In this document: one piece after another, positions 1 through 64,000 of the stretch
Numbering within the stretch: position 1 is the first letter of the stretch
How the letters are laid out: every line of letters begins with the position of its first letter
Source of the DNA: Myxococcota bacterium
GTDB taxonomy: Bacteria; Myxococcota_A; UBA9160; UBA4427
Assembly (NCBI GenBank): GCA_046583095.1
Contig: JAYGDB010000048.1
Coordinates: forward strand, 18,865 to 82,864
Reading direction: 5' to 3'
DNA length: 64,000 bases
Notes under the pieces: generated by a model
Database searches by the model: none
The model's input: only the letters and a program-made list of their open reading frames with translations
What the model was told of the DNA's origin: nothing
Position numbers and translations under genes: made by a program

Positions 1-1
1 G

Positions 2-622
2 ATCTCTCATATCGATGCGCTGTGCCACGTCTTCGTGAAGGAGAAGATGTACAACGGCTTCCCGGCAACCGACGTAAAGAGCACGGGCGCGCTGCGCAAC
101 AGCATCATGGCGGCGAAGGACGGCATCGCCTCACGCGGTGTCCTGCTCGACATCCCGCGCCTGCGAGGCGTCGAGTGGCTCGAACTCGGCACCGCCATCG
201 AACCCGACGAACTGGAAGCCGCCGAGGAAGCCCAGGGCGTGCACGTCGACGAGGGCGACATTCTGCTTGTCGCGACGGGCCGCGACGCGCGCGGCCGGAG
301 CCAGGGCCGCTGGTCGGCGCTCTCCGGCATGGCCGGCCTGCACTCGACCTGTGTGCCGTGGCTCCACGAGCGGCGAATCGCCGTGCTGGGCAGCGACGGA
401 ATCTCCGACGCGATCCCGGGGCCCGGGGTGGAGGGGTGGCCGATGCCGCTCCACCAGTGTTGCCTCGTGGCGATGGGCGTGCACCTGCTCGACAACCTGC
501 GGCTCGACCGCCTCGCTGCGGCGTGCATCGAACGCGAGCGTTGGGAGTTCCTGCTGACGATTGCACCGCTACGGGTCGAGGGGGGCACCGGGTCACCCGT
601 CAATCCGATCGCGGTGTTCTGA
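2..622 (+). CDS. cyclase family protein (kynurenine-formamidase-like), 5' end cut by window edge
   Basis: The frame is open from base 2 (..ISHIDALCHVF.., the tail of the His/Asp metal motif of putative cyclases). It continues through track ORF 35..622. Confidence 0.7.
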   Translation: MSHIDALCHVFVKEKMYNGFPATDVKSTGALRNSIMAAKDGIASRGVLLDIPRLRGVEWLELGTAIEPDELEAAEEAQGVHVDEGDILLVATGRDARGRSQGRWSALSGMAGLHSTCVPWLHERRIAVLGSDGISDAIPGPGVEGWPMPLHQCCLVAMGVHLLDNLRLDRLAAACIERERWEFLLTIAPLRVEGGTGSPVNPIAVF

Positions 623-683
623 AACCGCGACAGCAATCAGAGGCGCGAGCCAACACCGTGAACCTTGCCACCAGGAGACCTCC

Positions 684-1451
684 ATGCCCACCTCCCACGG
701 TCGCCTCCAGGACCGGATCGCGGTCGTCACGGGCGGCGCGCGGGGCGTCGGTGCCGAGATTGCCCGCCTCTTCGTGGCCGAGGGCGCGCGGGTCGCGCTC
801 CTCGACATCCTGGACGACGAGGGACAGGCAACAGCCGAAGAACTCGGGGATGCGGCGCGCTACCAACACTGCGACGTCTCTCGCGAGGCGGACTGGGCAG
901 CCACCATGGAGGCGGTACTCGACTGGGGCGGCCGCCTCGACGTGCTCGTGAACAATGCCGCCGTGCTGCATCTCGATTGGCTCGAGAACACGACGGCGGC
1001 GGACTACGAGCGCCTCTTCCGCGTAAACGAGCTGGGCGTCTTCTTGGGAGTGCGCTCGGCCATCGCGCCGATGCGCGCGGCGGGCGGCGGCTCGATCGTG
1101 AACATCTCCACCGTCGACGCCGCGCTGCCCTCGCCGCTGACGGTTGCGTACTCGGCTACCAAGTTCGCCGTGGAAGGAATCACGCGAGTGGCTGCGCTCG
1201 AGCTGCGAGCCGACAAGATCCGCGTGAATGCGGTGAACGCGGGCTTCGGAAGCAAGCATCTCGTGATGGAAGCGACCGGTGGGTTCCAGCCACCCCAGGC
1301 GGTGATCGAGGCCCACGACAAGCCGGAGGAGATCTCGGCGGGCGCGCGAACGGTGCTGTTCCTGGCTTCCGATGACAGCTCGATCGTGACGGGCGCGTCG
1401 CTTGCGGCAGACCACGGCTTTGCGGCAGGGATGCCCTTGCCGAAGCGTTGA
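684..1451 (+). CDS. SDR family oxidoreductase
   Basis: ATG 684 follows AGGAGA. Contains TGGARGVG (TGxxxGxG), NNAA and YSATK (YxxxK). The upstream part of track ORF 561.. is Arg/Ser-rich non-coding-looking sequence. Confidence 0.9.
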   Translation: MPTSHGRLQDRIAVVTGGARGVGAEIARLFVAEGARVALLDILDDEGQATAEELGDAARYQHCDVSREADWAATMEAVLDWGGRLDVLVNNAAVLHLDWLENTTAADYERLFRVNELGVFLGVRSAIAPMRAAGGGSIVNISTVDAALPSPLTVAYSATKFAVEGITRVAALELRADKIRVNAVNAGFGSKHLVMEATGGFQPPQAVIEAHDKPEEISAGARTVLFLASDDSSIVTGASLAADHGFAAGMPLPKR

Positions 1452-1498
1452 TGCTGCCACGCCGACCCCGAGCCCACAGGCGCTGTAACGTCTGACCC

Positions 1499-2512
1499 AT
1501 GGCCAACGAAATCGACGTCACACCACTTCGAGAAGCGGCCGCCGAAGAGATCGCCAACGGGCTCACTGCCTGCCAGCTCGCCGTGGGCCGAGAGGGCGAG
1601 ATCGTCTGGACGGAATCCTTCGGTACCGCCGATCCCGAGACGCGCTTCGGCGTCGCATCCGCCACCAAGCCAATCGTCGCCTCGGCGATCTGGTTGCTGA
1701 TCGGCGACGGCCTGCTCGACATCAGCCGACCCGTCGCCGACTACGCCCCCGAGTTTGGAGCCAACGGCAAGCATGCGGTGACCGTCGAGCAGGTGCTACT
1801 GATGATCTGCGGCTTCCCGAGCGCGATGATGGGCCCGCTCGAAGGCGCCGACCCCGAGCGCCGCATCGCGCGCCTCGCCAGGTGGGAACTCGAGTACGAG
1901 CCGGGCACCCAGTACGTCTACCACGGGGGCTCCGCTCACTGGGTGTTGGCCGAGCTGATCGAACGACTCGGCGGCCTCGACTTCCGCGACTTCGTCGAGC
2001 AGCGCGTCACGCAGCCGCTCGGCCTGCCGCGCGTGCTCGGCATCCCGCGCGCCGAGCAGACGAAGATCGCGCAGCTCTCGGGACCGTCGCCGCGCGACCG
2101 AGCCTTCGACTACGGGGAAATGATCGAAGCCGGGGTCCCGGGCGGCGGTGGCGTCATGACGGCTTCCACGCTCGCACTCTTCTACCAGGCCCTCCTCCAC
2201 AATCCCGGCGGCTTGTGGAAGGCCGACGTGCTCGAGGACGCCACCACGAACATCCGCTGCACGCTCCCCGATCCGCTGATGAACCTGCCCGCCAACCGCA
2301 CGCTCGGCGTGGTGATCGGCGCCGGCTTCGGAACCACCTGGGGGAAGTCGCCGACCGCCTTCGGCTGGCCCGGCGCCGGCGGCCAGATCGGCTTCGCGGA
2401 GCCCGCAACCGGGATCTCGTTCTCGTTCCTGCAGGCCGGCGATCCCGACCAGACGAGCCAGTTCGGCCGCGCGCTCAAACTGTCGAGCCTGGCTCTCGGG
2501 CTAGGGGGCTGA
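1499..2512 (+). CDS. serine hydrolase, beta-lactamase-related family
   Basis: 337 aa with an SxxK nucleophile motif (SATK) near the N-terminus. Length and overall pattern fit class C/esterase-type serine hydrolases. Confidence 0.75.
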   Translation: MANEIDVTPLREAAAEEIANGLTACQLAVGREGEIVWTESFGTADPETRFGVASATKPIVASAIWLLIGDGLLDISRPVADYAPEFGANGKHAVTVEQVLLMICGFPSAMMGPLEGADPERRIARLARWELEYEPGTQYVYHGGSAHWVLAELIERLGGLDFRDFVEQRVTQPLGLPRVLGIPRAEQTKIAQLSGPSPRDRAFDYGEMIEAGVPGGGGVMTASTLALFYQALLHNPGGLWKADVLEDATTNIRCTLPDPLMNLPANRTLGVVIGAGFGTTWGKSPTAFGWPGAGGQIGFAEPATGISFSFLQAGDPDQTSQFGRALKLSSLALGLGG

Positions 2513-2628
2513 GCGACACGCCCGGCGCCCCATCGCTTCGCCACCGGCCGGCGGTTGAGCCTAGGATACAGACCGCACTACAATCGCGGTTCGGACGGTC
2601 TCGCCGCCCGCCCCGTCAGGAGGCTCCC

Positions 2629-3819
2629 ATGCGCACCGATCTCTGCGATCTCTTCGGCATCGACGTTCCGATCTTCGCGTTCAGCCACTGTCGAGACGTC
2701 GTGGCTGCGGTCACGAACGCTGGCGGGCTCGGGGTACTGGGCGCCCTGGCCTTCTCGCCCGAGCAACTCGAACTCGAACTCAGGTGGATCGACGACAACG
2801 TCGACGGGAAGCCCTACGGCGTCGACACCGTGATGCCCATGAGCTACGCGGGCAAGGACGAGGGCCTCGGCAAGGCCGACGCGGACACGGGCAAGGTCGA
2901 CGCCAGCGCCTTCAAGGACATGATTCCCGAAGAGACCAAGAAGTGGATCGAGCGGGTGCTCGAGGAGTACGAGGTGCCGCCCCTGCCCGAAAGCGCACGC
3001 AGCGGCACGGACTCCGGGGTCGGCGGCAGCAGTGGGCTCCTCGGCTGGACCGATGGCGGCGGACGCAACCACGTCGAGGTCGCCCTTCGGCACGAGGGCG
3101 TCAAGCTGCTCGTGAACGCACTCGGCCCGCCGCCCAAGGACATCATCGACCTGGCCCACGAGCACGGCGTGAAGGTCGCGGCGCTCACCGGAGCCGTCGA
3201 GCACGCGCTGCGTCAGAAGCAGGCCGGCGTCGACATCATCGTCGCCCAGGGAACCGAGGCCGGCGGCCATACCGGCGAGATCGGCTCGATGGTCCTGATT
3301 CCCGACATCGTCGATGCGGTGGCACCCACGCCCGTCCTCGGCGCCGGCGGCATCGCGACCGGCCGCCAGGCGGCCGCTGCCATGGCGCTCGGCGCATCGG
3401 GCGTCTGGACCGGCTCGGTCTGGCTCACCGTCGACGAGGCGGACGCCTCCCAGCTCCTGAAGGACAAGCTCTTCAGCGCGAAGCCCAAGGATGCCGTGCG
3501 CTCCCGCTCGCTGTCGGGCAAGCCGGCGAGGCTCCTGCGAACCGGCTGGACCGAGGCCTGGGAGCGGGAGGACTGTCCCGGAACCTTGCCGATGCCGCTG
3601 CAGTACATGGCGTGTGCCGAGGCCCAGGCCCGCATCGGCCTGGCGGCGCGCAAGGAAGGCTCGAAGGCCCGCGACCTGATCGGGATGCCGGTCGGGCAGG
3701 TCGTCGGCCGCATGACCCAGGAGATGAGCTCCAAAGACGTCATCTACCAGTTCATCGACGAGTTCATCGAGGTGGTGGATCGGCTGCAACAGACCCTCGA
3801 CGCAGCCGACGCGAAGTAG
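2629..3819 (+). CDS. nitronate monooxygenase (NMO / 2-nitropropane dioxygenase family)
   Basis: ATG 2629 lies 5 nt after AGGAGG. N-terminus is MRTDLCDLFGIDVPIFAFSH with GGLGVLGA, and AQGTEAGGHTG is the FMN/His motif. The first ~250 codons of track ORF 1882.. overlap the previous gene and are Arg-rich artefact. Confidence 0.9.
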   Translation: MRTDLCDLFGIDVPIFAFSHCRDVVAAVTNAGGLGVLGALAFSPEQLELELRWIDDNVDGKPYGVDTVMPMSYAGKDEGLGKADADTGKVDASAFKDMIPEETKKWIERVLEEYEVPPLPESARSGTDSGVGGSSGLLGWTDGGGRNHVEVALRHEGVKLLVNALGPPPKDIIDLAHEHGVKVAALTGAVEHALRQKQAGVDIIVAQGTEAGGHTGEIGSMVLIPDIVDAVAPTPVLGAGGIATGRQAAAAMALGASGVWTGSVWLTVDEADASQLLKDKLFSAKPKDAVRSRSLSGKPARLLRTGWTEAWEREDCPGTLPMPLQYMACAEAQARIGLAARKEGSKARDLIGMPVGQVVGRMTQEMSSKDVIYQFIDEFIEVVDRLQQTLDAADAK

Positions 3820-3949
3820 ACACACCCTGTAGAAACGGGGACTTCCGCTCCTCCAGACGCTCAGCGAGGCCCGGGCTCGGTTATTGACATCCATGTCAAT
3901 CCGATGGATTGTCCCGAGTTCGAACGACATTCACCCCTCGGAGACCCCC

Positions 3950-5062
3950 ATGAATTTCGACTTTTCGGAGGAGCAGAAGCTCCTCCAGAAGACGGCGCGT
4001 GATTTCCTCGCCGAGCACTCGCCGCTGACGGTCTGCCGCGAGATCCTCGAGTCGGATCAGCCCTACTCCCAGGCGCTCTTCAAGGCCACTGCCGAGATGG
4101 GCTTCCAGGGCACCGTGATTCCGGAAGAGTACGGCGGCGCCGGCTTCGGACATCTCGAGTTGGCCGTCGTCGCGGAAGAACTCGGTCGCGCCGTCGCGCC
4201 GGTTCCGTTCTCTTCCAGCGTCTACCTGGCAACCGAAGCGATCCTGCTCGCGGGGTCGGACGACCAGAAGCAGCAGTATCTGCCGAAGCTCGCGTCCGGC
4301 GAGGCGATCGGAACCCTCGCTGTCGTCGAGAAATCGGGACAGAACGGCACCGAGGGCGTCGAGGTGTCGTTCAAGGACGGCAAGCTCTCCGGCACGAAGC
4401 TGCCCGTCCCGGACGGGGACGTGGCCGACTTCGCGGTCGTGGCCGCGCAGACGAAGGACGGGCTCGCTCTCGTAATCGTCGACCTGGACGGGGACGGCAT
4501 AACGCGCAAGGCCGTCGGCTCGTTCGATCCCTCGCGGTCGCTGGCACAAATCGAGTTCACCGACGCCCCGGCCAGCTTGCTGGGCGACCCGGGCGCGGCC
4601 GAGGCCATCCTCGAGAAGGTCTTCAACCGGGCTGCAGTGCTGATCGGCTTCGAGCAGCTCGGCGGGGCCGAGCGGGCGTTCGAGATCACCAAGGAGTTCA
4701 TGCAGGGCCGCTACGCGTTCGGTCGTCCGATCGCGTCCTTCCAGGCCCTCAAGCACCGACTCGCCGACCTGTGGTGCGAGATCCAGCTCACCCGCTCGAA
4801 CTGCTACTACGGGGCCTGGGCTCTCAGCAACGACGCCGAGGAGCTCGGGATTGCGGCCTGCATCTCCCGGATCGCAGCCTGCAAGGCCTACGACCTCGCC
4901 GGCGTCGAGATGATCCAGCTGCACGGGGGCGTCGGATACACGTGGGAGTACGACTGCCACCTCTTCTATCGCCGGGCCAAGTTCCTTTCCGTGGTCATCG
5001 GCAGCCCGGCCAGCTGGAAGCACAAGCTGGTCTCTCGCCTGCAAACCCAGAACGCAGCCTGA
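3950..5062 (+). CDS. acyl-CoA dehydrogenase family protein (pair 1, subunit with Glu at the MCAD catalytic-base position)
   Basis: MNFDFSEEQ start after GGAGAC. ACAD-like throughout, with C-terminal GGVGYTWEYDCHLFYRRAK. Confidence 0.9.
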   Translation: MNFDFSEEQKLLQKTARDFLAEHSPLTVCREILESDQPYSQALFKATAEMGFQGTVIPEEYGGAGFGHLELAVVAEELGRAVAPVPFSSSVYLATEAILLAGSDDQKQQYLPKLASGEAIGTLAVVEKSGQNGTEGVEVSFKDGKLSGTKLPVPDGDVADFAVVAAQTKDGLALVIVDLDGDGITRKAVGSFDPSRSLAQIEFTDAPASLLGDPGAAEAILEKVFNRAAVLIGFEQLGGAERAFEITKEFMQGRYAFGRPIASFQALKHRLADLWCEIQLTRSNCYYGAWALSNDAEELGIAACISRIAACKAYDLAGVEMIQLHGGVGYTWEYDCHLFYRRAKFLSVVIGSPASWKHKLVSRLQTQNAA

Positions 5063-5084
5063 CGACAGCATTCGATCGGAGACG

Positions 5085-6332
5085 ATGATGGACTTCAACG
5101 ACACCCCCGAAGAAGAGGCGTTCCGCAACGAAGCCCGAAGCTGGCTCGAGGCAAACGCCAAGCTGAAGAACCTCAACGACCCGGGAGAGGATCTGCTGGG
5201 TGAACGCTCGTCGCCCGACGTCATCCGCGACTCCCAGGCTTGGCAGAAGCAGAAGGCCGAGGCCGGTTGGGCGTGCATCACCTGGCCGAAGGAGTACGGC
5301 GGCCGAGAGGCCACGTCGATCCAGAGCGTGATCTGGGGACAGGAAGAGGGAAAGTTCCAGACCCCGCCGAACGTCTTCGGCATCGGTCTGGGGATGTGCG
5401 GGCCGACGATCCTCACCCATGGAACCGAAGAGCAGAAGCAGCGCTGGGTTCCCGAACTCCTGTCGGGAGAGAAGATCTGGTGCCAGCTCTTCAGTGAGCC
5501 CGCTGCCGGATCCGATCTCGCGGGCCTGCGCACCACCGCGGTGAAGGACGGCGACGACTGGGTGGTCAACGGCCAGAAGATCTGGACGACCGGCGCTCAC
5601 TACTGCGATTGGGGAATCCTGGTCGTACGAACCGACGCGAACGTCGCGAAGCACGCGGGCCTCAGCTACTTCGTCGTCGACATGCGGGCCCCCGGCATCG
5701 AGATACGCCCGATCGTGCAGATCAACGGCGGCAAGGGCTTCAACGAGGTCTTCTTCACCGACGTGCGGATCCCGGATGCGAACCGACTCTCCGAGGTGGG
5801 CAACGGTTGGGCTGTCGCGATCACGACACTGATGAACGAGCGTGCATCGATCGGCGGGGGCGGTGCCGGCGGCGGCGTCAGCGACTTGCTCGAGATGGCC
5901 GAGAACACCGAGGTCAACGGCAGGCCGGCGATCGAGGATTCGGCGGTCCGCGAGAAGATCGCCGACCTCTACACCCGCAGCCGCGGCGTGCAGTACACCG
6001 GCTACCGGACCCTGACGGCCCTCTCGCGGGGGACGACACCCGGCCCGGAAGCCAGCCTCGGCAAGCTCGTCGGCGGCGCTCTCGCCCAGGACATGTCGGC
6101 CTTCGGAATCGAGTTGGCCGGCGTGACCGGTGCCACCCTCGACGACGACATCACGCCGAGCGACTCGCTCTGGCAGGACATGTACCTCTCCATCCCGGGC
6201 CTGCGCATCGCGGGCGGCACCGACGAGGTGCTGCGGAACATCATCGCGGAGCGGGTCCTCGGCCTGCCGCCGGAAACCCGGCCCGACAAGGGCATCGCGT
6301 TCAAGGACATCCCGACGGGTCCCGCGAACTAG
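5085..6332 (+). CDS. acyl-CoA dehydrogenase family protein (pair 1, partner subunit)
   Basis: MMDFNDTPEEEAFR start after GGAGA, 22 nt after the previous ACAD. Contains SEPAAGSDLA and a C-terminal IAGGTDEVLRNIIAERVLGLP. Confidence 0.9.
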   Translation: MMDFNDTPEEEAFRNEARSWLEANAKLKNLNDPGEDLLGERSSPDVIRDSQAWQKQKAEAGWACITWPKEYGGREATSIQSVIWGQEEGKFQTPPNVFGIGLGMCGPTILTHGTEEQKQRWVPELLSGEKIWCQLFSEPAAGSDLAGLRTTAVKDGDDWVVNGQKIWTTGAHYCDWGILVVRTDANVAKHAGLSYFVVDMRAPGIEIRPIVQINGGKGFNEVFFTDVRIPDANRLSEVGNGWAVAITTLMNERASIGGGGAGGGVSDLLEMAENTEVNGRPAIEDSAVREKIADLYTRSRGVQYTGYRTLTALSRGTTPGPEASLGKLVGGALAQDMSAFGIELAGVTGATLDDDITPSDSLWQDMYLSIPGLRIAGGTDEVLRNIIAERVLGLPPETRPDKGIAFKDIPTGPAN

Positions 6333-6351
6333 AACACCCCAGGTCCTCCAC

Positions 6352-6387
6352 GAGAAGCCCGGGCCGCCTTCGCGGTCCGGGCTTCTC
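6352..6387 (+). terminator. 16-bp GC-rich hairpin (CUUC tetraloop) 20 nt after the ACAD stop; likely terminator without U-tract
   Basis: gagaagcccgggccgc-cttc-gcggtccgggcttctc. I paired every position by hand: 15 Watson-Crick pairs plus 1 G.U. Confidence 0.6.
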
Positions 6388-6527
6388 CATCTCCGGGCCG
6401 ACTCGATCTCGGGAACCTTCAGCAGCGATCACGAAGGACCGATGAAGCTGCCAGCAAGGGCGATCCCAGCGAGCCCAGACCGGTGTCACGCTAACATCCT
6501 GCGCGCTCGGTTCAGCCCGGAGAATCC

Positions 6528-8276
6528 ATGGACTCCACCCGCCTCGGCCCCGAACACCGCGCGCAGTCCTTGCGGCGCATGCGCGACGAGGTGTTCGACG
6601 TCGCGATCGTCGGCGGCGGCGTCACGGGAGCTGGAGCCGCTCTCGACGCAGCCACTCGCGGGCTGAGCGTGGCACTGATCGAGCAGCGCGATTGGGCGGC
6701 GGGCACGTCGAGCCGCTCGAGCAAGCTCATCCACGGCGGTCTTCGCTACCTCGAACAGGGTGAGGTCGCGCTCGTACGCGAGGCTCGGCGCGAGCAGAGC
6801 CTGATGCTTACCCGGCTGTGCCCGCACCTGGTCACGCCGGTGTCCTTCCTGCTGCCTCTCGACCCGCGCGCCAGCCGCAGGCTCTGGCAACGACCGTACT
6901 ACGGTGCCGGGATCGCGCTCTACGAGCTGCTGTCCGGTCGCCGCGCGCTGCCCCGACATCGTCACTGGTCTCGCAGCGGGGCGCTCAAGCGCTTCCCGGG
7001 CCTGCGCGCGGATGCCCTGGCCGGCGCCATCGAGTACTCCGACGCGATCGTCGACGACGCCCGCCACACCCTCACGCTCGCACGCACCGCTGCGCGTTAC
7101 GGCGCCGCACTGGCGACGAGCGTCCGGGCCGAGGGTTTCGTCGATACGGGGAGCAGCGTCACCGGCGTCCGCGCCCGCTGCCTCGAGACAGGCGAGCAGT
7201 TCACCGTCTCGGCGCGGCGCATCGTGAATGCCACCGGTGTCTGGACCGACGACGTACAGGACATGGCGGGCCGCGGGCGGATCCACGTGCGCGCGTCGAA
7301 GGGCATCCATCTGGTGGTTCCCCGGGACCGCATCCGCGCGGAAGTCGGGCTGATCCTGCGCACGGTTTCGAGCGTCCTCTTCGTGATCCCCTGGAAGCAG
7401 CACTGGATCATCGGCACGACCGACAGCGATTGGAATCTCGACCTGGCCCATCCGGCTGCCAGCGCCCGGGACGTCGATTACCTGCTCGAAACCGTGAACG
7501 AAGTGCTCGCCGACCCAATCTCCCGGAACGACATCGAGGGAATCTACGCCGGGCTGCGTCCGCTCCTGGCCGACGAGGACGACGCAACCAGCAAGCTGTC
7601 TCGCGAGCACGCGGTCTCCGAGTCCGTCTCGGGACTGATCACCGTGGCCGGCGGGAAGTACACGACCTACCGGATCATGGCGCGAGACACGATCGATCTC
7701 GTGGCGCGCGAGCTTCCCAAGAAGGTGCCGCCGTGCTGCACGGACGAGACGCCGCTGCTCGGCGCCGAAGGTTATTGGGGAGCCTGGAACCGCCGCGAGG
7801 CCCTCGCGTACGAATCCGGCCTGCACGTCAGCCAGGTCGAGCATCTGCTGTCCCGCTACGGGTCGCTCACCCGCCAGGTTCTCGAGCTCGTCGGCGAGCG
7901 ACCCGAGCTGGGAGAACCCCTCGAAGGCGCTCCCACCTACCTCGCCGCCGAGGTCGTCTACGCGGCGTCCCACGAGGCGGCCCTCCACCTGGAAGACGTC
8001 CTGACGCGCCGGACCCGGATCTCCGTCGAGACCTTCGATCGAGGACTGCGTGCAGCGCCCGCGGCCACACGACTGATGGCACGCGAGCTCGGCTGGGACG
8101 AGGCCACGGTGAGGCGGGAGATCCACCACTACCAGCTTCGCGTGGACGCCGAGCGCGAATCCCAGGAGCAACTCGACGATCTGAGCGCCGACGCCACACG
8201 CCTGGGTGCACCGGACGTGCGGATGGGCGATCTGCGCGGGCCCGAGGTCATGGAACTCTCCCGTCGTCAGCGCTAG
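6528..8276 (+). CDS. glpD: FAD-dependent glycerol-3-phosphate dehydrogenase
   Basis: FDVAIVGGGVTGAGAALDAATRG dinucleotide fold, GTSSRSSKLIHGGLRYLEQGE, and a 582-aa length with the C-terminal GlpD-type domain. Confidence 0.9.
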   Translation: MDSTRLGPEHRAQSLRRMRDEVFDVAIVGGGVTGAGAALDAATRGLSVALIEQRDWAAGTSSRSSKLIHGGLRYLEQGEVALVREARREQSLMLTRLCPHLVTPVSFLLPLDPRASRRLWQRPYYGAGIALYELLSGRRALPRHRHWSRSGALKRFPGLRADALAGAIEYSDAIVDDARHTLTLARTAARYGAALATSVRAEGFVDTGSSVTGVRARCLETGEQFTVSARRIVNATGVWTDDVQDMAGRGRIHVRASKGIHLVVPRDRIRAEVGLILRTVSSVLFVIPWKQHWIIGTTDSDWNLDLAHPAASARDVDYLLETVNEVLADPISRNDIEGIYAGLRPLLADEDDATSKLSREHAVSESVSGLITVAGGKYTTYRIMARDTIDLVARELPKKVPPCCTDETPLLGAEGYWGAWNRREALAYESGLHVSQVEHLLSRYGSLTRQVLELVGERPELGEPLEGAPTYLAAEVVYAASHEAALHLEDVLTRRTRISVETFDRGLRAAPAATRLMARELGWDEATVRREIHHYQLRVDAERESQEQLDDLSADATRLGAPDVRMGDLRGPEVMELSRRQR

Positions 8277-8462
8277 CGCCGGGGCGTGCCGACGGCCTCC
8301 GGTCGCGGACCGCGGGGGCGGGCCGCTCCACTGAACGCACCCCCTGGACCGCTCTGACCGTTCCGTGACCACGAGGTGCCCGACTTTTGGGCAGACCCGA
8401 CGCGCACACCGCCCTGCCGGAGGCTCTAGAGCACGCGAGGCTGCTTTCGCATGCGCCGTCCA

Positions 8463-8478
8463 TGGCACAGGAGTTGCT
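8463..8478 (+). promoter_or_regulatory. sigma54 (-24/-12) promoter upstream of amtB-glnK
   Basis: TGGCAC-aggag-TTGCT matches TGGCAC-N5-TTGCW exactly. The GG-to-GC spacing is 12 nt and the site lies 88 nt upstream of the amtB ATG. Confidence 0.8.
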
Positions 8479-8565
8479 GCTCCGGAGCACGACTGGCCTG
8501 CCCTGGCGAGTCTCGGGCCAGATCTCCGTCAAACTCCGGTCCGGATCGCTTGGAGGATCCACCCG

Positions 8566-9867
8566 ATGCGCAATCGAATCCGTGGGCTGTTCACCAGCCT
8601 CGCGGTGACGCTCGTTCCGCTGCTGTTCCCCGCCCGAGCCATGGCGGAAGACGCGATCAGTCCCGGAGATACCGCCTGGATGTTGACGAGCAGCGCGCTC
8701 ATCCTGCTGATGACCCTGCCGGGCCTGGCTCTCTTCTACGGGGGCTTGGTTCGCACCAGGAACATCCTGTCGGTACTGATGCAGTGCATGATCACAGCGG
8801 CCGTAATCGGGGTCCTGTGGGTCATCGTCGGATACAGCCTCGCCTTCGATGAGGGCAACGCCTTCGTGGGCGGCCTGGGCATGCTGGGGCTGAGCGGAAT
8901 CGGCCCCGACTCCGTTTCGGGAACCATTCCCACCTACGTATTCGTGATGTTCCAGGGGATGTTCGCGATCATCACGCCGGCGCTGATGCTCGGTGCGTTC
9001 GCAGAGCGGATGAAGTTCAGCGCCTACATCGCCTTCATCGTACTGTGGGTACTGATCGTCTACTGCCCGCTGGCCCACATGGTCTGGGGGGGCGGTTGGA
9101 TCGGCGCTGACCTCGGCGCCAAGGACTTCGCCGGCGGACTCGTCGTGCACATGTCGAGCGGGTTCTCCGCCCTGGCCGCAGCGATCTACATCGGTAAGCG
9201 ACGTGGCTTCGGGAGCGAGCCGATGGCTCCGAACAGTCTGCCCCTCACCGTGATCGGCGTGTCGCTTCTGTGGGTCGGCTGGTTCGGCTTCAACGCGGGC
9301 AGCGCACTGGAAGCAAACGGCACGGCCGGCCTGGCATTCCTCACGACCCAGACCTCCGCCGCGACCAGCGTCTTGGTGTGGACGATCATCGAGTGGATCC
9401 ACCGCGGTAAGCCCACCGTACTCGGGGCCGCAACCGGCGCCGTGGCCGGCCTCGGCGCCATCACGCCCGCTTGCGCCTTCGTCGGTCCGATGGGCGCAAT
9501 TGCGGTGGGCGCAGTTTCCGCGGGGCTCTGCTACACGGCCGTCACGCTCCTCAAACCGGCTCTCGGATACGACGACTCCCTCGACGTCTTCGGCGTCCAC
9601 GGGGTCGGGGGTGCCTGGGGCGTCATCGCAACAGGCATCTTCATCGCCGACTTCGCCCTGGACGGGGTGAGCCGAGGTGAACAGGTCATCAAGCAACTCA
9701 TCAGCGTTGGCTTCACCGCAGTGTTCGCAGTGGTCATGAGCCTCATGATCCTGGCCGTGCTGAAGACGGTCCTCGGCGGTCTGCGAGTCAGCGAAGAAGC
9801 AGAACACGAGGGCTTGGATCTCTCCGAACACTCGGAGACTGCCTATGGCTCGTACTCACCCAACTGA
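8566..9867 (+). CDS. amtB: ammonium transporter
   Basis: ATG 8566 follows GGAGGA. Has a signal peptide, then DTAWMLTSSALILLMTLPGLALFYGG and a multi-TM Amt pattern. Track ORF start 8365 is an upstream extension. Confidence 0.92.
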   Translation: MRNRIRGLFTSLAVTLVPLLFPARAMAEDAISPGDTAWMLTSSALILLMTLPGLALFYGGLVRTRNILSVLMQCMITAAVIGVLWVIVGYSLAFDEGNAFVGGLGMLGLSGIGPDSVSGTIPTYVFVMFQGMFAIITPALMLGAFAERMKFSAYIAFIVLWVLIVYCPLAHMVWGGGWIGADLGAKDFAGGLVVHMSSGFSALAAAIYIGKRRGFGSEPMAPNSLPLTVIGVSLLWVGWFGFNAGSALEANGTAGLAFLTTQTSAATSVLVWTIIEWIHRGKPTVLGAATGAVAGLGAITPACAFVGPMGAIAVGAVSAGLCYTAVTLLKPALGYDDSLDVFGVHGVGGAWGVIATGIFIADFALDGVSRGEQVIKQLISVGFTAVFAVVMSLMILAVLKTVLGGLRVSEEAEHEGLDLSEHSETAYGSYSPN

Positions 9868-10275
<408 letters not shown>

Positions 10276-10348
10276 TCGAGAAGTCTGCAGTTGCAGACCC
10301 GGCGCCGAGAGCGGGGTGTGCCATCGCGAAATGGCTAAGCTCGGCGCG

Positions 10349-11344
10349 ATGAGTTCGCCGATCCTGCCGCCAGGCAAGCTGCCTCCCGCCCTTCTCGCTG
10401 AACTCCTGCCCGATGCGGCCGACCTGCCGGCTGAAGTCCGCGTGGGGCCGCGCATCGGCGAGGACGCCTGTGCGATCGCCATCGAGGGCGGCAGCCTGAT
10501 CGCCGCGACGGATCCGATCACGCTGTTCGGAAGCGGCGTCGCCAGCCACGCGGTATGGATCAACGCCAACGACGTCGCGGTGATGGGCGTCGAGCCCCGC
10601 TGGTTCCTCGCGAACGTGATGCTTCCGATCGGAACGCGCGAGGACGAAGTTCGCGACCTGTTCGCGTCGATGCAGGAGGCACTCGGCGAGCTGGGTGCCG
10701 TACTCGTAGGTGGACACAGCGAGATCACCGGCGCGGTCAACATGCCCCTGGTCGTCGGGCAGATGCTCGGCTGGTGCGAGGGCGAGCGCTTCGTAACGAC
10801 CGGGGGCGTTCGTCCGGGCGACGTGATCCTGCAGGTGGGACGAACCCCGGTGGAGGGGGCCCTGGTGATCGCCGATGCGCGGCCGGACGTGAAAGTCGAT
10901 GCGCAGCTACTCGCCCGGGCCAGGCAGGCGCTGCGCGATCCCGGCATCTCGATCGTCGCGCCGGCGCTGCTTGCCGCGCGCCACGGCGCCACGGCGCTCC
11001 ACGACCCGACCGAAGGTGGGATCGCCACCGCGCTTCACGAGGTGGCCGAGGCGGGGGAAGTCGCCATCGTCGACCTCGACCCCGCAGCCGTGCTGTGGTT
11101 CGAGCCGGGCGTCGCGCTCTGCCGAGCGATCGGCGCCGATCCGTGGGGGACCCTCGCATCGGGGGCCCTGCTTGCCGCGTTCGGGCCGGACGAGGCAAGC
11201 GCCGCCCGGGATGCGCTCACCGCGCAGGGGTACGAGGTCGCCGAGATCGCCCGCGCCGAAGCGGGATCCGGAGTCACGCGAACGGATGGAACCCCCCTGC
11301 CCCGCTTCGGGCGCGACGAGCTCTCGCGGGTGCTGGACAGCTAG
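10349..11344 (+). CDS. AIR synthase-related (PurM/HypE/SelD superfamily) protein
   Basis: LPPGKLPPALLAELL, GEDACAI, ATDPITL and NDVAVMGVEPRWF resemble HypE/ThiL-like N- and C-domains. It lacks a C-terminal Cys. The start (10316 or 10349) is uncertain. Confidence 0.7.
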   Translation: MSSPILPPGKLPPALLAELLPDAADLPAEVRVGPRIGEDACAIAIEGGSLIAATDPITLFGSGVASHAVWINANDVAVMGVEPRWFLANVMLPIGTREDEVRDLFASMQEALGELGAVLVGGHSEITGAVNMPLVVGQMLGWCEGERFVTTGGVRPGDVILQVGRTPVEGALVIADARPDVKVDAQLLARARQALRDPGISIVAPALLAARHGATALHDPTEGGIATALHEVAEAGEVAIVDLDPAAVLWFEPGVALCRAIGADPWGTLASGALLAAFGPDEASAARDALTAQGYEVAEIARAEAGSGVTRTDGTPLPRFGRDELSRVLDS

Positions 11345-11348
11345 CCGG

Positions 11349-11365
11349 CGAATCTGGCGATTCGC
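11349..11365. terminator. short hairpin between convergent genes
   Basis: gcgaatc-tggc-gattcgc: 7-bp stem, no U-tract. Confidence 0.35.
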
Positions 11366-11403
11366 TCGCCGCGCGGCGCGGACGCGATTCTCCGGTCACG
11401 CGG

Positions 11404-12957
11404 CTAGCCGAAGAGCGCCTCCAGCTCGTGCTTGACGATCTTGCCCATCGCGTTTCGCGGCATCTCGTCGACGAAGCGGATCTCCGCCGGCGTCTTGTAG
11501 CGCGCCAGCTCGCTCCGGACGTGGGCCAGCAGCTCCTCGGTCGTTGCCGAGTCCCCCAACTGGAGGACCGCAACGACCCGCTCACCGAGTCGCTCGTCGG
11601 GCAAGCCGAACACCGCGGCGGCAACAACCGACGGGTGCTCGCCGAGAACGCGCTCGACCTCGGCCGGATACACGTTCGCACCGCCGCGCAGGATCAGTTC
11701 GTTGCGGCGCCCGCGGATGTAGAGATCCCCGCCGGCTTCGAGGAAGCCGATATCGCCGGTGTGGTAGAGGCCGCCGCGCAGAACCTCGCGCGTGGCATCC
11801 GACCGCTTCCAGTAGCCGAGCATCGGCGTGTAGACGTCCGCCCAGGCGCCCGTCCGTGCAGGGCCGACGCAGATCTCTCCCACTTCGCCGGGCGGGAGGG
11901 GTTCGTCGTCGTCACCCAGGATGTGGATCTCGATCTGCGGCAGCGCGGTTCCGCACAGTCCGGGCTTGTCGGCCGGCGCACCGGAGGCGCTCGTCACGGC
12001 CGTCGGAGCCTCTGTCATCCCGTAGCCGATACCGACCTCCTTGCCGAATCGTTCGCGGTACAGCGACCGGAACTCCTCGGGGCAATCCGCACCGCCCACC
12101 ATCGGCCGCTCGAGCGAAGCGAGGTCTTCCGCCGTGACGTCGGGATGGGTGAAGAGATCGTGGAGGATCGTCGGCACCGCGGCGAAGTGGCCGACCCGTT
12201 CCTTCCGGACCCACTCCGCGAGCCCGACGGGATCGATGCGGTCCATCGCCACGCAGGTGCTCCCCACCTGGAACGCCGTGAGGGGCGCCAGCACGATCAG
12301 GTTCAGGATCGTGAGGGGTAGAACGACGCCCTGCCGCGTGTCCGGGCCGTAGAGACCCGTCGCCGCCGAAACCGCGCCCGGCAGCAGCAGGTTGTGATGG
12401 CTGTGCACGGCGCCCTTCGGGCGGCCGGTCGTGCCGCTCGTGTAGGCGATGGCGGCGGGACCGAAGGGATCGATCTCCGCACACGCTGCGGGACGCGGCG
12501 GGTCGCCCGCAGCCGCCATCTCGCGGGCCCATTCGTCTTCGTCCAGCACGAGGTCGCGATCGCGGATTTCACCCGCGAGGTCCGCACTCGTCAGGTAGAC
12601 GCGTGCGCCGCTGTCCTCGAGAAGCCAGGCCTTCTCGGGAGTCGCCAGCGGGCGATTCACGCCCACCCAGATGGCACCGAGCCGGATCGTCCCGAGGAAC
12701 GCGACCACGATCGGGAGATCGTTCGGGAGACACGCCGCAACCCGGTCGCCCGCAGCGACACCGCGCGCAGACAGCACCTCCGCGGCGCGGTTCACCTCTC
12801 GATCGAGTTGCTCGTAGCTGAGACGACCGCTGCGGCCGATCAGCGCGACGCGCTCTGGGGCCTCTTCGAGCACCCAGTCGAACACCTCGCTCACGCGCTG
12901 GGTACGGCCGCTCGGGAGCTTCGGTCGCGTCGTCGGCGCAATCAGGCCGTGGTCCAC
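11404..12957 (-). CDS. AMP-dependent synthetase/ligase (acyl-CoA synthetase family)
   Basis: AMP-binding motif AYTSGTTGRPKGAVHSHHN, plus GYGMTE and a C-terminal PRNAMGKIVK. Confidence 0.9.
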   Translation of the reverse strand: MDHGLIAPTTRPKLPSGRTQRVSEVFDWVLEEAPERVALIGRSGRLSYEQLDREVNRAAEVLSARGVAAGDRVAACLPNDLPIVVAFLGTIRLGAIWVGVNRPLATPEKAWLLEDSGARVYLTSADLAGEIRDRDLVLDEDEWAREMAAAGDPPRPAACAEIDPFGPAAIAYTSGTTGRPKGAVHSHHNLLLPGAVSAATGLYGPDTRQGVVLPLTILNLIVLAPLTAFQVGSTCVAMDRIDPVGLAEWVRKERVGHFAAVPTILHDLFTHPDVTAEDLASLERPMVGGADCPEEFRSLYRERFGKEVGIGYGMTEAPTAVTSASGAPADKPGLCGTALPQIEIHILGDDDEPLPPGEVGEICVGPARTGAWADVYTPMLGYWKRSDATREVLRGGLYHTGDIGFLEAGGDLYIRGRRNELILRGGANVYPAEVERVLGEHPSVVAAAVFGLPDERLGERVVAVLQLGDSATTEELLAHVRSELARYKTPAEIRFVDEMPRNAMGKIVKHELEALFG

Positions 12958-12964
12958 GTCCGTC

Positions 12965-13834
12965 TCAGGAGAGCGGCACGATCACGTTGTTCGCGAAGCC
13001 CTCGAGATAGGCGCGCTTCGCGTCCAGGTCGCTCGTGGGCCCGACCGTATACGTGAAGGGGTAGCTGACGGTCGCCGTCGCCCCGGCGTCCTCGAGTCGC
13101 TTGAACGCGTCGGGATCGGGCTCGGTGACGAGGGGAACGACCGCCTCGAAGGGCTCGTTCTCGCGCCCAGCCGCCTTCCGATGCTCGCGGATCTTCGCGA
13201 GCATCTCGAGCGCCTCCTCGGGGGTCTGGCCGGATCCCAGCCAGCCATCGCCGAACGTTCCAGCGCGGCGCAGTGCGACCTCGCTGATTCCGCCGATGTA
13301 GATCGGTACGGGCTCCGTAGGCGCCGGTGCCATCTGCAGCGGGGGAAAATCGTAGGCGTTGCCGTGGTGCTCGACCATTTCACCCGTCCACAGCTTCCGG
13401 CACACCTCCATCGACTCGTTGAAGAGCCTGCCGCGTGCCTTGAAGTCGACGCCCATGATGTCGAACTCCTCGTGCATCCATCCGGCGCCCGCGCCCAGGG
13501 CGAAGCGGTTGTTCGAAAGAACCGCCAGGGTGCCCGTCGCCTTGGCGACCTCGATCGGATCGTGCAGAGGCAGGATGTAGATCAACGTCGAGAAGCGCAG
13601 CTTCGAAGTCACCGCCGCCATCGCCGCAATGGTCGGCCACGGCTGCGGCCAGGGCGTCTCGGCCAAGAAGCCCGGATCGCCGTCCTCGCTGTAGGGGTAT
13701 CTCTTCTCGAAACTGCCGGGAAGAAAGAGGTGGTCCGAGACAAAGGCTCCTTCGAAGCCCACCTCCTCGACGATCTTGGCGGTCTCGATGAGCTGATCGG
13801 TTTCGGTGAAGGCGAGGGACTGCCAGAACTTCAT
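12965..13834 (-). CDS. LLM-class (luciferase-like) flavin/F420-dependent oxidoreductase
   Basis: MKFWQSLAFTE.., FEGAFVSDHL and RFALGAGAGW are typical of the luciferase-like monooxygenase fold. Confidence 0.8.
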   Translation of the reverse strand: MKFWQSLAFTETDQLIETAKIVEEVGFEGAFVSDHLFLPGSFEKRYPYSEDGDPGFLAETPWPQPWPTIAAMAAVTSKLRFSTLIYILPLHDPIEVAKATGTLAVLSNNRFALGAGAGWMHEEFDIMGVDFKARGRLFNESMEVCRKLWTGEMVEHHGNAYDFPPLQMAPAPTEPVPIYIGGISEVALRRAGTFGDGWLGSGQTPEEALEMLAKIREHRKAAGRENEPFEAVVPLVTEPDPDAFKRLEDAGATATVSYPFTYTVGPTSDLDAKRAYLEGFANNVIVPLS

Positions 13835-13861
13835 GCAGGAGGATCTCCGGTTCGGATGGGA

Positions 13862-14818
13862 TTAGTAGGAGCCTTGCTGTTCGAAAATGCGGCGCGGGTT
13901 GTCGACGGTCATTTCCCGGATCTGCTCTTCGGTCACGCCATTCTTGCGAAGTGCCGGCACGACGTCGCACGGAATGTGCCGGAAGTTCCAGTTCGGCACC
14001 ATTGCGAGACTCAGGCCCGGGTCCATGTTGGGAAAGAAGTCGATGTGGCAGCAGGCATCATGGGACAACACCATCTGGCCTGCGTGACCGTTGCTGCAGA
14101 GCTCGGCAATCACGTGGACGCGCTGCTCCGTGGGCAGGATCATGTCCAGTCCGAAGCGATCCATTCCGATGAAGCTGCCCCGCTCGAGAATTTCCGTGAG
14201 GTACTCGATGTCCTCCGAGTCGCCGCAGTGTCCGATCACGACCCGCGACAGATCGACCCCCTCCTCCTCGAAGACTTCCTGCTGACCCAGCCCCGACCGG
14301 CATGCCACGTCGGTGTGGGTCGAGATGGGGACACCGGTCGCTCGGTGCAGCTTGGCGGCGGTCTGAAGGAGCTTCTTGTTGAACTCGGTGACGCCGGACT
14401 CGTTCGTCGCGCACTTGATGAGGCCCGCCTTGATGTCCGTGCCCTGGATCCCATCGGTGATGTCGCGAATCAGCCACTCGACGAGCTTCTCCGGAGGCCA
14501 CGCCTCGAGCCAGGGCTCCTCGTGGTAGTAGAGTCCGGTGGACGCGATCACGTTGACGTCGGCACGCGCAGCGGCCTCGTGGATGATGTGGATGTCGCGG
14601 CCGATGTTGATGGGCGTGAGATCGGCGACGGTCTTGACTCCCGCTTCCTTCGCCTTCACGAGTTCACCCGCCGCGTACTCGACGATCTGCTCGGCGTCGA
14701 TCCAGTCCGCGAAGGCCTGCCGCATCGACCAGTTGGCGATCATGATGTGCTCGTGCATGAGCGTGAAGCCGAGCGCATCCGTGTCGATGGGGCCGAGCAC
14801 ACCGTTGACTGTCGCCAT
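13862..14818 (-). CDS. phosphotriesterase-family (PTER-like) amidohydrolase
   Basis: ATG 14818 follows GAGGAGAAG. MATVNGVLGPIDTDALGFTLMHEHI carries the HxH metal motif, and ..VLSHD.. is present. The track ORF extends artefactually to 15613. Confidence 0.85.
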   Translation of the reverse strand: MATVNGVLGPIDTDALGFTLMHEHIMIANWSMRQAFADWIDAEQIVEYAAGELVKAKEAGVKTVADLTPINIGRDIHIIHEAAARADVNVIASTGLYYHEEPWLEAWPPEKLVEWLIRDITDGIQGTDIKAGLIKCATNESGVTEFNKKLLQTAAKLHRATGVPISTHTDVACRSGLGQQEVFEEEGVDLSRVVIGHCGDSEDIEYLTEILERGSFIGMDRFGLDMILPTEQRVHVIAELCSNGHAGQMVLSHDACCHIDFFPNMDPGLSLAMVPNWNFRHIPCDVVPALRKNGVTEEQIREMTVDNPRRIFEQQGSY

Positions 14819-15025
14819 GACTTCTCCTCTCCGAACGCGAGGCCGCGATGATCGTCCATCCCCGGGAGGGGCTCCAGAAGCCGACCCGGAACGGCAACCG
14901 ACCGGCAGATGCGACCGACAGTCCCTCCGGGGCGTGCCGACAGGGCCGCCTCGGCGGGGATCCGCGGACCCGCCGTAACCCACGTCCCTCTCGAGGCCAC
15001 TTATCTTATCAAGGAGAAGCACGTC

Positions 15026-15670
15026 ATGGAGTTCGCTGTCGGCGAGCAGATCACCCGCGTCAGCCGAAGGATTCGAGGCTGGCGCGAGGATGACGATCTG
15101 ACTCTGCAAGAGCTCGCCGAGCTCAGCGGCCTCGCGACGAGCACGGTTCAGAAGGTCGAGACCGGACAGATGATGCCCAGCCTGGCCGTTCTCCTGAAGC
15201 TCGCTCACGGACTCGGCCGGCCGATCTCGGAGATGCTCGCGGACGGCGACACCGAGATCGACGTCTTCCACTCCCGAGCCTGCGAGCGCGAACCCAGCAA
15301 CACTGGTGGAGCCGTTGTCGGCGAGCGCCTGAGCGGCGACCTCATGAAGTCGGCGCTCGAGACGTGGCGGGTGACCCTGGAGCCGGGGGCTTCGAGCGGC
15401 AGCGACCCGATGCAATACGAGGGCGAAGAGCTCGTCGTGTGTGGCGAAGGTCTCGTCCGCTTCCGGATCGGCGACGAGGAGTACGTGCTGCGGGCGGGCG
15501 ACAGCCTCCACTTCCGCGCGTGTATCCCGCACTCCTGGCGCAACGACGGTTCCGTCCCGACGCGGTTCACGATCACCAGCAGCTTGCCGCTGGTGTTCCG
15601 GAGCCTGATGCACAGCCGGGTGCCGAGTCCGACCGTGGACGTCGAAGAGCTCCTCTCCCTGAGCGCCTGA
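15026..15670 (+). CDS. XRE-family HTH transcriptional regulator with C-terminal cupin domain
   Basis: ATG 15026 follows AAGGAGA. HTH is LTLQELAELSGLATSTVQKVETGQ, and the cupin is GEELVVCGEGLVRFRIGDEEYVLRAGDSLHF. Confidence 0.85.
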   Translation: MEFAVGEQITRVSRRIRGWREDDDLTLQELAELSGLATSTVQKVETGQMMPSLAVLLKLAHGLGRPISEMLADGDTEIDVFHSRACEREPSNTGGAVVGERLSGDLMKSALETWRVTLEPGASSGSDPMQYEGEELVVCGEGLVRFRIGDEEYVLRAGDSLHFRACIPHSWRNDGSVPTRFTITSSLPLVFRSLMHSRVPSPTVDVEELLSLSA

Positions 15671-15717
15671 CCGCTCGCATGCGGTAGCCTCCCGAGGTAG
15701 GTGCTGGGGGGACCGCG

Positions 15718-16002
15718 ATGCCGCTCTTCGTATACCGGGGCCAGGACGGCCCCAACGGCCTCGAACTCCGCAAGACCGTGCGCGAGCAGCACCTCGCGCA
15801 CCTGAAGCAGCTTGCCGACGCTGGGCGGATCCGGTTCGCGGGGCCCCTGATCGACGCGTCGGACGCCCCCTGCGGCTCGCTCGTGATCTTCGAGGCGGCC
15901 GACCTCGAGAGCGCCCGTCGCGTGGCCGAGAGCGATCCCTACCTCACGCAAGGCGTCTTCGAGAGCGTGGATGTGCAGGGGACGAAGGCCGTCCTACCCT
16001 GA
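15718..16002 (+). CDS. YciI family protein
   Basis: 94 aa with REQHLAHL..AGRIRFAGPL..SLVIFEA..A..ADPY, the YciI-like pattern. Confidence 0.8.
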   Translation: MPLFVYRGQDGPNGLELRKTVREQHLAHLKQLADAGRIRFAGPLIDASDAPCGSLVIFEAADLESARRVAESDPYLTQGVFESVDVQGTKAVLP

Positions 16003-16034
16003 AACTCCGCGCCCGAGAGCGGGGAGGAATCTCG

Positions 16035-16886
16035 ATGCCGGAATGCCCGCTCAGCGTCGACCGGATACAGCTCGCCGTCCACGACCGTCCGGCTGCCGCC
16101 GCGGCCTGGGTGAAGCTGCTCGACGCGGCCGTCGTCCGAGAGGATCGGGTGGCCGCCCTGGGCTGCCGCCGCACGGTCCTCGCCGTGGGAACCAGCGAGG
16201 TCGAACTCCTCGAAGCCGACGGCCCCGGCCCCGTCCACGAAGCCGGTCCCGGCCTGTTTGCCGCCGGCTTCGCGACTGGCGATCTCCCCGGCCTCACCGA
16301 TCACCTCCGAAGCCACGGTGTCGAACTCGCGAGCGAAGGGGATCAGGTCTTCATCGCGGCGGATGCCCTCGATTCGCAGGGACTCCGGGTGGTGCTGTCG
16401 CCCGCAGCTGAGCGAAGTCGTCAGGGCTTGCTCTCCCGGCTCTACGAGGTCACGAATCTCGTCCAGCACCCCAAGGCATGGTGCGAGCGCTTCGCGAAAC
16501 TCTTCGGCCTCGACATCGGAACCTTCGTGCCGATTCGATCGGAGAACTTCGGCTACGACGGCAGGCTGACCCTCTTCCGAGCAGGCGAGCTCGATCGGGT
16601 CGAGATCATCCACCCCTACGACCTGGACAAGACCATGGGGCGCTTCTTCGCGAAGCGCGGTCCGTGCCTGTACATGTGTTACGGCGAAAGCGACAGGGCC
16701 GACGACATCCGCGAGCGTGCGCGCACCCATGCAGCGAGCCACTGGACGGGGCCCGACGACGACAAGGCCGTCGACGGCCTATTCCTGCATCCGAGCAGCC
16801 TGGGCGGCGTGATGCTCGGTGTCTCCCGGACCACCTACGCGTGGACGTGGTCGGGCTCACCGGACCGGGTCGAACCTGCAGACTAG
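16035..16886 (+). CDS. two-domain VOC/glyoxalase-like protein (tentative)
   Basis: 283 aa with two beta-alpha-beta-beta-beta-like halves (IQLAVHD..VELLEADG; EVTNLV..VEIIHP). Family assignment is weak. Confidence 0.5.
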   Translation: MPECPLSVDRIQLAVHDRPAAAAAWVKLLDAAVVREDRVAALGCRRTVLAVGTSEVELLEADGPGPVHEAGPGLFAAGFATGDLPGLTDHLRSHGVELASEGDQVFIAADALDSQGLRVVLSPAAERSRQGLLSRLYEVTNLVQHPKAWCERFAKLFGLDIGTFVPIRSENFGYDGRLTLFRAGELDRVEIIHPYDLDKTMGRFFAKRGPCLYMCYGESDRADDIRERARTHAASHWTGPDDDKAVDGLFLHPSSLGGVMLGVSRTTYAWTWSGSPDRVEPAD

Positions 16887-16938
16887 ATCGAAGCCCGGGT
16901 CCACCGCAGCCGATTCTCGCGCAGCTGGGAACTCGAGC

Positions 16939-17346
16939 CTACGCCCAATCGAAGACCAGCTCCGTCTCGATCTCGGGATGGATGCTCTGCTTGACGGGAC
17001 AGGTACGTGCGGCCTCCTCGAGCGTCGCTCGAGCATCCGCCGCGAAGCCGGCGGGCAGCTCGAAGTGCAGCACGAGACGCCCCACCCGACGCACCGGGTC
17101 GGCCACCATGTGCTTCTCGACTCGGCTCCGGGCGCCCTCGAGCTTCCAGCCCTCCCGGCGGGCCACGATGCCCATCACCGTGAGCGTGCAGGTGCCCAGC
17201 GCGGTCGCGAGCAGGTCGGTCGGCGAGAACGACTCCCCTCGGCCCTGGTTGTCCACCGGAGCGTCGGTCTCGAGCTCCCGCCCCGAAGGGCCGTGCCGGC
17301 AGGTCGTGTGTAGATCGCCCTCGTAGGCGACGTCAATTTTCACCAT
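16939..17346 (-). CDS. OsmC/Ohr family protein
   Basis: 135 aa with FSPTDLLATALGTCTLTVM and ARTCPV, the two conserved Cys regions. Confidence 0.85.
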   Translation of the reverse strand: MVKIDVAYEGDLHTTCRHGPSGRELETDAPVDNQGRGESFSPTDLLATALGTCTLTVMGIVARREGWKLEGARSRVEKHMVADPVRRVGRLVLHFELPAGFAADARATLEEAARTCPVKQSIHPEIETELVFDWA

Positions 17347-17360
17347 GGCGGTTCTCCTGG

Positions 17361-17903
17361 ATGCGCGATGATAGGGCTCCGATGAGCGAGGTCTCGTGCG
17401 ATGCTTGCGGCGAGTCCTTCGACGCGCGCGTCCTCGCCTGCTGCCCCGCCTGCCTGGCGGCGCGCTGGCTCGCCACCGAGCGACTGGTTCGCGAGAAGCA
17501 CGATCCGGCGGCCAACGCGAACCGGCTCGACAGCTACCGCTCGATTCTCACGCCGCGGACCAAGGCCGATCTCGGCGAGGTGCTGAACCACGCAGCCCGG
17601 CACGGACGCTGGTACCGGGATCTCGACTACGGGATGTGGGTTCACGTCACGCAAGAGCCCCTGGGACGGGTGCCCGGTGTGGGGATCCCGGCCGGACGCG
17701 AGAGCGCCGAACACGCCCTGGACTGCTTGTTCATCGCGGAGGCGGACTCGCCCGAAGAGGCGCACGTCTTCGCTGCGGACGCACAGCGACACGACGCCCA
17801 GGTGCTTGCGGGGATTTTCGTACCCCTAGGGGGGTGCGAGCGACCGGACTGCGAGAACCTCGCCGTTCCCGGTGACTCGCACTGCGTCGCTCACGCGCGG
17901 TGA
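17361..17903 (+). CDS. hypothetical protein with N- and C-terminal Cys clusters
   Basis: High GC3 coding frame. Contains CDACGESFDARVLACCPAC and, at the C-terminus, GGCERPDCEN..DSHC. No recognised family; the start may be 17382. Confidence 0.5.
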   Translation: MRDDRAPMSEVSCDACGESFDARVLACCPACLAARWLATERLVREKHDPAANANRLDSYRSILTPRTKADLGEVLNHAARHGRWYRDLDYGMWVHVTQEPLGRVPGVGIPAGRESAEHALDCLFIAEADSPEEAHVFAADAQRHDAQVLAGIFVPLGGCERPDCENLAVPGDSHCVAHAR

Positions 17904-18010
17904 TGTTCTAGCCGCCCGGGTTGGAACCAGGAAGCGCGAGGCGGTGACTCTTCCTGTGTCCTCCTAGCGAGTTCCTCGTGGCGGGCCGATCCACCCGCCG
18001 GAGCTGGGAA

Positions 18011-18036
18011 GACCCGGGAAGACACCTGCCCGGGTC
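18011..18036. terminator. 8-bp hairpin between convergent genes
   Basis: gacccggg-N10-cccgggtc, no U-tract. Confidence 0.35.
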
Positions 18037-18113
18037 TCTCGACTCCCTGCGGCGAGGGCGGACACGCCGGCCCGGTGGGAAACCACCGGGCCGCTGTTCT
18101 TCTCGGGGTCGCC

Positions 18114-18722
18114 TCAGTAGCGGTACTGAATGCCCACCGTGAAGGTCGTGAACTGGTAGTCATCGAGGGACCCTGCCGGCAGCAGGTAGACGATCTCCAG
18201 ATCGACGACCACCGCCTCCGAGAGGTACAAGTCGACGCCGCCACCGATCCTGGCGACGAAGCCCAGATCGGCGTCGCGCTTCTGGGTGAAGGAAAGGAGC
18301 CCGACGCCCGCGACCCCGTAGGGCTGGACCCGGCCGAGCAGCGGATACCCCTTCGCGTTCCCGGTCAGCGACCAGCCGTTGAAGCTATCCTTCGAGCCGC
18401 TGGTCCGGTCTTTCACCGAAAAGCCGCCGTGGAACTGGAAGAGCAGCTCTCCGGCGAAGTTCGGATGCACCCGTGAGCCGCCACGCAGCTCGAACCCTCC
18501 CCCATCCTCGGCGCTGATCCCCAGAGCCGCTCCCCCGATCGCGGCGCCGCGATCGAAGTTCTCGAGCGCGAAGAGAGCGCCGACACCCACGTAGAGCCCC
18601 TCGCGAGCGAAGGGGTAGTAGTCATCGTCCCAGTCGTCCAGCTGCGCCGAGGCGTGCGGGGCAAAGGCCAGGCAAACTGCTGCGCCGAGCAGCCACGAAG
18701 CGGTACCGAAGAAGCGGTGCAT
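18114..18722 (-). CDS. small outer-membrane beta-barrel protein (OmpA-like/OmpX-like barrel)
   Basis: Signal peptide ..APHASA|QL, alternating amphipathic strands, and a C-terminal ..GIQYRY aromatic terminus. Confidence 0.75.
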   Translation of the reverse strand: MHRFFGTASWLLGAAVCLAFAPHASAQLDDWDDDYYPFAREGLYVGVGALFALENFDRGAAIGGAALGISAEDGGGFELRGGSRVHPNFAGELLFQFHGGFSVKDRTSGSKDSFNGWSLTGNAKGYPLLGRVQPYGVAGVGLLSFTQKRDADLGFVARIGGGVDLYLSEAVVVDLEIVYLLPAGSLDDYQFTTFTVGIQYRY

Positions 18723-18755
18723 AAGGCTGGAACCCCCCGCGCGGGGTTTACCACA

Positions 18756-20930
18756 TCAGGGGAAGTCCGGACCGACCACAACGGCTCCAGCACGAACGGC
18801 GCGCTCCTCGACGGTCACCGAGACGGCCCCCCCTCGCGTCCGGACCACGTAAGGGCCCTCCGGCCGGATTCCTGGCGGACCTCCGCGGCTGGCGTGTGCC
18901 AACCGGAGTTCGTAACGACCGGAAGCGTCCGCCTGCGTCGCGGTGCGGTAGCGGCCCCGTCGCCCTCGGTTGCTCTCGTAAGCGAGGGAGGCCTCCACCT
19001 GCGTTCCGGGCGGCGCGCGGCCGACCATCCGCGCGCCTTCCACCCGTTCGAAGATGCGAAACTCGGAACGCCCCGCCGCCAGGTACTCTCCGGCAATTCT
19101 GGACTCGTAGACCAGGCGGTGGTGCTGCAGGCCGGGACTGTCATCGACGCTCATGCGTTTGCGCATGGCCTCCCCAAGCAACCGCTCGGGCGGAACATCC
19201 GGCAGGCTGCGCACGAGCACGTAGCGAGCCCGCAGAGCGTCGAGAATCCGAACCGCATCGGGCTCGCGACTCGCAAAGTAGGCGCTGACGCGTCGGAGAT
19301 TCGCTTCGCCCACGTCATCTCCGAAGTTGCCGACGATCGTCGGCCGTCGTGCCACGTACTTGAGTAGATGTCCGTAGCCCCAGGGTGCCAGCACGCCGTA
19401 CTCGGGCAACGCTGCGGGATCGAGAGGCGACGCGGTAGGCGGCGTACTCTCTCGAAGCCACTCGGCGGCATCGATCAACACGCGGCGCGACAACTCGGAT
19501 TTCGGAACGTGCATGGGCGACCCGACGATCGCGCTGCGCAGATTCTGCAGCGGCAGGCGGTAGCCGCGAAGCGTGGGCCACAACCCGAACAGGACGACCG
19601 CCAGCGCCACGCCCGCAACGGCGACGCGTGGAGACCCCGTGCGCAGCGATTCCGGGCGGAGGCGCCACGAGGCGACAGCCCCCCAAGCGAGCACCAACGC
19701 GAAGGCCGGGGACAGGGAATTGAAGAAGCGGCGCTGGAGCAGCGTCAGGGCGGCCAGCACCAAGGTCCAACCGATGAGGAGGAAGAGCTGAGCTCGCTTC
19801 TCCGAGCGCCGCGCGTGCCAGCCGAGTGCAGCGAGGGCAACGGGCAGCAGGTAGAGGAACCGCGACAGCCGGAGCTCGGCGTGCCAGGTACCCGGACCCT
19901 CCTCCGAGACGAACAGCGGCTTCGACTCCTTCACGAGACCCTGGAAGACCTCGTCCTTCGTGAGCCACTGCCAGGACTCCGAGATCCCCGCGAGCAGATC
20001 GGGGAATGCGACGAAGCTCGCAGCCAGGATCGCGAGGCCGAGCGCGAGCACCTGGCCCGCGCGTGCGCCGACCGCCGACCCGGCGGACGCCCTCGACCAC
20101 AGCAGCAGACAGATCGCCGGGAGCAGAACGCCGGCAAGGAAGAGCCAGGGCTGAAAGTACGAGAGGACGGCGACGCTGAAGGAACTCCAACCGGGGGTCG
20201 GAGTGGCACAAGCCGGCAGCACGAGCGCCAACGCGAGCGCGTTCGTCAAGATCAGGCTTCGGGCTCGGGCCCGGGCATCATCCGAGACGACCATGGCCAC
20301 GAGCAAGGCGACTTCGATCACGCCGACGTGCAACACCATGCCGGGCCAGATCAGCAGTCCAGCTGCCGCGAGTCCGCCCACGACGAGCGCGCGACGCGGG
20401 GTGGCCTGCTCGAGCACCGCCATCGCGGAGGCGAGCAACCCCGTCGAGAGCAGGGCCACCGCAACGTGATGATCGAGGAACCCGATCTGGGAGTACCAGT
20501 AGTGGGCGCCCAGGACGCTCAAGAGCAGCCCCGCGAGGCGTGCCACCGCGAAATCGAACACCCGCTTCGCCAATGCGTAGAGGACGACGACGCAGAGCGC
20601 TCCGAGGACCGGCGGTAGCAGGGTCGCGACGGCCTCCACGACGAACCAATCCGCCACAACATGCACGGGCCAGAGGATCCACGCGACGATGGCGTCGAAG
20701 AGCGGTGGCCAGATGGGCGACCCGCCGGCGGGGAAGTTCACGTAGGGATCGAAGCTGGGGGGCCAGCCACTGTTCGCGAGAGCGACCTGGACGCGACGCA
20801 TGTGATACCAGGCGTCCATTCCGAAGAAGACGACCCGGCCGGACTCGATGGTCGTCGGCCAGGGCAGCAATCGGATGGCCAGGGCGAGTGCGAACAGCCC
20901 GATCGGAGTGAGGAGAGCACGCTTCGCCAC
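18756..20930 (-). CDS. STT3/AglB/PglB-family oligosaccharyltransferase homologue (GT-C)
   Basis: N-terminal GMDAWYHMR..FDPYVNFPAGGSPIWPPLF, a second acidic motif GFLDHH, 13-ish TM segments, and a periplasmic C-domain with APWGYGHLL in place of WWDYG. Confidence 0.8.
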   Translation of the reverse strand: MAKRALLTPIGLFALALAIRLLPWPTTIESGRVVFFGMDAWYHMRRVQVALANSGWPPSFDPYVNFPAGGSPIWPPLFDAIVAWILWPVHVVADWFVVEAVATLLPPVLGALCVVVLYALAKRVFDFAVARLAGLLLSVLGAHYWYSQIGFLDHHVAVALLSTGLLASAMAVLEQATPRRALVVGGLAAAGLLIWPGMVLHVGVIEVALLVAMVVSDDARARARSLILTNALALALVLPACATPTPGWSSFSVAVLSYFQPWLFLAGVLLPAICLLLWSRASAGSAVGARAGQVLALGLAILAASFVAFPDLLAGISESWQWLTKDEVFQGLVKESKPLFVSEEGPGTWHAELRLSRFLYLLPVALAALGWHARRSEKRAQLFLLIGWTLVLAALTLLQRRFFNSLSPAFALVLAWGAVASWRLRPESLRTGSPRVAVAGVALAVVLFGLWPTLRGYRLPLQNLRSAIVGSPMHVPKSELSRRVLIDAAEWLRESTPPTASPLDPAALPEYGVLAPWGYGHLLKYVARRPTIVGNFGDDVGEANLRRVSAYFASREPDAVRILDALRARYVLVRSLPDVPPERLLGEAMRKRMSVDDSPGLQHHRLVYESRIAGEYLAAGRSEFRIFERVEGARMVGRAPPGTQVEASLAYESNRGRRGRYRTATQADASGRYELRLAHASRGGPPGIRPEGPYVVRTRGGAVSVTVEERAVRAGAVVVGPDFP

Positions 20931-20968
20931 GGGCGACAGGATACTCCCGCTCGATCGTTTCGCGTATC

Positions 20969-22366
20969 GTGCCCGAGACGATGGACGGCCGCACAGCCTA
21001 CTCAGCGAGCTTCACCCTTGCGGCCCTCGTTCTGGTCGCAACCGCCCTGCGTCTCCCCGGCCTCTTCACCGACTTCTGGCTGGACGAGATCTGGACCCTG
21101 AAGATCGTTCTCGGCATCGACAGCGGATGGGACATCTTCAGCGAAGTTCGCCACTCGAACAACCACCACCTCAACACCCTCATCTTCTACGTGTTGGGCG
21201 ATCTCGAGCACTGGAGTCTCTATCGCATCCACTCGTTGCTGGCGGGCGTCGCGAGTGTCGCCCTCGCCTTCCGAATCGGTGCGCGGCGAGGAAGCACCGA
21301 AGCTCTCGTGGCCGGCGCGCTGTGTGCGACCTCCTACCTGCTGATCCACTTCTCGTCCGAGGCGCGCGGTTACGCGCTGATGATCTTCTTCGGACTCGCC
21401 TCGTTCTCGTTGCTCGAGGGGTATCCTGACAGTCGGACCTGGCGACGGATCACGCTCTTCTGGATCTGCGCGTGCCTCGGCTTTCTCTCGCACCTGATGT
21501 ACCTGCACGTCTTCGCTGGGGCCGGAGTCTGGATGGCGCTTCGCCTGTGGCGCGCCGGCGATCTCCTTCCGGGCCTCGTGCGGATCTTCGCCGTCCCCGC
21601 CCTCTTCCTGTTCGTGCTCTACTGGTTCGACGTGCGCCTCATGAAGATCGGCGAAGGCCCGGAGCTCGACGCGCTGGAGGTCTTCCTGCGAGCCGCGTCC
21701 TACGCGATCGGCGGCCCCGCCTCGGGACCGCTGCTGACGGGTGTCGCCGTCGCGGCCGTGGTCCTCTTCGGGGGAGCCGTCGCCTGGTGGGCTCGGGCGA
21801 ATCGGGACGAGTGGCTCTTCCTGGCAATCGTGATCTTCGTCTCTCCAACGGTGAGCTTCCTGGTGATGCGCCCAGAGGTCTTTTTCGCGCGGTATTTCCT
21901 GATCAGCACGGTCTTCGGGTTGATCGCGCTGGCGGGGCCCCTCGCCTGGGCACTCGGACGCGCCGGAGTCGCACGGGTCCTGGCAGGCAGCCTGATCGCC
22001 GCGATGTTGCTCGGGAACGGCCTGAACGTGGCGCACTTCTACCGGGACGGCCGCGGCGACTATCTCGACACACTTCGCATGATCGCGGAGTCCGCAGGCA
22101 GCCGTCTGCCGACGGTCGGTAGCGACCACCGGTTCCGGAACCACAGCGTGATCCGGTTCTACAACCGCTACATCCCGGTGGACCGCAGGCTCGTCTACCG
22201 GGATCAGGAGGACTACCCGGATTGGTGGCTCGCGCATCGAATCGGACAACTCGGCGACGTCGCCCAGACACGCGCCGGGGACGGCCGAACCTACGAGCTG
22301 AAGCGCGTGGCCCGCTACTCGGACCTGTCGGGCTGGCACTGGCTCGTCTACCGAAGGGTGGACTGA
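20969..22366 (+). CDS. GT-C membrane glycosyltransferase (ArnT/PMT, family-39-like)
   Basis: Multi-TM protein with an early-loop FTDFWLDEIW (DE motif). Divergent from the STT3 gene across 38 nt. Confidence 0.65.
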   Translation: MPETMDGRTAYSASFTLAALVLVATALRLPGLFTDFWLDEIWTLKIVLGIDSGWDIFSEVRHSNNHHLNTLIFYVLGDLEHWSLYRIHSLLAGVASVALAFRIGARRGSTEALVAGALCATSYLLIHFSSEARGYALMIFFGLASFSLLEGYPDSRTWRRITLFWICACLGFLSHLMYLHVFAGAGVWMALRLWRAGDLLPGLVRIFAVPALFLFVLYWFDVRLMKIGEGPELDALEVFLRAASYAIGGPASGPLLTGVAVAAVVLFGGAVAWWARANRDEWLFLAIVIFVSPTVSFLVMRPEVFFARYFLISTVFGLIALAGPLAWALGRAGVARVLAGSLIAAMLLGNGLNVAHFYRDGRGDYLDTLRMIAESAGSRLPTVGSDHRFRNHSVIRFYNRYIPVDRRLVYRDQEDYPDWWLAHRIGQLGDVAQTRAGDGRTYELKRVARYSDLSGWHWLVYRRVD

Positions 22367-22377
22367 GCCGCGAGCGC

Positions 22378-23451
22378 TTACGCGATCGAGTCGAAGTCCG
22401 ACACACCCGTCTCCACGTCTTCCATCGACTCGAGGATCGTCAGATCGTCCCAAACCGGGATTCCGGCTTCCTTGTACAGTTCGCGACTGCGATCGGTAAT
22501 CGCACCCACGCGCACCAGCGCGGGCATCATCAGATCCTTGAACGAGTGCAACCGGTCGGGGGGCGTCGCCGCGTCGATTCCCGCTGCGCCCATCTCGATC
22601 AGCGACTTGATGAAATCTCCGGGATCGATCCCCACCTTGTCGAGCACAGTCAGGAAGCCCGGATCGGGCGTGCGCGCACCCGTCCCGTCCACGCCGCCCA
22701 TCGAGTCGGACATCATCTTGATGACGTCGAACGCGAACTGGGCGATGTCTTCCTGCTCATCCGGGTGCATCGCCCGAATTGCCTCGCCCACGTAGACGTT
22801 GCCGAACGCTACGTGCCGCGACTCGTCCCGCAGAACGTTCTCGGTGATCTGGCGGAGCAGATCGCAGGTCGTGTCCTTGCGCATGTTGTGGAAGGCGGCG
22901 AGGGCAAGGCCCTCGACGACCATGTTCATTCCAATCGCGATCTTCACCCAGTGATCGGCCTGGAGGGTCGCGTCGATGGTCGCCTTGAGCCACGGCGAGA
23001 TCGGATAGACGTTGGCGAGCTTCTTGATGTAGCGGTCGTACACCTCGACGTGCCGCGCCTCGTCCATGGTCTGGGCGGCGGCGTAGAGCTTGCCCTCGTA
23101 ATCGGGCACCGCGTGGGTCAGCACCGCAGCGGTCATCAGCGCGCCCTGCTCGCCGTGCAGGAACTGAGAGAGCAGATGGGCAGTCGACTCGGCGGTGAAC
23201 AGCTCCTTCTGCGAGGCGGAGAGCTTCGCGAGCAGCGGGATCTTCTCGAACTCGAGTTGGTCGCCACCAACGAGGGGCTTCGAGGGATCGATCTCGAGGC
23301 TCCAATCGATGTCGACATCCGAATCCCACATCATCTTTTTCGACTTGGTGTACAGATTCTTCAGCTTGTCCAGGTGGATCTCGTAATCGAACTGCCAGCA
23401 GATCTGCATCGACGACTCGAGGACGTCGGCCTGTTCCCAATTCGTGCCCAT
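22378..23451 (-). CDS. ferritin-like di-iron carboxylate protein (AurF-like di-iron oxygenase family), paralogue 1
   Basis: ATG 23451 follows GGGAG. Carries the E / ExxH / E / ExxH set: FLHGEQGAL, DEARHVE, VVEGLALAAF, DESRHVAFG. Confidence 0.75.
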   Translation of the reverse strand: MGTNWEQADVLESSMQICWQFDYEIHLDKLKNLYTKSKKMMWDSDVDIDWSLEIDPSKPLVGGDQLEFEKIPLLAKLSASQKELFTAESTAHLLSQFLHGEQGALMTAAVLTHAVPDYEGKLYAAAQTMDEARHVEVYDRYIKKLANVYPISPWLKATIDATLQADHWVKIAIGMNMVVEGLALAAFHNMRKDTTCDLLRQITENVLRDESRHVAFGNVYVGEAIRAMHPDEQEDIAQFAFDVIKMMSDSMGGVDGTGARTPDPGFLTVLDKVGIDPGDFIKSLIEMGAAGIDAATPPDRLHSFKDLMMPALVRVGAITDRSRELYKEAGIPVWDDLTILESMEDVETGVSDFDSIA

Positions 23452-23698
23452 TGCGCGCTCCCTTCGAAGTCCTGAGCTTAGGGGCTTTGCCCCCCCAGCG
23501 ACCAGACCCCCCGCGCTCGCTCGGGAGAACGAAAGCCACGCTGGCGAGGACGAGGCGCGATCGAAGGGTCGCGCCGAGACCGTCAGTAACGCGCGAGTCG
23601 TCGCGCCGGTGTCGCAGCTGACGCCGCCAGCCGATGGCCCGTGTGACTGCCACGAGCGCCTCCCGCGTGCGATACTGAAACCTTGGAGGTGCCCCCCG

Positions 23699-24073
23699 GT
23701 GATCAGCGAAGCCATCCACCACGTCTCGTTTTCCATTCCCGAGCTCGCTCCCGCGCTTCACTTCTATCAGCAGATCCTCGGCTTCGAGCCCCTCGACCGC
23801 CCTTCGATGGGAATCGACGGGGCCTGGCTCCAAGCCGGCAATACCCAGATCCACCTGATCGTCGCGCCCGAGGGCGCCGACGTCGGAAGCAAACCGAGCA
23901 AAACCAATCCGCTCGCGAACCACTGTGCGTTCGCGATCGACGACTACGAGAAGACTCGAGATCGCCTGAAGCAACACGGCCTCGAGATTGTCGAGGCCGG
24001 GGCCGAGCGCGGCCAGATGTGGGTGAGCGACCCTGCCGGGAACGTCCTGGAGTTCATCTCGCCTCGCCCCTGA
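23699..24073 (+). CDS. VOC family protein (glyoxalase/bleomycin-resistance fold)
   Basis: GTG 23699 lies 10 nt after GGAGG. Contains IHHVSFSIPELAPALHFYQQILGF, GNTQIHLI and DPAGNVLEF. Confidence 0.8.
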   Translation: MISEAIHHVSFSIPELAPALHFYQQILGFEPLDRPSMGIDGAWLQAGNTQIHLIVAPEGADVGSKPSKTNPLANHCAFAIDDYEKTRDRLKQHGLEIVEAGAERGQMWVSDPAGNVLEFISPRP

Positions 24074-24093
24074 GGTCCGGGGTCAACAGTACC

Positions 24094-26433
24094 GTGTCGG
24101 ACGACGCCAAGTACGAAGGCCTGATCCTCCAGCCCACCTATCGGGTGCGGAACGGTCGCCCTGTCGTCCAGCTCTTCGGACGCCTGCTCGACGGGCCCGC
24201 ATTCCTGGTCGAAGACGATCGCTTTCGCCCCTACTTCTTCATACGTGCGAGCGAAGCGCATCGCGCCGCCGGCGAGCGCGATGTCCAGGTGCACCGGACC
24301 TCCCTCCGCAACCTGCACGGCGAAGCCATGGCCCAGGTCGTGATGTCTGTACCCTCCGCGGTACCGGCTCTGCGCGATCGCCTGCACGAGCAAGGCGCCG
24401 GCCCGTGTGAAGCGGACATCCGGTTCCCCTACCGATACCTGATCGACCACGGTGTGCGAGCGGCGGTCGAGATCGAGGGCACCTCTCGGAAGCGGGGCGA
24501 CCTCCTCTACTTCCGCAATCCCGAGCTCCGCCCGGGGAGCTGCAGACCCCACCTCTCGAGCCTCTCCCTCGACCTCGAGACGACCCTCGACGCGAGCGCG
24601 ATCTTCTCGGCAGCCTTCGTATACAAGGGCGTCGACGAGACGAGCGTCGAAGAGGTGCACGTCGTCTCGGCGGAGCGCGTCGATCACGAGCACACTCACA
24701 TCCACGACAGCGAGGCCCATCTCCTGGTGACCGTCGCTCGACGAATCCGCGAGCTGGATCCCGATCTGATCCTCGGCTGGAACGTGGTGGAGTTCGATCT
24801 TCGGGTCTTCACCCGTCGCTGTGAGCACCTGGGGCTGCCACCTCGAGAGTGCCAGCTGGGCCGGATCGAAGGTGCGGTCTCCTTCCAGCAGGATCGCAGC
24901 TTCACCAGGCAGAGCCGCGCCGACATCCCGGGACGCATGGTCCTCGACGGCATCCCGCTCGTCCGCGACGCCATGCGGCTGCAGGACTACCGGCTCGAGA
25001 CCGTCGCACGGGCCGTCCTCGGTCGGGGCAAGAAGATCGACCACGAGGCACCCGACGCGGGCCTCGAGATCCAACGCCTCTACCGCGAAGAGCGTGCGGC
25101 GCTCGTCGAGTACAACCTCGAGGACGCCCGACTCGTGGTCGAGATCCTCGAGCACGAAGGATTGCTCGAGCTCGCCCTGGAGCGCAGCCTGCTCTCGGGC
25201 ATGCAACTCGACCGCGTGGGCGCCAGTATCGCGTCCTTCGACCTTCTGTATCTACCCGAGCTTCGGCGCCGAGGGTTCGTGGCCCCGAGCGTCGACTCGT
25301 CGCGCAAGCAGGAGCCCATCCAGGGTGGAGCGCTCCTCGACGCCGTTCCCGGCCTGACCTCGAACGTGGCGGTCTTCGATTTCAAGAGCCTCTACCCGAG
25401 CCTGGTCCGCACCTTCAACCTCGATCCGCTGGCCCTCGCGATGGCGAACGAGTCGGAGCCGGAGACGACCGTCGAAGCCCCGAACGGCGCGCGCTTCTCA
25501 CGTGAGCCCGCCATCCTGCCCGGCGTCATCGAGCGTTTCATGGAACGGCGGGAACTCGCCAAGGCGCGCGGCGACCGGCACGCCGACCAGGCCATCAAGA
25601 TCATGATGAACGCCATGTTCGGCGTCTTCGCCGCGGGGTCCTGCCGCTTCTTCGACCCCCGTGTTGCAAACGCGATCACCGGCTTCGGCCAGCAAACCCT
25701 CGGCTGGACGCGTGACGCGTTCGAGGCCGAAGGCATGAAGGTCGTGTACGGCGATACCGACTCGGTCTTCGTGCAGTTCGACACTCGCGCCGACGGCCCC
25801 AATGCCGCCGAACTTCGCGACCGGGTCGAGAAACAGATCGCTGCGCGTATCCGGGAGCAGTACGGCGTCGAGCCGCTCCTCACCCTGGAGCTGGAGAAGG
25901 TCTACGACCGGCTCTTCCTCCCGCGCGTGCGCGGCGGCGCGCGCACAAGCAAGAAGCGCTATGCGGGCTGGCTGAATGGCGGGCTCGAGATCGTCGGACT
26001 CGAAGCCATTCGGAGGGACTGGCCGGCGGTGGCCGCACGTCTCCAGGAAGGCATGCTCACGCGCCTCTTCTGCGACGACGAGGTAATGCCCTTCGTCAAG
26101 CAGATCGCCCACGAGGTCATGCAGGGAGAGCGCGACGACGAACTCGTCTATGTGAAACGCATCCGAAAGCCGCTCGAGAGCTACACCGCATCGACGCCAC
26201 CCCACGTCCAGGCTGCCCGCAAGGCTGGAGGAACGACGGGGCCCGTCATCCGCTACGTAATCGCACGAACCGGGCCCGAGCCGGTCGTCCCCGGCGGGCC
26301 TATTCCCGGAAACATCGATCGCCGTCACTATCTCGAGCGCGTGCTGAGACCCGTCGCCGACGCCATCCTCGTCGAGATCGGCCACAGTTTCGACGAGGCG
26401 ATGGGACAACCGCGACAACTCGACTTGCTGTGA
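24094..26433 (+). CDS. polB: DNA polymerase II (family B)
   Basis: ExoI LSLDLETT, motif A DFKSLYPS, KIMMNAMFG and motif C YGDTDSVFV. About 779 aa, like E. coli Pol II. There is no ATG near the start, so I chose GTG 24094. Confidence 0.9.
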   Translation: MSDDAKYEGLILQPTYRVRNGRPVVQLFGRLLDGPAFLVEDDRFRPYFFIRASEAHRAAGERDVQVHRTSLRNLHGEAMAQVVMSVPSAVPALRDRLHEQGAGPCEADIRFPYRYLIDHGVRAAVEIEGTSRKRGDLLYFRNPELRPGSCRPHLSSLSLDLETTLDASAIFSAAFVYKGVDETSVEEVHVVSAERVDHEHTHIHDSEAHLLVTVARRIRELDPDLILGWNVVEFDLRVFTRRCEHLGLPPRECQLGRIEGAVSFQQDRSFTRQSRADIPGRMVLDGIPLVRDAMRLQDYRLETVARAVLGRGKKIDHEAPDAGLEIQRLYREERAALVEYNLEDARLVVEILEHEGLLELALERSLLSGMQLDRVGASIASFDLLYLPELRRRGFVAPSVDSSRKQEPIQGGALLDAVPGLTSNVAVFDFKSLYPSLVRTFNLDPLALAMANESEPETTVEAPNGARFSREPAILPGVIERFMERRELAKARGDRHADQAIKIMMNAMFGVFAAGSCRFFDPRVANAITGFGQQTLGWTRDAFEAEGMKVVYGDTDSVFVQFDTRADGPNAAELRDRVEKQIAARIREQYGVEPLLTLELEKVYDRLFLPRVRGGARTSKKRYAGWLNGGLEIVGLEAIRRDWPAVAARLQEGMLTRLFCDDEVMPFVKQIAHEVMQGERDDELVYVKRIRKPLESYTASTPPHVQAARKAGGTTGPVIRYVIARTGPEPVVPGGPIPGNIDRRHYLERVLRPVADAILVEIGHSFDEAMGQPRQLDLL

Positions 26434-26461
26434 CCCCGTTTGTCCCACAGAGTACTAGGGC

Positions 26462-27385
26462 ATGCCGCGAGACACCGACCCGCGGCGCTGTACTCCGCTA
26501 GGACCCATGCCTGAGATCGAGGCCGCCGTTCGCATTGCTGTCGACCGTCCTCTCGCGGACGAGTGGTCGCTCGTTCTCACCTCGCAGGGGATCGAGAATG
26601 CGATTCGGCATACGCCGGAGGGGTTCGCGATCCTGGTGGACGCGGCAGACCTGGATGACGCCGTTCGTTCACTCGACAGCTACGCGCTGGAAAATCCCGG
26701 AACCCCGGCCGCGGCCGAGGAGCCGCAGGACCCGATCGGCGAAGTGGATCGATTCGTGGGCGGATCGCTGGGAGTGCTGATGATCGCGTTCTTCCTGGTC
26801 ACGGGCCCTCGCAATCCGGACGTGGCCTGGTTCGCCGCGGGCAGCGCGGACGCCTCGCGGATCCTGGCCGGAGAGTTCTGGCGAACCGTGACGGCACTGT
26901 GTCTGCACGCCGACCTCAGTCACGTGCTGTCGAACGCGCTCTTCGGCGCACTCTTCGTCGGCGCGGTCTGTGCCGGGTTCGGCCCCGGGGTCGGCGTCGC
27001 CCTGACCCTGGCTGCAGGCGCGGCCGGGAACCTCGTCAACGCGGTCTTCCAGGGCCCGGACCATGTCTCCATCGGCGCCTCGACGGCGGTCTTCGGCGCA
27101 GTCGGCCTACTGGCGGGACGCGCCGTCGCGCAGCGACTTCGCCGGGGCGAACTCGGGCTCCGGATCTGGGTGCCGATCGCAGCGGGTCTGGCGTTGATCG
27201 CGATGCTCGGAACGGGCCAGCGCAGCGACATCTGGGCCCACGGCTTCGGCTTCTTGGCCGGGGGCTTCCTGGGCCTTCCGGCGAGCCTCGCGTGGCCGCA
27301 GCGCGCGGGCCGAAGCCTGCAGTGGGGCACGCTGGGCCTCGCAGTGGTCGTACTGGTTCGGTCCTGGCAATTCGGACTCGGCTGA
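26462..27385 (+). CDS. rhomboid-family intramembrane serine protease with ~110-aa N-terminal cytoplasmic extension
   Basis: LHADLSHVLSN (HxxxxHxxxN), GASTAVFG (GxSxxxxG, catalytic Ser) and AHGFGFLAG (catalytic His). Confidence 0.85.
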   Translation: MPRDTDPRRCTPLGPMPEIEAAVRIAVDRPLADEWSLVLTSQGIENAIRHTPEGFAILVDAADLDDAVRSLDSYALENPGTPAAAEEPQDPIGEVDRFVGGSLGVLMIAFFLVTGPRNPDVAWFAAGSADASRILAGEFWRTVTALCLHADLSHVLSNALFGALFVGAVCAGFGPGVGVALTLAAGAAGNLVNAVFQGPDHVSIGASTAVFGAVGLLAGRAVAQRLRRGELGLRIWVPIAAGLALIAMLGTGQRSDIWAHGFGFLAGGFLGLPASLAWPQRAGRSLQWGTLGLAVVVLVRSWQFGLG

Positions 27386-27444
27386 GTGCTTCGTCGGCAG
27401 CTGCCTGCAGATCGGATCGCGGGCGTTAGACTCCCCTCCTTCCC

Positions 27445-28857
27445 GTGATCGCCCGAACCAACTCGACGATGCCCGGAACGGCCGTGGCGCGGCACCCGGC
27501 CAGATTCTCCTGCATGGCAGCGCTGCTGGCCGCCGGCCTGCTCGCCACGCCCGCGCAAGCCCAACAAATCGTCGACCTCGAGAGTTCCGAAGGCACGATC
27601 TCGGTGCAGCTCTACCAGAACGTCAACCTGGCTCCCTTCGTGAACGCCTTCGCGACACACTACACGGGGCCCCCCGGCGGCTTCGTCTTCCACAGGAGCG
27701 ACAAAGACCCGTGCGACCTGGGCTCGTGTGCGTGCATCTCTTTCGACTGCACGGGCTGCCAGGACCTGCTGGAGCCGCTCTTCCGGTGCGACGACGAAGA
27801 GCCCGCCGTGTGCTCCTGCTCGGACCCGATGACGACCCCGGCGTTCGAGTGCACCCTGAACGAAGGGACAACGATGCAATGCCCGGTTTCCGCCGTGGCC
27901 AATCCGAATCTCGCGACCTGCACCTGCGCGGACGATTCGGAGCCAGCGTTCGCCTGCGAAGACGAATCGGCTCCGCCCGGGGCCTGCCTGGAGGTCGACC
28001 TCAACGCGCCGTCCCCGGCCCTCTACCTGGGGTTGTATCGAGTCGACAACGGCGGCGACGTGGTGCCCATCTCCGACTACATCCCGAGCGCGCACCAGAA
28101 CGACTCCGGGATCTTCATGAACGAGCCAATGACCCTCGCCTTCGTCCGGGACGCCTCGACCGGGCTCATCACCTCCGAGGTGGTCATCAACGTCGAAGAC
28201 AACACAGACCCGTTCGACGGAGCCACCGGAACAGGCTCCGACGCCTACATGGTCTTCGGCGAGGTGGTCGGCGGGCAGAACGTGGTCGACAACATCTCCC
28301 GCCTGCCCACGCTCGATCTCTCCGTGCAGGTCGACGACGGCGAAATGCCACCCAGCGAGATCTTCCTGACCTGCTCGGACCAGCCGGTACCGCTTCCCTC
28401 CTGGATCCGCGGAATCCCGGACGCAATTCGTTGCGACATGAACGACCCCTGGGATCGGTTCCCGCTCATCGACCTCACCGGAGCAGACCCGCTGCCGCGG
28501 ATCAACGGCTGCATGCCCGGGGATGCCGACTGCCAACTCCCGATCTGCATGGTGACCGGGCTCGTCGAGGGCTGCGACGTTCCGTCTTGTCCCGAGATCG
28601 CGGCCTTTGACGGTGTCGACCGCTGCACCGCCCCGCTGCTCCCGGAATGCCTCGAACCCGGCCAGCTCGTCGGTCAGATCACGCCGTGCCTCGACCCGGC
28701 CTGCGACGATACCTTCGACGACTCGGGAACCCTGCGCTGCAGCGAGCCCCTGGGGCCGAACTTCCCGGTGCCGGAGCCGGCCCCTGCCAGCCTGGCTGCG
28801 GCAGCACTCGCAACGCTGGCCGCGCTCCGCCGCCTGCGCCGCCTGCGCCGCGCCTAG
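27445..28857 (+). CDS. secreted cyclophilin-type PPIase homologue with Cys-rich insertion, Cys-rich C-domain and PEP-CTERM sorting tail
   Basis: Signal peptide ..TPAQA|QQ. Cyclophilin blocks are SSEGTISVQLY..APFVNAF..FVFHR, then after the insert YRVDNGGD, MTLAFVRD, SEVVINVEDN and YMVFGEVVGGQNVVDNI. C-terminus is VPEPAPASLAAAALATLAALRRLRRLRRA. Confidence 0.75.
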   Translation: MIARTNSTMPGTAVARHPARFSCMAALLAAGLLATPAQAQQIVDLESSEGTISVQLYQNVNLAPFVNAFATHYTGPPGGFVFHRSDKDPCDLGSCACISFDCTGCQDLLEPLFRCDDEEPAVCSCSDPMTTPAFECTLNEGTTMQCPVSAVANPNLATCTCADDSEPAFACEDESAPPGACLEVDLNAPSPALYLGLYRVDNGGDVVPISDYIPSAHQNDSGIFMNEPMTLAFVRDASTGLITSEVVINVEDNTDPFDGATGTGSDAYMVFGEVVGGQNVVDNISRLPTLDLSVQVDDGEMPPSEIFLTCSDQPVPLPSWIRGIPDAIRCDMNDPWDRFPLIDLTGADPLPRINGCMPGDADCQLPICMVTGLVEGCDVPSCPEIAAFDGVDRCTAPLLPECLEPGQLVGQITPCLDPACDDTFDDSGTLRCSEPLGPNFPVPEPAPASLAAAALATLAALRRLRRLRRA

Positions 28858-29750
28858 CGGGGAAGTCCCAGGATCCGCTCCGCATCCGTCGTCGTGGCGA
28901 CCGGAACCCCCACCTCTTCACACAACTCTACGCTGCGGGCGACGATCTCCTGATTGGTGGGCTTGTCGCTTCCCATGTAATCCTCGAGACCGACGTGCAG
29001 GTGCCCCCCGCGCTCGAGAGCGTGTCGCGCAAGGCCCTGCTCGAAGACGTCGCCACCGAGGACCCCCACCGACCAGGGAAGCTCGCTGTCCCCGAGCAGT
29101 TCGAGATACACGTCGAGGCCCCAGGGCGTTGCCGGCAGACCGAAGCTCACGCCCTTGTGGCCCTGCCCCATGTAGCCGTAGTCGCCGCCCATGTAGAACT
29201 TGATCAGCGATCCCGCCGGCAGGCGACCCGCCTGGTGGTACGCGAGCGCGTGCCGCAGAAAACCCGGCTCGAAGATCGCGATGCTCGGCCCGAGCCGGAG
29301 CGAGTGGTGGAGATCGAAGGCCCAGCGGATCTCGGCCGGGGTATTCGCGTAGGCGAAGTCGATCGGGAGCGGCACACCGTCCGCGTCGGCGCCTCCGAGG
29401 TTGACCGAGCCCGGATCGACGAAGCCGATCCGCAGGTTCACCGCCTGCGCGACGATCTCCAGGTGGGCGTACCTCTCCTGCACCGTCGCCCCGAAGCCCA
29501 GGGTCGGATAGACCAGCGCATCGGAACGCTGCGCCAAGATCGGACGCATGTGCTCGAGATACGCGGCCGCGGCTTGCTCTCCGGGCACCATGATGTCCGC
29601 GATGTGGGTGTGCACGATGCAGGCACCAGCCTCGATGCACGCGAGCGCACACTCGGTGATCTCCGCGGAACTGCGGGGCACGTTCGGATTCGTTTCCTTG
29701 GACGTCTGGCCGTTCAGGGCCACTTCGATCATCGCGGGTGAGACTGTCAC
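28854..29750 (-). CDS. 3-keto-5-aminohexanoate cleavage enzyme family (BKACE/DUF849)
   Basis: MIEVALNG..NPNVP.SAEEI, ACIVHTHI (HxH Zn site) and GGHLHVGLED. Confidence 0.85.
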   Translation of the reverse strand: MTVSPAMIEVALNGQTSKETNPNVPRSSAEITECALACIEAGACIVHTHIADIMVPGEQAAAAYLEHMRPILAQRSDALVYPTLGFGATVQERYAHLEIVAQAVNLRIGFVDPGSVNLGGADADGVPLPIDFAYANTPAEIRWAFDLHHSLRLGPSIAIFEPGFLRHALAYHQAGRLPAGSLIKFYMGGDYGYMGQGHKGVSFGLPATPWGLDVYLELLGDSELPWSVGVLGGDVFEQGLARHALERGGHLHVGLEDYMGSDKPTNQEIVARSVELCEEVGVPVATTTDAERILGLPR

Positions 29751-29862
29751 TCGGCTTCCTCCTAGTTTGGCAGTCTACTCCGCTGGGGTTTGACCTTTGT
29801 GGGGGGCGCGCTAGAACGTGTTCCACTCGCGCGCACCTGGGCGTCTCTGAACAGGATTCAAC

Positions 29863-31038
29863 ATGTACATCGACTACACGCCCGAGCAGAAGGCCCTGCG
29901 AGAAGAGCTGCGCTCGTACTTCGCGAAGCTGCTGACCCCCGAGCGCCGCGCCGGACTCCGCGGAATGGAAGGCGGCCCGACGTATCGGGAAACCGTCCGG
30001 CAAATGGGCAAGGACGGCTGGCTGGGTGTCGGCTGGCCCGAGGAGTACGGCGGCCAGGGACGCACGGCCCTCGAGCAGTTCATCTTCATCGACGAGGTGC
30101 GGCGCTGCGGAGCCCCGCTGCCCTTCGTCACCTTGAGCACGGTCGGCCCGGCCCTGATGGAGTTGGGGAGCGAAGAGCAGAAGGCCGAGTACCTGCCAAA
30201 GATCCTCGCGGGCGAAATCCACTTCGCCATCGGCTACACGGAGCCCGAGGCCGGAACCGACCTCGCCTCGCTCACGATGTCCGCGGTCAAGGACGGCGAC
30301 GCGTACGTGATCAACGGGACGAAGATCTTCACCAGCGGCGCCAACATCGCCGACTACATCTGGCTGGCGGCCCGCACGAACAGCGAAGGCAAGAAGCACC
30401 ACGGCATCACGATCTTCATCCTCGATACGAAGGATCCGGGCTTCAGCTCTTCACTGATCCATACGCTCGGTAACGGCGCCACCTGCATGAGCTACTACGA
30501 GAACTGCCGGGTGCCGGAACGCAACATCGTGGGCGGCCTGAACGGCGGCTGGCGACTCATCACCACCCAACTCAACCACGAGCGGGTGGGACTCGCAGCC
30601 TTCGGCGCCCTCTCCCTCAAGCACCTCGACGACGTCGTCGCCTGGGCGAACGAAACCGAGGGCGAAGACCGCCGCCCGGTTTCGGAAAGGCCCTGGGTAC
30701 AGATCGCGCTGGGCGAGGCGAAGGCACGTCTCGAGGCGATGAAGCTCATGAACTGGCGGATGGCCTGGCAACTCGAACAGGGCAGTCTCGATCCCGCCCA
30801 GGCCTCGGCCGTCAAGGTCTACGGCACCGAGACGGTCGTCGAGGTCTACCGGTTGCTGCTGGACGTGGTCGGGAGCGCCGGCACGATCGTCGCGGGCTCC
30901 CCGGGTGCCATCCTGCAAGGTGACCTCGAGGTGAACTACCGAGCCTGCCAGATCAACACCTTCGGGGGCGGCGTGAACGAGGTCCAGCGCGAGATCGTCT
31001 CGATGGCCGGCCTTCGCATGCCGCGCGTGCCGCGGTAG
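29863..31038 (+). CDS. acyl-CoA dehydrogenase family protein (pair 2, first subunit)
   Basis: MYIDYTPEQKALREEL.., GYTEPEAGTDLASL and a C-terminal FGGGVNEVQREIVS. Confidence 0.9.
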   Translation: MYIDYTPEQKALREELRSYFAKLLTPERRAGLRGMEGGPTYRETVRQMGKDGWLGVGWPEEYGGQGRTALEQFIFIDEVRRCGAPLPFVTLSTVGPALMELGSEEQKAEYLPKILAGEIHFAIGYTEPEAGTDLASLTMSAVKDGDAYVINGTKIFTSGANIADYIWLAARTNSEGKKHHGITIFILDTKDPGFSSSLIHTLGNGATCMSYYENCRVPERNIVGGLNGGWRLITTQLNHERVGLAAFGALSLKHLDDVVAWANETEGEDRRPVSERPWVQIALGEAKARLEAMKLMNWRMAWQLEQGSLDPAQASAVKVYGTETVVEVYRLLLDVVGSAGTIVAGSPGAILQGDLEVNYRACQINTFGGGVNEVQREIVSMAGLRMPRVPR

Positions 31039-31046
31039 GAGAAGAG

Positions 31047-32177
31047 ATGGACTTCTCCTTCACGGAAGAGCAAGAAGCCGTTCGCGACCTCGCGCGCGAG
31101 ATCTTCAGCGACCACGCCGACCCCGAGCGAATTCGCGCGTGCGAGGCCTCGGTGGAGGGCATCGATCGCGAACTGTGGGATGCCCTTGCCAAGGCGAATC
31201 TCCTCGGCCTGGCCGTCTCCGAAGACCACGGTGGTTCGGGGATGGGCCTCTCCGAGGCCGCCCTGCTGCTCACCGAGCAGGGACGCAGCGTCGCCCAGGC
31301 CCCGTTGCTCGCCCACATCGTGATGGCGGGCATGCCGATCGCCGAATTCGGGAGCGACGCCCAGCGCGAGCGTTACCTGCCGAGAATGGCGACCGGCGAG
31401 GTGATCCTGACAGCGGCTCTCAACGAGTACGCGGCGGTCGACCCGGCCCGACCCCGCGTCAGCGCGAAACCCGACGGCGACGACTGGCTGCTCGAGGGCG
31501 AGAAGATCTGCGTACCCGCGGGCCACCTCGCCGAGCGCATCCTCGTCCCGGCGCGGACCGGTAACGACACGATCGGCGTCTTCCTGCTCGATCCCAGCGC
31601 AGAAGGCGTCACGATCGAGCGCCAGAAAGTGACCAACCACGAGGCCCAGGTGCAGCTCGTGCTCGCCGGCGCGCGTATCGACGGGGGCGACGTGTTGGGC
31701 GATCCCCGGGACGGTGAGGCGATCGTGCGCTGCATCGAGGAGCGGACCGCGATCGGCCTGTGCGCAATCCAGCTCGGCGTCGCAGAGGAAGCACTACGTC
31801 GCACCGCGGAGTACACCGGCATCCGAAAGCAGTTCGGTAAGGCGCTCGGCTCCTTCCAGGCCGTATCCCTGCGCGCCGCCGACGCCTACATCGACCTCGA
31901 GGCCATGCGCGCCACCCTGTGGCAGGCGCTGTGGCGACTGGATCAAGGCTTGCCCGCCGGGATCGAGGTCGGTGTGGCGAAGTGGTGGGCGTGCCGTGGG
32001 GGTCAGCGCGTCGTCCACACCGCACAGCACCTGCACGGCGGCATTGGCGCCGATATCGACTATCCGATCCACCGCTTCTTCCTGTGGGCGAAGCAGCTCG
32101 ATCTCTCCCTCGGCGGTGCCTCGGCCGAGCTTGCGAAGCTGGGCGCGCTGGTATCCCGAGCGAGCGCAGACGCCTGA
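31047..32177 (+). CDS. acyl-CoA dehydrogenase family protein (pair 2, second subunit)
   Basis: MDFSFTEEQEAVRDLA.., 8 nt after the previous ACAD. C-terminal HLHGGIGADIDYPIHRFFLWAK. Confidence 0.9.
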   Translation: MDFSFTEEQEAVRDLAREIFSDHADPERIRACEASVEGIDRELWDALAKANLLGLAVSEDHGGSGMGLSEAALLLTEQGRSVAQAPLLAHIVMAGMPIAEFGSDAQRERYLPRMATGEVILTAALNEYAAVDPARPRVSAKPDGDDWLLEGEKICVPAGHLAERILVPARTGNDTIGVFLLDPSAEGVTIERQKVTNHEAQVQLVLAGARIDGGDVLGDPRDGEAIVRCIEERTAIGLCAIQLGVAEEALRRTAEYTGIRKQFGKALGSFQAVSLRAADAYIDLEAMRATLWQALWRLDQGLPAGIEVGVAKWWACRGGQRVVHTAQHLHGGIGADIDYPIHRFFLWAKQLDLSLGGASAELAKLGALVSRASADA

Positions 32178-32194
32178 CTCGCTACAGTAGGCGC

Positions 32195-33352
32195 GTGCCC
32201 GTCGAGATCCGGATGCCCGAGCTCTCCTCCGACATCACCGAGGCAGATCTCGTTTCCTGGCTCGTGAAGCCCGGCGATCACGTCGAGGCCGGCGAGCTGA
32301 TCGCCGAACTCGAGACCGAGAAGTCGACGGTCGAGTTCGAATCCCCGGCCAGCGGCACGCTCGTCGAGATCCTCGTTCCCGAAGGCACGAACGGGGTCGA
32401 AGTGGGGACGGTGCTCGCGCTGTTCGAGCCGGACACGGGCGAGCCCGCCATCAGCGAGCCCGAAGCCGCGCCCGCCCCGATCCCCGAACCGCGTTCGGAG
32501 ATTCGGGCCACGGCCCTCGCACGACGCGCCGCCGAGCAAGCGGGTGTCGATCTCGATGCCATCACCGGCAGCGGCCAGGCCGGCCGGATCGTCAAGGCCG
32601 ATGTCCAGGCCGCGGCGGCTTCGGGCTCGGAGACACCCACCGCGGCATCCGCGCCGAGTCCGGTCGATTCGGAGGCGCCTCACACGTCGGTGCCTGTCTC
32701 GCGCATGCGACGGACGATTGCCGCTCGCCTGACCCAATCGAAACAGACGATTCCCCACTTCTACCTGAGCGTGGACTGCGAGATCGACCTGCTGCTCGGG
32801 ATGCGGACCCGCTTCAACGCCGAAGATCGCCACATCTCGGTGAACGACTTCGTGGTGCGAGCGGCAGCCCTCGCCCTCGTCGAGGTGCCCGATGCCAACG
32901 TGAGCTGGGCAGAAGACGCGCTGATCCGTTACGAGCGAGCGGACGTGGCCGTCGCGGTGGCGACCGAGGGGGGGCTCATCACCCCCGTGGTGCGCGAGGC
33001 CGACCGCAAGGAGCTCGTGACGATCTCGGAGGAGGTGCGCGACCTCGCCGCCCGCGCCCGCGAAGGCAAGCTCCACCCGCGCGAGTACCAGGGCGGGAGC
33101 CTCACCGTCTCGAACCTCGGCATGCACGGGATCGACAGCGTGTACCCCATCCTGAACCCGCCGCAGAGCTGCATCCTCGGAGTTGGCGCCGGGCGGCAGC
33201 AGCCCGTCGTCCGCAACGGAGAGCTGGCGATCGGGACCGTGATGACCTGCACGCTCGCCGCGGACCACCGCGCGCTCGACGGCATCGCCGGCGCGCGGCT
33301 GCTCGCCGCAGTCAAGCAACACCTGGAAGATCCTCGCCGGATGCTGCTGTGA
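32195..33352 (+). CDS. 2-oxoacid dehydrogenase E2 component (dihydrolipoamide acyltransferase)
   Basis: Lipoyl domain IRMPELSSDITEADLVSWLVKPGD..ELETEKSTVEFESPASG, an Ala/Pro linker, an E3-binding-like segment, and a catalytic domain with DHRALDG. GTG 32195 chosen; ATG 32213 is the alternative. Confidence 0.88.
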   Translation: MPVEIRMPELSSDITEADLVSWLVKPGDHVEAGELIAELETEKSTVEFESPASGTLVEILVPEGTNGVEVGTVLALFEPDTGEPAISEPEAAPAPIPEPRSEIRATALARRAAEQAGVDLDAITGSGQAGRIVKADVQAAAASGSETPTAASAPSPVDSEAPHTSVPVSRMRRTIAARLTQSKQTIPHFYLSVDCEIDLLLGMRTRFNAEDRHISVNDFVVRAAALALVEVPDANVSWAEDALIRYERADVAVAVATEGGLITPVVREADRKELVTISEEVRDLAARAREGKLHPREYQGGSLTVSNLGMHGIDSVYPILNPPQSCILGVGAGRQQPVVRNGELAIGTVMTCTLAADHRALDGIAGARLLAAVKQHLEDPRRMLL

Positions 33353-33360
33353 GCCGTTGA

Positions 33361-33378
33361 CGCGGGCCCGGACCCGCG
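33361..33378. terminator. 6-bp GC hairpin between convergent E2 and apbE
   Basis: cgcggg-cccgga-cccgcg. Confidence 0.35.
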
Positions 33379-33386
33379 ACCGGCGA

Positions 33387-34412
33387 TCACCCGCAGGTCG
33401 CCCGTTGCCAACCCGACGTCTGCCAGCTCGATCGGTCGTCCCGAAACACCCGGGCCTCCGCGTTCTCGCCTGCCAGAACGTCGCGGCCTTCTTCCTCGGA
33501 CAAGACCAGCAGCGCGGTGCTGAGTGCCTCGGCGAGCGTCGCGTCGCGTGCCACGACGATCGCCCGCCGGGCTTCACTGATCGCGAGACCGCTGCGCGGA
33601 TCGACGACGTGGCTGTAGCGACGGCCGCCGATCTCGCTCGAACTGCCAAGGCTCGACGAAACCGAGAGCGCCTGGTCGCAGAGTTCGATCACGGCGAGAA
33701 CGCCGCCCTCGTCGTCCTGAACGGCGAGACGCCAGGCCGGAGCGTCCGCGGGTGCGCCCAGCGCCCAGACGCTGCTCTGCCCGAAGCTCAGCAGACCGCG
33801 GTGGAAGCCGGCTGCACGCAGGTCCACCGCGACCGCGTCGAGCGCAAAGCCCTTCGCGATGCCGCCCAGATCGACGGCCATGCCGGCTTCGACGAGCCGA
33901 GCCCGGTGGCCCGGGCGAGAGGAGCCGAGAATGACCGGGCGCCCGACCAGCCCAGCCGCCGCCGCGATCTCCGTCTCGTCCGGAGCGACGCCTCGCTCCG
34001 CGGCCCGCGTCCACAGTTCGACCAGCGGGCCAACACTCACGTCGAAGGCGCCGCGTGAAGAGCGGCGAGCCTCTTCGGCACGCGCCAGCAAGGCGTGCAC
34101 CCGGGGGTCGATCTCGACGTCCTCCCGTCCGGCGCCTGCATTCAGCCGCCGGACGTCACTCCCCTCGACGTAGCGGCTCGCGACACGCTCGAGCGTGGAG
34201 ACCGAGTCGAATGCCGCCGTGAGTGCCTCGCGGGCGCTCTCCTCTTCACCGGGCCGCACCAGCAGCGCGAGGTCGAGAAGCGTGCCCATCACCAGCCGGC
34301 CGTCCTCGACGGGCACGGCCTCGGTGGGCCCCGCGCAGCCGAGGATCCAGACCGCGCACAGCCAGACCCGGACGTCAGCTCTCGGGTTCGGAAAGCGTCG
34401 AAGGATCCTCAT
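33387..34412 (-). CDS. apbE: FAD:protein FMN transferase (ApbE family), lipoprotein
   Basis: Lipobox WILGC, then VMGTLLDLAL, DVSVGPLVELW, DLGGIAKGFALD and HVVDPRSG. ATG 34412 overlaps the upstream gene by 38 nt; GTG 34373 is an alternative start. Confidence 0.9.
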   Translation of the reverse strand: MRILRRFPNPRADVRVWLCAVWILGCAGPTEAVPVEDGRLVMGTLLDLALLVRPGEEESAREALTAAFDSVSTLERVASRYVEGSDVRRLNAGAGREDVEIDPRVHALLARAEEARRSSRGAFDVSVGPLVELWTRAAERGVAPDETEIAAAAGLVGRPVILGSSRPGHRARLVEAGMAVDLGGIAKGFALDAVAVDLRAAGFHRGLLSFGQSSVWALGAPADAPAWRLAVQDDEGGVLAVIELCDQALSVSSSLGSSSEIGGRRYSHVVDPRSGLAISEARRAIVVARDATLAEALSTALLVLSEEEGRDVLAGENAEARVFRDDRSSWQTSGWQRATCG

Positions 34413-34926
34413 CGTCCAGCGGCTCCCATCCCTCGCCCTCGAAGTTCTCCTGGGAGCCCGTGAAGACGGACCACACCGAGACGACGACCAACACCGCCAG
34501 GCTGCCCTGCAACAGCAGGAAGCCCGCCACCTTCACGATCGCGAACGCCTCGCCCCCATAGCGAACCATCCAGCTCGCTCCTTCGTCCAGCAGCCCGGCG
34601 AAAAAAGGCACCGAGATCAGCCATGCCTTCGCGCGGCCCGAGAGGGGCACGAAGAGCATCAGGTGAGTCATCACGAGCAGCAACATGCCGATCGCAAACA
34701 GGTGGAAGTGCGAAACCTCGAGCAGTCCCTGGTAGGTGCGGGGCGAGGTGAACTGCTCGGGAGCACCGAGGTAGTACGCGGCGACCGAGGACGGAGCCAG
34801 CGTCATCTTGTTGAAGTAGAGAAGTCCGTTCGTCAGCCACAGAATGCCGACGTAGACCGAGTAGATCAGTACGATCACCTGCAGCAGGCGATTGCGCGAC
34901 CATTCTCCCGTTACGACCCAACGCAA
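34375..34926 (-). CDS. 4-TM membrane protein with His cluster in TM2 and acidic C-tail, unknown family
   Basis: 183 aa with four hydrophobic spans, LLEVSHFHLFAIGMLLLVMTHLMLF, and a tail GEGWEPLDDEDPSTLSEPES. Tightly packed between the FMN-binding gene and apbE. Confidence 0.7.
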   Translation of the reverse strand: MRWVVTGEWSRNRLLQVIVLIYSVYVGILWLTNGLLYFNKMTLAPSSVAAYYLGAPEQFTSPRTYQGLLEVSHFHLFAIGMLLLVMTHLMLFVPLSGRAKAWLISVPFFAGLLDEGASWMVRYGGEAFAIVKVAGFLLLQGSLAVLVVVSVWSVFTGSQENFEGEGWEPLDDEDPSTLSEPES

Positions 34927-34929
34927 GCT

Positions 34930-35502
34930 TCAGTCCCCCGAACCGATCAGGACCGTATGGTAGGCCAGCGCCCGCCGGATCCCGTCTGTTGCGACACGCG
35001 TAGAGAGGGTCGCGTTCACGACCCCGTGCACGTCGCTGCCAACCCGCAGCCGATCCTGCGCGGTCTTGCCCGCAAACTGTGCGTACCACTTTTCCGAAGG
35101 CAGGTAGTCGAGGGGCTCGTGGAACGCGAGGATACGAACCGATCGAACGTCGCCCTCGGGGCCCAGGACCACCATCAACGCAGCCGGATGGGTTCGCACC
35201 GTGTGGACGTCGATGTGCGCATAGCCCAGCACCTCGTCGCCCCGGTACGCGGTGAAGATCGTCACGAGCTTCGACTCGAGCTTGGCGCGGCCGGCCTGCT
35301 GGATCGCTTCGACCTGCTCGGGGGTCAAGAGGGTCGTCTTCTTGTCGACCCGATCGGCGTCCGGGAACGCGAGGGAGATGGCCTCCTGACGCGAGTGGAA
35401 GACCTTGGCGTGGGCCGGTAGCGCGCACAGCGAGAGCACGGCGAGGGCGACGAGAACGAGACCGCCTGCAGCCACACGGCGAGCCGGCTCGTCAGAAGAC
35501 AA
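34930..35502 (-). CDS. FMN-binding domain protein (exported/anchored), probable ApbE substrate
   Basis: Signal/anchor VLVALAVLSLCALPAHA. The FMN_bind-like C-terminus DVHGVVNATLSTRV resembles the (S/T)GA(T/S) flavinylation site. Confidence 0.75.
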   Translation of the reverse strand: MSSDEPARRVAAGGLVLVALAVLSLCALPAHAKVFHSRQEAISLAFPDADRVDKKTTLLTPEQVEAIQQAGRAKLESKLVTIFTAYRGDEVLGYAHIDVHTVRTHPAALMVVLGPEGDVRSVRILAFHEPLDYLPSEKWYAQFAGKTAQDRLRVGSDVHGVVNATLSTRVATDGIRRALAYHTVLIGSGD

Positions 35503-36892
35503 AGCCGATGCTCGCCTGGAACTCGTCTGCGATCGATCCCCTCTTCGCGCGGAAGTCCCGATAATCCATCTTGATCACGACCTGCGGGATGGGCTTGAAG
35601 CTCAAGCCCACTACGAGCAGGTCGTAGTCGCGAGCGGGGTCCTTCGAGAACCCGCTGGCGACCGCATGCTGGGTGTCCAGGCGCTCGTACCGAAAGAAGG
35701 GCTCGAGCGACATCTCGCTCTCCCACACGAGCGGGAGCACGTCGTAGCCGATCTCCGCGTAGCCGCCGATCATCTCCTTCGCGACGGAGTCCGTTGCGCC
35801 GGCACCCAGCGCCGTCGAAAGGCGCCCGGCATCGTCCACGAAGGCCTGGGCGAACAATCCGCGCACTTTCAGACCGTGGCCCTGGTACTGCGCATGCAGC
35901 TCGTAGATGCTCACGAAAGTGTCCGGAATCGGGAAGCTCTCGTTTTCCGGGACCAATGCCGACATTCCCGGCGGCGCGGAACACGAGCTCACGCAGCGGC
36001 TGATCTGCTGGTTCTGACCGGACTTCCCGGCATATACCGACGCACCGAAGGTCAGGCCGGGCACAACCGCACTCATGTCGTAATCGAGACGTCCCACGAA
36101 GGCCCAGTGGTCCGCGAGCGCCTTGCTGCCCTTCTGACGGCCACCGCGCAGGCCACTGGAGCTGAAACCCGTCGCGTCGAAGCCGTTGACCGCGTACATC
36201 CGGTAGCCGACGTCGCCGGCCGCGCCGAGGTCGATGCTGCCGAAGATGCCGACGCCGTTCTCGCGCCAGGTGGACGGAAGAATCTGGCGCTCGACCTCCG
36301 GCCGCTCCGCACCGTAGTAGAACGGGGGCTCGTGAGCTTCGTTGAGGAAGCCCATCGGAAGCAACAACAGGCCGGCGCGAATGTTGAACTCTTCCTCGAA
36401 CAGGAAGTCGATGGTCAGGAACTCCACGGATGCCGAGCCTTTCCCGCTCGTGCTGCCGTGCTCGAACTCCACCTCGGAGTTGAGAACCAGCCAGTCGTTG
36501 AACTTGTAACCGGTATAGAGAACGAAGCGGAGGGCATCGAAGATGTCCTGGGAGCTGCCCGCGTCCTTCAGGAAGTGGCGGAAGCGGATGTCGCCGTAGC
36601 CGCCGATGGAGAGGCCCCGGTCGCGCCGGTAGACCTTCGAAGCCGCCGGCCCCAGCCCGGAGAAACTCGCGTTCGGGTCGGCCTCGTCGGGCACGGCCTG
36701 CTCGCTCCTGAGGTCCGCGATCTCCTCTGCGAGCACTTCGATCTTCTCTTCGAGGACCTCGATGGCGGTCTTCGTCCTCACCGCTTCGTCCGGCTCGGCC
36801 GCCAGGGCAACCGGGCCGCAGAGGCAGCCGACGACCGCCATCAGACAGACCTCCCGGGCCCAGCCCGAGCCGCGCCGGCCTTGCTTCTGCAT
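35492..36892 (-). CDS. outer-membrane porin (phosphate-selective OprO/P-like) with N-terminal coiled coil
   Basis: GGAGG RBS, signal peptide ..VALAA|EP, heptad segment AIEVLEEKIEVLAEEIADL, long beta-rich body, and terminal ..SIGFVF. Confidence 0.75.
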   Translation of the reverse strand: MQKQGRRGSGWAREVCLMAVVGCLCGPVALAAEPDEAVRTKTAIEVLEEKIEVLAEEIADLRSEQAVPDEADPNASFSGLGPAASKVYRRDRGLSIGGYGDIRFRHFLKDAGSSQDIFDALRFVLYTGYKFNDWLVLNSEVEFEHGSTSGKGSASVEFLTIDFLFEEEFNIRAGLLLLPMGFLNEAHEPPFYYGAERPEVERQILPSTWRENGVGIFGSIDLGAAGDVGYRMYAVNGFDATGFSSSGLRGGRQKGSKALADHWAFVGRLDYDMSAVVPGLTFGASVYAGKSGQNQQISRCVSSCSAPPGMSALVPENESFPIPDTFVSIYELHAQYQGHGLKVRGLFAQAFVDDAGRLSTALGAGATDSVAKEMIGGYAEIGYDVLPLVWESEMSLEPFFRYERLDTQHAVASGFSKDPARDYDLLVVGLSFKPIPQVVIKMDYRDFRAKRGSIADEFQASIGFVF

Positions 36893-36975
36893 GATTCGTC
36901 AGCCTCCACGCCGCGAAGGGCTCGCGATGCCGAAAACGGCAGCCGCTATCATTAACGAAAACGGTTTTCAATTTC

Positions 36976-37004
36976 AATATACTATATTATCATTTAAAAT
37001 CCAA
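36976..37004 (-). promoter_or_regulatory. candidate sigma70 promoter of the porin operon inside an AT-rich island
   Basis: On the minus strand, TTGGAT-N17-TATATT. The spacer contains AAATGATAATATAG, a Fur-box-like ATGATAAT core. Confidence 0.3.
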
Positions 37005-37276
37005 TACTTATGAATATATCGACCGAGACGAGCGCTGTGTAGCGCCGCCAGTAAGCCCTCGGAGCCGGAGACTTCCCCGAGCCGGTCTCCGCCAGCCGCG
37101 GGCGCTCGGCGCAGTGCAGCAAGTTCGCTCCAGAGCGGAGTCTTCCGCTCCCAACGTTCGGACGAGGGCGTGGGTGCCCTGCACGCACGCTCCCGCCTAA
37201 ACGTCACCCGCTGATCATCCGAAGAGAAAGCTACCGCCGTCTGCCTTCGTAAGACGGACGATCAAGGGAGATCCCG

Positions 37277-38263
37277 ATGGACTTCATCCACGTGTTTGCC
37301 GCCTTCATGGATTTCATGCAGACCTTTGGCGCGTTCTTCGTCGCCCTCGCGGTGACCCTGGCCATCGTGCAGGTGTTCTTCTCCTACGCGCTGCAAGTAA
37401 TCGCCGAGAAGAACGAGTTGTCCGACTCTGCTGCGTTCATCGCATGGATTCCGATCCTGAACCTCTACCCGTTCGTCAAGGTGGGTGGAGGTAACTTCAA
37501 GACGTTCGTCTTCGGCAGCATCGGAGCCTGCGTCGCCGCCGTCGTGACGGTCAAGGGCATGGCGGCGATGGGTGTCGATGGAGTCAATCTCAGCCTCGTT
37601 GCGGCGGCCCTCGCTCTGCTCGGCATCGCCTACTTCGCGCGCATCGCGATGGCGACAGCGGAGCGCCGGGGTCTCAACAAGTGGCTCGGGCTGCTCGCCC
37701 TGGTTCCCGTCGCGAACTTCCTCATCTACCCGTACATCGCGTTCCACGACGGCTTCAAGCCTCCGAAGAAGCTGGCGCTGGTTCTCGGCTTGCTGCTCGC
37801 CTTCGGCCCGCTGCCGATGGAAATCGCGAGACTCGAGCAGCTCAACAAGACGACGCAGGAGATCGCCCAGACCGATCGGGGCAATGGCGTCACCATCGGG
37901 CAGTCCCTCCATGCTCTCCAGGCAACCCGGGAGGTCGGCCTCCTGGTCGCCATGGTCGCGGGCCTCGATCCCTCGGATCCGGACGAACGCTCGAAGATGA
38001 TCGACGCTCTCGACTCCGCTCAGAAGAAGCTCGACGAGCACGCGGAAGCCATCAACGACGAGGTGTACCAGACGCTCCAGGGCCTGCTGTCCGTGCAGTC
38101 CGCCCGCCTCGCGAAGACCTCGACTGACGACATGCATAATGCCGCAGCCGACAGTCCCGAAGCGTCGCCGGCGGTCGCTGCGGACCCCGTCGCGAAGACG
38201 GACGTGTCGCTCGAGTCGCCTCTGCAAATCGCCGAGGGCGCAGCACCCCCCGCCAGTCGCTAG
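37277..38263 (+). CDS. hypothetical membrane protein (N-terminal multi-TM half, C-terminal helical soluble half)
   Basis: GGGAG RBS. Internal repeat-like WIPILNLYPF / LALVPVANFLIYPY TM motifs. No recognised family. Confidence 0.65.
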   Translation: MDFIHVFAAFMDFMQTFGAFFVALAVTLAIVQVFFSYALQVIAEKNELSDSAAFIAWIPILNLYPFVKVGGGNFKTFVFGSIGACVAAVVTVKGMAAMGVDGVNLSLVAAALALLGIAYFARIAMATAERRGLNKWLGLLALVPVANFLIYPYIAFHDGFKPPKKLALVLGLLLAFGPLPMEIARLEQLNKTTQEIAQTDRGNGVTIGQSLHALQATREVGLLVAMVAGLDPSDPDERSKMIDALDSAQKKLDEHAEAINDEVYQTLQGLLSVQSARLAKTSTDDMHNAAADSPEASPAVAADPVAKTDVSLESPLQIAEGAAPPASR

Positions 38264-38313
38264 CCGCCCGGCCGGGGAATCGAAATCGCGCTGCGCAGCC
38301 GGGGATTCGTGAG

Positions 38314-39360
38314 CTAGCTGGGGACGACCTCGATCGCGCCGGGCTCGCCTGTGCAGACCTCGCCGATCGTCGCTCGCGCGAGGGTGCCTCTGGCCTCGAG
38401 GTCGGCGAGGAGCGCGGCCTCGTTCTCCTGAGATACGGCCAGGAGCAAGCCACCCGAGGTCTGGGCATCCGCCAGCACCAGTCGGTCGATCTCGGCGACG
38501 CCGGTCGCGAAGCGCGCGGCCTTCGCGACGTATTCCAGGTTGCGCTTGCTGCCTCCCGGCACGAAACCCGCCTCGGCGAGCTCCCGGGTCGAGCGCAAGA
38601 GCGGAACTTCCGACGCCACCAGACGCGCCGCACAGCCGGAAGCGTTCAGCATGTTGTGGAGGTGGCCGAGCAGACCGAAGCCCGTCACATCGGTCGCAGC
38701 TCGAACTCCCGCCGCTAGCGCCGCGTCTCGAGCGCCGTCGTTGAGACACAACATCGAAGCCACCACCTCGCGCAGTCCGTCCGGATCGAGCTGCTGCTTC
38801 TTGAGGGCCTGGGCGGCGATGCCCGCGCCGATCGGCTTCGTCAGCACCAGCTTGTCGCCGGGCCGGGCGGCAGCCTGGGTCAGAGTCCGATCCGGGTCCA
38901 CCGTGCCCAGCACACAGAGCCCATACTTGAGCTCAGGATCGAGCACCGTGTGACCGCCGGCGACCGCACAGCCCGCCTCGGCGGCCTTGTCGCGTCCACC
39001 CTGGAAGATCTTCGCGAGAACCTCGCGAGGCAATTTCTCCTCCGGGAAGCCGCAGATCGCGAGGGCGATCTGTGGCACGCCTCCCATCGCATAGACGTCG
39101 GAGATCGCGTTGGCGGCTGCGATTGCGCCGTAGTCGTACGGATCGTCCACGACCGGCGTGATGAAATCGACAGTGAACACGAGGGGTGAGCCGGATTCCG
39201 GACGCAGGAGTGCCGCATCCTCCATGGAGCCGACTTCGGCATCGACCCACGGATGATCGAAAGGCACGACCTGCTCCAGGACCTCGACGAGGCCCTCAGC
39301 GGAGAGCTTGCGGGCTCAGCCGCCGCCGGGAACGAGCGATGTCAATCGAATCTCGCTCAC
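38314..39360 (-). CDS. selD: selenide, water dikinase (selenophosphate synthetase), Sec-containing; in-frame TGA at 39316-39318
   Basis: The track ORF (38314..39267) lacks the SelD N-terminus. Reading upstream in frame gives GTG(39360)-SEIRLTSLVPGGG-U-ARKLSAEGLVEVLEQVV-PFDHP. This aligns with E. coli IRLTQYSHGAGC17GCK20ISPKVLETIL, with U on Cys17 and the Lys conserved. GAGGAGAAGG RBS precedes it, and 348 codons compares with 347 in E. coli. Confidence 0.9.
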
Positions 39361-39482
39361 GACCTTCTCCTCGCGCGTTGCATGCGCGTGCGCCGAGGAT
39401 AGGGCGCAGAGCGAGGGCCGCCTTTAGTTGGATCGGACCACTCGGGGAGGCCGCCAGGGCCTGGGAACTGACACCGCTGTCA

Positions 39483-39510
39483 GAAAGCAGAAAACCCGCC
39501 GGTCGGCGGG
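39483..39510 (-). terminator. intrinsic terminator (minus strand)
   Basis: RNA CCCGCC-GACC-GGCGGG followed by UUUUCUGCUUUCU. It is U-rich only on the minus strand. Confidence 0.75.
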
Positions 39511-39536
39511 TTCAGGTAACGCGATAAGAAGTAGAA

Positions 39537-39564
39537 ATTATAGCACAGCTTTGATATCCGTCAA
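39537..39564 (-). promoter_or_regulatory. near-consensus sigma70 promoter (minus strand) in AT-rich island
   Basis: TTGACG-N16-TATAAT read on the minus strand. The predicted TSS is about 39530, only ~20 nt before the terminator stem. Confidence 0.5.
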
Positions 39565-39661
39565 TGGCTTCCCCAAAATTAGCTGTGTACCGCTCCAAAA
39601 TCGCAATTCGGCGATCCAAAAGTGCAGAACCAGCCTCGGAAACGGCGTTCGAGCGAGCCGT

Positions 39662-40819
39662 TTAGTTGATCGCTGTGACGGATTCGGGCAAGTCCTGCGC
39701 AACCCGAATGATCGGAATCCCGTCCTGGGTGTTCTGATGCATCTCCTCGAAACACCGGGGCAGATCTTCGAACGCGTAGATCTCGCTGTGAATCGTGGGT
39801 TTGAAGACCGACCCGTAAAGCTGGGTTGCGGCCGAACACCCGCTCACCGTCTCGTAGTGGATGTGATCGAGGGTGATCTGCTTGGTCGAGGCCCCGGCCG
39901 AGTTGTATTTGACGCCGGTATCCAGCTGCCAGCCTGCGCTCACGTTGACGCCCTGGCGGGACGCCACCGACAGACCCGCTGCGAAGACGGGGCCCCGGAG
40001 CATGTCGCAGACGATGTGCATTCCGACCCGGTTCGTGAGCTGCTTGCACTCGCCGTTGAATGCCTTCACGTCGTCCCGGGACGCGAAGCGGTTGAAGACC
40101 TTCTGGTCGATTCCGACGATTCCCAGCTCCTCGAGGGCCTTCCGGCGCTCGGGGCTCCCCGAGCAGAAGAAAGCGTTGTGGCCCTCGCTCTTGGCGAGCA
40201 TCAGGAACAGCTCGCTCACGCCGCCGCCGAATCCGAGAACATTCAGCGTGGGCAGCTGATCCCCGGCCACCTTGAGACGGAAGATCCCCAGGGCCCTGCG
40301 CCAGAGGTGGTGTGCGGTGGGGGCGCGCAACGGAAGCGCCGCGATCTCCCACAGGTTCAGACCGCAATCCAGGGGAGCCGGGACGAGCTGCCATTCTTCG
40401 ACCACCGCTTCTTCTGCATACCAGCCGACCGACTCGGGCTGGTCATAGGCCCAGATGCGCAGGGGGTAGCCGTACTCGTCGGGCTCCCCGTTGCAGTGGG
40501 TGATCGCAATGTCTCCGACCTCGAACCGGGTCACGTCGGAACCGACGGCGATCACCTCGCCCACCGCCGAGTTGCCCGGATAGATCTTGCCGCCGCGGAT
40601 GTCGGCGATGTTCACGGTATCGGCCAACGCGGCGTGGTCGACGTTGTGCTCTGCGGAGACCGCCAGGATGCGCAGGTGGACGTCGCTGTTGCCGATCTCG
40701 CGCAGCTCGAGGTCGTCCAGCGCGATGATTCGCGAGACGTCGACCTGGGACAGGTCGTCGTTCACGCGCTGCCGCTCGGCAGCAATGGCGTCCACAGAAA
40801 TCGAATAGGCTCGGGGCAT
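39662..40819 (-). CDS. medium-chain dehydrogenase/reductase (MDR, crotonyl-CoA-reductase-like) family protein
   Basis: ATG 40819 follows GAGAGGA. GroES-like N-domain (GKIYPGNSAVGEVIAVGSDVTRFEVGDIA) and a Rossmann-like VLGFGGGVSELFLMLAK. Visibly lower GC than its neighbours. Confidence 0.7.
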   Translation of the reverse strand: MPRAYSISVDAIAAERQRVNDDLSQVDVSRIIALDDLELREIGNSDVHLRILAVSAEHNVDHAALADTVNIADIRGGKIYPGNSAVGEVIAVGSDVTRFEVGDIAITHCNGEPDEYGYPLRIWAYDQPESVGWYAEEAVVEEWQLVPAPLDCGLNLWEIAALPLRAPTAHHLWRRALGIFRLKVAGDQLPTLNVLGFGGGVSELFLMLAKSEGHNAFFCSGSPERRKALEELGIVGIDQKVFNRFASRDDVKAFNGECKQLTNRVGMHIVCDMLRGPVFAAGLSVASRQGVNVSAGWQLDTGVKYNSAGASTKQITLDHIHYETVSGCSAATQLYGSVFKPTIHSEIYAFEDLPRCFEEMHQNTQDGIPIIRVAQDLPESVTAIN

Positions 40820-41004
40820 CTTGGGGGGTCCTCTCGGCAGGAAGCGGAACCGCACGGTACAGCCCTCCTGCCCGAATCTTCAACCCCGCGCTGCGGCGCC
40901 GCGAGGAAGCGGCCGGGGGCAGCTGCGCGGCTCTCGCTCCCCGCCCCATGGGTGGGGCCACCCGAAGCGTCGCAGTAGAGTCTCTCCGAACCCCCCAGGA
41001 GACG

Positions 41005-42450
41005 ATGATGACCTCCGACGAGTACGAATCTCACGACGCGATCGGGCTCGCCGAGCGGGTCCAGAGCGGCGAAGTCCACCCCTCGGAGCTCCTCGACGCG
41101 GCCCTGGCCCGCGCGGCGGATCACAACCCCACGCTGAATGCGATCGTCATCGACATGGAGAAGCAAGCCCGCAGTGCGATCGAGGCCGGGCTGCCGGACG
41201 GGCCCCTTCGCGGGGTCCCCTTCCTCCTCAAGGACCTGCACCTGCTCTACCAGGGTGAGCGATCGACGAACGGGAGCGTGCTGTTTCGGGACAACGTGGC
41301 CGATCACGACAGCGAACTGGTGAAGCGGTACAAGCGCGCCGGCCTCGTCATCTTCGGCAAGTCGGCGTCCCCGGAGTTCGGCGTCACGGCGACGACCGAA
41401 TCGGCCCTGCACGGAGTCACCCGGAACCCCTGGAATCTCGAACGCAGCGCCGGCGGATCTTCGGGCGGAGCCAGCAGCGCCATCTCGGGCGGCATCCTGC
41501 CCGCCGCCAATGCGAGCGACGGCGGCGGCTCGATCCGTATTCCCGCCTCCTGCTGTGGGCTCTTCGGTCTCAAGCCGACGCGCGGCCGCACGCCCTTCGG
41601 TCCCGACGCAGGCGAAGGGTGGAGCGGTATGAGCTGCATGCACGCCATCACCCGCTCGGTTCGCGACAGCGCGGCCCTGCTCGACGCCACCCAGGGACCC
41701 GACGTCGGCGCTCCCTACATCGCGCCGCCCCCCAAGCGGCCCTACCTCGAGGAGGTAGGTGCAGCCCCGGGCCGACTGCGCATCGCGCTGCAGAAGCAGC
41801 CGTGGAACGCAGCCGAGATCCATCCCGACTGCATCGCCGGGGTAGAGGACGCCGCCAAGCTCCTCCAGGACCTCGGACACGACGTGGAGGAGGCCCCCCT
41901 CGAGATCGACTTCAGCATCCTGGGCCCTGCCACCAGCGTCATCATGTCCGCCAATCTCCGAGCCATGGTCGACGAGCGCCTGCAACGACTGGGGCGCGAG
42001 TTGCAGGACGACGACCTCGAATTGATCACCCGCAGCATCTACGACTCGAGCGCAAAGCACACCGCCGCCGACTACGCCCGGGCGGTTCGAACCATCCATG
42101 CGGTCGGCCGGACCGTCGCCGGTCACCTCGAGCACTACGACCTGATCGTGTCTCCGACGATGGCGGCTCCGCCTCTGCCTCTCGGTGCGATCTCCCTCTC
42201 GAACGAGGATCGTGCGAGCTACGGCCGGGATATCCTCTCCACCGTCGGCTTCACCCAGCTCTTCAACGCCTCCGGCAACCCGGCCGCGTCGATCCCGCTC
42301 TGGTGGAACGACGACGGCCTCCCGATCGGCATCCAGCTCGCGGCGCGCTTCGGGGACGAAGCAACGCTCTTCCGCATCGGCGCGCAGCTCGAAGAAGCCC
42401 GGCCCTGGTTCGCACAGCGCCCGTCGATGCTGCAGAACGGAACCGCGTAG
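41005..42450 (+). CDS. amidase (amidase-signature family)
   Basis: ATG follows AGGAGA. Contains GVPFLLKD and GGSSGGASSAISGG, followed by ..ASDGGGSIRIPAS (Ser-cisSer-Lys signature). Confidence 0.9.
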   Translation: MMTSDEYESHDAIGLAERVQSGEVHPSELLDAALARAADHNPTLNAIVIDMEKQARSAIEAGLPDGPLRGVPFLLKDLHLLYQGERSTNGSVLFRDNVADHDSELVKRYKRAGLVIFGKSASPEFGVTATTESALHGVTRNPWNLERSAGGSSGGASSAISGGILPAANASDGGGSIRIPASCCGLFGLKPTRGRTPFGPDAGEGWSGMSCMHAITRSVRDSAALLDATQGPDVGAPYIAPPPKRPYLEEVGAAPGRLRIALQKQPWNAAEIHPDCIAGVEDAAKLLQDLGHDVEEAPLEIDFSILGPATSVIMSANLRAMVDERLQRLGRELQDDDLELITRSIYDSSAKHTAADYARAVRTIHAVGRTVAGHLEHYDLIVSPTMAAPPLPLGAISLSNEDRASYGRDILSTVGFTQLFNASGNPAASIPLWWNDDGLPIGIQLAARFGDEATLFRIGAQLEEARPWFAQRPSMLQNGTA

Positions 42451-42538
42451 ATCGGCGCAGCCTGCGCGCCTGGCACGAGGCGTCGCAGCCGAGGGGTGTG
42501 CGGCAGACCCGAAGCGGGTTGATTGCTAGCCTTGGCGG

Positions 42539-42949
42539 GTGCCCGAAGAGAAACTCGCCCTGTCGTCCGAGGCCACCACCCAGGGCGTCCACGTCCAGGT
42601 CTGGAGCCGGTATTCCGCCGAGCACTCGGACCCCCAGCGCAGCCATTGGTTCTTCCTCTACACGATCCGCATCGCCAACGTCGGCGACCAGACGGTCCAG
42701 CTGCTAACGCGGCAGTGGACCATCACCGACGCGACCGGCCGTGTGGAACAGGTGCAGGGACCCGGGGTGGTCGGCGAGCAGCCCCGGCTCGAGCCCGGCG
42801 AGGACTTCGAGTACACGTCCGGGTGTCCGCTGGCGACGCCGTTCGGATCCATGGAGGGCACCTTCCAGATGGTCACCGAAGGCGAAGACGACGGCTTCGA
42901 CGCCGAGGTCGCCCGCTTCGAACTGCGGGAGCCCCACGCGGTCCACTGA
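42539..42949 (+). CDS. apaG: ApaG (DUF525) protein
   Basis: [58 protein letters not shown] is the classic ApaG core. Confidence 0.92.
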
Positions 42950-44284
42950 TCAGAAGCTGTATTCGAGCCGCAGAAACAGGCGGTCGTTCCGGCCAATGTC
43001 CCCGAGGCCCGGATCGTCACCGCTCTGGTAGAGGACGATGCCGCCACCGAGGTTGAGCGCATCCCTCAACTGGTAGCTGGCTTCGGCCCGAATGACGCTG
43101 CCTCGATGCGACTTGCCAACCAATAGGAAGGCGACGCCCGTCACCTGCAGGCGCGAGTTCATGAAATCGGCCGTGGCGCGGAGCACCCCCTCGAAGGTGT
43201 CTTCCTCGTCCGAATCGAAAACGTGGCGGTGGACGACCTCGAAGGCGATCTGCAGATCGTTGATCCCGTAGTACTCGACGCCCGTGAGCGAATCGAGGCG
43301 CGATTTCCGGCCGGACGCGTACTCGAGGCCGTCGAACCAGCCGATCTCGCCCTTGAAGAGCCAGCTTCCCGCCGTGAGGTTTCCGCCGGTTCCCAGCATC
43401 GTGAAGTGGCTGTGCCGCTGGAATCCGGACGGTGGCGAGCCGGGCGCGAAGACGACGAGCGGCGTGTTCGAGTAGAGCCGCGCGGCGTAGACCGACACGT
43501 CCCAGCCCGAGAAGGTGCCGCTGATCGAGCCGCCGTACTCGGGCTCGTCGAAGAAGCGGTCGGGCTTGTTGGAAGGCAGGTCGAGCACGATCGGAAAGGG
43601 GTTGAAGTCGTTTCCGATCGACGGGTTTCGGTCTTTCCGAAACTCGGGGATCACGAGCAACTGCAACCTCCAGTCGCCCCAGCCGTCCGGAATCCACTGC
43701 GGGAAGTAATCGACCCGAGCCATCGTGACGGGAAGACGCAGATCCTCGATATCGACGAGCCCCGGCTCGCGGTTGTCGAGGGGGTTGAGCACATCCAACA
43801 CGCGGACGGTGTCCGAGCGTCCCCAGTTCACGATCTGTCGGCCGAGCTTGAAGTCGAGGTTCGCGCCCAGCCGCCCGTCGATCCAGACCTCGCGAAAGTT
43901 CACCTCCCAGACGTAGTCGTCCAGGACGTCGCGGGTGTACTGGCTGCGACCCTTGAAGATGTACGTGAAGTCGTAGAAGCCGTAGCCCTCGACTCGCATC
44001 CGCCATTGCTGCGGAAGCTCGAGATCGAGCTGCAGGTCGAGCTGTACACGCAGCCGCGAGAGATTCCCGTAGGGGGTGCCCGTCGCGGAATCGTGGTCGA
44101 GGTAGTTGTAGGAGGTGCCGAGACTCAGGTCGCCGTTGAGGTCCCACCAACGGTCGCCTTCATCCGCGGATGCCGTCGCATCCGACGCGTAGCTGTCGTC
44201 GTCGAAGCCCCAATCATCTTCCTCGGCCCGCGCGACCGGACCGGGTACGAGCGCGAGGCAGAGGACAGCGAGAAGGAGTTGCAC
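42950..44284 (-). CDS. DUF1302-like outer-membrane protein
   Basis: Signal peptide ..PVARA|EE, GRQIVNWGRSD, and terminal ..LRLEYSF. Confidence 0.65.
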   Translation of the reverse strand: MQLLLAVLCLALVPGPVARAEEDDWGFDDDSYASDATASADEGDRWWDLNGDLSLGTSYNYLDHDSATGTPYGNLSRLRVQLDLQLDLELPQQWRMRVEGYGFYDFTYIFKGRSQYTRDVLDDYVWEVNFREVWIDGRLGANLDFKLGRQIVNWGRSDTVRVLDVLNPLDNREPGLVDIEDLRLPVTMARVDYFPQWIPDGWGDWRLQLLVIPEFRKDRNPSIGNDFNPFPIVLDLPSNKPDRFFDEPEYGGSISGTFSGWDVSVYAARLYSNTPLVVFAPGSPPSGFQRHSHFTMLGTGGNLTAGSWLFKGEIGWFDGLEYASGRKSRLDSLTGVEYYGINDLQIAFEVVHRHVFDSDEEDTFEGVLRATADFMNSRLQVTGVAFLLVGKSHRGSVIRAEASYQLRDALNLGGGIVLYQSGDDPGLGDIGRNDRLFLRLEYSF

Positions 44285-44290
44285 CCGGGC

Positions 44291-45109
44291 TCAGAGACCC
44301 TTCTCGAGGCGCCGGGTGGAGAAGAGATCGTCTCCGAGATCCTGGTTGAACTTCACGTTGGTGTTCTTGAGCACGGTCCGGTGGAGAACCTTCTTCCCCT
44401 TCTTCGTCGCCATGTGCATCTCCGTGGGCGTCCAGATCCCGTCGATCTGCTCGAGTTTCTTGACATCGAAGTACTTCTGGCGATTTCCCTTTTTCACCCA
44501 GCTCTTGGATCGGATCACCACGTAGTTGTCCTTGCGGACGAACGAGACGGTCTTCGTGTAGCCCGTCTCGTCGATTTCCTCTTCGGTTCGCGGGACAGCC
44601 TCGATGACCCAGACGGGCACGCCCCTGACCTCCGAGTGCTCCAGGAGCTTGTAGTCGTAGTAGTCGAGGGGCCGCTCGGTCAGGTCGGCGTAGCTGAAAT
44701 CCGAACCCATGAAGGAGCCGCTCTTGTCTCCCGCCGCAATCCGCTTCGTCTTCTTCAGGGCGGGTAGGTAGAGCCACTGATCATCGTCGCGAGTCTCGTC
44801 GTCGTAGTCGTAGGTGAGAAAGCCCGTGTCCTTCACGTCGGCCGGCGAGAGAAAGAACATCAACTGGTAGTCGTCCTCGCCGAAGTCCTTCCCGAACGAA
44901 CGGATCTTGCGAACGCGCTGGTTGCCGCGCTTGTCGATCAGGATCATCTCGAGATCCATGATGGCGTTGTCGCCATCGTCGCGATCGTCGACGGCCTGCA
45001 TGATCTCGCGCGCGGTCGGGGAGTCCGTACCACTGTCAGCTCCCGCAAGAGCGAGCGCCAGCACCGACACGAGTAGAACGCTCCACTTATCCATACTCGC
45101 GAGAGTCAA
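44291..45109 (-). CDS. LolA-like outer-membrane lipoprotein-sorting protein family
   Basis: TAREIMQAVDDRDDGDN, QLMFFLSPADVKDTGFL, DDQWLYLPALKKTKRIA and SFMGSDFSYADL. The start may be 45094. Lower GC by eye. Confidence 0.75.
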   Translation of the reverse strand: MTLASMDKWSVLLVSVLALALAGADSGTDSPTAREIMQAVDDRDDGDNAIMDLEMILIDKRGNQRVRKIRSFGKDFGEDDYQLMFFLSPADVKDTGFLTYDYDDETRDDDQWLYLPALKKTKRIAAGDKSGSFMGSDFSYADLTERPLDYYDYKLLEHSEVRGVPVWVIEAVPRTEEEIDETGYTKTVSFVRKDNYVVIRSKSWVKKGNRQKYFDVKKLEQIDGIWTPTEMHMATKKGKKVLHRTVLKNTNVKFNQDLGDDLFSTRRLEKGL

Positions 45110-45188
45110 GCAGCAAATTCGCGCTGCGACAAGCCGAGCGAACAGATGCGGCGATTCGGCTGGAACTCCCGACGCCGTTCGACCGTGG

Positions 45189-45959
45189 CTACCGGCTCCG
45201 CGTCACCCCCAGCGACTCGATCAGCGGAAGCAACTCCGACAGGTCGCGGATCGTGAAGTCGGGCGCCGGGCCGTCGTGGGCCTGCAACCGCGCGTCCGGG
45301 TTCGCGATGCGTCGCGTGATCCAGACGCTCCGAATGCCGAGACCGCTCGCGCCCGCCACGTCGGCGGCAAGATTGTCACCCACGTGCAGCGTCTCCTCGG
45401 GTGAGGTTCCGAGCTCGTCGAGCACCTGCTGGAAGATCTCGGGTCGTGGCTTGCGGATTCCGACGGCATCCGAGATCACGATCGCGTCGAGATGCTCGTG
45501 CAAGCCCGCCTCTTCGAGCACCCCCAGCGCCGTCTTCGAATGACTGAAGTTCGAGCACAGGCCGAGCGGGACGCGCTCTCGAAGCGCGCGCATCAGGTCG
45601 ACGTGGTGGTCGAGGATCACGACCTGCTCGCGCAGCGCGCCCATGTGCACCTCGGTGAGCAACTCGACCAACTGCGGACGGTCGACGCCCAGGCGCTCGA
45701 GGCAGGCACCGAAGCGCTCCTCCGTCCGGAGCTCGAGCCCCTTCGCGTAGCGGCTCTTCTGAAACTCCGAATCGGTTTCGCCGAGCACCTCCACGAAGCG
45801 GTCGAAGGGAACGTCTACTTCCCGGGCCAGGGCCTCGTGAAGCCGGTGCACGGTACCGACGATCTTCCGTCCGGCGTGCTCCTGGCGCGGGATCCGCTCG
45901 AAGTGGAGATCCACCAGCGTGTCGAAGAGATCGAAGACGACTGCGGCGACTCGGCTCAT
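45189..45959 (-). CDS. HAD-superfamily hydrolase
   Basis: Motif I is VVFDLFDTLVD; the later part has HVGDNLAADV. The ATG overlaps the upstream stop (ATGA). Confidence 0.85.
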   Translation of the reverse strand: MSRVAAVVFDLFDTLVDLHFERIPRQEHAGRKIVGTVHRLHEALAREVDVPFDRFVEVLGETDSEFQKSRYAKGLELRTEERFGACLERLGVDRPQLVELLTEVHMGALREQVVILDHHVDLMRALRERVPLGLCSNFSHSKTALGVLEEAGLHEHLDAIVISDAVGIRKPRPEIFQQVLDELGTSPEETLHVGDNLAADVAGASGLGIRSVWITRRIANPDARLQAHDGPAPDFTIRDLSELLPLIESLGVTRSR

Positions 45960-46894
45960 GGCGAGAGCCCGATCTCGCGCAGGCGCTCGGCGAGGTAGCC
46001 CGCTGCGGTGATGGGCGCATACCGGCACGGCCGCTCGTCGGTCACGAAGGCCGGCAGCACCGTGAGATCGCACTCCGAACGCGGATGGGCGAAGAACGGC
46101 AGCGAGTAGCGGGCGACGTTGGCCGGCCCGACCGGGTTCACCACACGGTGGGTGGTGGCGGGGATGACGTCATTCGTCAGCCTCGACAGCATGTCGCCCG
46201 AGTCGACGACGATCTGCCCCGGCGCCACGTCGACGGGCAGCCAGCTGAAATCGCCGCCGGGCGGACAGATCTCGAGGCCAGCCTCGCTCGCTTCGCACAG
46301 GAGCGTGATCAGGTTGATGTCCTCATGAGCTGCCGCGCGCAGGCAGCCGGTGTGCTCGCCCTCCGCGACAGGCGGGTAGTGGACCGCGCGCAGCACGCTG
46401 TTTCCGCCCCCCGCCATCGACGCGAAGACTTCACGCGGCAGTCCAAGCCCCTCGGCGAGGATCTCGAGCAGCTGAATCGAGCACTCCTCCAGGGCTCGAA
46501 AAAGAAGCAGGACGTCGGTCCGGAGATCCGGCAGCTGACGCGGCCAGATGTTCGCGGGGATCTCGGAGCCCGCCACGCCTTCCTGGCCGACGTGGAAGAA
46601 CTCCTTCAGGTCGGGCTGGCTCTGGTCCTTCGCATGCTCGATGCCGAATGCCGTGAAGCCCCGTTGGCCCCCAGCAACACCGGAGCACTCTCGCTTCGAC
46701 TCCTCGCGCTGCGCAAAGAAGGTCTCGAAGTGCGCGTAGGCCCGCCGGATCAGCTCCGGGTCGATGCCGTGCCCTTCGACGACAGTGAACCCGAACTCGC
46801 CGAGCCCGCTGCAAAACGTCTCCACGAAACGCGTACGAGCCGCACCCGACCCCGATCGGTAGTCCCGCAGATCGACTACCGGAATTGCCCGCAT
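45956..46894 (-). CDS. 2OG-Fe(II) oxygenase (isopenicillin-N-synthase family)
   Basis: ATG 46894 follows GGAGGG. IPVVDL start, AAHEDINLITLL (HxD) and ATTHRVVNP. Confidence 0.85.
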   Translation of the reverse strand: MRAIPVVDLRDYRSGSGAARTRFVETFCSGLGEFGFTVVEGHGIDPELIRRAYAHFETFFAQREESKRECSGVAGGQRGFTAFGIEHAKDQSQPDLKEFFHVGQEGVAGSEIPANIWPRQLPDLRTDVLLLFRALEECSIQLLEILAEGLGLPREVFASMAGGGNSVLRAVHYPPVAEGEHTGCLRAAAHEDINLITLLCEASEAGLEICPPGGDFSWLPVDVAPGQIVVDSGDMLSRLTNDVIPATTHRVVNPVGPANVARYSLPFFAHPRSECDLTVLPAFVTDERPCRYAPITAAGYLAERLREIGLSP

Positions 46895-46955
46895 GAACCG
46901 CCCTCCAGCACCTATAATACGGCCACCTCGAGATGGCGCAGCCGGGAACGGGACA

Positions 46956-47132
46956 ATGGACTTGATGGAAACTCTCCGACGCGGCTCCGAGTCCCTCGGA
47001 ATCAGCTCCGACTTCGGCCTGCGGTCAGCGCACACGGATCTCCTCTACTTCGAAGACCCCGAACAGGGCGCGTTCGCGCTGCTCGACAAGGCTGTCTACG
47101 AACGCATCACGAGCCGACGCATCCGGATCTGA
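46956..47132 (+). CDS. possible small protein (58 aa), unannotated-type sORF
   Basis: MDLMETLRRGSESLGISSDFGLRSAHTDLLYFEDPEQGAFALLDKAVYERITSRRIRI. About 80% G/C at third positions by my count, and the stop lies 7 nt before the VKOR-DsbA gene. The RBS is weak. Confidence 0.3.
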   Translation: MDLMETLRRGSESLGISSDFGLRSAHTDLLYFEDPEQGAFALLDKAVYERITSRRIRI

Positions 47133-47139
47133 GAACCTC

Positions 47140-48561
47140 GTGAACTCCTCACCGTCTCTGCAGCCGGCCCGCCCGAGCCCCCGAGGCATGGCACTCGTCG
47201 TCGGCATTGCGGGCCTGCATGCGTTGTGGGCCCTGTTCCAGTGGACCCAGCTCGTCGCAGCGCGGACGGGCGGCCGTCCCTTCTGCGGCATCTCGGACAG
47301 CTCGGCCTGCGTAGAGATCTGGGACTCGTCGTTCGCGAGCGCGGTCCAGGGCTGGACGGGAGTGCCGGTCGCCGGTTGGGGACTGATCTGGAGCATCGCG
47401 GCTTTCGCGCTCCCCCTCTGGGCCCTGGCGCAGCGGGCTACCGCCCCGGAACCGTCGCGCGAACCCGCCACCGGGCCGGCCTGGGCCGCGACCGTGTGGA
47501 TGGCGATCGCGGGTCTCGTCGCGATCACCGGGCTCCTCGCGGCCTCGCTCCTCCAGGGCCAGCTCTGCACGACCTGCCTGGTGACCTACGCGATCGTCGC
47601 GATGTATGCGGCGGCTTGCTTGGCGCAGACAGCGCTTCGCACGCTGCCTCTCGCGAAGGGCATCTCTCTCGCTTCGGGCGCCGTGGCAGTCGCGTTCGTC
47701 CTGCTGGTCATCCCCGGCCATCGGACGCCCCTGAGCGAGAACGAGGCCGGCCGCCAGGTGCTCGAGCAGCTCGCGGAGACACAGCGGCCTGCACCCGCAC
47801 CGGAACGCAGCGAGGAGAAACCCGAAGACACCTCGCACGCAGACACCGGGGACCCAGCCATCACCGGCGTCGTCGAACTTCTCGAGAATCTGTCACCCCA
47901 GCTCGAGCAGCTGTTCAGCAACGAGCTCGAACGCTATGCCAGCGCACCCCATGTAGCGATCCGCCCGGCCCGTGCCCTGCTCGGCTCTGCGAGCGCCCCC
48001 GTCCGCCTCACCGAGTTCACGGACGCCCTGTGCGGCCACTGCGCCAATCTGCACCGCAGCCTGCAGCAGCTCGCCCAGGCCCTGCCCGCCGACGCATTCG
48101 CGGTCGAGGCCCGGCACTTCCCCCTCGACTCCGCCTGCAATCGCGGACTCACCGGTGAATCGAAGGCCCCCGTACGCTGCCTCGCGGCCCAGTCAGCCAT
48201 TTGCATGGAAGGCCGCGTCGAGGCCTTCGAGTACGCGGGCTGGATCTACGAGCACCAGGACAGCCTCGACGACGAGAAGGTGTACGAGCTTGCCGAACGT
48301 CTCGTGCCCAAGAACGATCTCGTCGCCTGCGTGAACGACCCCGCGACGGAAGCCAAACTTCAGGACGACATCGCGTGGGCAACGGAACACGGCATTCACG
48401 GAACTCCTCTTCTCCTCCTGAACGGCAAGCCGGTCTCGACGTTCGTGCCCCTGCTCTACGCACTCATCCTGATGCACGGCGACGCCGAGCACGATGTCTT
48501 CTCGGGACTCCCCGAGCCCGAACCCGACACCGGCGACGCGCATGCCGGCCACCGGCACTGA
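47140..48561 (+). CDS. VKOR-family membrane oxidoreductase fused to DsbA-like thioredoxin domain
   Basis: Loop Cys pair FCGISDSSAC, TM CxxC (CTTC), and a C-terminal thioredoxin-fold LCGHC with a DsbA-like tail (HGIHGTPLLLLNG). Confidence 0.8.
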   Translation: MNSSPSLQPARPSPRGMALVVGIAGLHALWALFQWTQLVAARTGGRPFCGISDSSACVEIWDSSFASAVQGWTGVPVAGWGLIWSIAAFALPLWALAQRATAPEPSREPATGPAWAATVWMAIAGLVAITGLLAASLLQGQLCTTCLVTYAIVAMYAAACLAQTALRTLPLAKGISLASGAVAVAFVLLVIPGHRTPLSENEAGRQVLEQLAETQRPAPAPERSEEKPEDTSHADTGDPAITGVVELLENLSPQLEQLFSNELERYASAPHVAIRPARALLGSASAPVRLTEFTDALCGHCANLHRSLQQLAQALPADAFAVEARHFPLDSACNRGLTGESKAPVRCLAAQSAICMEGRVEAFEYAGWIYEHQDSLDDEKVYELAERLVPKNDLVACVNDPATEAKLQDDIAWATEHGIHGTPLLLLNGKPVSTFVPLLYALILMHGDAEHDVFSGLPEPEPDTGDAHAGHRH

Positions 48562-48612
48562 GCCGCACTAGGGTTGCCTGGGCCGAGATCTCCTTCGTGT
48601 AAGCTGTCGCAC

Positions 48613-49371
48613 ATGAATCGGGGCCTGTCCGTCGCACTCGTCGCACTCGTCGCGCCGACCGCCTTCGCGCTCGCGCTCTGCGGCCCCGCAACCGCCGCAG
48701 ATGAAGCCGGTTATCGCTACAGCATCGACTGGACGACGGTGAACACCGACTCCTGGAAGAAATACCTCGGCGGCCTCGCCGGGAGGCCCGACGCGCGCGG
48801 CCTCGAGATCGGCTGCTTCGAGGGCCGGTCAACCATCTGGTTCCTCGAGAACGTCCTCACCCATCCAGCGACCCGAATGGCCTGCATCGACGTCTTCACC
48901 GACGAGATCGAGGCAAACTTCGACCACAACGTGGCGCTCTCGACGCAGGGCAAGCGCGTCGTCAAGTACAAGGGCTACTCCCAGGACATTCTTCGCAAGC
49001 TCGACTACGACAGCTTCGACTTCGTCTATATCGACGGTTGCCACCTGGCGAGCTGTGCACTGACCGACGCCGTGCTCTCCTGGGATCTGCTCCGCGCGGG
49101 CGGCTTCATCATCTTCGACGACTACGGGTTGAAGATCAACGAACCGCCCAGCCAGCGCCCCAAGACGGCCATCGACGCCTTCATCGAGGCCTTCGGCGAT
49201 CAGATCCACGTCCGGGAAATAGGTTCGCAGGTGATCGTGGAAAAGAAGCATGCGCGCAGCGAAAGTGAACGGGTCGGGAAGCCACTCGTGCACGACCCCA
49301 CCTGGCTGAAGCGTCTGCGACAGTTCTCCGAGCAGAACAAGCGCAAGCGAGAGGCCGACCGGGCTCAGTAG
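48613..49371 (+). CDS. class I SAM-dependent methyltransferase (Methyltransf_24/CmcI-like) with N-terminal signal/anchor
   Basis: MNRGLSVALVALVAPTAFALALCG.. is followed by GLEIGCFEGRSTIWFLEN, FDFVYIDGCH and GGFIIFDDY. Confidence 0.7.
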   Translation: MNRGLSVALVALVAPTAFALALCGPATAADEAGYRYSIDWTTVNTDSWKKYLGGLAGRPDARGLEIGCFEGRSTIWFLENVLTHPATRMACIDVFTDEIEANFDHNVALSTQGKRVVKYKGYSQDILRKLDYDSFDFVYIDGCHLASCALTDAVLSWDLLRAGGFIIFDDYGLKINEPPSQRPKTAIDAFIEAFGDQIHVREIGSQVIVEKKHARSESERVGKPLVHDPTWLKRLRQFSEQNKRKREADRAQ

Positions 49372-50180
49372 AGGGGATCGGGCTCCACGTAGATCGGGAC
49401 GAGCACGACTCCCAGTGGGCCGCGGGGTGGGTACAGCCGGATCTGCTCGCCCTGGCGCTCGACATCGAGAGACACGGCATCTCCCACCCGTCCCTCGCCG
49501 GTCGCCTGCTGCAAGGTCCGGACGTCGAAGATGCGCTCGTCGTCATAGCGCAGGAGGATGTCTCCCTCTTCCAAGCCGACATCTGCCGCCGCGGAGCCCT
49601 GCATGACGCGCTTCACCCGCACGCGGTTGTCGTTGCCCGATGCGTAGAGGAGCCAGTCGTATCGGTCCTCACCAAACTCGAACCGCAGTGCGTTGTAGCG
49701 CTCATCGAGTTCGCGCATGCGGCGGTGGTAGCGCGGCTGCCCGAGCCAGCCCTGCCGCGTGGCCTCGTCTCGCACGAAGAGCCGATCGAGCTCGATCTGC
49801 TCGTAACGCTCGTTCAGGGCTTCCACCTCGGCAGCGTCGAAGCCCGCCCCTATCAGCAGTTTGTCGTCGAACCAATCCTCGCGTCTCTTGACCTTGTCCG
49901 GCCTCTCTCTTCGCGGTTTTCTCTTCCGGGGCTCGCTCGTCCGCGGCTTCGCAGCCGGAATCCTCGGCCGCGCAGAAAGTTCGCGCTCCATCTCGCCCGC
50001 GCGCGCCTCTTCGAGATCGAGCTGCGCCTGGAGACGCCGAACCTCCGGGTCGGGGGCCGGCGCGACGACCTCCGGCGTCTCGGGCTCCGACTTCTGCGGG
50101 TCTCCGTCGCGGCCGCCCCAGACGAGAAAGCCGATGCCGAGGCCCAGTATCGCACCCGCGGCCAACTGCCAGCCCCGCAC
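49365..50180 (-). CDS. membrane-anchored PDZ domain protein
   Basis: N-terminal TM, a Lys/Arg/Glu-rich linker, and a C-terminal PDZ-like GSAAADVGLEEGDILLRYDDERI..GDAVSLDVERQG. Confidence 0.65.
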   Translation of the reverse strand: MRGWQLAAGAILGLGIGFLVWGGRDGDPQKSEPETPEVVAPAPDPEVRRLQAQLDLEEARAGEMERELSARPRIPAAKPRTSEPRKRKPRRERPDKVKRREDWFDDKLLIGAGFDAAEVEALNERYEQIELDRLFVRDEATRQGWLGQPRYHRRMRELDERYNALRFEFGEDRYDWLLYASGNDNRVRVKRVMQGSAAADVGLEEGDILLRYDDERIFDVRTLQQATGEGRVGDAVSLDVERQGEQIRLYPPRGPLGVVLVPIYVEPDPLY

Positions 50181-50250
50181 CGTGCCAGCCTCTAGGAACC
50201 CGACCGTGGATTCGGGTGCGGGCTCCGCCGAAGATGAATGGACCGACTCA

Positions 50251-53200
50251 CTAGGAGGCCGTCTCCTGCACGTCTGGAACCGGCGTGCTCCCGAACAGAT
50301 GACGGAAACCTCGCTTCACCGCGTCGGCGGCATCGTCGAAGACGAGGTAGAAGAGCGGTACGACGAGCAGCGTCAGAACCGTGGATGAGAACATGCCCGC
50401 AGCGGTGGCGATCGCCATCGGGGCACGACTCTCGGAGCCGGGCCCGAGGCCTGTCGCGGCCGGAAGTACGCCGAAGATCATCGAGAGCGCGGTCATCAGC
50501 ACCGGTCGCATCCGCACCGGAGCCGCACGCTTCATGGCCTCGACCTTGTCGAGACCCGTCGCCCTCAGCTGATTCGCGTAATCGACCAGCAGGATGGAGT
50601 TCTTCGTGACGAGCCCGAAGAGCAGAATGACTCCGATGAGGCTGAAGAGGTTCAGCGTGTTGCCCGTCGCCAGCAGGCCGGCAAGCGCTCCGATCATGGC
50701 GAGCGGAAGTGCGAGCATCACCGTAAGGGGATGCACCAGGCTCTCGAACTGAGCTGCGAGCACCATGTAGATCGCGAGGATCGCGAGCAGCATGGCGAGT
50801 ATGAACTGCTCGGCACCCTCGCGCATGGCCTCGGCCTGTCCGACGAGGGCGAACGTGACCTCTTCCGGCAGGATCCTCTCGGCAATCTCGCGCGCCTTCA
50901 GAACGGCTTGCCCGAGCGGTTGGTCTTCCAGGCTCGCGGTGATGGAGACACTTCGCTGACGGTTCGTTCTCGTGATCTCGGACGGCGCTGCGGTCGTCTC
51001 GATCTCCACCAGATTTCGCAGCTCGATAGCCTCCCCTTCCCTCCCTCGCACGAAGAGATTCCCGATGGCGCTCGGATCCCTGCGGAACTCCTCCTCGAGC
51101 CGGACACGGATGTCATATCGACGCCCCGCCTCCTTGAAGACAGCGACGTCCAGCCCGCCGATCATCACCTGGACCGTCGACGCGATGTCCCGGGCGCTCA
51201 CGCCGAGCGCCGCGGCCTTCTCTCGGTCCGGCCTCACGCGCAACTCGGGCATGCCGAGCTTCAGGCTCTTGTCGAGCCCGACGTAGCCGCCGGCCCGCTC
51301 GAGCTCGTCGATCATCTGCTGCGCCAGCCGATCGAGTTCCTCGAGGGGCAAGTGACCGCGCAGCTCGATCTGGAAGCCACTCGTCCCGCCCATCGACATC
51401 ATCTCGCCCGGGTTGTAGATGCGAATTATGCGCCCCGGAATCTTCGAAAGCGCCTCACGAGCGGCGTTGATGATGTCGAAGACGCTGCGCTCCCGTTCAT
51501 CGGCCGGTCGAAGATTCCCGAAGATCATCGCCTTGTGGGTGGACCTCGTCTGCTCGTAGCCGCCTGCGGTTCCCGCTGCCGAGAAGATTCCGGCGAGCTC
51601 GGGTTGAGCGAGGAACCACTGCTCGTCGTGGGCCAGGTACTCGACGGTCGCGTCGAGAGCGGTGCCTGGAGCGGCCTCGATCTTCGCGAAGAAGATACCC
51701 TCGTCGGAAGGTGGGAAGAACTCGGTCTCGAGCTGCGCGCCGAACAACCAGATCAAGCCGAGCGATGCGAGCGCGGAGATTACGGTCTTGATGCGGTGCT
51801 CCAGGGTCCAGAAGAGGAGCCGTTGATACACCCGCTCGAGCCCGCCGAGCCCCCGCTCGAGCCGCTGGTAGACGCTGCCGTGGGCCCGTGGCCTGGGCAC
51901 GGGCATCCGAGCGGCCAGCATCGGCGTGAGCGTCAGTGCCACGAACAACGAGATGATCACCGAGCCGGCGACGGTCAAGCCGAACTCACCGAGGAAGCTT
52001 CCGACGAGTCCCTCGATGAAGAGCACGGGGACGAAGACTGCGGCGACCGAGAAGGTCGCAGCTGTCGCGGCGAAGGCGATCTCCCGGGTCCCGGTCCGAG
52101 CTGCGGTCATGGGATCGGCGCCCCGCTCCCTGTGTCGCTCGATGTTCTCGAGAACGACGATCGCATCGTCGATCACCACACCCACCGCCAGGGTCATCCC
52201 GAGCAGGGTCATCGTGTTCAGGGTGAACCCGAAGAGCCACACGAGGCCGAAAGTGGCGATCAGCGAGATCGGAATCGCAGCCGCGACGATCAGCGTCGGA
52301 CGTGTCCGCCTCAGGAAGACGAAGACGGTCATCACCGCCAGCAGCGCCCCGAAGATCAGCGCAAACAGGGTCTCGTTCACCGCTTCGCGCACGCCGCGAG
52401 AGAAGTCGATGAAGCCCTCCGGATCATGAATCTCGATCCCCGACGGCAGCACGGCCTGGATCTCGTCGAGGCGGTCCAGCACCTCGTCGACGATCGCCAC
52501 CGTGTTGCCACCCGACTGGCGCATGATGCCGATGCCCACGGCCTCGACGCCGTTGTAGTGCATCTCCATGTCGAGGTCTTCGGCGCCGTCTTCGATGCGC
52601 GCGACATCCCGCAACAACACCGGCGCACCCCCGACGTGGGCGACGGTCAAGCTCTCGAGCTCTTCGACAGTGCGAAACTCGGCGTCGGTGCGAACCAGGT
52701 ACTCGATGCGCTCGCTCTCGAGGGCACCACCGGGGACCTCCACGTGCTCGCGCTGGATCGCGGCGAGAACGTCGGCCGCCGCCAGCCCGCGCGCCCCCAG
52801 CTCGTCGCCGTCGAGCCAGATCCGGATGTTCCTGTCGCGCCGCCCGAACATCTCGACACCCGCCACCCCCGAGATCGTCTCGAGATACGGGTTCATCTGG
52901 CGCCTTACGTACTCGCTGGTTTCGACCGGACTGCGGCTGGATTGGATCGGAATCCACAGAACCGCCGAGTCATTGGCGTCGAATCTTCCGACCACGGGCG
53001 GATCGAGATCGGAGGGCAGCCCCATCCGCGCCAACGCCACCTTGTCGCGCACGTCCTGGACGACGACATCGAGGTCGGTGCCGAGTTCGAACTCGACCCG
53101 GATCTGCGCGGCGCCCTCCGCGCTCGTCGACCAGATGGTGCGTACGCCGGCGATGGTGTTGAGCTGCTCCTCGATGACATCGGTGACGTCTTCCTCGATG

Positions 53201-53373
53201 CCCTCGGGGCTCGCACCTCGCAGCACTGCCGTCACCGACAGCATCGGGAAGTCCATGTTCGGGAATTGATCGACGCCGAGGCGGTTGTAACCCAGTACTC
53301 CGAAGACGATCAGCGCGAGGATCATCATCCAGGTGAAGATGGGTCGCTGGATGCAGATGTCCGAGAGCGTCAT
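50251..53373 (-). CDS. efflux RND transporter permease (AcrB/HAE-type)
   Basis: 1040 aa starting MTLSDICIQRPIFTWMMILALIVFG, with 12-TM/two-loop architecture. Its start overlaps the MFP stop. Confidence 0.93.
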   Translation of the reverse strand: MTLSDICIQRPIFTWMMILALIVFGVLGYNRLGVDQFPNMDFPMLSVTAVLRGASPEGIEEDVTDVIEEQLNTIAGVRTIWSTSAEGAAQIRVEFELGTDLDVVVQDVRDKVALARMGLPSDLDPPVVGRFDANDSAVLWIPIQSSRSPVETSEYVRRQMNPYLETISGVAGVEMFGRRDRNIRIWLDGDELGARGLAAADVLAAIQREHVEVPGGALESERIEYLVRTDAEFRTVEELESLTVAHVGGAPVLLRDVARIEDGAEDLDMEMHYNGVEAVGIGIMRQSGGNTVAIVDEVLDRLDEIQAVLPSGIEIHDPEGFIDFSRGVREAVNETLFALIFGALLAVMTVFVFLRRTRPTLIVAAAIPISLIATFGLVWLFGFTLNTMTLLGMTLAVGVVIDDAIVVLENIERHRERGADPMTAARTGTREIAFAATAATFSVAAVFVPVLFIEGLVGSFLGEFGLTVAGSVIISLFVALTLTPMLAARMPVPRPRAHGSVYQRLERGLGGLERVYQRLLFWTLEHRIKTVISALASLGLIWLFGAQLETEFFPPSDEGIFFAKIEAAPGTALDATVEYLAHDEQWFLAQPELAGIFSAAGTAGGYEQTRSTHKAMIFGNLRPADERERSVFDIINAAREALSKIPGRIIRIYNPGEMMSMGGTSGFQIELRGHLPLEELDRLAQQMIDELERAGGYVGLDKSLKLGMPELRVRPDREKAAALGVSARDIASTVQVMIGGLDVAVFKEAGRRYDIRVRLEEEFRRDPSAIGNLFVRGREGEAIELRNLVEIETTAAPSEITRTNRQRSVSITASLEDQPLGQAVLKAREIAERILPEEVTFALVGQAEAMREGAEQFILAMLLAILAIYMVLAAQFESLVHPLTVMLALPLAMIGALAGLLATGNTLNLFSLIGVILLFGLVTKNSILLVDYANQLRATGLDKVEAMKRAAPVRMRPVLMTALSMIFGVLPAATGLGPGSESRAPMAIATAAGMFSSTVLTLLVVPLFYLVFDDAADAVKRGFRHLFGSTPVPDVQETAS

Positions 53374-54515
53374 TCCCCGTCGCCACCCGCAGCCACGGAC
53401 GTGGGTTTCTCGCCGGTGGCCGTGCGAACATCGACCCGCGATCCGTCGATCAGGCGTGTCTGTCCCCGCACGATGACCACGTCATCGGGCGAGAGGCCCT
53501 TCACGATCTCGACGAGCCCGTCTCGATGCAACCCGGTAGTCACCTGGACACGCTGGGCCTCGCCGGCCCCCAGCATCCGAAACACGACCGAGCCGTCCGA
53601 TCGAAGCAGCACCGCCTCCTCGGGAATCATCACGACATCCTGGCGCTCGCTGATTCCGAGGTCTGCGCGTGCGAACAATCCGGGGCGCAGGCGGCCTTCG
53701 CGGTTCTCTATCCGCGCCTTGACCCGCAAGGTGTGGGTACGCGGATCGATCGTGGGCGAGATGATCGTAACCGTTGCAGGAAATACCTCGTCGGGAAACG
53801 GTGCGACCCGGACACCCACTCGATCGCCTTCCGAAACGAGGCTCGAGTCGCGCTCGGCCAGGTGGAACTCCACCTCGATGTCGTCGAGGGCCACGAGATC
53901 GAAGAGGGCCGATCCCGCAGAGACGAATTCGCCTGCGCTGACGTAGCGCCGGGCCACGCGTCCGGCGAACGGGGCTTCGACGTTCGAGTCCGCCAGCGCG
54001 CGTTCCGCCAACCCGAGCCGGGCGCGAGACGCCGCCAGGCGCGACTCTCCGAGTGCGAGCTGCGTTTGCGACGACTCGACGGCCGCCTGGGATGCAGCAC
54101 CCCGGGCGCGCAGATTCTCGACTCTTCGGCTCTCGCGCCGATGGTCGGCCAGCTGGGCGCTTGCCTCGGCAACCAGGGCGCGCTGGTTCGACACCTCGAG
54201 TTCGCGCCGACCCGGATCGATCTCCAGGATCACCTGGCCCGCCTCGACCGCCGCGCCTTCATCGACGCGGATATGGGTGATCTGGCCACCCACCTGGGCG
54301 GCCACGCTCGCCTGCGAGCGAGCGAGCAGCCGCCCGGTCGCTTCGATGTAATCGAGCACCTCGTGCAACTCGACCGGCTGCACCAGCACCGGCGGCGCTT
54401 GGACGACCGTCGTCTGCGCCTCGTCTCCGCACCCGATCGACGAGAGCAGGAGCCAGGGCAGCAGTGCGGCGAGCTTCCGGTGCGGAAACTCTCGGGAACG
54501 GAACGGGTTCTTCAC
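53370..54515 (-). CDS. efflux RND periplasmic adaptor (MFP), lipoprotein
   Basis: Lipobox LSSIGC, then hairpin and beta-barrel HlyD-like blocks. Confidence 0.88.
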   Translation of the reverse strand: MKNPFRSREFPHRKLAALLPWLLLSSIGCGDEAQTTVVQAPPVLVQPVELHEVLDYIEATGRLLARSQASVAAQVGGQITHIRVDEGAAVEAGQVILEIDPGRRELEVSNQRALVAEASAQLADHRRESRRVENLRARGAASQAAVESSQTQLALGESRLAASRARLGLAERALADSNVEAPFAGRVARRYVSAGEFVSAGSALFDLVALDDIEVEFHLAERDSSLVSEGDRVGVRVAPFPDEVFPATVTIISPTIDPRTHTLRVKARIENREGRLRPGLFARADLGISERQDVVMIPEEAVLLRSDGSVVFRMLGAGEAQRVQVTTGLHRDGLVEIVKGLSPDDVVIVRGQTRLIDGSRVDVRTATGEKPTSVAAGGDGE

Positions 54516-55108
54516 TTCGGCTCCGGCTTGACGAGCCCGCAGATCATGGCGTCGAGCGCGCGGTCAATGAGGTGCTCCGACCAGTCCTCCTCGGGACGGG
54601 TCGTCTGCAACGAGATGATTCCGTGAACCAGCGCCCAGAGGGACTGGCGGGCCAACTCGATATCGGTCTCGAGACGACCCTGCTCTTCCAGCTGGGTCAC
54701 CGGGCGCATCAAGACCTCGCGCGCCTCCTCGCCAGCCGGATGCGGCTCCCGGGTAGAAGTGAGCAGCTGGTAGTGGGTCGGGTTCGCGAGTCCCCAGCGC
54801 ACGAACGCAATGAAGAGCCGCCGCATGTTCTCGACCGGATCGCTCGTGAGATGGACGGAGCGCATCTCGACCAACACCTCCCGCATTCGCAGATCGATCA
54901 AGCGATCGAGCAGACCGGGCTTGTCGCCGAAGTAGTGGTAGATCGTGGGCGCCGCATAGCCGCAGCGGCTGGCGAGCTTCCGCATCGAGAAGCTCTCGTA
55001 TCCCTGCTCGACGAGCAGCTCCTGCGTCGCGTCGAGGATCGCCCGACGCGCCTCTTCGCGATGGCGCAGGCGTCGATCCTGTGCGGTCGTCAGCGGGGTG
55101 GGGGGCAT
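54512..55108 (-). CDS. TetR/AcrR family transcriptional regulator
   Basis: ILDATQELLVEQGYESFSMRKLASRCGYAAPTIYHYFGDK. Confidence 0.9.
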   Translation of the reverse strand: MPPTPLTTAQDRRLRHREEARRAILDATQELLVEQGYESFSMRKLASRCGYAAPTIYHYFGDKPGLLDRLIDLRMREVLVEMRSVHLTSDPVENMRRLFIAFVRWGLANPTHYQLLTSTREPHPAGEEAREVLMRPVTQLEEQGRLETDIELARQSLWALVHGIISLQTTRPEEDWSEHLIDRALDAMICGLVKPEPK

Positions 55109-55185
55109 GGGTCAGGATCGCTCGGTCGAACAGCGTACCATTGATCGAACACTGTTCGAAACGCTCGAGCGGCACTAGAGCGGCC

Positions 55186-56298
55186 CTAGAGGGTTTCGTA
55201 ACCCTCGTTCACCCAGAACTCGAGATCGTCGGGGAGCGCGACATCCGAGTTGGCGTAGCGCTCGGCGGCCTCCGCGCCCTGGCTCCCGGCCCACATCTCC
55301 TTGAAGAGATTCGCGCTGCGCTCGCCGTACAGGCCCAGAGACCGCAGGGTCGGAATGATGAAGCCGCTGACCGGGCCGTACCGCCTGCCGGCCGGGGACT
55401 GCTGGGTCTTCGCGATCCGATCCCGCTCCTTCTCGAGAGCGGAGAAGACGTCGGCGGGATCGACACCGGCATCCCGCCACCCCTGGAGCATGCCGTCACG
55501 CATCGCGAGCCCGGCCCGGGAGGCCATCAGGTCACGCGTGCACTCGAATGCAAAGTCTTGCAGCTCGCGATTCTCGTGCTCACTGAGCGTGGGGACGACG
55601 TGGCTCAGGTACTTGATGCCGTAGCCCGTGTGCCGGGCTTCATCTCGCGAGACGTAGGTGAGTAGCTTCTGGAGCAGGGGCTCGGTCGTGCGGTTGCGCA
55701 TGTCGCGGAACAAGAAGAGAGCGAGGCCCTCGATCACGATCTGCATCCCGACCGCCTTGAACTTCCAGTCCTCCACCGAGACGACCCGGTCGAGCAGCGC
55801 CTGCAGGCCCGGCGTGATCTCCTGCACCTCGCCGAGCTTCTGGATGTACGCGGCGAACACCTCGACGTGGCGCGCCTCGTCGAGAGTCTGTGTTGCGGCG
55901 TAGAACTTTCCGTCCATGTGGGGGACCGAGCTCACCATCTGTCCCGCCACCATCAGCGCCCCCTGCTCCCCGTGCAGGAAGTTCGAGAGCATGAAAATCG
56001 CGGAGGCACGCGAGACGTTCCAGCGCGTCTCGAGGGGCAGGCCCTTCCAGAAGGCCGTCTCACCGATCGGGATACCGCCCATGGTGAAGGTTTCGGTGAA
56101 CGCTTCCCGGTCGATCTCGCTGTCCCAGTCCAGGTCGCGCAGCCCGATCCACTGGCGCTCGAGGGCATTCGCGTAGAGGGTGCGGATCTGGTCGATCTCG
56201 GAGTCGTAGTTCCAGCTGTAGACGGCCGTGAGGGCGGCCTCGACCTGCCGGCCGTCCTTCGGATGCGTCGTCGGGAGTTCGGAGTCCTCAGCCTTCAC
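55186..56298 (-). CDS. ferritin-like di-iron carboxylate protein, paralogue 2
   Basis: FLHGEQGAL, DEARHVE, VIEGLALFLF and DEARHTGYG. By-eye alignment gives roughly 40% identity to the 22378..23451 product. Confidence 0.75.
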   Translation of the reverse strand: MKAEDSELPTTHPKDGRQVEAALTAVYSWNYDSEIDQIRTLYANALERQWIGLRDLDWDSEIDREAFTETFTMGGIPIGETAFWKGLPLETRWNVSRASAIFMLSNFLHGEQGALMVAGQMVSSVPHMDGKFYAATQTLDEARHVEVFAAYIQKLGEVQEITPGLQALLDRVVSVEDWKFKAVGMQIVIEGLALFLFRDMRNRTTEPLLQKLLTYVSRDEARHTGYGIKYLSHVVPTLSEHENRELQDFAFECTRDLMASRAGLAMRDGMLQGWRDAGVDPADVFSALEKERDRIAKTQQSPAGRRYGPVSGFIIPTLRSLGLYGERSANLFKEMWAGSQGAEAAERYANSDVALPDDLEFWVNEGYETL

Positions 56299-57127
56299 TC
56301 GGCCGCCCCGGCTTGACTGTCATGAAGAGGTAGCGATTGACGCTGAAGAAGTACTCGCCCGCCTCGCCGAGGGCGCGGAGATCCGCCGCCCAGGCGTCCG
56401 CGTCTTCCTGGGAGAGTCCCCCGCGTCCCCGGACGAAGAGGCGAATTCCCTCGAGGATGCCGCCACTGTACGAATCCGGACTGTATTCGGGGTTGAACAT
56501 CGGGTTGACGTCCCGCTGCACGATCTGGAAGCCGGCCCGCCTGAGCCGGGGTGTGAGGGTCGTGGGTAGGTGGGCGTCCGCGACATGTTGACTCCAGACC
56601 TCGAGGACGCGCCGCATCCGGGCCGGATCGCTGTTGTGCCAGACGATGCTGCTCCAGTCGGTATCGACGATGAACGCGCGACCGCCGGGCCGCAGCACGC
56701 GGCACAACTCGCGCAGCGCGAGGTCCACATCCTGTACGTACTCGTAGACCTGGGTCGCGACGGCGGCATCGAAGATACCGTCCTGGTAGGGCAGCTCCGT
56801 CGCCTCGCCCACCTGGATGTCGACCCAGTCCTGGTCCCGGCAGCGCTCCCGCGCGAGCGCCACCATCGGCTCGCTCTGGTCGATGCCCGAGATCACCCCC
56901 GAGGCACCCACGATCGCGGCCATGTTCTCGGACAGGAAGCCCGGACCCGAACCGACGTCCAGGACGACTTCGCCGGCGCGCAGGGCCATCGAGTGCAGCA
57001 CGCCTGCACGCTGAAGCGCCACCTCCGGCGTCTTGTACATCCGCTCGAGCATGCGAGCGGTGGCCTCGTTGAAGTCGATGCCACGCGTCGCGCCGGGCAA
57101 GTCGAGTCCGTCTTCCGCTTCCACCAT
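56288..57127 (-). CDS. class I SAM-dependent methyltransferase (UbiE/Methyltransf_11-like)
   Basis: VLDVGSGPGFLSE, LRPGGRAFIVD. Its stop overlaps the start of the di-iron gene by 11 nt. The track ORF extension to 57646 is artefact. Confidence 0.8.
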   Translation of the reverse strand: MVEAEDGLDLPGATRGIDFNEATARMLERMYKTPEVALQRAGVLHSMALRAGEVVLDVGSGPGFLSENMAAIVGASGVISGIDQSEPMVALARERCRDQDWVDIQVGEATELPYQDGIFDAAVATQVYEYVQDVDLALRELCRVLRPGGRAFIVDTDWSSIVWHNSDPARMRRVLEVWSQHVADAHLPTTLTPRLRRAGFQIVQRDVNPMFNPEYSPDSYSGGILEGIRLFVRGRGGLSQEDADAWAADLRALGEAGEYFFSVNRYLFMTVKPGRPSEG

Positions 57128-57277
57128 GGCCTCAAAGATTAGGGCTGGCGATGGCCCGACGCGAGCGTCGCAGCAGGCGGCGACAATCCCGTCCGGCAGC
57201 GCGATTGACGCGCCTCCCATTCCCCGCGCGGGCGCTATCCTGAGAGGCTTCCCAACAACGTTACGAACGGGGCCCCC

Positions 57278-58537
57278 ATGGAACTCAGCGCCTGGCTCTA
57301 TCTCGTCGTCTCTCTCTGGGGCGCCTGGTTCAGCTACAACGCTCACCGACCCATGAAGAGGGTCTCGCAGCTCGCCACCTGGAGCTTCGCGGCCGGCTGG
57401 CTGACGACCGAACTCGCGCTGCACCACATCCTGTGGCAGGCGATCGCCACCGTCGTGTTCGCGACTTTCGGCGCCTTCGAAGCCTGGCCCGGCCAGCTCG
57501 GTCTCGGCATCACCATCGTTTCCTGGCTGGCGCTTCTCGCATCCCAGCGACAGGCCGCCCAGACGCGTGCGGTGTGCGAGCAGGCGCTCTCGACGGGCTT
57601 CGGGAGCGACTACTTCACGAAAATCCGATCCGATCTGCGCTCGCAACTGTCGAGCGAAACCGATTGGCTACGGGTCTTGCGCCCCTTCCCGATCCGGCGA
57701 AAGGGAGTCGAGGTCATCAAGGACATCCAGTTCGCGAGCCCGGATGGAGCCGATCTGCACCTCGACATCTACCGCAACGCGAAGGCACCCACGCAAGCCC
57801 CGGTGCTCTTCCAGATCCACGGCGGTGGCTGGATCATGGGCAGCAAGCAGGAGCAGGCCCTGCCCCTGATGAACCAGCTTGCCGAGATGGGCTGGGTATG
57901 CGTCACGGTGGACTACCGACTCAGCCCCAAGGCCACGTTCCCCGAGCACTTGATCGACTGCAAGCAGGCGCTCGCCTGGGTGAAGGAGAACGTCGCCGAA
58001 TATGGGGGCGACCCCGGCTTCATCGCAGTCACCGGCGGCTCGGCGGGCGGTCATCTCTGCGCGCTGATGGGGCTCACCCAGAACGACCCCGAGTACCAGC
58101 CCGGCTTCGAGAGCGTAGACACCAGCGTCAGCTGCTGTCTCCCGTACTACGGCGTCTACGACTTCGCAGACCGGAACCAGACCCAGTACAACGACGGGCT
58201 GACAAAGGTGCTGGAGGCCCAGATCATGAAGAGCTCCCCGCGCGAAGTTCCGGATGCCTGGGACCGCGCGTCTCCGGTGATGCGGGTGAACGAGAACACC
58301 CCGCCCTTCTTCCTCGTGCACGGCAGCCACGACACGCTGGTGCCCATCCTCGAGGCGCGCGAATTTTCGCGGGTGCTCGGCGAAAAGAGCCCGTCTCCGC
58401 ACGGCTTCGCGGAGCTGCCCGGGGCGCAACACGCCTTCGAGCTGTTTCCCTCCCTCCGCACCCTGCAGGCCAACGACGCGGCCTGCAGCTATCTGGCCCT
58501 GATGTACAGCCAGTACCTGGACGCACGGGAGAGCTGA
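57278..58537 (+). CDS. alpha/beta hydrolase (HSL/esterase-like) with N-terminal 4-TM domain
   Basis: HGGGW oxyanion motif, GGSAGGH nucleophile elbow, and a hydrophobic N-terminal ~110 aa. Confidence 0.8.
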   Translation: MELSAWLYLVVSLWGAWFSYNAHRPMKRVSQLATWSFAAGWLTTELALHHILWQAIATVVFATFGAFEAWPGQLGLGITIVSWLALLASQRQAAQTRAVCEQALSTGFGSDYFTKIRSDLRSQLSSETDWLRVLRPFPIRRKGVEVIKDIQFASPDGADLHLDIYRNAKAPTQAPVLFQIHGGGWIMGSKQEQALPLMNQLAEMGWVCVTVDYRLSPKATFPEHLIDCKQALAWVKENVAEYGGDPGFIAVTGGSAGGHLCALMGLTQNDPEYQPGFESVDTSVSCCLPYYGVYDFADRNQTQYNDGLTKVLEAQIMKSSPREVPDAWDRASPVMRVNENTPPFFLVHGSHDTLVPILEAREFSRVLGEKSPSPHGFAELPGAQHAFELFPSLRTLQANDAACSYLALMYSQYLDARES

Positions 58538-58650
58538 TGGGCAAGGTCTTCGCAGACATCGACGACAAGCTCCGAAGCTTCATCGAGCAGCAGCAGATGT
58601 TCTTCGTGGCGACGGCGCCGCTGGCGGGCGATTGGCTCGCTGAAGGCTAG
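58537..58650 (+). pseudogene. 37-codon remnant of a pyridoxamine-5'-phosphate-oxidase-family (PPOX-like) gene
   Basis: MGKVFADIDDKLRSFIEQQQMFFVATAPLAGD matches the usual N-terminus of ~200-aa PPOX-family proteins, then breaks off (WLAEG*). It is start-coupled to the upstream stop (TGATG). Confidence 0.45.
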
Positions 58651-58658
58651 GAGACGAC

Positions 58659-60155
58659 ATGGACACCATCGCACGAACTCTGGCCGGCCCCGTCGAAGGG
58701 CGCGTCAAAGAAGGTGTCCTGCTGTTCGCCGGGATCCCGTACGCGGCGCCGCCCGTCGGGCCGCTTCGCTTCGAGAAGCCCCAACCTCACGAAGGCTGGC
58801 AGCAGACCCTGTCGGCGACTCGCTTCGGCAACGCCGCCCCGCAGAACGCGGGGGCGGGGCTCACCTCGAGCCCGCCGCGGCGCATGGGCGAGGACTGCCT
58901 CAGCTTGAACGTGACCACTCCGGCTCTCGACGACGCGGGGCGACCGGTTCTCGTCTGGATCCACGGCGGCGGTTTCCGCACCGGCCAGGGGGGCATCCCC
59001 TGGTACAACGGCACGTCGTTCGCAAAGCGGGGCGACATCGTCACCGTGAGCATCAACTACCGCCTCGGTGCACTGGGCTTCGCGAACCTCGCCGGGCTCG
59101 GCGCGCCGCTGTCCGGCCTGGCCGGCATCCTCGACCAGATTGCGGCACTCGAGTGGGTGCGCGACAACATCGCGGCCTTCGGGGGCGACCCGAACAAGGT
59201 GACCGTGGCCGGAGAATCGGCCGGTGCGATGAGTGTCGGCGTCCTGCTCGGATGCCCGGGAGCCGCCGGCCTCTTCCGCGGCGCCATCGCCCAGAGCGGT
59301 GCCGCCCACCACGTGATCGACGACCCCATCGGCCGCGCCATCGGTACGGTGCTGTGCGACAAGCTCGGCGCTCACGATCTCGAGAGCCTTCGCGCGCTTG
59401 CACCGGAGCGTTTCCTCGAGGCACAGCAACAGGTGGACGCAGAGCTGGCCGGGAAGACCCATCTCGGTGCAACGGACCTCTCCGACGCCGACGGCATGTG
59501 GTTCTCGCCGAGCATCGACGGCAGCGCACTGCCGGAACCGCCCGTGGACGCGGTGCGAGCCGGTGCGTCATCGAACGTCGCACTGCTCGTCGGAACCAAC
59601 GCGCAGGAGACGACCCTGTGGCACCAGGACGAACCGGACGAGCGGCGGCTCGAGCGGATCGTCGACCGCTACCTCCCCGACACCCCGAAGGCACTCGATG
59701 CCTATCGCCGGGACCATCCCGGCGCGTCGCTCTTCGACCTGCTGATCGCCGTCACCACCGACTACACGTTCCGCATCCCCGCCCTGCGCCTGGCCGAGGC
59801 CCACGCGGCCAACGGCGGAAACACCTGGAACTACCTCTTCAGCTGGAAGTCGCGCGGCTTCGGTGGGCGGCTCGGCGCCACCCACGCTCTCGAAATTCCC
59901 TTCACGTTCAACAATCTCGAGCGCATGGGAGTCGATGCGTTCCTCGGCGAAGGCCCCCTCCCCCAGGCCCTGGCGGACGACATGCACGCGTCCTGGATCG
60001 CCTTCATCCGGGACGGCGACCCGAACACGACCGACAGCGCCGAGTGGCCGCGCTTCGACGAGAAGCAGCGCGCCGTGATGGAGTTCGGCGACGAGGTTGC
60101 CGTCCGGGAAGACCTGTTGCCGGAGAGCCGTCGCCAGTGGGAAGGCGTCCGCTAG
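58659..60155 (+). CDS. carboxylesterase type B (para-nitrobenzyl-esterase-like)
   Basis: FAGIPYAAPPVGPLRF, EDCLSLNV, WIHGGGF and GESAGAMS. Confidence 0.9.
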   Translation: MDTIARTLAGPVEGRVKEGVLLFAGIPYAAPPVGPLRFEKPQPHEGWQQTLSATRFGNAAPQNAGAGLTSSPPRRMGEDCLSLNVTTPALDDAGRPVLVWIHGGGFRTGQGGIPWYNGTSFAKRGDIVTVSINYRLGALGFANLAGLGAPLSGLAGILDQIAALEWVRDNIAAFGGDPNKVTVAGESAGAMSVGVLLGCPGAAGLFRGAIAQSGAAHHVIDDPIGRAIGTVLCDKLGAHDLESLRALAPERFLEAQQQVDAELAGKTHLGATDLSDADGMWFSPSIDGSALPEPPVDAVRAGASSNVALLVGTNAQETTLWHQDEPDERRLERIVDRYLPDTPKALDAYRRDHPGASLFDLLIAVTTDYTFRIPALRLAEAHAANGGNTWNYLFSWKSRGFGGRLGATHALEIPFTFNNLERMGVDAFLGEGPLPQALADDMHASWIAFIRDGDPNTTDSAEWPRFDEKQRAVMEFGDEVAVREDLLPESRRQWEGVR

Positions 60156-60405
60156 CGGAGTCGATCCGCCAGAAACTTCCGGATCCGGTCGATGGCCCGC
60201 TGCGCGTCGGGCAGCAGGGTTGCCATCTCCGTCCTATCCCACGCAGCGACTGTAGCTGCAGCGGAAGGATTCAAGGCGCGCTGGAAGGTCGCTGCGCCGG
60301 CTGACTGCGTACGCGGGTCCCGCGACGCGGCGGTTCAGGCCCGAGGCCGGACCGTCGATACGCCTGGGAGTTGTCGGGAGGGGACCGACGGGGAGGGGGC
60401 CTGAG

Positions 60406-60951
60406 ATGAACGAGCTTCTGGATGTCCGACGGTGGCCACACGCGTTGCTGCGATACCCCTTGCTGATACTGATGGCCCTCCTCCTGGGCGCCCTCCTGGC
60501 GTTCTCGTACTCCTACGCGCCGCTGCATCGCGCCAAGGACTGGAAGATCGGGTACCTCGAGGAGCGTCTCGAGAGCCGCAACCAGCAACTGCGGGAGGCC
60601 GGGAACAACCTCACCGAAGCCCGGACCTCTCTGAACGGAACGCTCTCGCGTGGAGAGGTCTCGGCGATCCGGACGCAGCTCGGGGAGGCCACACGCCTCG
60701 CCGACTCCCGCAAGAACGAGATTACCTCGCTCCAGAAGAGGCTCACGCAAGCCAGGAAGACCCGCGACCAGTGGAGAAACCGGCACGCGACTGCGCTGTC
60801 CGAGATCGAGGCGCAGCAACAGCGGGCGGTACCCGTCATCACGGTGAAGCCGGCTGTCGAGACCATACCGGCCCCGCCCGCCGCGATCGCACCTGAGACA
60901 CCCGGGCCGTCTGGCGACACGCCCGAAACCGTCACTCCGATCGAGGACTGA
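60406..60951 (+). CDS. hypothetical membrane-anchored coiled-coil protein
   Basis: One N-terminal TM, a heptad-rich middle, and a Pro/Ala/Thr-rich tail. Confidence 0.55.
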   Translation: MNELLDVRRWPHALLRYPLLILMALLLGALLAFSYSYAPLHRAKDWKIGYLEERLESRNQQLREAGNNLTEARTSLNGTLSRGEVSAIRTQLGEATRLADSRKNEITSLQKRLTQARKTRDQWRNRHATALSEIEAQQQRAVPVITVKPAVETIPAPPAAIAPETPGPSGDTPETVTPIED

Positions 60952-61051
60952 CGCTCGCTGCGGGACCCCAGCGTCCCGCTGGCGAGTGGACTCCCGGCGC
61001 CGGCTGCCGCTAGATTCCGCGCGGCCACTCCCCCGGCCGGAGCCCCTCGAC

Positions 61052-61564
61052 ATGACGACGCTCGACCTCTCCCGACGTTCGTTCCTGCACAGCTCTGTGG
61101 TGCTCTCGGCCGGACTGGTTCTTCCGGTGCGGGCGTTCGCCGACTCGCACGCGGGCCTGAAGGACGCGGTCGCGAAGAGCCCGCTCGTGTACATCTCGCC
61201 GCTCAAGAGCGACGGCTCCGAGAGCCAGTGCCACGGCGAGGTGTGGTTCGTCGCAGACGGTGACGACCTGCTCGTCGTAACGAATCCGGAGCGCTGGCGT
61301 GCTGCCTGTCTCTCGAAGGGCCTCGACCGGGCGCGCATCTGGGTGGGCGACTTCGGCGCGTGGAAGCAATCGAAGGGCGCCTTCCGCAGCGCGCCCAGCT
61401 ACGTCGCCAGGAGCTCCCTCGATGCCGACCCGGCCGCGCATGCCCGCGCGCTGGAGACGTTTGGAAGCAAGTACCCCGATGAGTGGGACAAGTGGGGACC
61501 GCGCTTTGCCAAGGGTCTCGCCTCCGGCAAGCGCGTTCTGATCCGTTACACGCAGGGCGCCTGA
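61052..61564 (+). CDS. hypothetical exported protein with twin-arginine signal
   Basis: MTTLDLSRRSFLHSSVVLSAGLVLPVRAFA matches the Tat pattern S-R-R-x-F-L. No recognised family. Confidence 0.6.
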   Translation: MTTLDLSRRSFLHSSVVLSAGLVLPVRAFADSHAGLKDAVAKSPLVYISPLKSDGSESQCHGEVWFVADGDDLLVVTNPERWRAACLSKGLDRARIWVGDFGAWKQSKGAFRSAPSYVARSSLDADPAAHARALETFGSKYPDEWDKWGPRFAKGLASGKRVLIRYTQGA

Positions 61565-61665
61565 CGGGCCTCAGCACTTCGCCCGCAGCCCGTGCGCAAG
61601 TCCCACCCGGAGCCCCCCTCATCCCTCATCCAATGGGTCGACATTGCCGATGAGTTCGGCAGCGC

Positions 61666-63249
61666 ATGGCGACCTACCTGAAGTTCCACCAGCTCGAGCG
61701 TTCGCCCTTCGAGGGACGAGGCGACGATCCATTCGTTCTCGCCACCGCCTCGCTGCGTCGTGCCTACGCAGAAATCAGGTCCGGTATGGAGGACGACTCG
61801 CCGCGGATCTGCCTGAGCGGCGGCTCGGGGATCGGAAAGTCGAGCTTCGCGCGCGCGCTCCCGAAGCTCTTCGAGAGCGACGCGCGCTGCGCGCTCGTTC
61901 TCGATCCCACCATTGAGTGGAACCCCCTCGAGGCCTCGATCGCCGGCCAGCTCCAGCTCGACGGGGAACAACTCTCGCGGGCGTCACTGATGGCGAGCCG
62001 ACACGACGATCGACGGATCCTGTTCGTGATCGATCGGGCGGAAGACCTCTCGACCGAGTCGCTCGAGCATCTCGACCGCGTACTCGGCTACCAGGACGAT
62101 GCGGGGAAACAACTCGTCCAGTGCATCCTGCTCGCGAACCTCGAGGACGCCCCACAAGGCCGGGAGATTCCACTTCTCTGGTGGCTCGACCAGCTCGCGA
62201 CCCTGCAGCTCCGGTTCTCGCCGATCCCGGAGAACGGCCTCCGCAGCTACATCGACAAGCACCTCGAGAAAGCCGGCTTCCGGGGCGCGTCGATCTTCGA
62301 CGACGAGGCGGTGACAGCCATCTACCATTACACCGGGGGCGTCCCGGGTGCCGTCGGCAGCCTGTGCGAAAAGCTCCTCTCGCGGGCTGCCGAACAGAGA
62401 AACACCGACATCGACGCGCGTCTCGTCGCCCGTGTCTGCGGCGACGAGCGAGCCGCGAAGAGCAATGCCAGGCCGGACGTCGCCAGAACCGGACTCCGCG
62501 CGATCCCGGTCGATGCGCCGGACGCCTTCGCGGAAACGGAGCCCGAGCTGAAGATCCAACAGGGCCTCGTCCACATGGACGAGCCCCAGGCTCGGCGGGT
62601 CTCATCCGCTCTCGACGGCTCCGGGATGGACGGCGGGTTCTCTTCGTTTCGGCCGTCGCGCCTGCGACCCTCGCCCCGACGGCGGCTGCACCAACGCGTC
62701 TTGCGGCGAACTCCCAAGAGCCGGCGCAGCAACGCACGCGGCGTTCGCAATCTGATCGGCATCGCGCTGCTCGCGTGCATCGCGATGCTGACCCACCTGC
62801 TCTTCTTCGCCGCGGAGCCGGTGGTCTCCCGGCTGACGCAGCCGATCCCGCCGACGACGGCGCACCTGCGGGTCGATCCGCCGAAGACCGCGATCGACGA
62901 AGCGACGGCCGTTTCCGAGCCGGCGACAGAGCCCCAGCCCGCGGCGCTCGAGATCGCGATGGAAGAACCCCAGCCGGAGACGATCCTCGAGCTCGAGGAA
63001 CCTGCCGGGCTGACCTCCGACCTGCGACTCGACCCGTCGAGCACCAACGCCGCTGCCCTCGCCGAGAGTTCGAGCCCCATCCCGGAGCTACTGGAAGCGA
63101 TCGAGGAAGCCGACATCCCCTCGGCCAGCGAGATCTCCCAGCTAGCCGACGCAGCTGACGAAGAGCCGGCCGCGTTCGAGCCCTGGGCCGAGCAGGCGCC
63201 CGAACCCGCCTCGTTGGCGGCTCCCGCCGCACCCGCTCCGCTTCCGTAG
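61666..63249 (+). CDS. ExeA-like AAA ATPase with C-terminal TM segment and acidic Pro/Ala-rich tail
   Basis: YLKFHQLERSPFEGRGDDPFVLATASLRRAY.., Walker A GGSGIGKSS, Walker B ILFVIDRAED, then NLIGIALLACIAMLTHLLFF. Confidence 0.7.
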   Translation: MATYLKFHQLERSPFEGRGDDPFVLATASLRRAYAEIRSGMEDDSPRICLSGGSGIGKSSFARALPKLFESDARCALVLDPTIEWNPLEASIAGQLQLDGEQLSRASLMASRHDDRRILFVIDRAEDLSTESLEHLDRVLGYQDDAGKQLVQCILLANLEDAPQGREIPLLWWLDQLATLQLRFSPIPENGLRSYIDKHLEKAGFRGASIFDDEAVTAIYHYTGGVPGAVGSLCEKLLSRAAEQRNTDIDARLVARVCGDERAAKSNARPDVARTGLRAIPVDAPDAFAETEPELKIQQGLVHMDEPQARRVSSALDGSGMDGGFSSFRPSRLRPSPRRRLHQRVLRRTPKSRRSNARGVRNLIGIALLACIAMLTHLLFFAAEPVVSRLTQPIPPTTAHLRVDPPKTAIDEATAVSEPATEPQPAALEIAMEEPQPETILELEEPAGLTSDLRLDPSSTNAAALAESSSPIPELLEAIEEADIPSASEISQLADAADEEPAAFEPWAEQAPEPASLAAPAAPAPLP

Positions 63250-63275
63250 CCCCTCGCGCTGCGGCTGCTCGCTAG

Positions 63276-64000
63276 CTAGCGCAACGACTCTGCGTGCTCG
63301 CGCTGGCGGGCGATCAGCTTCTCGGGCCAGTTCAGGGTCATGCCGTTGGCGCCGACCGCGATCGCGTGCTCCATGTCGTCCAGGTTCTTGATGCTCCAGG
63401 CGCGGATCCAGAGACCGTGTCTGCGCGCATGCCCGACCTGCTCGCGGGTGAGTTCGCGCGAGGCGACGCCCACCTCGCTGAGTCCCGCCTCGACGGCTCG
63501 ATCGATCCAATCGTCGATGCTGCCCTCTCGCTGGCGCGCACGAGCGATGAGCAGGCAGGTCGGAAGTTCAGACGCCAGCGCACGGACCCGCTCGAGCTGA
63601 TCGAAGTGGAAGGACGTGAGGAGCACGCGGTCGCTCAGCGCGAAGCGATCGATCACGTCGAGCGTCCGCGCCGGCAGGTCCGGCTCGGCGTCCTTCAGCT
63701 CGACGTGGTAGAAGAGCTCGCGGCCCATCTCGCCGAAGAGCGCCGACAGCAGGTCGAGCCTCGTCCCGATGAAGTCCTGCTCCACCTCGGGGTGCTCGCG
63801 ATCGAACCAGCTGCCGATGTCGACATCGGCGAGTTCGGCGGCGGTGTACTCCCGGATGCGCCCGGTGTGGGCCGTCTTCTTGTCGAGCGTCGCGTCGTGA
63901 TACAGGATCACCTGATCGTCAGCGGTCAACTGCACGTCGAGTTCCACCTCGACGGCCCCCAGCTCGCGAGCAAGACGAAATGCCGGGAGCGTGTTCTCCG
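63276..64000 (-). CDS. glycerophosphodiester phosphodiesterase, 5' end beyond window
   Basis: The frame is open to the window edge: ENTLPAFRLARELGAVEVELDVQLTADDQVILYHD. Track start 63947 is an internal GTG. Confidence 0.85.
   Translation of the reverse strand, partial: ENTLPAFRLARELGAVEVELDVQLTADDQVILYHDATLDKKTAHTGRIREYTAAELADVDIGSWFDREHPEVEQDFIGTRLDLLSALFGEMGRELFYHVELKDAEPDLPARTLDVIDRFALSDRVLLTSFHFDQLERVRALASELPTCLLIARARQREGSIDDWIDRAVEAGLSEVGVASRELTREQVGHARRHGLWIRAWSIKNLDDMEHAIAVGANGMTLNWPEKLIARQREHAESLR

Follow-up and report, generated by a model that had tools for sequence, protein, structure and literature searches.

A predicted cyclophilin-like protein with a 14-cysteine insert beside the catalytic site and a PEP-CTERM-like tail in a marine Myxococcota bacterium

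Few enzyme folds are as conserved as that of the cyclophilins, and large domain insertions in it are rare. The locus described here raises the question of whether a bacterial cyclophilin can carry a cysteine-rich module at its active-site hairpin, and of what would then become of its isomerase activity and of its place in the cell. The window, i.e., the whole stretch of 64,000 nucleotides that was analysed, comes from an uncultured marine Myxococcota bacterium. In a sequence-only reading, one of its open reading frames had been described as a cyclophilin fold split by an insertion and followed by a second cysteine-rich domain and a sorting tail. The frame is present, and its translation agrees with the residues quoted in that reading.

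27445..28857, plus strand: whole open reading frame of the cyclophilin-like protein, 470 aa from the GTG at 27445, stop codon counted
27469..27561, plus strand: Sec-type signal peptide, MPGTAVARHPARFSCMAALLAAGLLATPAQA followed by QQ, read directly off the sequence

The real start is probably the ATG at 27469 (M9) and not the GTG at 27445, since the N-termini of the homologues begin with MAGTTVAR.. or MARHPAR... The signal peptide, as read from the sequence, combines a basic n-region and a hydrophobic core with an AQA cleavage motif; residues A39 and Q40 at the cleavage site are invariant across the family, and one further cysteine lies within the peptide, besides the 14 and 12 of the two modules discussed below. 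The frame overlaps a 538-aa frame on the minus strand (26920-28536), and the alternative of a spurious frame was rejected because of the conserved homologues, the invariant cysteines, the Pfam and PDB homology and the fact that the gene was called independently on other contigs. The locus was also scanned for promoters, terminators and Rfam families, with no informative result.

The cyclophilin homology that had been proposed for both flanks of the insertion was found on each of them.

27565..27696, plus strand: N-terminal cyclophilin block, aa 41-84, beta1-beta2-alpha1-beta3, ending in FHR (R84 = hCypA R55)
28018..28329, plus strand: C-terminal part of the cyclophilin core, aa 192-295, from beta4 ALYLG to the helix past VFGEVV

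When aa 41-86 were aligned with a canonical cyclophilin profile using hhalign (96.8%, E 3e-10), the match ended at FHR, precisely where the N-terminal part had been said to end, and with this block alone all PDB matches at E <= 0.3 were cyclophilins (best 5e-4). The second part (aa 192-291) matched the profile at 98.6% and E 5e-16. Pfam PF00160 was passed with 22.5 bits against a gathering cut-off of 21.7, the match covering aa 226-291 only, and a profile of the family matched PDB cyclophilins at E 9e-10 (PpiA/PpiB, E 1e-9). In the relative P0015, which carries a shorter insert, one Pfam alignment bridges the insert, joining aa 45-241 to profile positions 2-144. The alignments agree that the insertion lies in the active-site hairpin between R55 and F60; the fold does not rejoin at YRVDNGGD, as first thought, and resumes a few residues earlier at A192-L-Y-L-G196, which is aligned with (M)IQGG of strand beta4. 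AlphaFold models of the core, with 9-12 sequences per alignment, stayed below a pLDDT of 55 (mean 40.5 for the full protein, 53.6 for aa 41-300), and Foldseek searches with these low-confidence models gave no significant match. Since no core model reached a pLDDT of 55, the insert was placed relative to the substrate groove by means of the known cyclophilin topology.

27697..28017, plus strand: insert, 107 aa (aa 85-191), 14 invariant Cys, three CxCxD..PxFxC repeat units

The insert had been estimated at ~125 aa but is 107 aa long and stands in place of a turn of ~5 aa, and the net gain is therefore ~100 aa; the cysteine counts given earlier (14 in aa 85-191, 12 in aa 296-440) were exact. All 14 insert cysteines are invariant in nine homologues with identities down to 47%, internal repeats were detected with z-scores of 3.8-4.4, and the motifs include three CxC and one CxxC. 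Two independent AlphaFold runs modelled the insert, and no other part of the protein, with confidence (pLDDT 70-88), as an autonomous beta-rich module of beta-hairpins, which bears out the suggestion that it might form a domain of its own. The module had no match in Pfam (E <= 1 when searched alone) or the PDB, and neither it nor the C-terminal cysteine-rich domain has a paralogue within its own genome. The CxC..aromatic-x-C units loosely recall EGF-like hairpins, but the comparison was abandoned: they do not fit the EGF signature, and no model matched. Judged by its sequence, the insert is a predicted novel 107-residue, 14-cysteine module inside the cyclophilin fold beside the catalytic site.

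Homologues sharing the insertion point had been suggested as a search target, and those found form a graded series, with inserts of 3-7 aa in ordinary PEP-CTERM cyclophilins (C221, G114, G107), of 35-50 aa with 6-7 Cys in P0015, P0013, G093 and G094, and of 107 aa in the protein studied. Because the same hairpin carries 3-7 or 35-50 aa in these relatives, the long insert would have arisen by stepwise expansion and internal duplication.

28330..28764, plus strand: linker and 12-Cys C-terminal domain, aa 296-440, two LPxC..CxPxC..RCxxPL repeat units

In the C-terminal domain 11 of the 12 cysteines are invariant (nine homologues, identity down to 47%) and internal repeats reached a z-score of 4.1; the domain alone had no Pfam match at E <= 1 and no PDB match. 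The dN/dS ratio peaks in the N-terminal cyclophilin block, and the C-terminal domain and the tail have some of the lowest values in the protein. The overall ratio is high (0.3-0.6), for which reason some of the divergence possibly reflects plain relaxed constraint.

Whether the protein is still an enzyme was approached through the catalytic and pocket residues of hCypA, i.e., R55, F60, M61, Q63, A101, Q111, F113, L122 and H126. The protein studied lacks the full conserved set of active cyclophilin PPIases: F60 is replaced by P, M61 by A, Q63 by Y, A101 by V, Q111 by E and F113 by V, R55 is kept (R84), and H126 is a tyrosine (Y268), as in E. coli. Across the family F60 becomes P, A, K, R or G, Q63 becomes Y or H, Q111 becomes E, F113 becomes V or I and W121 becomes D, N or E, and three of 14 relatives have E, K or L in place of R55. 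PEP-CTERM cyclophilins from related genomes retain R55, Q63, Q111 and F113. With several exchanges in the pocket and a catalytic arginine that the family does not conserve, canonical PPIase activity has probably been lost, and the earlier suggestion of a lost isomerase is plausible on the same evidence. A residual or specialised activity may persist, since R55 is kept here and in the other 11 relatives and since the exchange of H126 for tyrosine also occurs in active E. coli cyclophilins.

The alternative that survives best, which we regard as unlikely but worth serious attention, is that the protein is a still-active prolyl isomerase of altered specificity, with the cysteine-rich insert as a lid that selects substrates or works like a chaperone, a situation comparable with that of AquaCyp300. 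It would draw on the retained R84, H83, beta5 LAFVR, VFG motif and Y268 (the tyrosine of E. coli PpiA/B), on the AquaCyps, which stay active despite large insertions and altered active-site sets (PMC4898713), and on the canonical PEP-CTERM-anchored cyclophilins of the same order, a precedent for a PPIase role at the surface. It has to contend with three family members that have E, K or L instead of the catalytic arginine, with an F60 position that is unconserved and often charged, with the replacement of Q63, Q111 and F113 together, and with an N-terminal cyclophilin block that is the fastest-evolving part of the protein.

AquaCyp293 and AquaCyp300 of Hirschia baltica (PDB 5ex2) have an insertion in the beta4-beta5 loop, the NIC domain, as well as N- and C-terminal extensions, and AquaCyp300 combines an altered active-site set with a low, specialised activity on hydrophobic peptides (PMC4898713). 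For a large insertion inside a bacterial cyclophilin, the analysis found no described precedent closer than the AquaCyps. Like them, the protein studied is an exported cyclophilin of a marine bacterium with a large internal insertion, terminal extensions and, presumably, disulfide stabilisation. Unlike theirs, its insert is 107 aa long, repeat-built, contains 14 Cys and sits in the beta3-beta4 hairpin (R55-F60), between FHR (beta3) and the strand equivalent to IQGG (beta4), and so lies outside the beta4-beta5 loop that defines the AquaCyp family; no resemblance to the NIC domain was found in sequence or fold, and the protein has, in addition, a 12-Cys domain separate from the insert and a tail for sorting. 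To our knowledge, no large insertion has been described at the hairpin that bears the catalytic arginine and the proline pocket.

The best sequence matches on both flanks of the insert are the periplasmic cyclophilins PpiA/PpiB (PF00160; PDB 8xck, 3t1u, 1clh, 2nul), with which the protein has FHR, LA(M/F)xR, (Q/E)xxINV and Y-x-VFG-x-V in common, and Sec export is common to it and PpiA; the PpiA/PpiB proteins have no insert, cysteine-rich domains or membrane tail, and five or six pocket residues differ. The PEP-CTERM cyclophilins of the same order (contig C221 of genome G000, a 398-aa frame; G114, 264 aa; G107) likewise consist of a signal peptide, a cyclophilin domain and a VPEP/helix/Arg tail, and the C-terminal region of the C221 paralogue also contains cysteines. 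They differ in scoring 67-101 bits against PF00160, compared with 22.5 here, and in lacking both the cysteine-rich insert and a rhomboid neighbour.

28765..28854, plus strand: PEP-CTERM-like sorting tail, VPEP, Ala/Leu-rich helix, RRLRRLRR cluster

The PEP-CTERM/exosortase sorting system was reportedly described by Haft et al. in 2006. At the extreme C-terminus of the protein studied stands VPEP-APASLAAAALATLAAL-RRLRRLRR, i.e., the tripartite arrangement of PEP, helix and basic cluster, with P443, E444 and P445 invariant in 12 sequences. The sequence-only reading had called this a textbook PEP-CTERM signal and had staked the claim on the PEP-CTERM models: the layout and the invariant PEP stand, but the tail fails the curated cut-offs of the generic NCBIfam and Pfam models (TIGR02595, PF07589), was not listed by them at E <= 10 in a scan of its own genome, and gave no PEP-CTERM domain match in the Pfam and NCBIfam scans. 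It weakly matches just the C-terminal ends of nine PEP-CTERM family models (E 0.003-0.35), and its helix is Ala-rich and not Gly/Leu-rich as in typical members. In an 862-aa relative, the same Ala-rich VPEP tail follows an added FGE-like domain and so occupies the new C-terminus, which is where a terminal sorting signal would be expected.

An exosortase, which had been proposed as something to look for in the genome, was found threefold by PF09721 matches; one gene passes the generic model TIGR02602 (110.5 > 105.55), one passes XrtH (99.4 > 86), and the remaining one is XrtD-like with an EpsI domain. As in the EpsH/XrtA system, a tripartite C-terminal signal with an invariant PEP is accompanied by exosortase-family genes and many PEP-CTERM proteins in the same genome, although no exosortase gene lies near the locus. 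Sorting of the tail by an exosortase is favoured, because the tail of the orthologue P0011 nearly passes (20.0 bits against a cut-off of 20.7), the best matches of the tail within its own genome are PEP-CTERM tails, and that genome encodes 26 tails that pass the PEP-CTERM model as well as the three members of the exosortase family. From this we infer a cell-surface location of the protein.

26462..27385, plus strand: rhomboid intramembrane protease gene directly upstream, same strand, genomic context (PF01694, E 2e-17)

A different enzyme for the tail is suggested by this neighbour. The Ala-rich VPEP tail might be processed by the adjacent rhomboid, instead of or besides an exosortase, the gene pair forming a sorting or shedding cassette like that of rhombosortase acting on GlyGly-CTERM proteins. 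A co-directional rhomboid lies directly upstream in each of the nine contexts inspected, even where the relative shares as little as 27% identity, and the scan found no terminator-like site between the two genes; small residues are unusually frequent in the tail, which the generic PEP-CTERM model does not recognise, and rhombosortase is the best NCBIfam match of the rhomboid. That match reaches a mere 26.4 bits against the TIGR03902 cut-off of 84, and the tail has no Gly-Gly motif, the mark of GlyGly-CTERM proteins. Moreover, of 193 genomes of the order, 101 encode a full-length orthologue of the rhomboid and three a member of the cyclophilin-like family; at nine further rhomboid loci, no neighbour was cyclophilin-like or PEP-tailed; and the invariant PEP motif suggests an exosortase. 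Because the rhomboid is widespread without the cyclophilin-like gene, this phylogenetic profile led to its rejection as a dedicated sorting enzyme; because the adjacency is invariant, a role for it is kept as a minor and rather improbable rival.

The reading that we prefer, and hold to be reasonably probable, is that of an exported, disulfide-stabilised cyclophilin-like protein whose isomerase role has probably been lost to a scaffold or binding role, and whose divergent PEP-CTERM tail is sorted by an exosortase. The protein would be exported by the Sec pathway and its signal peptide removed, leaving 26 cysteines (14 and 12, an even number per module) that would form intramodule disulfides. 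The cyclophilin barrel would be intact on both sides of the repeat-built module of 107 aa, which would have grown from the beta3-beta4 hairpin adjoining the catalytic arginine and the proline pocket. The domain would most likely no longer be a general prolyl isomerase; a more likely role would be that of a rigid scaffold or a ligand-binding module, the insert adding a new surface alongside the former substrate groove. The VPEP/helix/Arg tail would be a divergent PEP-CTERM signal that anchors the protein in the inner membrane pending cleavage by an exosortase of the same genome, after which the protein may be passed to the cell envelope or the exopolysaccharide matrix. That the cysteine-rich modules bind metal through thiolates instead of forming disulfides, as the three CxC and one CxxC of the insert might recall (cf. 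metallothioneins, zinc ribbons), is very hard to credit given a signal peptide and terminal membrane anchor that imply folding in an oxidising envelope, an even cysteine count per module (14, 12), no His/Cys spacing of known zinc-binding families, no Pfam match, and an AlphaFold model of beta-hairpins.

A bolder proposal, to which we give little credence, is that the beta3-beta4 hairpin of an envelope-anchored cyclophilin serves as an expandable display site, where a new repeat fold, knotted by disulfides and without relatives in Pfam or the PDB, grows by unit duplication from 6-7 to 14 Cys and turns a dead isomerase into a fast-evolving surface recognition protein; the always-adjacent rhomboid may in turn use this protein's Ala-rich VPEP anchor as a substrate. 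If the rhomboid did cleave this anchor, it would be a second case of rhomboid-linked C-terminal sorting, besides rhombosortase. 

On the preferred reading, the intermediates in related genomes would document a repeat-built disulfide module growing from an active-site turn while the catalytic residues decay, the poorly understood PEP-CTERM/exosortase pathway would gain an example of enzyme-derived cargo, and the insert offers structural work a confidently modelled cysteine-rich module that is an orphan in the databases. The practical impact is limited, the ligand-binding role being putative and the family tiny and confined to a few uncultured marine Myxococcota: no member was found in 185,579 species genomes, an exhaustive HMM search of 1.84 billion representatives yielded five clusters, and a scan of JGI metagenomes yielded two family loci.

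The open reading frame at 27445-28857 exists as described in the sequence-only reading, with a translation identical to the one quoted there, and is set among the following genes.

23683-26433: family-B DNA polymerase gene (PolB)
26462-27385, plus strand: rhomboid protease gene (PF01694, E 2e-17)
27445-28857, plus strand: cyclophilin-like gene, 470 aa from GTG 27445 (numbering used here)
28854-29750, minus strand: BKACE gene, convergent with the cyclophilin-like gene

The true start is probably the ATG at 27469, since the N-termini of homologues fall at the equivalents of M9 or V14 (MAGTTVAR.., MARHPAR..). From this ATG the product begins with a Sec signal peptide, made up of a basic n-region, a hydrophobic core (MAALLAAGLLA) and the cleavage motif AQA/QQ, in which A39 and Q40 are invariant across the family. 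An overlapping minus-strand frame of 538 aa was rejected as a high-GC artefact, the plus-strand product being the one with conserved homologues and family matches.

The proposal that an insert splits a cyclophilin fold was borne out by homology on either side of it. Pfam by itself picks up aa 226-291 only (22.5 bits, cut-off 21.7). A nine-homologue profile searched against the PDB retrieved cyclophilins of the PpiA and PpiB types (E ~1e-9) over two stretches, the first stopping at FHR and the second beginning ~130 residues further on. When the halves were tested apart from each other, the N-block (13 family sequences over aa 41-86) aligned with the canonical cyclophilin profile at an hhalign probability of 96.8% (E 3e-10), again stopping at FHR, and aa 192-291 did so at 98.6% (E 5e-16), opening with L193-Y-L-G196 over I-Q-G-G of strand beta4. 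Searched by itself against the PDB, the N-block matched cyclophilins alone at E <= 0.3, in the correct position (best E 5e-4). Because these alignments agree with the register of a MAFFT alignment with human cyclophilin A (hCypA) and six canonical relatives, the insert is placed by alignment at aa 85-191, where its 107 aa stand in for a ~5-residue turn (I-I-P-G-F in hCypA) that separates the catalytic Arg55 from Phe60. The earlier size of ~125 aa was an overestimate, and YRVDNGGD, the rejoining point first suggested, lies a few residues too late, as the fold resumes at the beta4 equivalent.

Aligned in this way, the relatives form a length series of inserts at one hairpin, represented by these loci.

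Contig C221 of the same genome, 30882-32075, minus strand: paralogue, open frame of 398 aa, or 382 aa if counted from its first Met
L012 1387-2181 (genome G114) and L019 775-1983 (G107): canonical cyclophilins with a PEP-CTERM anchor, from two genera of one family
L011 1210-3501 (G093) and L010 1177-3402 (G094): positional orthologue in the same genus, ~860 aa (protein P0013)

The ordinary anchored cyclophilins (the paralogue, G114 and G107) have 3-7 extra residues here; a module of 35-50 aa with 6-7 Cys is found in P0015 (388 aa), P0013 (862 aa) and the genomes G093 and G094; the longest form has 14 Cys. In P0015 the short insert is bridged by one Pfam alignment (aa 45-241 to profile positions 2-144). 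The paralogue carries its 7-aa insertion in a canonical cyclophilin domain that scores 100.7 bits with PF00160; it also has a signal peptide, a C-terminal region of ~170 aa containing Cys, and a tail resembling PEP-CTERM (16.3 bits with PF07589). In the ~860-aa orthologue the cyclophilin-like domain, with its short insert, is accompanied by a Cys-rich domain, a long central stretch rich in Ser, Gly and Asp, a domain similar to FGE-sulfatase (PF03781, E 7e-21) and a VPEP tail that hardly differs from that of the present protein. The split protein is real, well-defined and evolutionarily instructive, and the G114 and G107 cases show that exosortase-sorted cyclophilins recur in this lineage. Both of these genes adjoin a luciferase-like oxidoreductase gene.

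The Cys counts of the sequence-only reading were exact: 14 in the insert and 12 in the C-domain (aa 296-440). Across nine homologues, down to 47% identity, all 14 and 11 of the 12 are invariant. The insert consists of three C-x-C-x-D-x(3-4)-P-x-F-x-C units (pairwise z 3.8-4.4 against shuffles, 1/500) and the C-domain of two LP-x-C...C-x-P-x-C...RC-x-x-PL units (z 4.1), with no detectable relationship between the modules. Neither found a Pfam family at E <= 1, a PDB match by sequence, or a paralogue in its own genome. Since the Cys number is even in each and the protein is exported, the disulfides would all be intramodule, seven in the insert and six in the C-domain. In each of two AlphaFold runs (full length; aa 41-300) the insert came out as beta-hairpins with a pLDDT of 70-88, all other regions staying below ~55; Foldseek found no similar fold, which is weak evidence of novelty as the cores are poorly modelled.

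The hCypA catalytic and pocket residues were mapped onto the family.

Residues of the family at hCypA positions
R55: R in 11 of 14, replaced by E, K or L in three
F60: P/A/K/R/G, unconserved
M61: A/T/V/Y
Q63: Y or H; Q in P0015 only
A101: V/I
Q111: E; Q in two members
F113: V/I
W121: D/N/E
H126: Y, likewise in active E. coli enzymes

Related genomes have canonical PEP-CTERM cyclophilins, and these retain R55, Q63, Q111 and F113. In the hCypA mutagenesis of Zydowsky et al. in 1992, changes at R55, F60, F113 and H126 reportedly each cut activity 30- to 1000-fold. With the pocket so replaced, canonical PPIase activity has probably, if by a modest balance of the evidence, been lost. The main rival is a specialised residual activity, for which AquaCyp300 would be the precedent (PMC4898713). 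The AquaCyps differ from the present protein in having their insertion in another loop, one disulfide and another added domain; the closest described systems besides these are periplasmic PpiA/PpiB and PEP-CTERM/exosortase sorting, and a full-text search of the literature turned up no publication about PEP-CTERM cyclophilins.

The tail, taken at first for a textbook PEP-CTERM signal, has the expected layout (VPEP, a ~16-residue helix, RRLRRLRR at the extreme end) and a PEP motif invariant in every family member, but fails the models: in a TIGR02595 scan of the genome 26 other tails passed and this one went unreported even at E <= 10, and PF07589 did not match it. In isolation it gave only matches of E 0.003-0.35, each with the C-terminal end of one of nine PEP-CTERM family models. 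A divergent PEP-CTERM signal is nevertheless the likely reading, because the tail of the orthologue P0011 reaches 20.0 bits (cut-off 20.7); because tblastn against its own genome ranks other PEP tails first (C59, C107, C34, C195, C221), that on C107 passing TIGR02595; because the 862-aa relative carries a near-identical Ala-rich VPEP tail behind its added FGE-sulfatase-like domain, at the new C-terminus, as expected for a terminal sorting signal; and because three exosortase-family proteins are encoded in the genome, one XrtA-like (passing the generic TIGR02602), one XrtD-like with an EpsI domain, and XrtH. VPEP tails with Ala-rich helices and the PEP/helix/Arg pattern, below the TIGR02595 cut-off, occur on C59, C195, C198, C221 and C80 (the contig of the gene itself), whereas the 26 that pass are Gly/Leu-rich; the former may be a subclass paired with one of the three exosortases.

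The family is tiny and very narrowly distributed. In an exhaustive HMM search (1.84 billion representatives) five clusters reached E <= 1e-30, and 20 proteins reached E <= 1e-10, weaker matches being essentially ordinary cyclophilins aligned over the core only; 9-11 members turned up when 5.8 billion proteins were searched by word index, each coming from a marine metagenome or a Myxococcota MAG, and three of the 193 genomes of the order have one. In G093 and G094 their version occupies the same site, downstream of PolB and rhomboid; as identity to the window copies is 25-38%, against 74-77% for PolB and ~60% for the rhomboid, the cyclophilin-like protein evolves much faster than its neighbours. 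Simple Nei-Gojobori estimates, which are rough given the high GC content and partial saturation of the genes, put its dN/dS at 0.3-0.6, with the maximum in the N-terminal cyclophilin block (up to ~1 in distant pairs) and the minimum, in most comparisons, in the tail and C-domain.

The rhomboid gene, which shares the strand of the cyclophilin-like gene, stops 59-83 nt short of it, with no terminator-like site found between the two, and starts 29 nt after PolB, so that all three genes may be co-transcribed. A rhomboid stands upstream in all nine contexts with upstream DNA, including that of P0015 (27% identity). Full-length orthologues (36-60% identity) occur in 101 of the 193 genomes, and at nine such loci neither a cyclophilin-like nor a PEP-tailed protein was encoded next door; the rhomboid is thus no dedicated partner but a common gene that the family happens to adjoin, and that it cleaves the cyclophilin-like protein seems improbable. 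An identity as rhombosortase was rejected (26 bits, cut-off 84). The rhomboid has an N-terminal soluble extension of ~110 aa. On the other side, the stop codons of the cyclophilin-like and BKACE genes overlap by 4 nt (28854-28857), an arrangement also present in L004, L005, L006 and L008.

Follow-up and report, generated by a model that had tools for sequence, protein, structure and literature searches.

Meheust et al. (2021, eLife, PMC8238504) surveyed gene clusters that pair an exported ApbE with an exported FMN-binding substrate and also encode a membrane protein, and these clusters provide the precedent for flavinylated proteins in iron assimilation. The iron-linked clusters of that survey are PepSY-like, MsrQ-like and P19/FTR1-associated; iron regulators or transporters are genomically linked to them, and a role in iron reduction and assimilation was proposed. 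Their membrane partners fall into five classes, which are NapH-, MsrQ-, PepSY-, DsbD- and NqrB/RnfD-like. In addition, Rodionov et al. (2004, Genome Biol, PMC545781) predicted a Fur-regulated hypothetical porin, psp, in Geobacter metallireducens and Desulfuromonas. The similarity of psp to PF07396 is weak, homologues were noted in Aquifex and in uncultured bacteria, and delta-type FUR boxes precede the gene; entry of ferrous iron was the function speculated there.

The locus described here resembles the flavinylation clusters in its exported ApbE, its exported FMN-binding protein and its membrane protein, and in the iron regulators and transporters linked to the module in relatives. It differs from them in that its 4-TM membrane protein belongs to none of the five classes, with no Pfam match to any, and in the presence of a dedicated outer-membrane porin. 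Because the four-gene module is widespread and carries a Fur site, an undescribed iron-acquisition system is the most likely interpretation. We consider it moderately probable that the module is, specifically, a Fur-repressed, envelope-spanning operon handling iron reductively in the periplasm.

In the window, the 64-kb stretch of DNA that was analysed, four minus-strand ORFs occupy positions 33387-36892 (Table 1). Both their coordinates and their tight, co-directional packing match the original prediction. The porin and FMN-protein ORFs share 11 nt, which becomes a 16-nt gap with the shorter FMN-protein start; a 3-nt gap separates the FMN-protein and 4-TM genes, and the 4-TM and ApbE genes overlap by 38 nt. 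A promoter-like site with a Fur-type operator in it precedes these four co-transcribed-looking genes. The Nqr, Rnf and Nos systems had been described as missing here. For nqr this holds across the 64-kb window, in which tblastn finds no nqr gene; for Rnf and Nos it was checked within the module's four proteins, whose sole match is a partial one of the FMN protein to the NosR N-terminal region. Neither the module nor its adjacent genes within the window include an apparent iron transporter gene.

Table 1. Positions of the module genes and associated features in the window
Feature	Position	Strand	Length and start	Basis
Porin-fold protein gene	35492-36892	(-)	466 aa	ORF, AlphaFold model
FMN-binding protein gene	34930-35502	(-)	190 aa, TTG start	Family profile
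4-TM protein gene	34375-34926	(-)	183 aa	Pfam PF27139 (Aq_1264_TM)
ApbE gene	33387-34412	(-)	341 aa	Pfam PF02424
Fur-box-like 17-mer TTGAAAACCGTTTTCGT	36955-36971	(-)		Consensus match
Sigma-70-like promoter candidate	36948-36977	(-)		Consensus match
Predicted flavinylation site H159-G-V-V-N-A-T165	35008-35028	(-)		Conservation, motif comparison
TM2 segment with conserved His	34663-34719	(-)		Alignment of homologues

Recurrence of the gene order in related genomes, an expectation of the original prediction, is borne out by a sample of 94 related loci. The 4-TM gene is directly preceded by the FMN-protein gene in 81 of 81 loci, the porin gene is found in 37 of 40, and ApbE follows in the same direction in 47 of 55 and is found on the opposite strand in 6 of 55. 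The order repeats in dozens of independent contigs, far beyond chance, and persists where 4-TM protein identity falls to ~28-37% (L102, L100, L105, L106). The module is distributed over many lineages of uncultured Gram-negative bacteria.

The predicted lipoprotein ApbE is upheld by a PF02424 match (E=2e-54) and a lipobox, ILGC (Cys26); the sequence also displays the DLGGIAKG motif and matches solved FAD:protein FMN transferases at E=1.7e-26. A genetic link joins ApbE to the rest of the module, extending in some lineages to fusion: 4-TM-ApbE fusions occur in at least five lineages (five clusters with pairwise identity below 50%). Such recurrent fusion, the adjoining ApbE in most loci and the route of FAD to ApbE, still obscure according to a review, would all suit a 4-TM protein that chiefly serves ApbE, either by anchoring it to the membrane or by providing the long-sought path of FAD to the periplasm for flavinylation. 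We nevertheless regard this as quite improbable, as the association of the 4-TM gene with the FMN-protein gene is closer than that with ApbE, and no ApbE is nearby in L003/L009 and L008. Furthermore, a general FAD exporter should accompany every ApbE system, yet the nqr operons found beside the module are without a PF27139 gene of their own, and the module's 4-TM gene is the sole one in the loci concerned. Several of these loci have their ApbE within the neighbouring nqr operon. The module uses that enzyme where its own is missing, so that ApbE is not always module-dedicated; the description of the four genes as a self-contained unit is otherwise supported by their conservation.

Assignment of the small exported protein to the RnfG/NqrC-like FMN-binding family is supported by sequence comparison. 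The window protein scores 15.1 bits against Pfam FMN_bind, below the cut-off of 22 bits, whereas 26 of the 27 members of its family match FMN_bind, and the family profile aligns over its full length with RnfG (9eri_G, E=1.8e-7). Public gene callers start the protein at 35475, which gives a 181-aa form, and a signal peptide is present with predicted cleavage at AHA|KVF. In the canonical ApbE motif D-x-x-[S/T]-G-A-[S/T], the last Ser/Thr is the position of flavin attachment (PMC12052999). The conserved Thr of the FMN-protein family aligns with the Ser/Thr of the ...GST/GAT... motif of RnfG. Thr165 is kept in 121 of 121 close relatives and in all distant relatives, and canonical D-x-x-[S/T]-G-A-T is present in distant members. 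The window site departs from the canonical motif at three positions, including G to N; in a model enzyme, G-to-A substitutions reduced flavinylation. The C-terminus had been likened to a flavinylation site, which agrees with the invariant Thr and less well with the residues around it. Like RnfG/NqrC, the window protein is predicted to have an FMN-binding fold and to receive covalent FMN on Thr via ApbE. It differs from them in standing alone with a cleavable-looking signal peptide rather than an N-terminal anchor, in the variant motif flanking Thr in the window clade, and in the absence from the module of the other subunits that accompany Rnf and Nqr.

The porin gene encodes a signal peptide, and the AlphaFold model (pLDDT 80) places a helix at residues 43-65 ahead of a barrel of ~18 strands, in agreement with the N-terminal coiled coil noted originally, which would be periplasmic. 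The model matches general porins at E~1e-13, with TM-scores of 0.54-0.70 against OmpC, OmpF and OmpM1. The designation "OprO/P-like" is not sustained: the window porin has no Pfam match, PF07396 included, and a precomputed PF07396 match exists for 1 of 120 close relatives. Both OprP/OprO and the window porin are barrels in which one strand bears a ladder of charged residues. In OprP/OprO the ladder is arginine, whereas in the window porin it is glutamate (E140, E142 and E144 of the invariant NSEVEFEH, 138-145). This ladder, together with His in place of an arginine ladder, suggests selectivity for cations rather than phosphate, and implies a charge selectivity opposite to that of OprP/OprO, as far as sequence and model can indicate. 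The internal loop 178-213 is highly conserved (NEAHEP...ERPEVER...PSTWRENG). The original prediction had also offered a porin-flavoprotein counterpart of porin-cytochrome conduits, which would carry electrons out of the cell as MtrAB-type complexes do. The adjoining genes for a redox protein and an outer-membrane barrel fit such a conduit, and the periplasmic coiled coil could dock a partner. The ordinary size of the barrel and its conserved internal loop argue against a wide sheath for a redox protein; moreover, a single FMN would be distant from the cell surface, multihaem and multiflavin proteins are absent, and Fur control and Feo linkage favour assimilation over respiration. The conduit is thus unsupported and, of the readings considered here, the least probable.

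The Fur-type box is a 7-1-7 palindrome with its centre 78 nt before the porin ATG, and at two or fewer mismatches to TGAWAAYNRTTWTCA it is the sole match in the 64-kb window. Its sequence fits the delta-proteobacterial FUR box WTGAAAATNATTTTCAW as well as published sites such as cTGAAAAcCgTTTTCAa; the delta-proteobacterial box was reported upstream of feoAB, fur and psp (PMC545781). The box lies within the spacer of the promoter candidate TTGAAA-18-AATGAT, in an AT-rich island (~36940-37020) that holds 4 promoter-like sites against 0.3 expected from shuffles. Fur-type boxes are found 5' of the porin in 19 of 33 loci, as compared with 4 sites in 401 kb of other locus DNA, and the gene next to the porin on its 5' side belongs to the fur family in 15 loci (Pfam E~1e-34). 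Judging from its published description, psp probably belongs to the family of the window porin; the earlier paper differs in treating a single gene, with the downstream FMN-binding, 4-TM and ApbE genes unmentioned.

Two relatives show further linkage to iron. In L100 the order is porin, FMN protein, 4-TM, DtxR/MntR-like protein, PepSY_TM, FeoA and FeoB; in L101 the porin and FMN protein are followed by a 4-TM protein fused to DtxR-C and FeoA domains, and then by Fur. The FeoAB, DtxR and PepSY_TM neighbours represent only 2 of ~10 distinct context types. Together with the Fur box and the porin-adjacent fur genes, they lend support to what had been a guess at iron reduction or uptake. A module for another metal or for a stress response, such as a periplasmic redox system under PerR or Mur/Zur control that serves manganese or oxidative-stress repair or detoxification, appears improbable. 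The 7-1-7 architecture is common to Fur, PerR and Zur boxes, and the DtxR-like neighbour in L100 scores highest as MntR (Mn). The porin-linked FUR-family proteins have Fur as their best NCBIfam models with scores below the equivalog cut-offs, and PerR and Zur models match as well, which is compatible with PerR-, Mur- or Zur-type control. On the other side, Fur models rank first for these proteins, the box fits a motif derived from the upstream regions of feoAB and fur, and both relatives tie FeoA/FeoB or FeoA-type domains to the module.

The 4-TM protein is modelled as four long helices (pLDDT 91). Apart from its own family, PF27139, it has no relative in Pfam, among PDB sequences or among PDB folds, and it is not a fragment of an Nqr, Rnf or Nos component, a point on which the original prediction depended. 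The HFH...H pattern noted there is indeed confined to one helix, TM2, where E70-x-x-H73-x-H75 (34702-34719) and H88 (34663-34665) are the most conserved residues of the family; among 45 diverse homologues H75 and H88 never vary, and conservation of H73 reaches at least 90%. An N-in/C-in topology is predicted, since the ApbE fusions require a fifth TM helix ahead of the periplasmic ApbE and since cytoplasmic DtxR-like and PilZ domains are fused at the C-terminus. In 13 tandem 8-TM forms, the N-half has W30 and H73 and never H75 or H88, while the C-half has H75, H88, Y52, N33 and R122, with H73 rare. We infer that the protein acts as a dimer with a composite site, and count this division of residues in its favour. 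Ligation of haem by symmetric His pairs, H75/H75' and H88/H88', does not sit easily with the tandem forms, because one half alone keeps these residues.

Small membrane cytochromes made by homodimerisation provide a precedent (PMC11334425). The FezC/DUF4405 group described there and SdhC/SdhD resemble the 4-TM protein as small helical membrane proteins with few conserved TM histidines, with haem bound between two subunits, where the 4-TM protein likewise may have its site; an association with flavinylation and iron is a further shared feature. They differ from it in showing no sequence or fold similarity, and the residues kept in the tandem forms do not suit simple symmetric bis-His ligation.

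The 4-TM protein could serve as an electron link or else as a metal permease. In the favoured mechanism, scarcity of iron would release Fur from the operator and the operon would be expressed. The porin, a trimer-type barrel with a Glu ladder and a His/Glu-rich constriction loop, would pass Fe2+ or small Fe3+ complexes to the periplasm. ApbE, tethered at the inner membrane, would draw on FAD to place a covalent FMN on Thr165 of the RnfG-like protein. The latter would dock on the 4-TM dimer, whose composite His/Glu site would lie close to the periplasmic side. The dimer would link the flavoprotein with the membrane electron pool by way of a His-ligated cofactor or straight from quinol, and the reduced flavin would maintain or generate ferrous iron. 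Import may rely on a transporter encoded elsewhere (one relative has FeoB within the operon) or, possibly, on the 4-TM protein itself.

If the 4-TM protein were an inner-membrane metal permease, iron uptake would remain the purpose with a different division of labour: the path would run along the dimer interface from E70/H73/H75 to H88, and the flavoprotein would sit at its mouth as a redox helper, in the manner of FTR1-P19 and EfeUOB, permeases coupled to a ferroxidase or a reductase, and would be recharged by another protein. An E-x-x-H-x-H near the periplasmic face and an invariant His where the helix ends on the cytoplasmic side do resemble translocation stations, and tandem forms always hold H75 and H88 together in one half. 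The cytoplasmic C-terminal domains (DtxR-C, FeoA-type SH3 metal sensor and PilZ) are common in regulated transporters, most loci have no other inner-membrane iron transporter, the separate PepSY_TM reductase-type protein in L100 could donate electrons, and P19/FTR1 clusters with FMN-binding genes are already known. However, a lone 4-helix bundle resembles no known metal transporter, FeoAB in L100 would render such a permease redundant there, and the flavin would be left without an electron source in most loci. We hold the permease to be a serious but rather unlikely alternative to the electron link.

The FMN domain of the window clade falls under the Pfam threshold of the flavinylation survey, which would therefore miss most members. 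We also note that a related cluster, from Emcibacter_A, in its supplementary table comprises ApbE followed by a porin (K07221), FMN_bind and a K09939 protein; it was automatically labelled "OrganohalideReductase" and passed without discussion (PMC8238504). Every member of the module's families carries the annotation "hypothetical".

The best-supported reading of the four genes encoding the porin, the FMN-binding protein (hereafter FMN protein), the 4-TM protein and ApbE is that of a Fur-repressed iron-acquisition operon, based on the identities of the gene products, their conservation and fusions, and the association of the locus with Fur boxes, fur and feo genes. The ORF listing confirmed that all four genes lie co-directionally on the minus strand, as originally read. 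From the porin to ApbE, the first two genes overlap by 11 nt, the second and third are 3 nt apart, and the last two overlap by 38 nt. The gene downstream of ApbE, encoding a lipoamide acyltransferase (E2), is convergent, and the gene upstream of the porin, encoding a membrane protein, is divergent; the four genes therefore constitute one unit.

Features of the module, its surroundings and related loci
Feature	Position	Strand	Description
Two acyl-CoA dehydrogenases and lipoamide acyltransferase (E2)	29863-33352	plus	one flank of the module
Gap between ApbE and E2 stops	33353-33386		34 nt; GC-rich palindrome GCGGGTCCGGGCCCGC, without a T-run
ApbE gene	33387-34412	minus	341 aa, ORF listing
4-TM gene	34375-34926	minus	183 aa, ORF listing
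FMN-protein gene	34930-35502	minus	190 aa from TTG; 181 aa from 35475 preferred in public gene calls
Porin gene	35492-36892	minus	466 aa, ORF listing
Fur-type box	36955-36971		palindrome TTGAAAACCGTTTTCGT, at -78 from the porin
Divergent membrane protein	37277-38263	plus	328 aa, multi-pass; long C-terminal helical or low-complexity tail
AIRS/AIRS_C (SelD/ThiL-like) protein	38314-39267	minus	317 aa; other flank of the module
Upstream extension, related locus L039	6494-7825		
Upstream extension, related locus L047	4181-5543		
Upstream extension, related locus L087	6774-7619		
Upstream extension, related loci L003/L009 and L065			
Tandem 8-TM proteins			P0282, P0294, P0304, P0313, P0322, P0323, P0329, P0340, P0349, P0373, P0375, P0386, P0314

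By sequence, the last gene product is unambiguously a member of the ApbE family. It matches PF02424 with 185 bits (E=2.2e-54, Pfam cut-off 25.6), is related to solved FAD:protein FMN transferases (PDB 5mgy, E=1.7e-26) and possesses the DLGGIAKG motif. The N-terminus is basic, then hydrophobic, and leads to the lipobox ILGC with Cys26, a lipoprotein signal that predicts an extracytosolic location; the lipoprotein ApbE of the original prediction is thus borne out. The proposed FMN_bind membership holds for the family and not for the window protein taken singly, which scores 15.1 bits against PF04205, under the Pfam gathering threshold of 22, and resembles the N-terminus of NosR at E=1.6e-5. Of 27 diverse family members, 26 match FMN_bind at E<=0.1 (best 2.2e-7); the profile of the family aligns with RnfG (PDB 9eri_G, E=1.8e-7) over nearly the whole length. 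The FMN protein has a signal peptide with a conserved cleavage-type site, A-x-A↓KVF. Thr165 is invariant (121/121 close and 27/27 diverse sequences) and aligned with the ...GST/GAT... site of RnfG, so that the suspected likeness to a site of ApbE stands as far as the threonine is concerned. The motif itself required correction: the canonical ApbE motif is D-x-x-[S/T]-G-A-[S/T] (review PMC12052999), whereas the window protein reads H-G-V-V-N-A-T, with Asn at the Gly position, and its clade H-G-[VI]-V-[G/N]-A-T. The canonical form is observed in distant family members (L010, L009, P0175 and L100), for example DVDAVTGAT and EIDGISGAT. The variant motif of the window protein may be flavinylated.

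The OprO/P-like label of the porin had to be corrected. No Pfam or NCBIfam match was found for it at E<=0.1, PF07396 included, and a precomputed PF07396 match is present in just 1 of 120 relatives. A sequence search against the PDB gave no match, and the protein belongs to a large unnamed family with 5158 hits. Its AlphaFold model (pLDDT 80) consists of an N-terminal helix (residues 43-65) followed by ~18 strands, and Foldseek placed the model with OmpC, Omp-Pst, OmpM1 and OmpF (E=2e-13 to 1e-10, target TM-score 0.54-0.70); the protein is predicted on this model to adopt the general porin fold, a 16-18-strand outer-membrane barrel. The conservation of the family is unusually high for porins. 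In an invariant NSExEFEH strand, Glu140, Glu142 and Glu144 alternate and therefore should face one side of the strand, and an internal loop, NExHEP...ERPEVER...PSTWRENG, is nearly invariant. The conserved glutamate strand and the internal loop may together form a cation- or metal-selective eyelet. We also considered flavinylation of the porin itself, like that of DUF3570, and rejected it; the AGAT at residues 363-366 is located in a variable, non-conserved stretch.

The original prediction had named a porin-flavoprotein conduit as one possibility. In MtrAB/PCC conduits a wide barrel surrounds a multi-cofactor redox protein, whereas the barrel here has ~18 strands and a conserved internal loop, its partner provides a single FMN site, and CxxCH motifs are absent from all four module proteins by sequence reading. 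Because the porin is of ordinary size, its loop is conserved and the flavin is single, such a conduit found no support and is unlikely.

The 4-TM protein of the window and all listed homologues carry a precomputed match to PF27139 (Aq_1264_TM). The AlphaFold model (pLDDT 91) is built of four long helices plus a short one on the periplasmic side. Among 45 diverse homologues Gly54, His75 and His88 are invariant, and Tyr52, Glu70, His73 and Lys132 are conserved in at least 90%. Comparison of the model with PDB folds by Foldseek returned nothing meaningful (best E=0.57, MAPEG proteins, TM about 0.3), and the family profile gave only noise against PDB sequences and Pfam. Neither by structure nor by profile does the protein have a relative in the PDB or Pfam; it is therefore not an Nqr, Rnf or Nos fragment, and the reservation originally attached to it falls away. 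Pfam scans of the window protein and the 45 homologues for flavinylation-linked membrane families (NapH-like PF12801, MsrQ-like PF01794, PepSY-like PF03929/PF16357, DsbD PF02683, NqrB/RnfD PF03116 and DUF4405) found none.

Fusions of the 4-TM protein with ApbE are seen in five representative clusters, each with <50% identity to the others, and have an additional hydrophobic stretch between the two domains; in one cluster the porin and the FMN protein remain upstream. These fusions are relevant to the organisation of ApbE at the membrane and to its supply there. A lesser rival of the preferred reading is that the 4-TM protein serves ApbE, for example in FAD supply. In the homologue P0272, from the distantly related locus L101, the cytoplasmic C-terminus continues as a fusion into a DtxR-like metal-binding and SH3 (FeoA-type) region, the DNA-binding part of which is degenerate; in P0285 it is fused to a PilZ (c-di-GMP) domain. 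The ApbE fusions and the DtxR-like and PilZ C-terminal fusions support an N-in/C-in topology. An apparent fusion of the FMN protein to the 4-TM protein, P0288, was rejected as a frameshifted gene call.

Tandem 8-TM duplications of Aq_1264_TM were found in 13 representatives. The N-terminal half keeps Trp30, Glu70, His73 and Lys132 in 13 of 13 and never has His75 or His88; the C-terminal half keeps Asn33, Tyr52, Gly54, His75, His88, Arg122 and Lys132, and rarely His73. Trp30 survives only in the N-terminal half, and Tyr52 and Arg122 only in the C-terminal one. Such strictly complementary losses point to a dimer as the functional form of the 4-TM protein; its site would be composed of His73 and Trp30 of one protomer and His75, His88, Tyr52 and Arg122 of the other. 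The same residue pattern weakens the case for a symmetric di-haem homodimer (H75/H75', H88/H88'). An inter-subunit cofactor would fit it, for instance a single haem bound between H73' and H75, by analogy with SdhC/SdhD and the FezC proposal; so would an inter-subunit metal path. A metal path leads to the main rival of the reading preferred here, which retains the iron purpose but assigns the 4-TM protein the part of permease and the flavoprotein that of redox helper.

The recurrence of the gene order in related genomes, proposed as a check in the original prediction, is evident in 94 loci gathered by one scan of genomes, one of metagenomes and look-ups of exact proteins, with a few duplicates among them; later look-ups added 12 further context loci. 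Profile searches on six-frame ORFs place the FMN gene immediately upstream of the 4-TM gene in 81 of 81 loci, the porin upstream of the FMN gene in 37 of 40, and ApbE directly downstream of the 4-TM gene on the same strand in 47 of 55, with ApbE nearby on the opposite strand in 6 of 55. At 28-37% identity of the 4-TM protein, the porin is still followed by the FMN protein and the 4-TM protein (then ApbE), for example in L102, L100, L105 and L106. A convergent, complete nqrABCDEF-apbE operon stands beside the module in L004, L007, L010/L011, L028 and L031; no nqr genes were found in the window. In the cases checked against nqr (L004, L010/L011, L028 and L031), the opposite-strand ApbE is the last gene of that operon, and L007 has both an nqr-operon ApbE and an ApbE of the module. 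Since the nqr-operon ApbE is the sole one nearby in 4 of the 5 nqr loci, the module appears to share the maturation enzyme of Na+-NQR. Homologues of the module number in the thousands in metagenomes, and each family member looked up is annotated as a hypothetical protein.

The promoter region points to iron. Upstream of the porin gene lies an AT-rich island, in a genome of 66% GC, containing the palindrome TTGAAAACCGTTTTCGT, which is the sole site with <=2 mismatches to TGAWAAYNRTTWTCA in 64 kb and falls in the spacer of a promoter-like TTGAAA-18-AATGAT. The delta-proteobacterial FUR box WTGAAAATNATTTTCAW was derived from the upstream regions of feoAB and fur (Rodionov 2004, PMC545781), and sites listed there include cTGAAAAcCgTTTTCAa; the motif is exactly this published one, and the window site agrees with it. 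The same study described a FUR-box-preceded hypothetical porin, 'psp', weakly PF07396-like, with homologues only in Aquifex and uncultured bacteria. This porin probably belongs to the family of the window porin, judged by description rather than by sequence, because the description fits and the Pfam family of the 4-TM protein is named after an Aquifex protein.

The box, with <=2 mismatches, is present within 430 bp upstream of the porin, counted from the porin profile start, in 19 of 33 non-redundant loci, and at just 4 sites elsewhere in 401 kb of locus DNA, a background that excludes the upstream sites. Several loci have overlapping boxes with a 6-bp shift, as described by Rodionov (PMC545781). 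In 15 loci the gene directly ahead of the porin, and on its strand, is of the FUR family (Pfam E~1e-34). With a predicted FUR box in its promoter region that recurs across orthologous loci, the module would belong to the delta-proteobacterial Fur regulon. Another metal or stress regulon is a lesser alternative: against NCBIfam the linked regulators score best with Fur, then PerR, then Zur, all under the curated cut-offs. In the distant relative L100 the order is porin, FMN protein, 4-TM protein, DtxR/MntR-like protein, PepSY_TM, FeoA and FeoB. In a second distant relative, L101, the porin and the FMN protein are followed by a 4-TM protein that carries DtxR-C and FeoA-type domains as a fusion, and then by Fur. 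By tblastn, no copies of the FeoB, PepSY_TM or DtxR of L100 were found in the other loci or the window. The Fur-box, fur and feo associations strengthen the iron reading offered originally.

The FUR-family gene usually follows two others, one for a small TPR lipoprotein and one for a protein without a family, about 160 aa long, and together the three extend the module upstream in many relatives; none of them occurs in the window. The TPR and 160-aa pair is also positioned ahead of the FMN-protein and 4-TM genes in porin-less loci, and resembles the Fur-regulated genY(C)-genZ pair (Rodionov 2004, PMC545781).

For the preferred reading, a Fur-repressed iron-acquisition operon, we infer what the porin admits, that the variant motif is flavinylated, which way electrons flow and what the 4-TM protein does, as follows. 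Iron would be admitted by the porin, and the exported RnfG-like protein would be flavinylated by ApbE. The flavoprotein would then act at the periplasmic face of the 4-TM dimer in redox chemistry on iron, and ferrous iron would be imported. In its working the module may be likened to the flavinylation-linked iron-assimilation systems of Meheust et al. 2021 (PMC8238504). It differs from them in its membrane component, which falls outside their five classes and outside DUF4405, and in the addition of a dedicated porin. A more far-reaching proposal is advanced only tentatively, as we hold it possible but doubtful: PF27139 would be a new minimal inner-membrane class, with a composite inter-protomer His site, coupling a covalently flavinylated periplasmic protein to the membrane (either a small cytochrome or quinol site of a new type or a redox-gated iron permease), and together with the glutamate-ladder porin would constitute a siderophore- and TonB-independent, Fur-controlled reductive iron uptake, widespread in uncultured Myxococcota, Thermodesulfobacteriota and other Gram-negatives.

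Flavinylated periplasmic proteins are emerging as common extracytoplasmic redox mediators, often in iron assimilation, and about half of the bacteria equipped for flavinylation have no characterised system in which it is used. The module ties together three parts previously unconnected, namely the Fur-predicted porin of 2004, a stand-alone RnfG-like flavoprotein with ApbE, and PF27139. If correct, the reading provides a testable four-gene model of iron uptake without siderophore receptors in Gram-negatives of low-iron marine and sediment habitats, and a first function for PF27139. No description of PF27139, aq_1264 or the four-gene combination was found in the literature, and the published survey largely missed the module because the FMN domain is under the Pfam threshold. 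A cluster of Emcibacter_A sp002749135 (NVVY01000001.1, genes 100-103) in Supplementary file 1 of PMC8238504 contains ApbE (divergent), a porin K07221 (421 aa), FMN_bind (184 aa) and K09939 (210 aa). It received the automatic label 'OrganohalideReductase', apparently owing to a PceA-like gene a few genes distant, and was left undiscussed; its third gene may encode a membrane partner different from PF27139.

A simple scan of 33200-37300 gave no intrinsic terminator, and an Rfam scan of 33000-37600 gave no riboswitch such as FMN and only one spurious snoRNA match. The AIRS, acyl-CoA dehydrogenase and E2 genes on the flanks have no apparent functional tie to the module; they surround it likewise in the closest relatives L001, L002 and L012, and in L010 the pair of E2 and acyl-CoA dehydrogenase is present as well. 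The divergent membrane protein, for which Pfam and NCBIfam gave no match, occupies the same position in L001 and L002 with 49% identity. In L004, L007, L010 and L031, a HupE_UreJ_2 membrane protein is encoded divergently from the porin.

Follow-up and report, generated by a model that had tools for sequence, protein, structure and literature searches.

The window, the whole 64,000-nucleotide stretch of Myxococcota DNA that was analysed, contains on its minus strand a gene that we predict to encode a selenocysteine (Sec)-containing selenophosphate synthetase, SelD. Read directly, the frame between a GTG at 39360-39358 and a TAG at 38316-38314 holds a single in-frame TGA (39318-39316). Reading this codon as U gives a product of 348 residues, from 348 codons followed by the TAG, and its translation starts VSEIRLTSLVPGGG-U-ARKLSAEGLVEVLEQVV. 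The ORF list made with translation table 11 gives at selD only 38314..39267, a 317-residue ORF with a GTG start. An earlier note on this DNA had claimed that the in-frame UGA at 39316-39318 shortens selD in the ORF track, which the frame and the ORF list bear out. The upstream peptide that it described, a putative ribosome binding site before the GTG at 39360 and a length of 348 codons can all be read in the sequence. The features of the gene and its surroundings are as follows.

38314..39360, minus strand: selD, complete coding sequence of the Sec type with U predicted at residue 15 (sequence, translation, SelD models, AIRS/AIRS_C domains)
39363..39372, minus strand: putative Shine-Dalgarno-like GAGGAGAAGG, 2 bases before the GTG, read directly and given this function from its position only
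39358..39360, minus strand: start codon of selD, GTG; the corresponding codon in orthologues is ATG, GTG or TTG, in M/V-x-x-[ILV]-R-L-T
39316..39318, minus strand: in-frame TGA, predicted Sec, residue 15, equivalent to Cys17 of E. coli SelD (alignment, orthologue conservation)
39265..39267, minus strand: internal GTG (Val32), the start in the plain ORF call; not a real start, orthologues differ
39662-40855, minus strand: zinc-ADH-like gene, upstream of selD on the same strand across a 300-nt gap
37277-38263, plus strand: 328-amino-acid gene that looks like a membrane protein, convergent with selD and downstream of it
35492-36898, minus strand: second coding frame without a family match

The frames at 37277-38263 and 35492-36898 have a GC3 of 0.85-0.87 and no Pfam or NCBIfam match. 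We considered a selenium-related operon around selD and ruled it out, since the neighbours are unrelated and the downstream gene lies beside selD only within the genus.

The SelD product and the N-terminus missing from the ORF track

The full product matches two SelD equivalog models: TIGR00476 with 351.7 bits (cut-off 125; residues 5-313 against positions 1-310 of 311) and NF002098 with 315.7 bits (cut-off 299; residues 3-341 against positions 5-340 of 347). Comparison of all 348 residues with SelD profiles had been proposed in the earlier note, and the product passes both models. Both matches reach upstream of the TGA, to residue 3-5. Pfam finds PF00586 (AIRS; 93.7 bits, residues 47-154) and PF02769 (AIRS_C; 77 bits, residues 166-341). 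The motifs DDAA, TxDF, NAxSD, and TDVTGFGL, with roles known from SelD structures, are conserved with E. coli SelD. The gene product is a stand-alone selenophosphate synthetase of the SelD family, with a predicted activity that makes selenophosphate, AMP, and Pi from ATP and selenide.

Among solved structures, the best phmmer match is E. coli SelD (3u0o, E 3.9e-64, residues 3-339 against 5-338) and the second is Aquifex aeolicus SelD (2yye, E 1.1e-61). The alignment sets GGG-U15-AR-K18 against GAG-C17-GC-K20 in 3u0o and SSG-C-AA-K in 2yye, in agreement with the proposal that the TGA falls on E. coli Cys17 and that Lys20 is kept. In the A. aeolicus alignment, U15 falls on the Cys that stands in for the natural Sec in the crystallised protein. 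The 317-residue product of the ORF track is without the glycine-rich loop that carries the catalytic Sec/Cys and Lys.

The known Sec-type SelD proteins of A. aeolicus (PDB 2yye/2zod, Sec13Cys form) and Haemophilus influenzae belong to TIGR00476 and have the same length as the window SelD. They share with it the Sec in an N-terminal G-x-G-U-x-x-K loop and a SECIS inside the coding sequence just after the UGA. The window SelD does not differ from them in kind; it has its own hairpin sequence, GAGGRCCUS-GUN-SAGGUCCU, and comes from a new lineage. The Cys-type SelD of E. coli (3u0o) aligns with it end to end and shares the Lys20, but has Cys17 (UGC) and no SECIS where the window gene has UGA and a hairpin. 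Fusions of the TIGR04369 'fusion_not_SelD' or Ndh-SelD type share an AIRS-fold SelD-like domain with the window SelD. Matches of the fusion type have no stop, whereas the window SelD is a stand-alone protein of 348 residues with a TGA, and it scores only 120.6 bits against the TIGR04369 cut-off of 700.

Among prokaryotic SelD genes, 19% encode Sec, in every case at this site, and bacterial SECIS elements have been recovered from Sec-encoding SelD genes (Mariotti et al. 2015, PMC4561486). SelD is the second most widespread prokaryotic selenoprotein family (PMC13188914). Both papers agree with the statement in the earlier note that Sec-containing SelD is established in many bacteria.

Conservation of the UGA and of a hairpin behind it

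We compared the gene with a close set of 40 relatives from the same genus, family, and order. All 22 of the SelD orthologues at 62-78% identity in this set have exactly one in-frame TGA, and with the window gene the TGA is at the identical place in 23 of 23 sequences, in LVP[AG]GG-TGA-ARKL. Before it, these 23 sequences have a conserved [ILV]-R-L-[TS], and they start 13-15 codons ahead of the TGA with ATG, GTG or TTG. The possibility, raised earlier, that the internal GTG is the true start does not agree with these orthologue starts. In the extracted N-termini, residue 32 is Ala, Ser or Pro in most orthologues, and the GTG of Val32 is therefore not a conserved start.

The wider set of 80 named genome records consists mostly of metagenome-assembled genomes (MAGs) labelled Myxococcota, Myxococcales or 'Deltaproteobacteria', with Dehalococcoidia and Gemmatimonadota among the farther ones. 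At the SelD site, 73 of them have TGA, four a clear TGC (Cys), and one a TGC in a doubtful motif; two are cut off. Because the same TGA site and upstream peptide occur in 22 of 22 close orthologues and the TGA in 73 of 80 named relatives, we conclude that the TGA is not there by chance, although related sequences are not independent and counts of this kind, for the TGA and for the hairpin below, overstate significance. An even sample of the phylum (201 genomes) has a SelD match at E <= 1e-60 in 94 genomes; by a hand count, about 58 of the 99 SelD matches listed contain a single TGA, among them every match above 53% identity.

Twelve relatives are without a Sec-type SelD (G007, G008, G010, G012, G015, G016, G021, G022, G030, G031, G035, and G039; loci L041-L047). 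They have a SelD-like domain at 35-41% identity, with no stop, in frames of about 750 amino acids or longer. These long frames probably belong to the oxidoreductase/SelD-related fusion family TIGR04369.

Behind the UGA we predict a SECIS-type hairpin, which folds in each of the orthologues as well. Its parts, with a smaller stem nearer to the UGA, are:

39278..39296, minus strand: SECIS-type hairpin, 8 bp with a 3-nt loop (fold, pair counts, synonymous-site tests, published criteria)
39296-39289, minus strand: 5' arm, AGGGCCUC
39288-39286, minus strand: loop, GUC
39285-39278, minus strand: 3' arm, GAGGUCCU
39304..39317, minus strand: possible small proximal stem GAGC-N6-GCUC, which includes the GA of the UGA (MFE and RNAalifold)

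The hairpin begins 19 nt after the UGA. In the published model of the bacterial SECIS (PMC13188914, Fig. 2 legend), the upper stem has 4-16 bp and the apical loop 3-9 nt; one or both of the first two loop nucleotides are G, in most cases with G or U next; the loop lies 16-37 nt from the UGA; and the minimum free energy (MFE) is -7.5 kcal/mol or lower. The selD hairpin agrees with it on all four counts, with a 3-nt loop on 8 bp, the G of GUC, a UGA-to-loop spacing of 27 nt, and, for the 27-nt segment of the window that holds the hairpin, an MFE of -13.0 kcal/mol. The loop is GUN or GGU in the 21 orthologues with an intact closing pair; the two sequences in which this pair is broken have a 5-nt loop with G in the second position. 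For the proximal stem, MFE and RNAalifold both predict the pairs 9-20, 10-19, and 11-18, which are invariant across the sequences.

The earlier note had proposed a search for a SECIS hairpin just 3' of the UGA and named two candidate stems. A hairpin is there, conserved, with one covarying pair, and it is lost in Cys forms. The CCUC-GUC-GAGG of the note is the apex of the supported hairpin, and its GCCC..GGGC lies outside the supported structure. Folded as a single sequence, the 71-nt region does not stand out from dinucleotide shuffles (z = -1.29), and we therefore relied on comparative tests. The gathering-threshold scan of the whole window with Rfam gave no match, which neither supports the hairpin nor speaks against it.

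Four stem controls were run because the stem sits in conserved codons, E-[GD]-L-V-[EQ]-V-L. Standard pairs fill 97.8% of the alignment cells in 23 sequences; shifting the 3' partners by 1-3 columns lowers this to 21-55%. The closing pair (36-40) is G-C in 15 sequences, C-G in six, and broken in two. Its compensation couples a Leu codon (CUC/CUG), at the third base, to a Glu/Gln codon (GAG/CAG), at the first. Only this one of the eight stem pairs covaries; the other seven are invariant or change one-sidedly between Watson-Crick and wobble pairs. When synonymous codons are resampled with the genes' own codon usage, the full 8-bp stem arises in about 10-20% of trials per sequence, while it is actually present in 19 of the 23 sequences.

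Third positions point the same way. Over 139 conserved four-fold columns of selD the mean third-position entropy is 1.23 bits, and 3% of the columns are at 0.5 bits or below; in the 3' arm, the Val codon has 0.47 bits and the Leu codon 0.29, and the loop Val is free to vary. The stem Val codon in 74 TGA forms is GUC in 72, GUU in two, and GUG in none, with GUC and GUG used about equally in these genes (306 vs 294). The two Cys forms with Val at this site both have GUG there. Of the 8 stem pairs, the four Cys forms retain only 6, 6, 6, and 4, and one of them has the identical peptide EDLVQVL. The stem peptide E-[DG]-L-V-[EQ]-V-L is partly conserved in Cys forms too, and part of the nucleotide conservation therefore comes from the protein.

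Two Gemmatimonadota MAG loci (L123 and L130) have a different, shifted hairpin, GGCGCAA-GGUCU-UUGCGCC, at a similar distance from the TGA (13-31 nt into a segment that starts 15 nt after it). From the sequences, the SECIS seems to have turned over here while the UGA stayed conserved.

Selenocysteine machinery and further UGA-containing genes

The assembly has 3.86 Mb in 238 contigs and is 94% complete; the G+C content of the window is 66.7%. The genome encodes the genes for Sec decoding, given here by contig and position:

C238:6224-7567: selA, 525 bits (cut-off 268)
C142, starting at 8782: selB, 635 amino acids, 306 bits (cut-off 242), with GTP_EFTU, SelB-wing_2, and SelB-wing_3 domains
C202:22478-22572: tRNA-Sec with anticodon UCA, a single gene, 64.8 bits; ARAGORN agrees

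The SelB-wing_3 part is the SECIS binder. With selD, the genome has selA, selB, and selC, and the bacterial Sec-decoding trait is complete; a search for selA, selB, and tRNA-Sec, suggested in the earlier note, thus found all three. The genes serS and selB form a pair on one strand about 17 nt apart, with selB downstream (C142:7361-10689, locus L002:80-3408). Seryl-tRNA synthetase, the serS product, puts serine on tRNA-Sec. The selA gene and tRNA-Sec are located away from this pair.

TGA closes 693 of 1206 long ORFs with high GC3 (57%) and is the commonest stop. UGA is read by tRNA-Sec alone; there is one tRNA-Trp(CCA) and no suppressor tRNA. From this stop usage and tRNA set we conclude that the code is standard and that UGA is recoded only locally, and genome-wide reassignment of UGA is ruled out. 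ARAGORN also calls three tRNA-Ser(CGA) genes and, beside the normal tRNA-His with GTG, an unusual tRNA-His(ATG), perhaps a pseudogene or a spurious call.

The assembly (94% complete) yielded no Cys-type SelD; its sole other AIRS-family match is a 29%-identity protein on C8. There was likewise no match to selU (TIGR03167) in the genome at this completeness. A Sec-type FdhA was not found; TIGR01553 gave sub-threshold matches to molybdopterin oxidoreductases without an internal stop.

We scored codon usage around all 36,163 in-frame TGAs of the genome and reduced the result to a short list with a filter for a nearby Cys. The upstream piece of selD itself scored near zero; the filter was added because the codon-score scan is insensitive for short N-terminal pieces. 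In nine candidates a Pfam domain spans the U, which lies at the redox-active Cys position of the family; they are listed here with a tenth candidate:

C130:12785-13330: peroxiredoxin, FTPGU
C127:9971-10450: glutathione peroxidase, 135.5 bits, NLASQUG
C90:1816-2865: TlpA-like redoxin, WUGC
C175:22909-24153: AhpC/TSA-type protein with a DsbD_N domain, WUPPC
C104:33525-34742: AhpC/TSA-type protein, WUPPC
C10:657-1418: AhpC/TSA-type protein, WUPYC
C83:7079-7729: DsbA-like protein, YLUPWC
C36:9225-10094: AhpD/CMD-like protein, NECDTU
C155:7580-8752: AhpD/CMD-like protein, NECFYU
C215:2482-3357: tenth candidate, a 291-amino-acid frame with VPL-U-PVC and a CGUGA-loop hairpin downstream

The frame on C215 has no Pfam match and reaches 72.9 bits against TIGR04483 (PrdB/GrdB selenoprotein B), below the cut-off of 300; it could be an orphan selenoprotein of the PrdB-like kind. 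A hairpin follows the UGA of each candidate at 10-25 nt, with G or GU in most of the loops. As the scan is weak for Sec near protein ends, nine to ten extra selenoproteins is a minimum count. The earlier note had expected more TGA-interrupted genes in this genome and had seen no second one in the window, and the nine genes with a domain across the U, like every other extra candidate, lie outside it.

Some high-scoring TGA candidates were rejected as neighbouring genes in the same frame. Among these, those on C38 and C113 have a repeated permease-like end and then a new gene; the TGA is followed by MIELYTSPTPNGWK in the candidate on C35 and by KIYTRRGDAGETD in that at C37:33163.

Translation of selD and what it means for the organism

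We put a probability of about 0.95 on the reading that 38314-39360 is a complete selD whose UGA at codon 15 would be translated as selenocysteine by the standard bacterial route. SelA would convert Seryl-tRNA-Sec(UCA) to Sec-tRNA-Sec, using selenophosphate. SelB-GTP would then carry the Sec-tRNA-Sec, with its C-terminal winged helices on the hairpin at 39278-39296, and the hairpin-bound complex would be tethered to the ribosome as the UGA enters the A site. We infer both the binding of SelB to this hairpin and Sec as the inserted residue. As no Cys-type SelD was found in the assembly, the synthesis of SelD seems to depend on SelD's own product. Self-dependent synthesis is a known feature of organisms with a Sec-type SelD.

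The plain ORF call, taken at face value, has the TGA as a true stop and the protein starting at GTG 39267, with the 14 upstream codons as a leader ORF or non-coding. It gives exactly this 317-residue ORF, and TGA is the commonest stop in the genome, but a SelD of this form would be without the loop of the catalytic Sec/Cys and Lys. Matches to the SelD models extend back to residue 3-5, the upstream peptide and start are conserved to 62% identity and beyond, and residue 32 is mostly no start; we consider a stop here very improbable. A sequencing or assembly error, or an inactivating mutation that made a pseudogene, would have to turn a TGC Cys codon into TGA. That is one base, in a fragmented MAG of 238 contigs. 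However, 73 genomes assembled independently share the TGA, as do about 58 matches in the phylum sample; apart from it the gene is intact, with a synonymous-site constraint that fits a SECIS; and the genome has the complete Sec machinery and nine more genes that contain a UGA. Error or decay is the least probable of the explanations weighed here, close to negligible.

The UGA might also be read through as a residue other than Sec, either Cys, carried by tRNA-Sec under selenium shortage, or Trp, through near-cognate decoding. The inserted residue is not readable from the sequence alone, and with no Cys-type SelD found, SelD may need a start-up without selenophosphate. Against this, the genome has one tRNA-Trp(CCA) and no suppressor tRNA, the UGA is at the catalytic Cys/Sec position, and SECIS and SelB make up a Sec-specific route. 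Occasional insertion of Cys would be a side reaction of the same mechanism and not an alternative to it, and we give readthrough as another residue very little weight. Selenocysteine at codon 15 is thus the reading that we prefer.

The SECIS of selD, GAGGRCCUS-GUN-SAGGUCCU, is almost identical in nucleotides across Myxococcota, Dehalococcoidia, and other phyla, which would fit a lateral spread of Sec-type selD and not convergent constraint alone. A wider proposal, tentative and on the doubtful side, is that the Sec trait of this lineage is sustained by a self-dependent Sec-type SelD together with a selenoproteome of at least 10 proteins purely for thiol-redox and peroxide defence, and that Sec-type selD spread laterally with its SECIS. 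The gene also gives a clean natural control for a SECIS within a coding sequence, because the hairpin decays in Cys forms with the same peptide.

The arrangement of a Sec-type SelD is long known and common, and the result is mainly a correction of the annotation. In the ORF track selD is 31 residues short and minus its catalytic loop, and at least nine more genes are split or shortened at a UGA. With this genome, the selenoprotein-rich 'deltaproteobacterial' groups gain another uncultured member of the Myxococcota. Naive gene calls understate the peroxide and thiol-redox defences of this organism and would mislabel it as being without a functional SelD.
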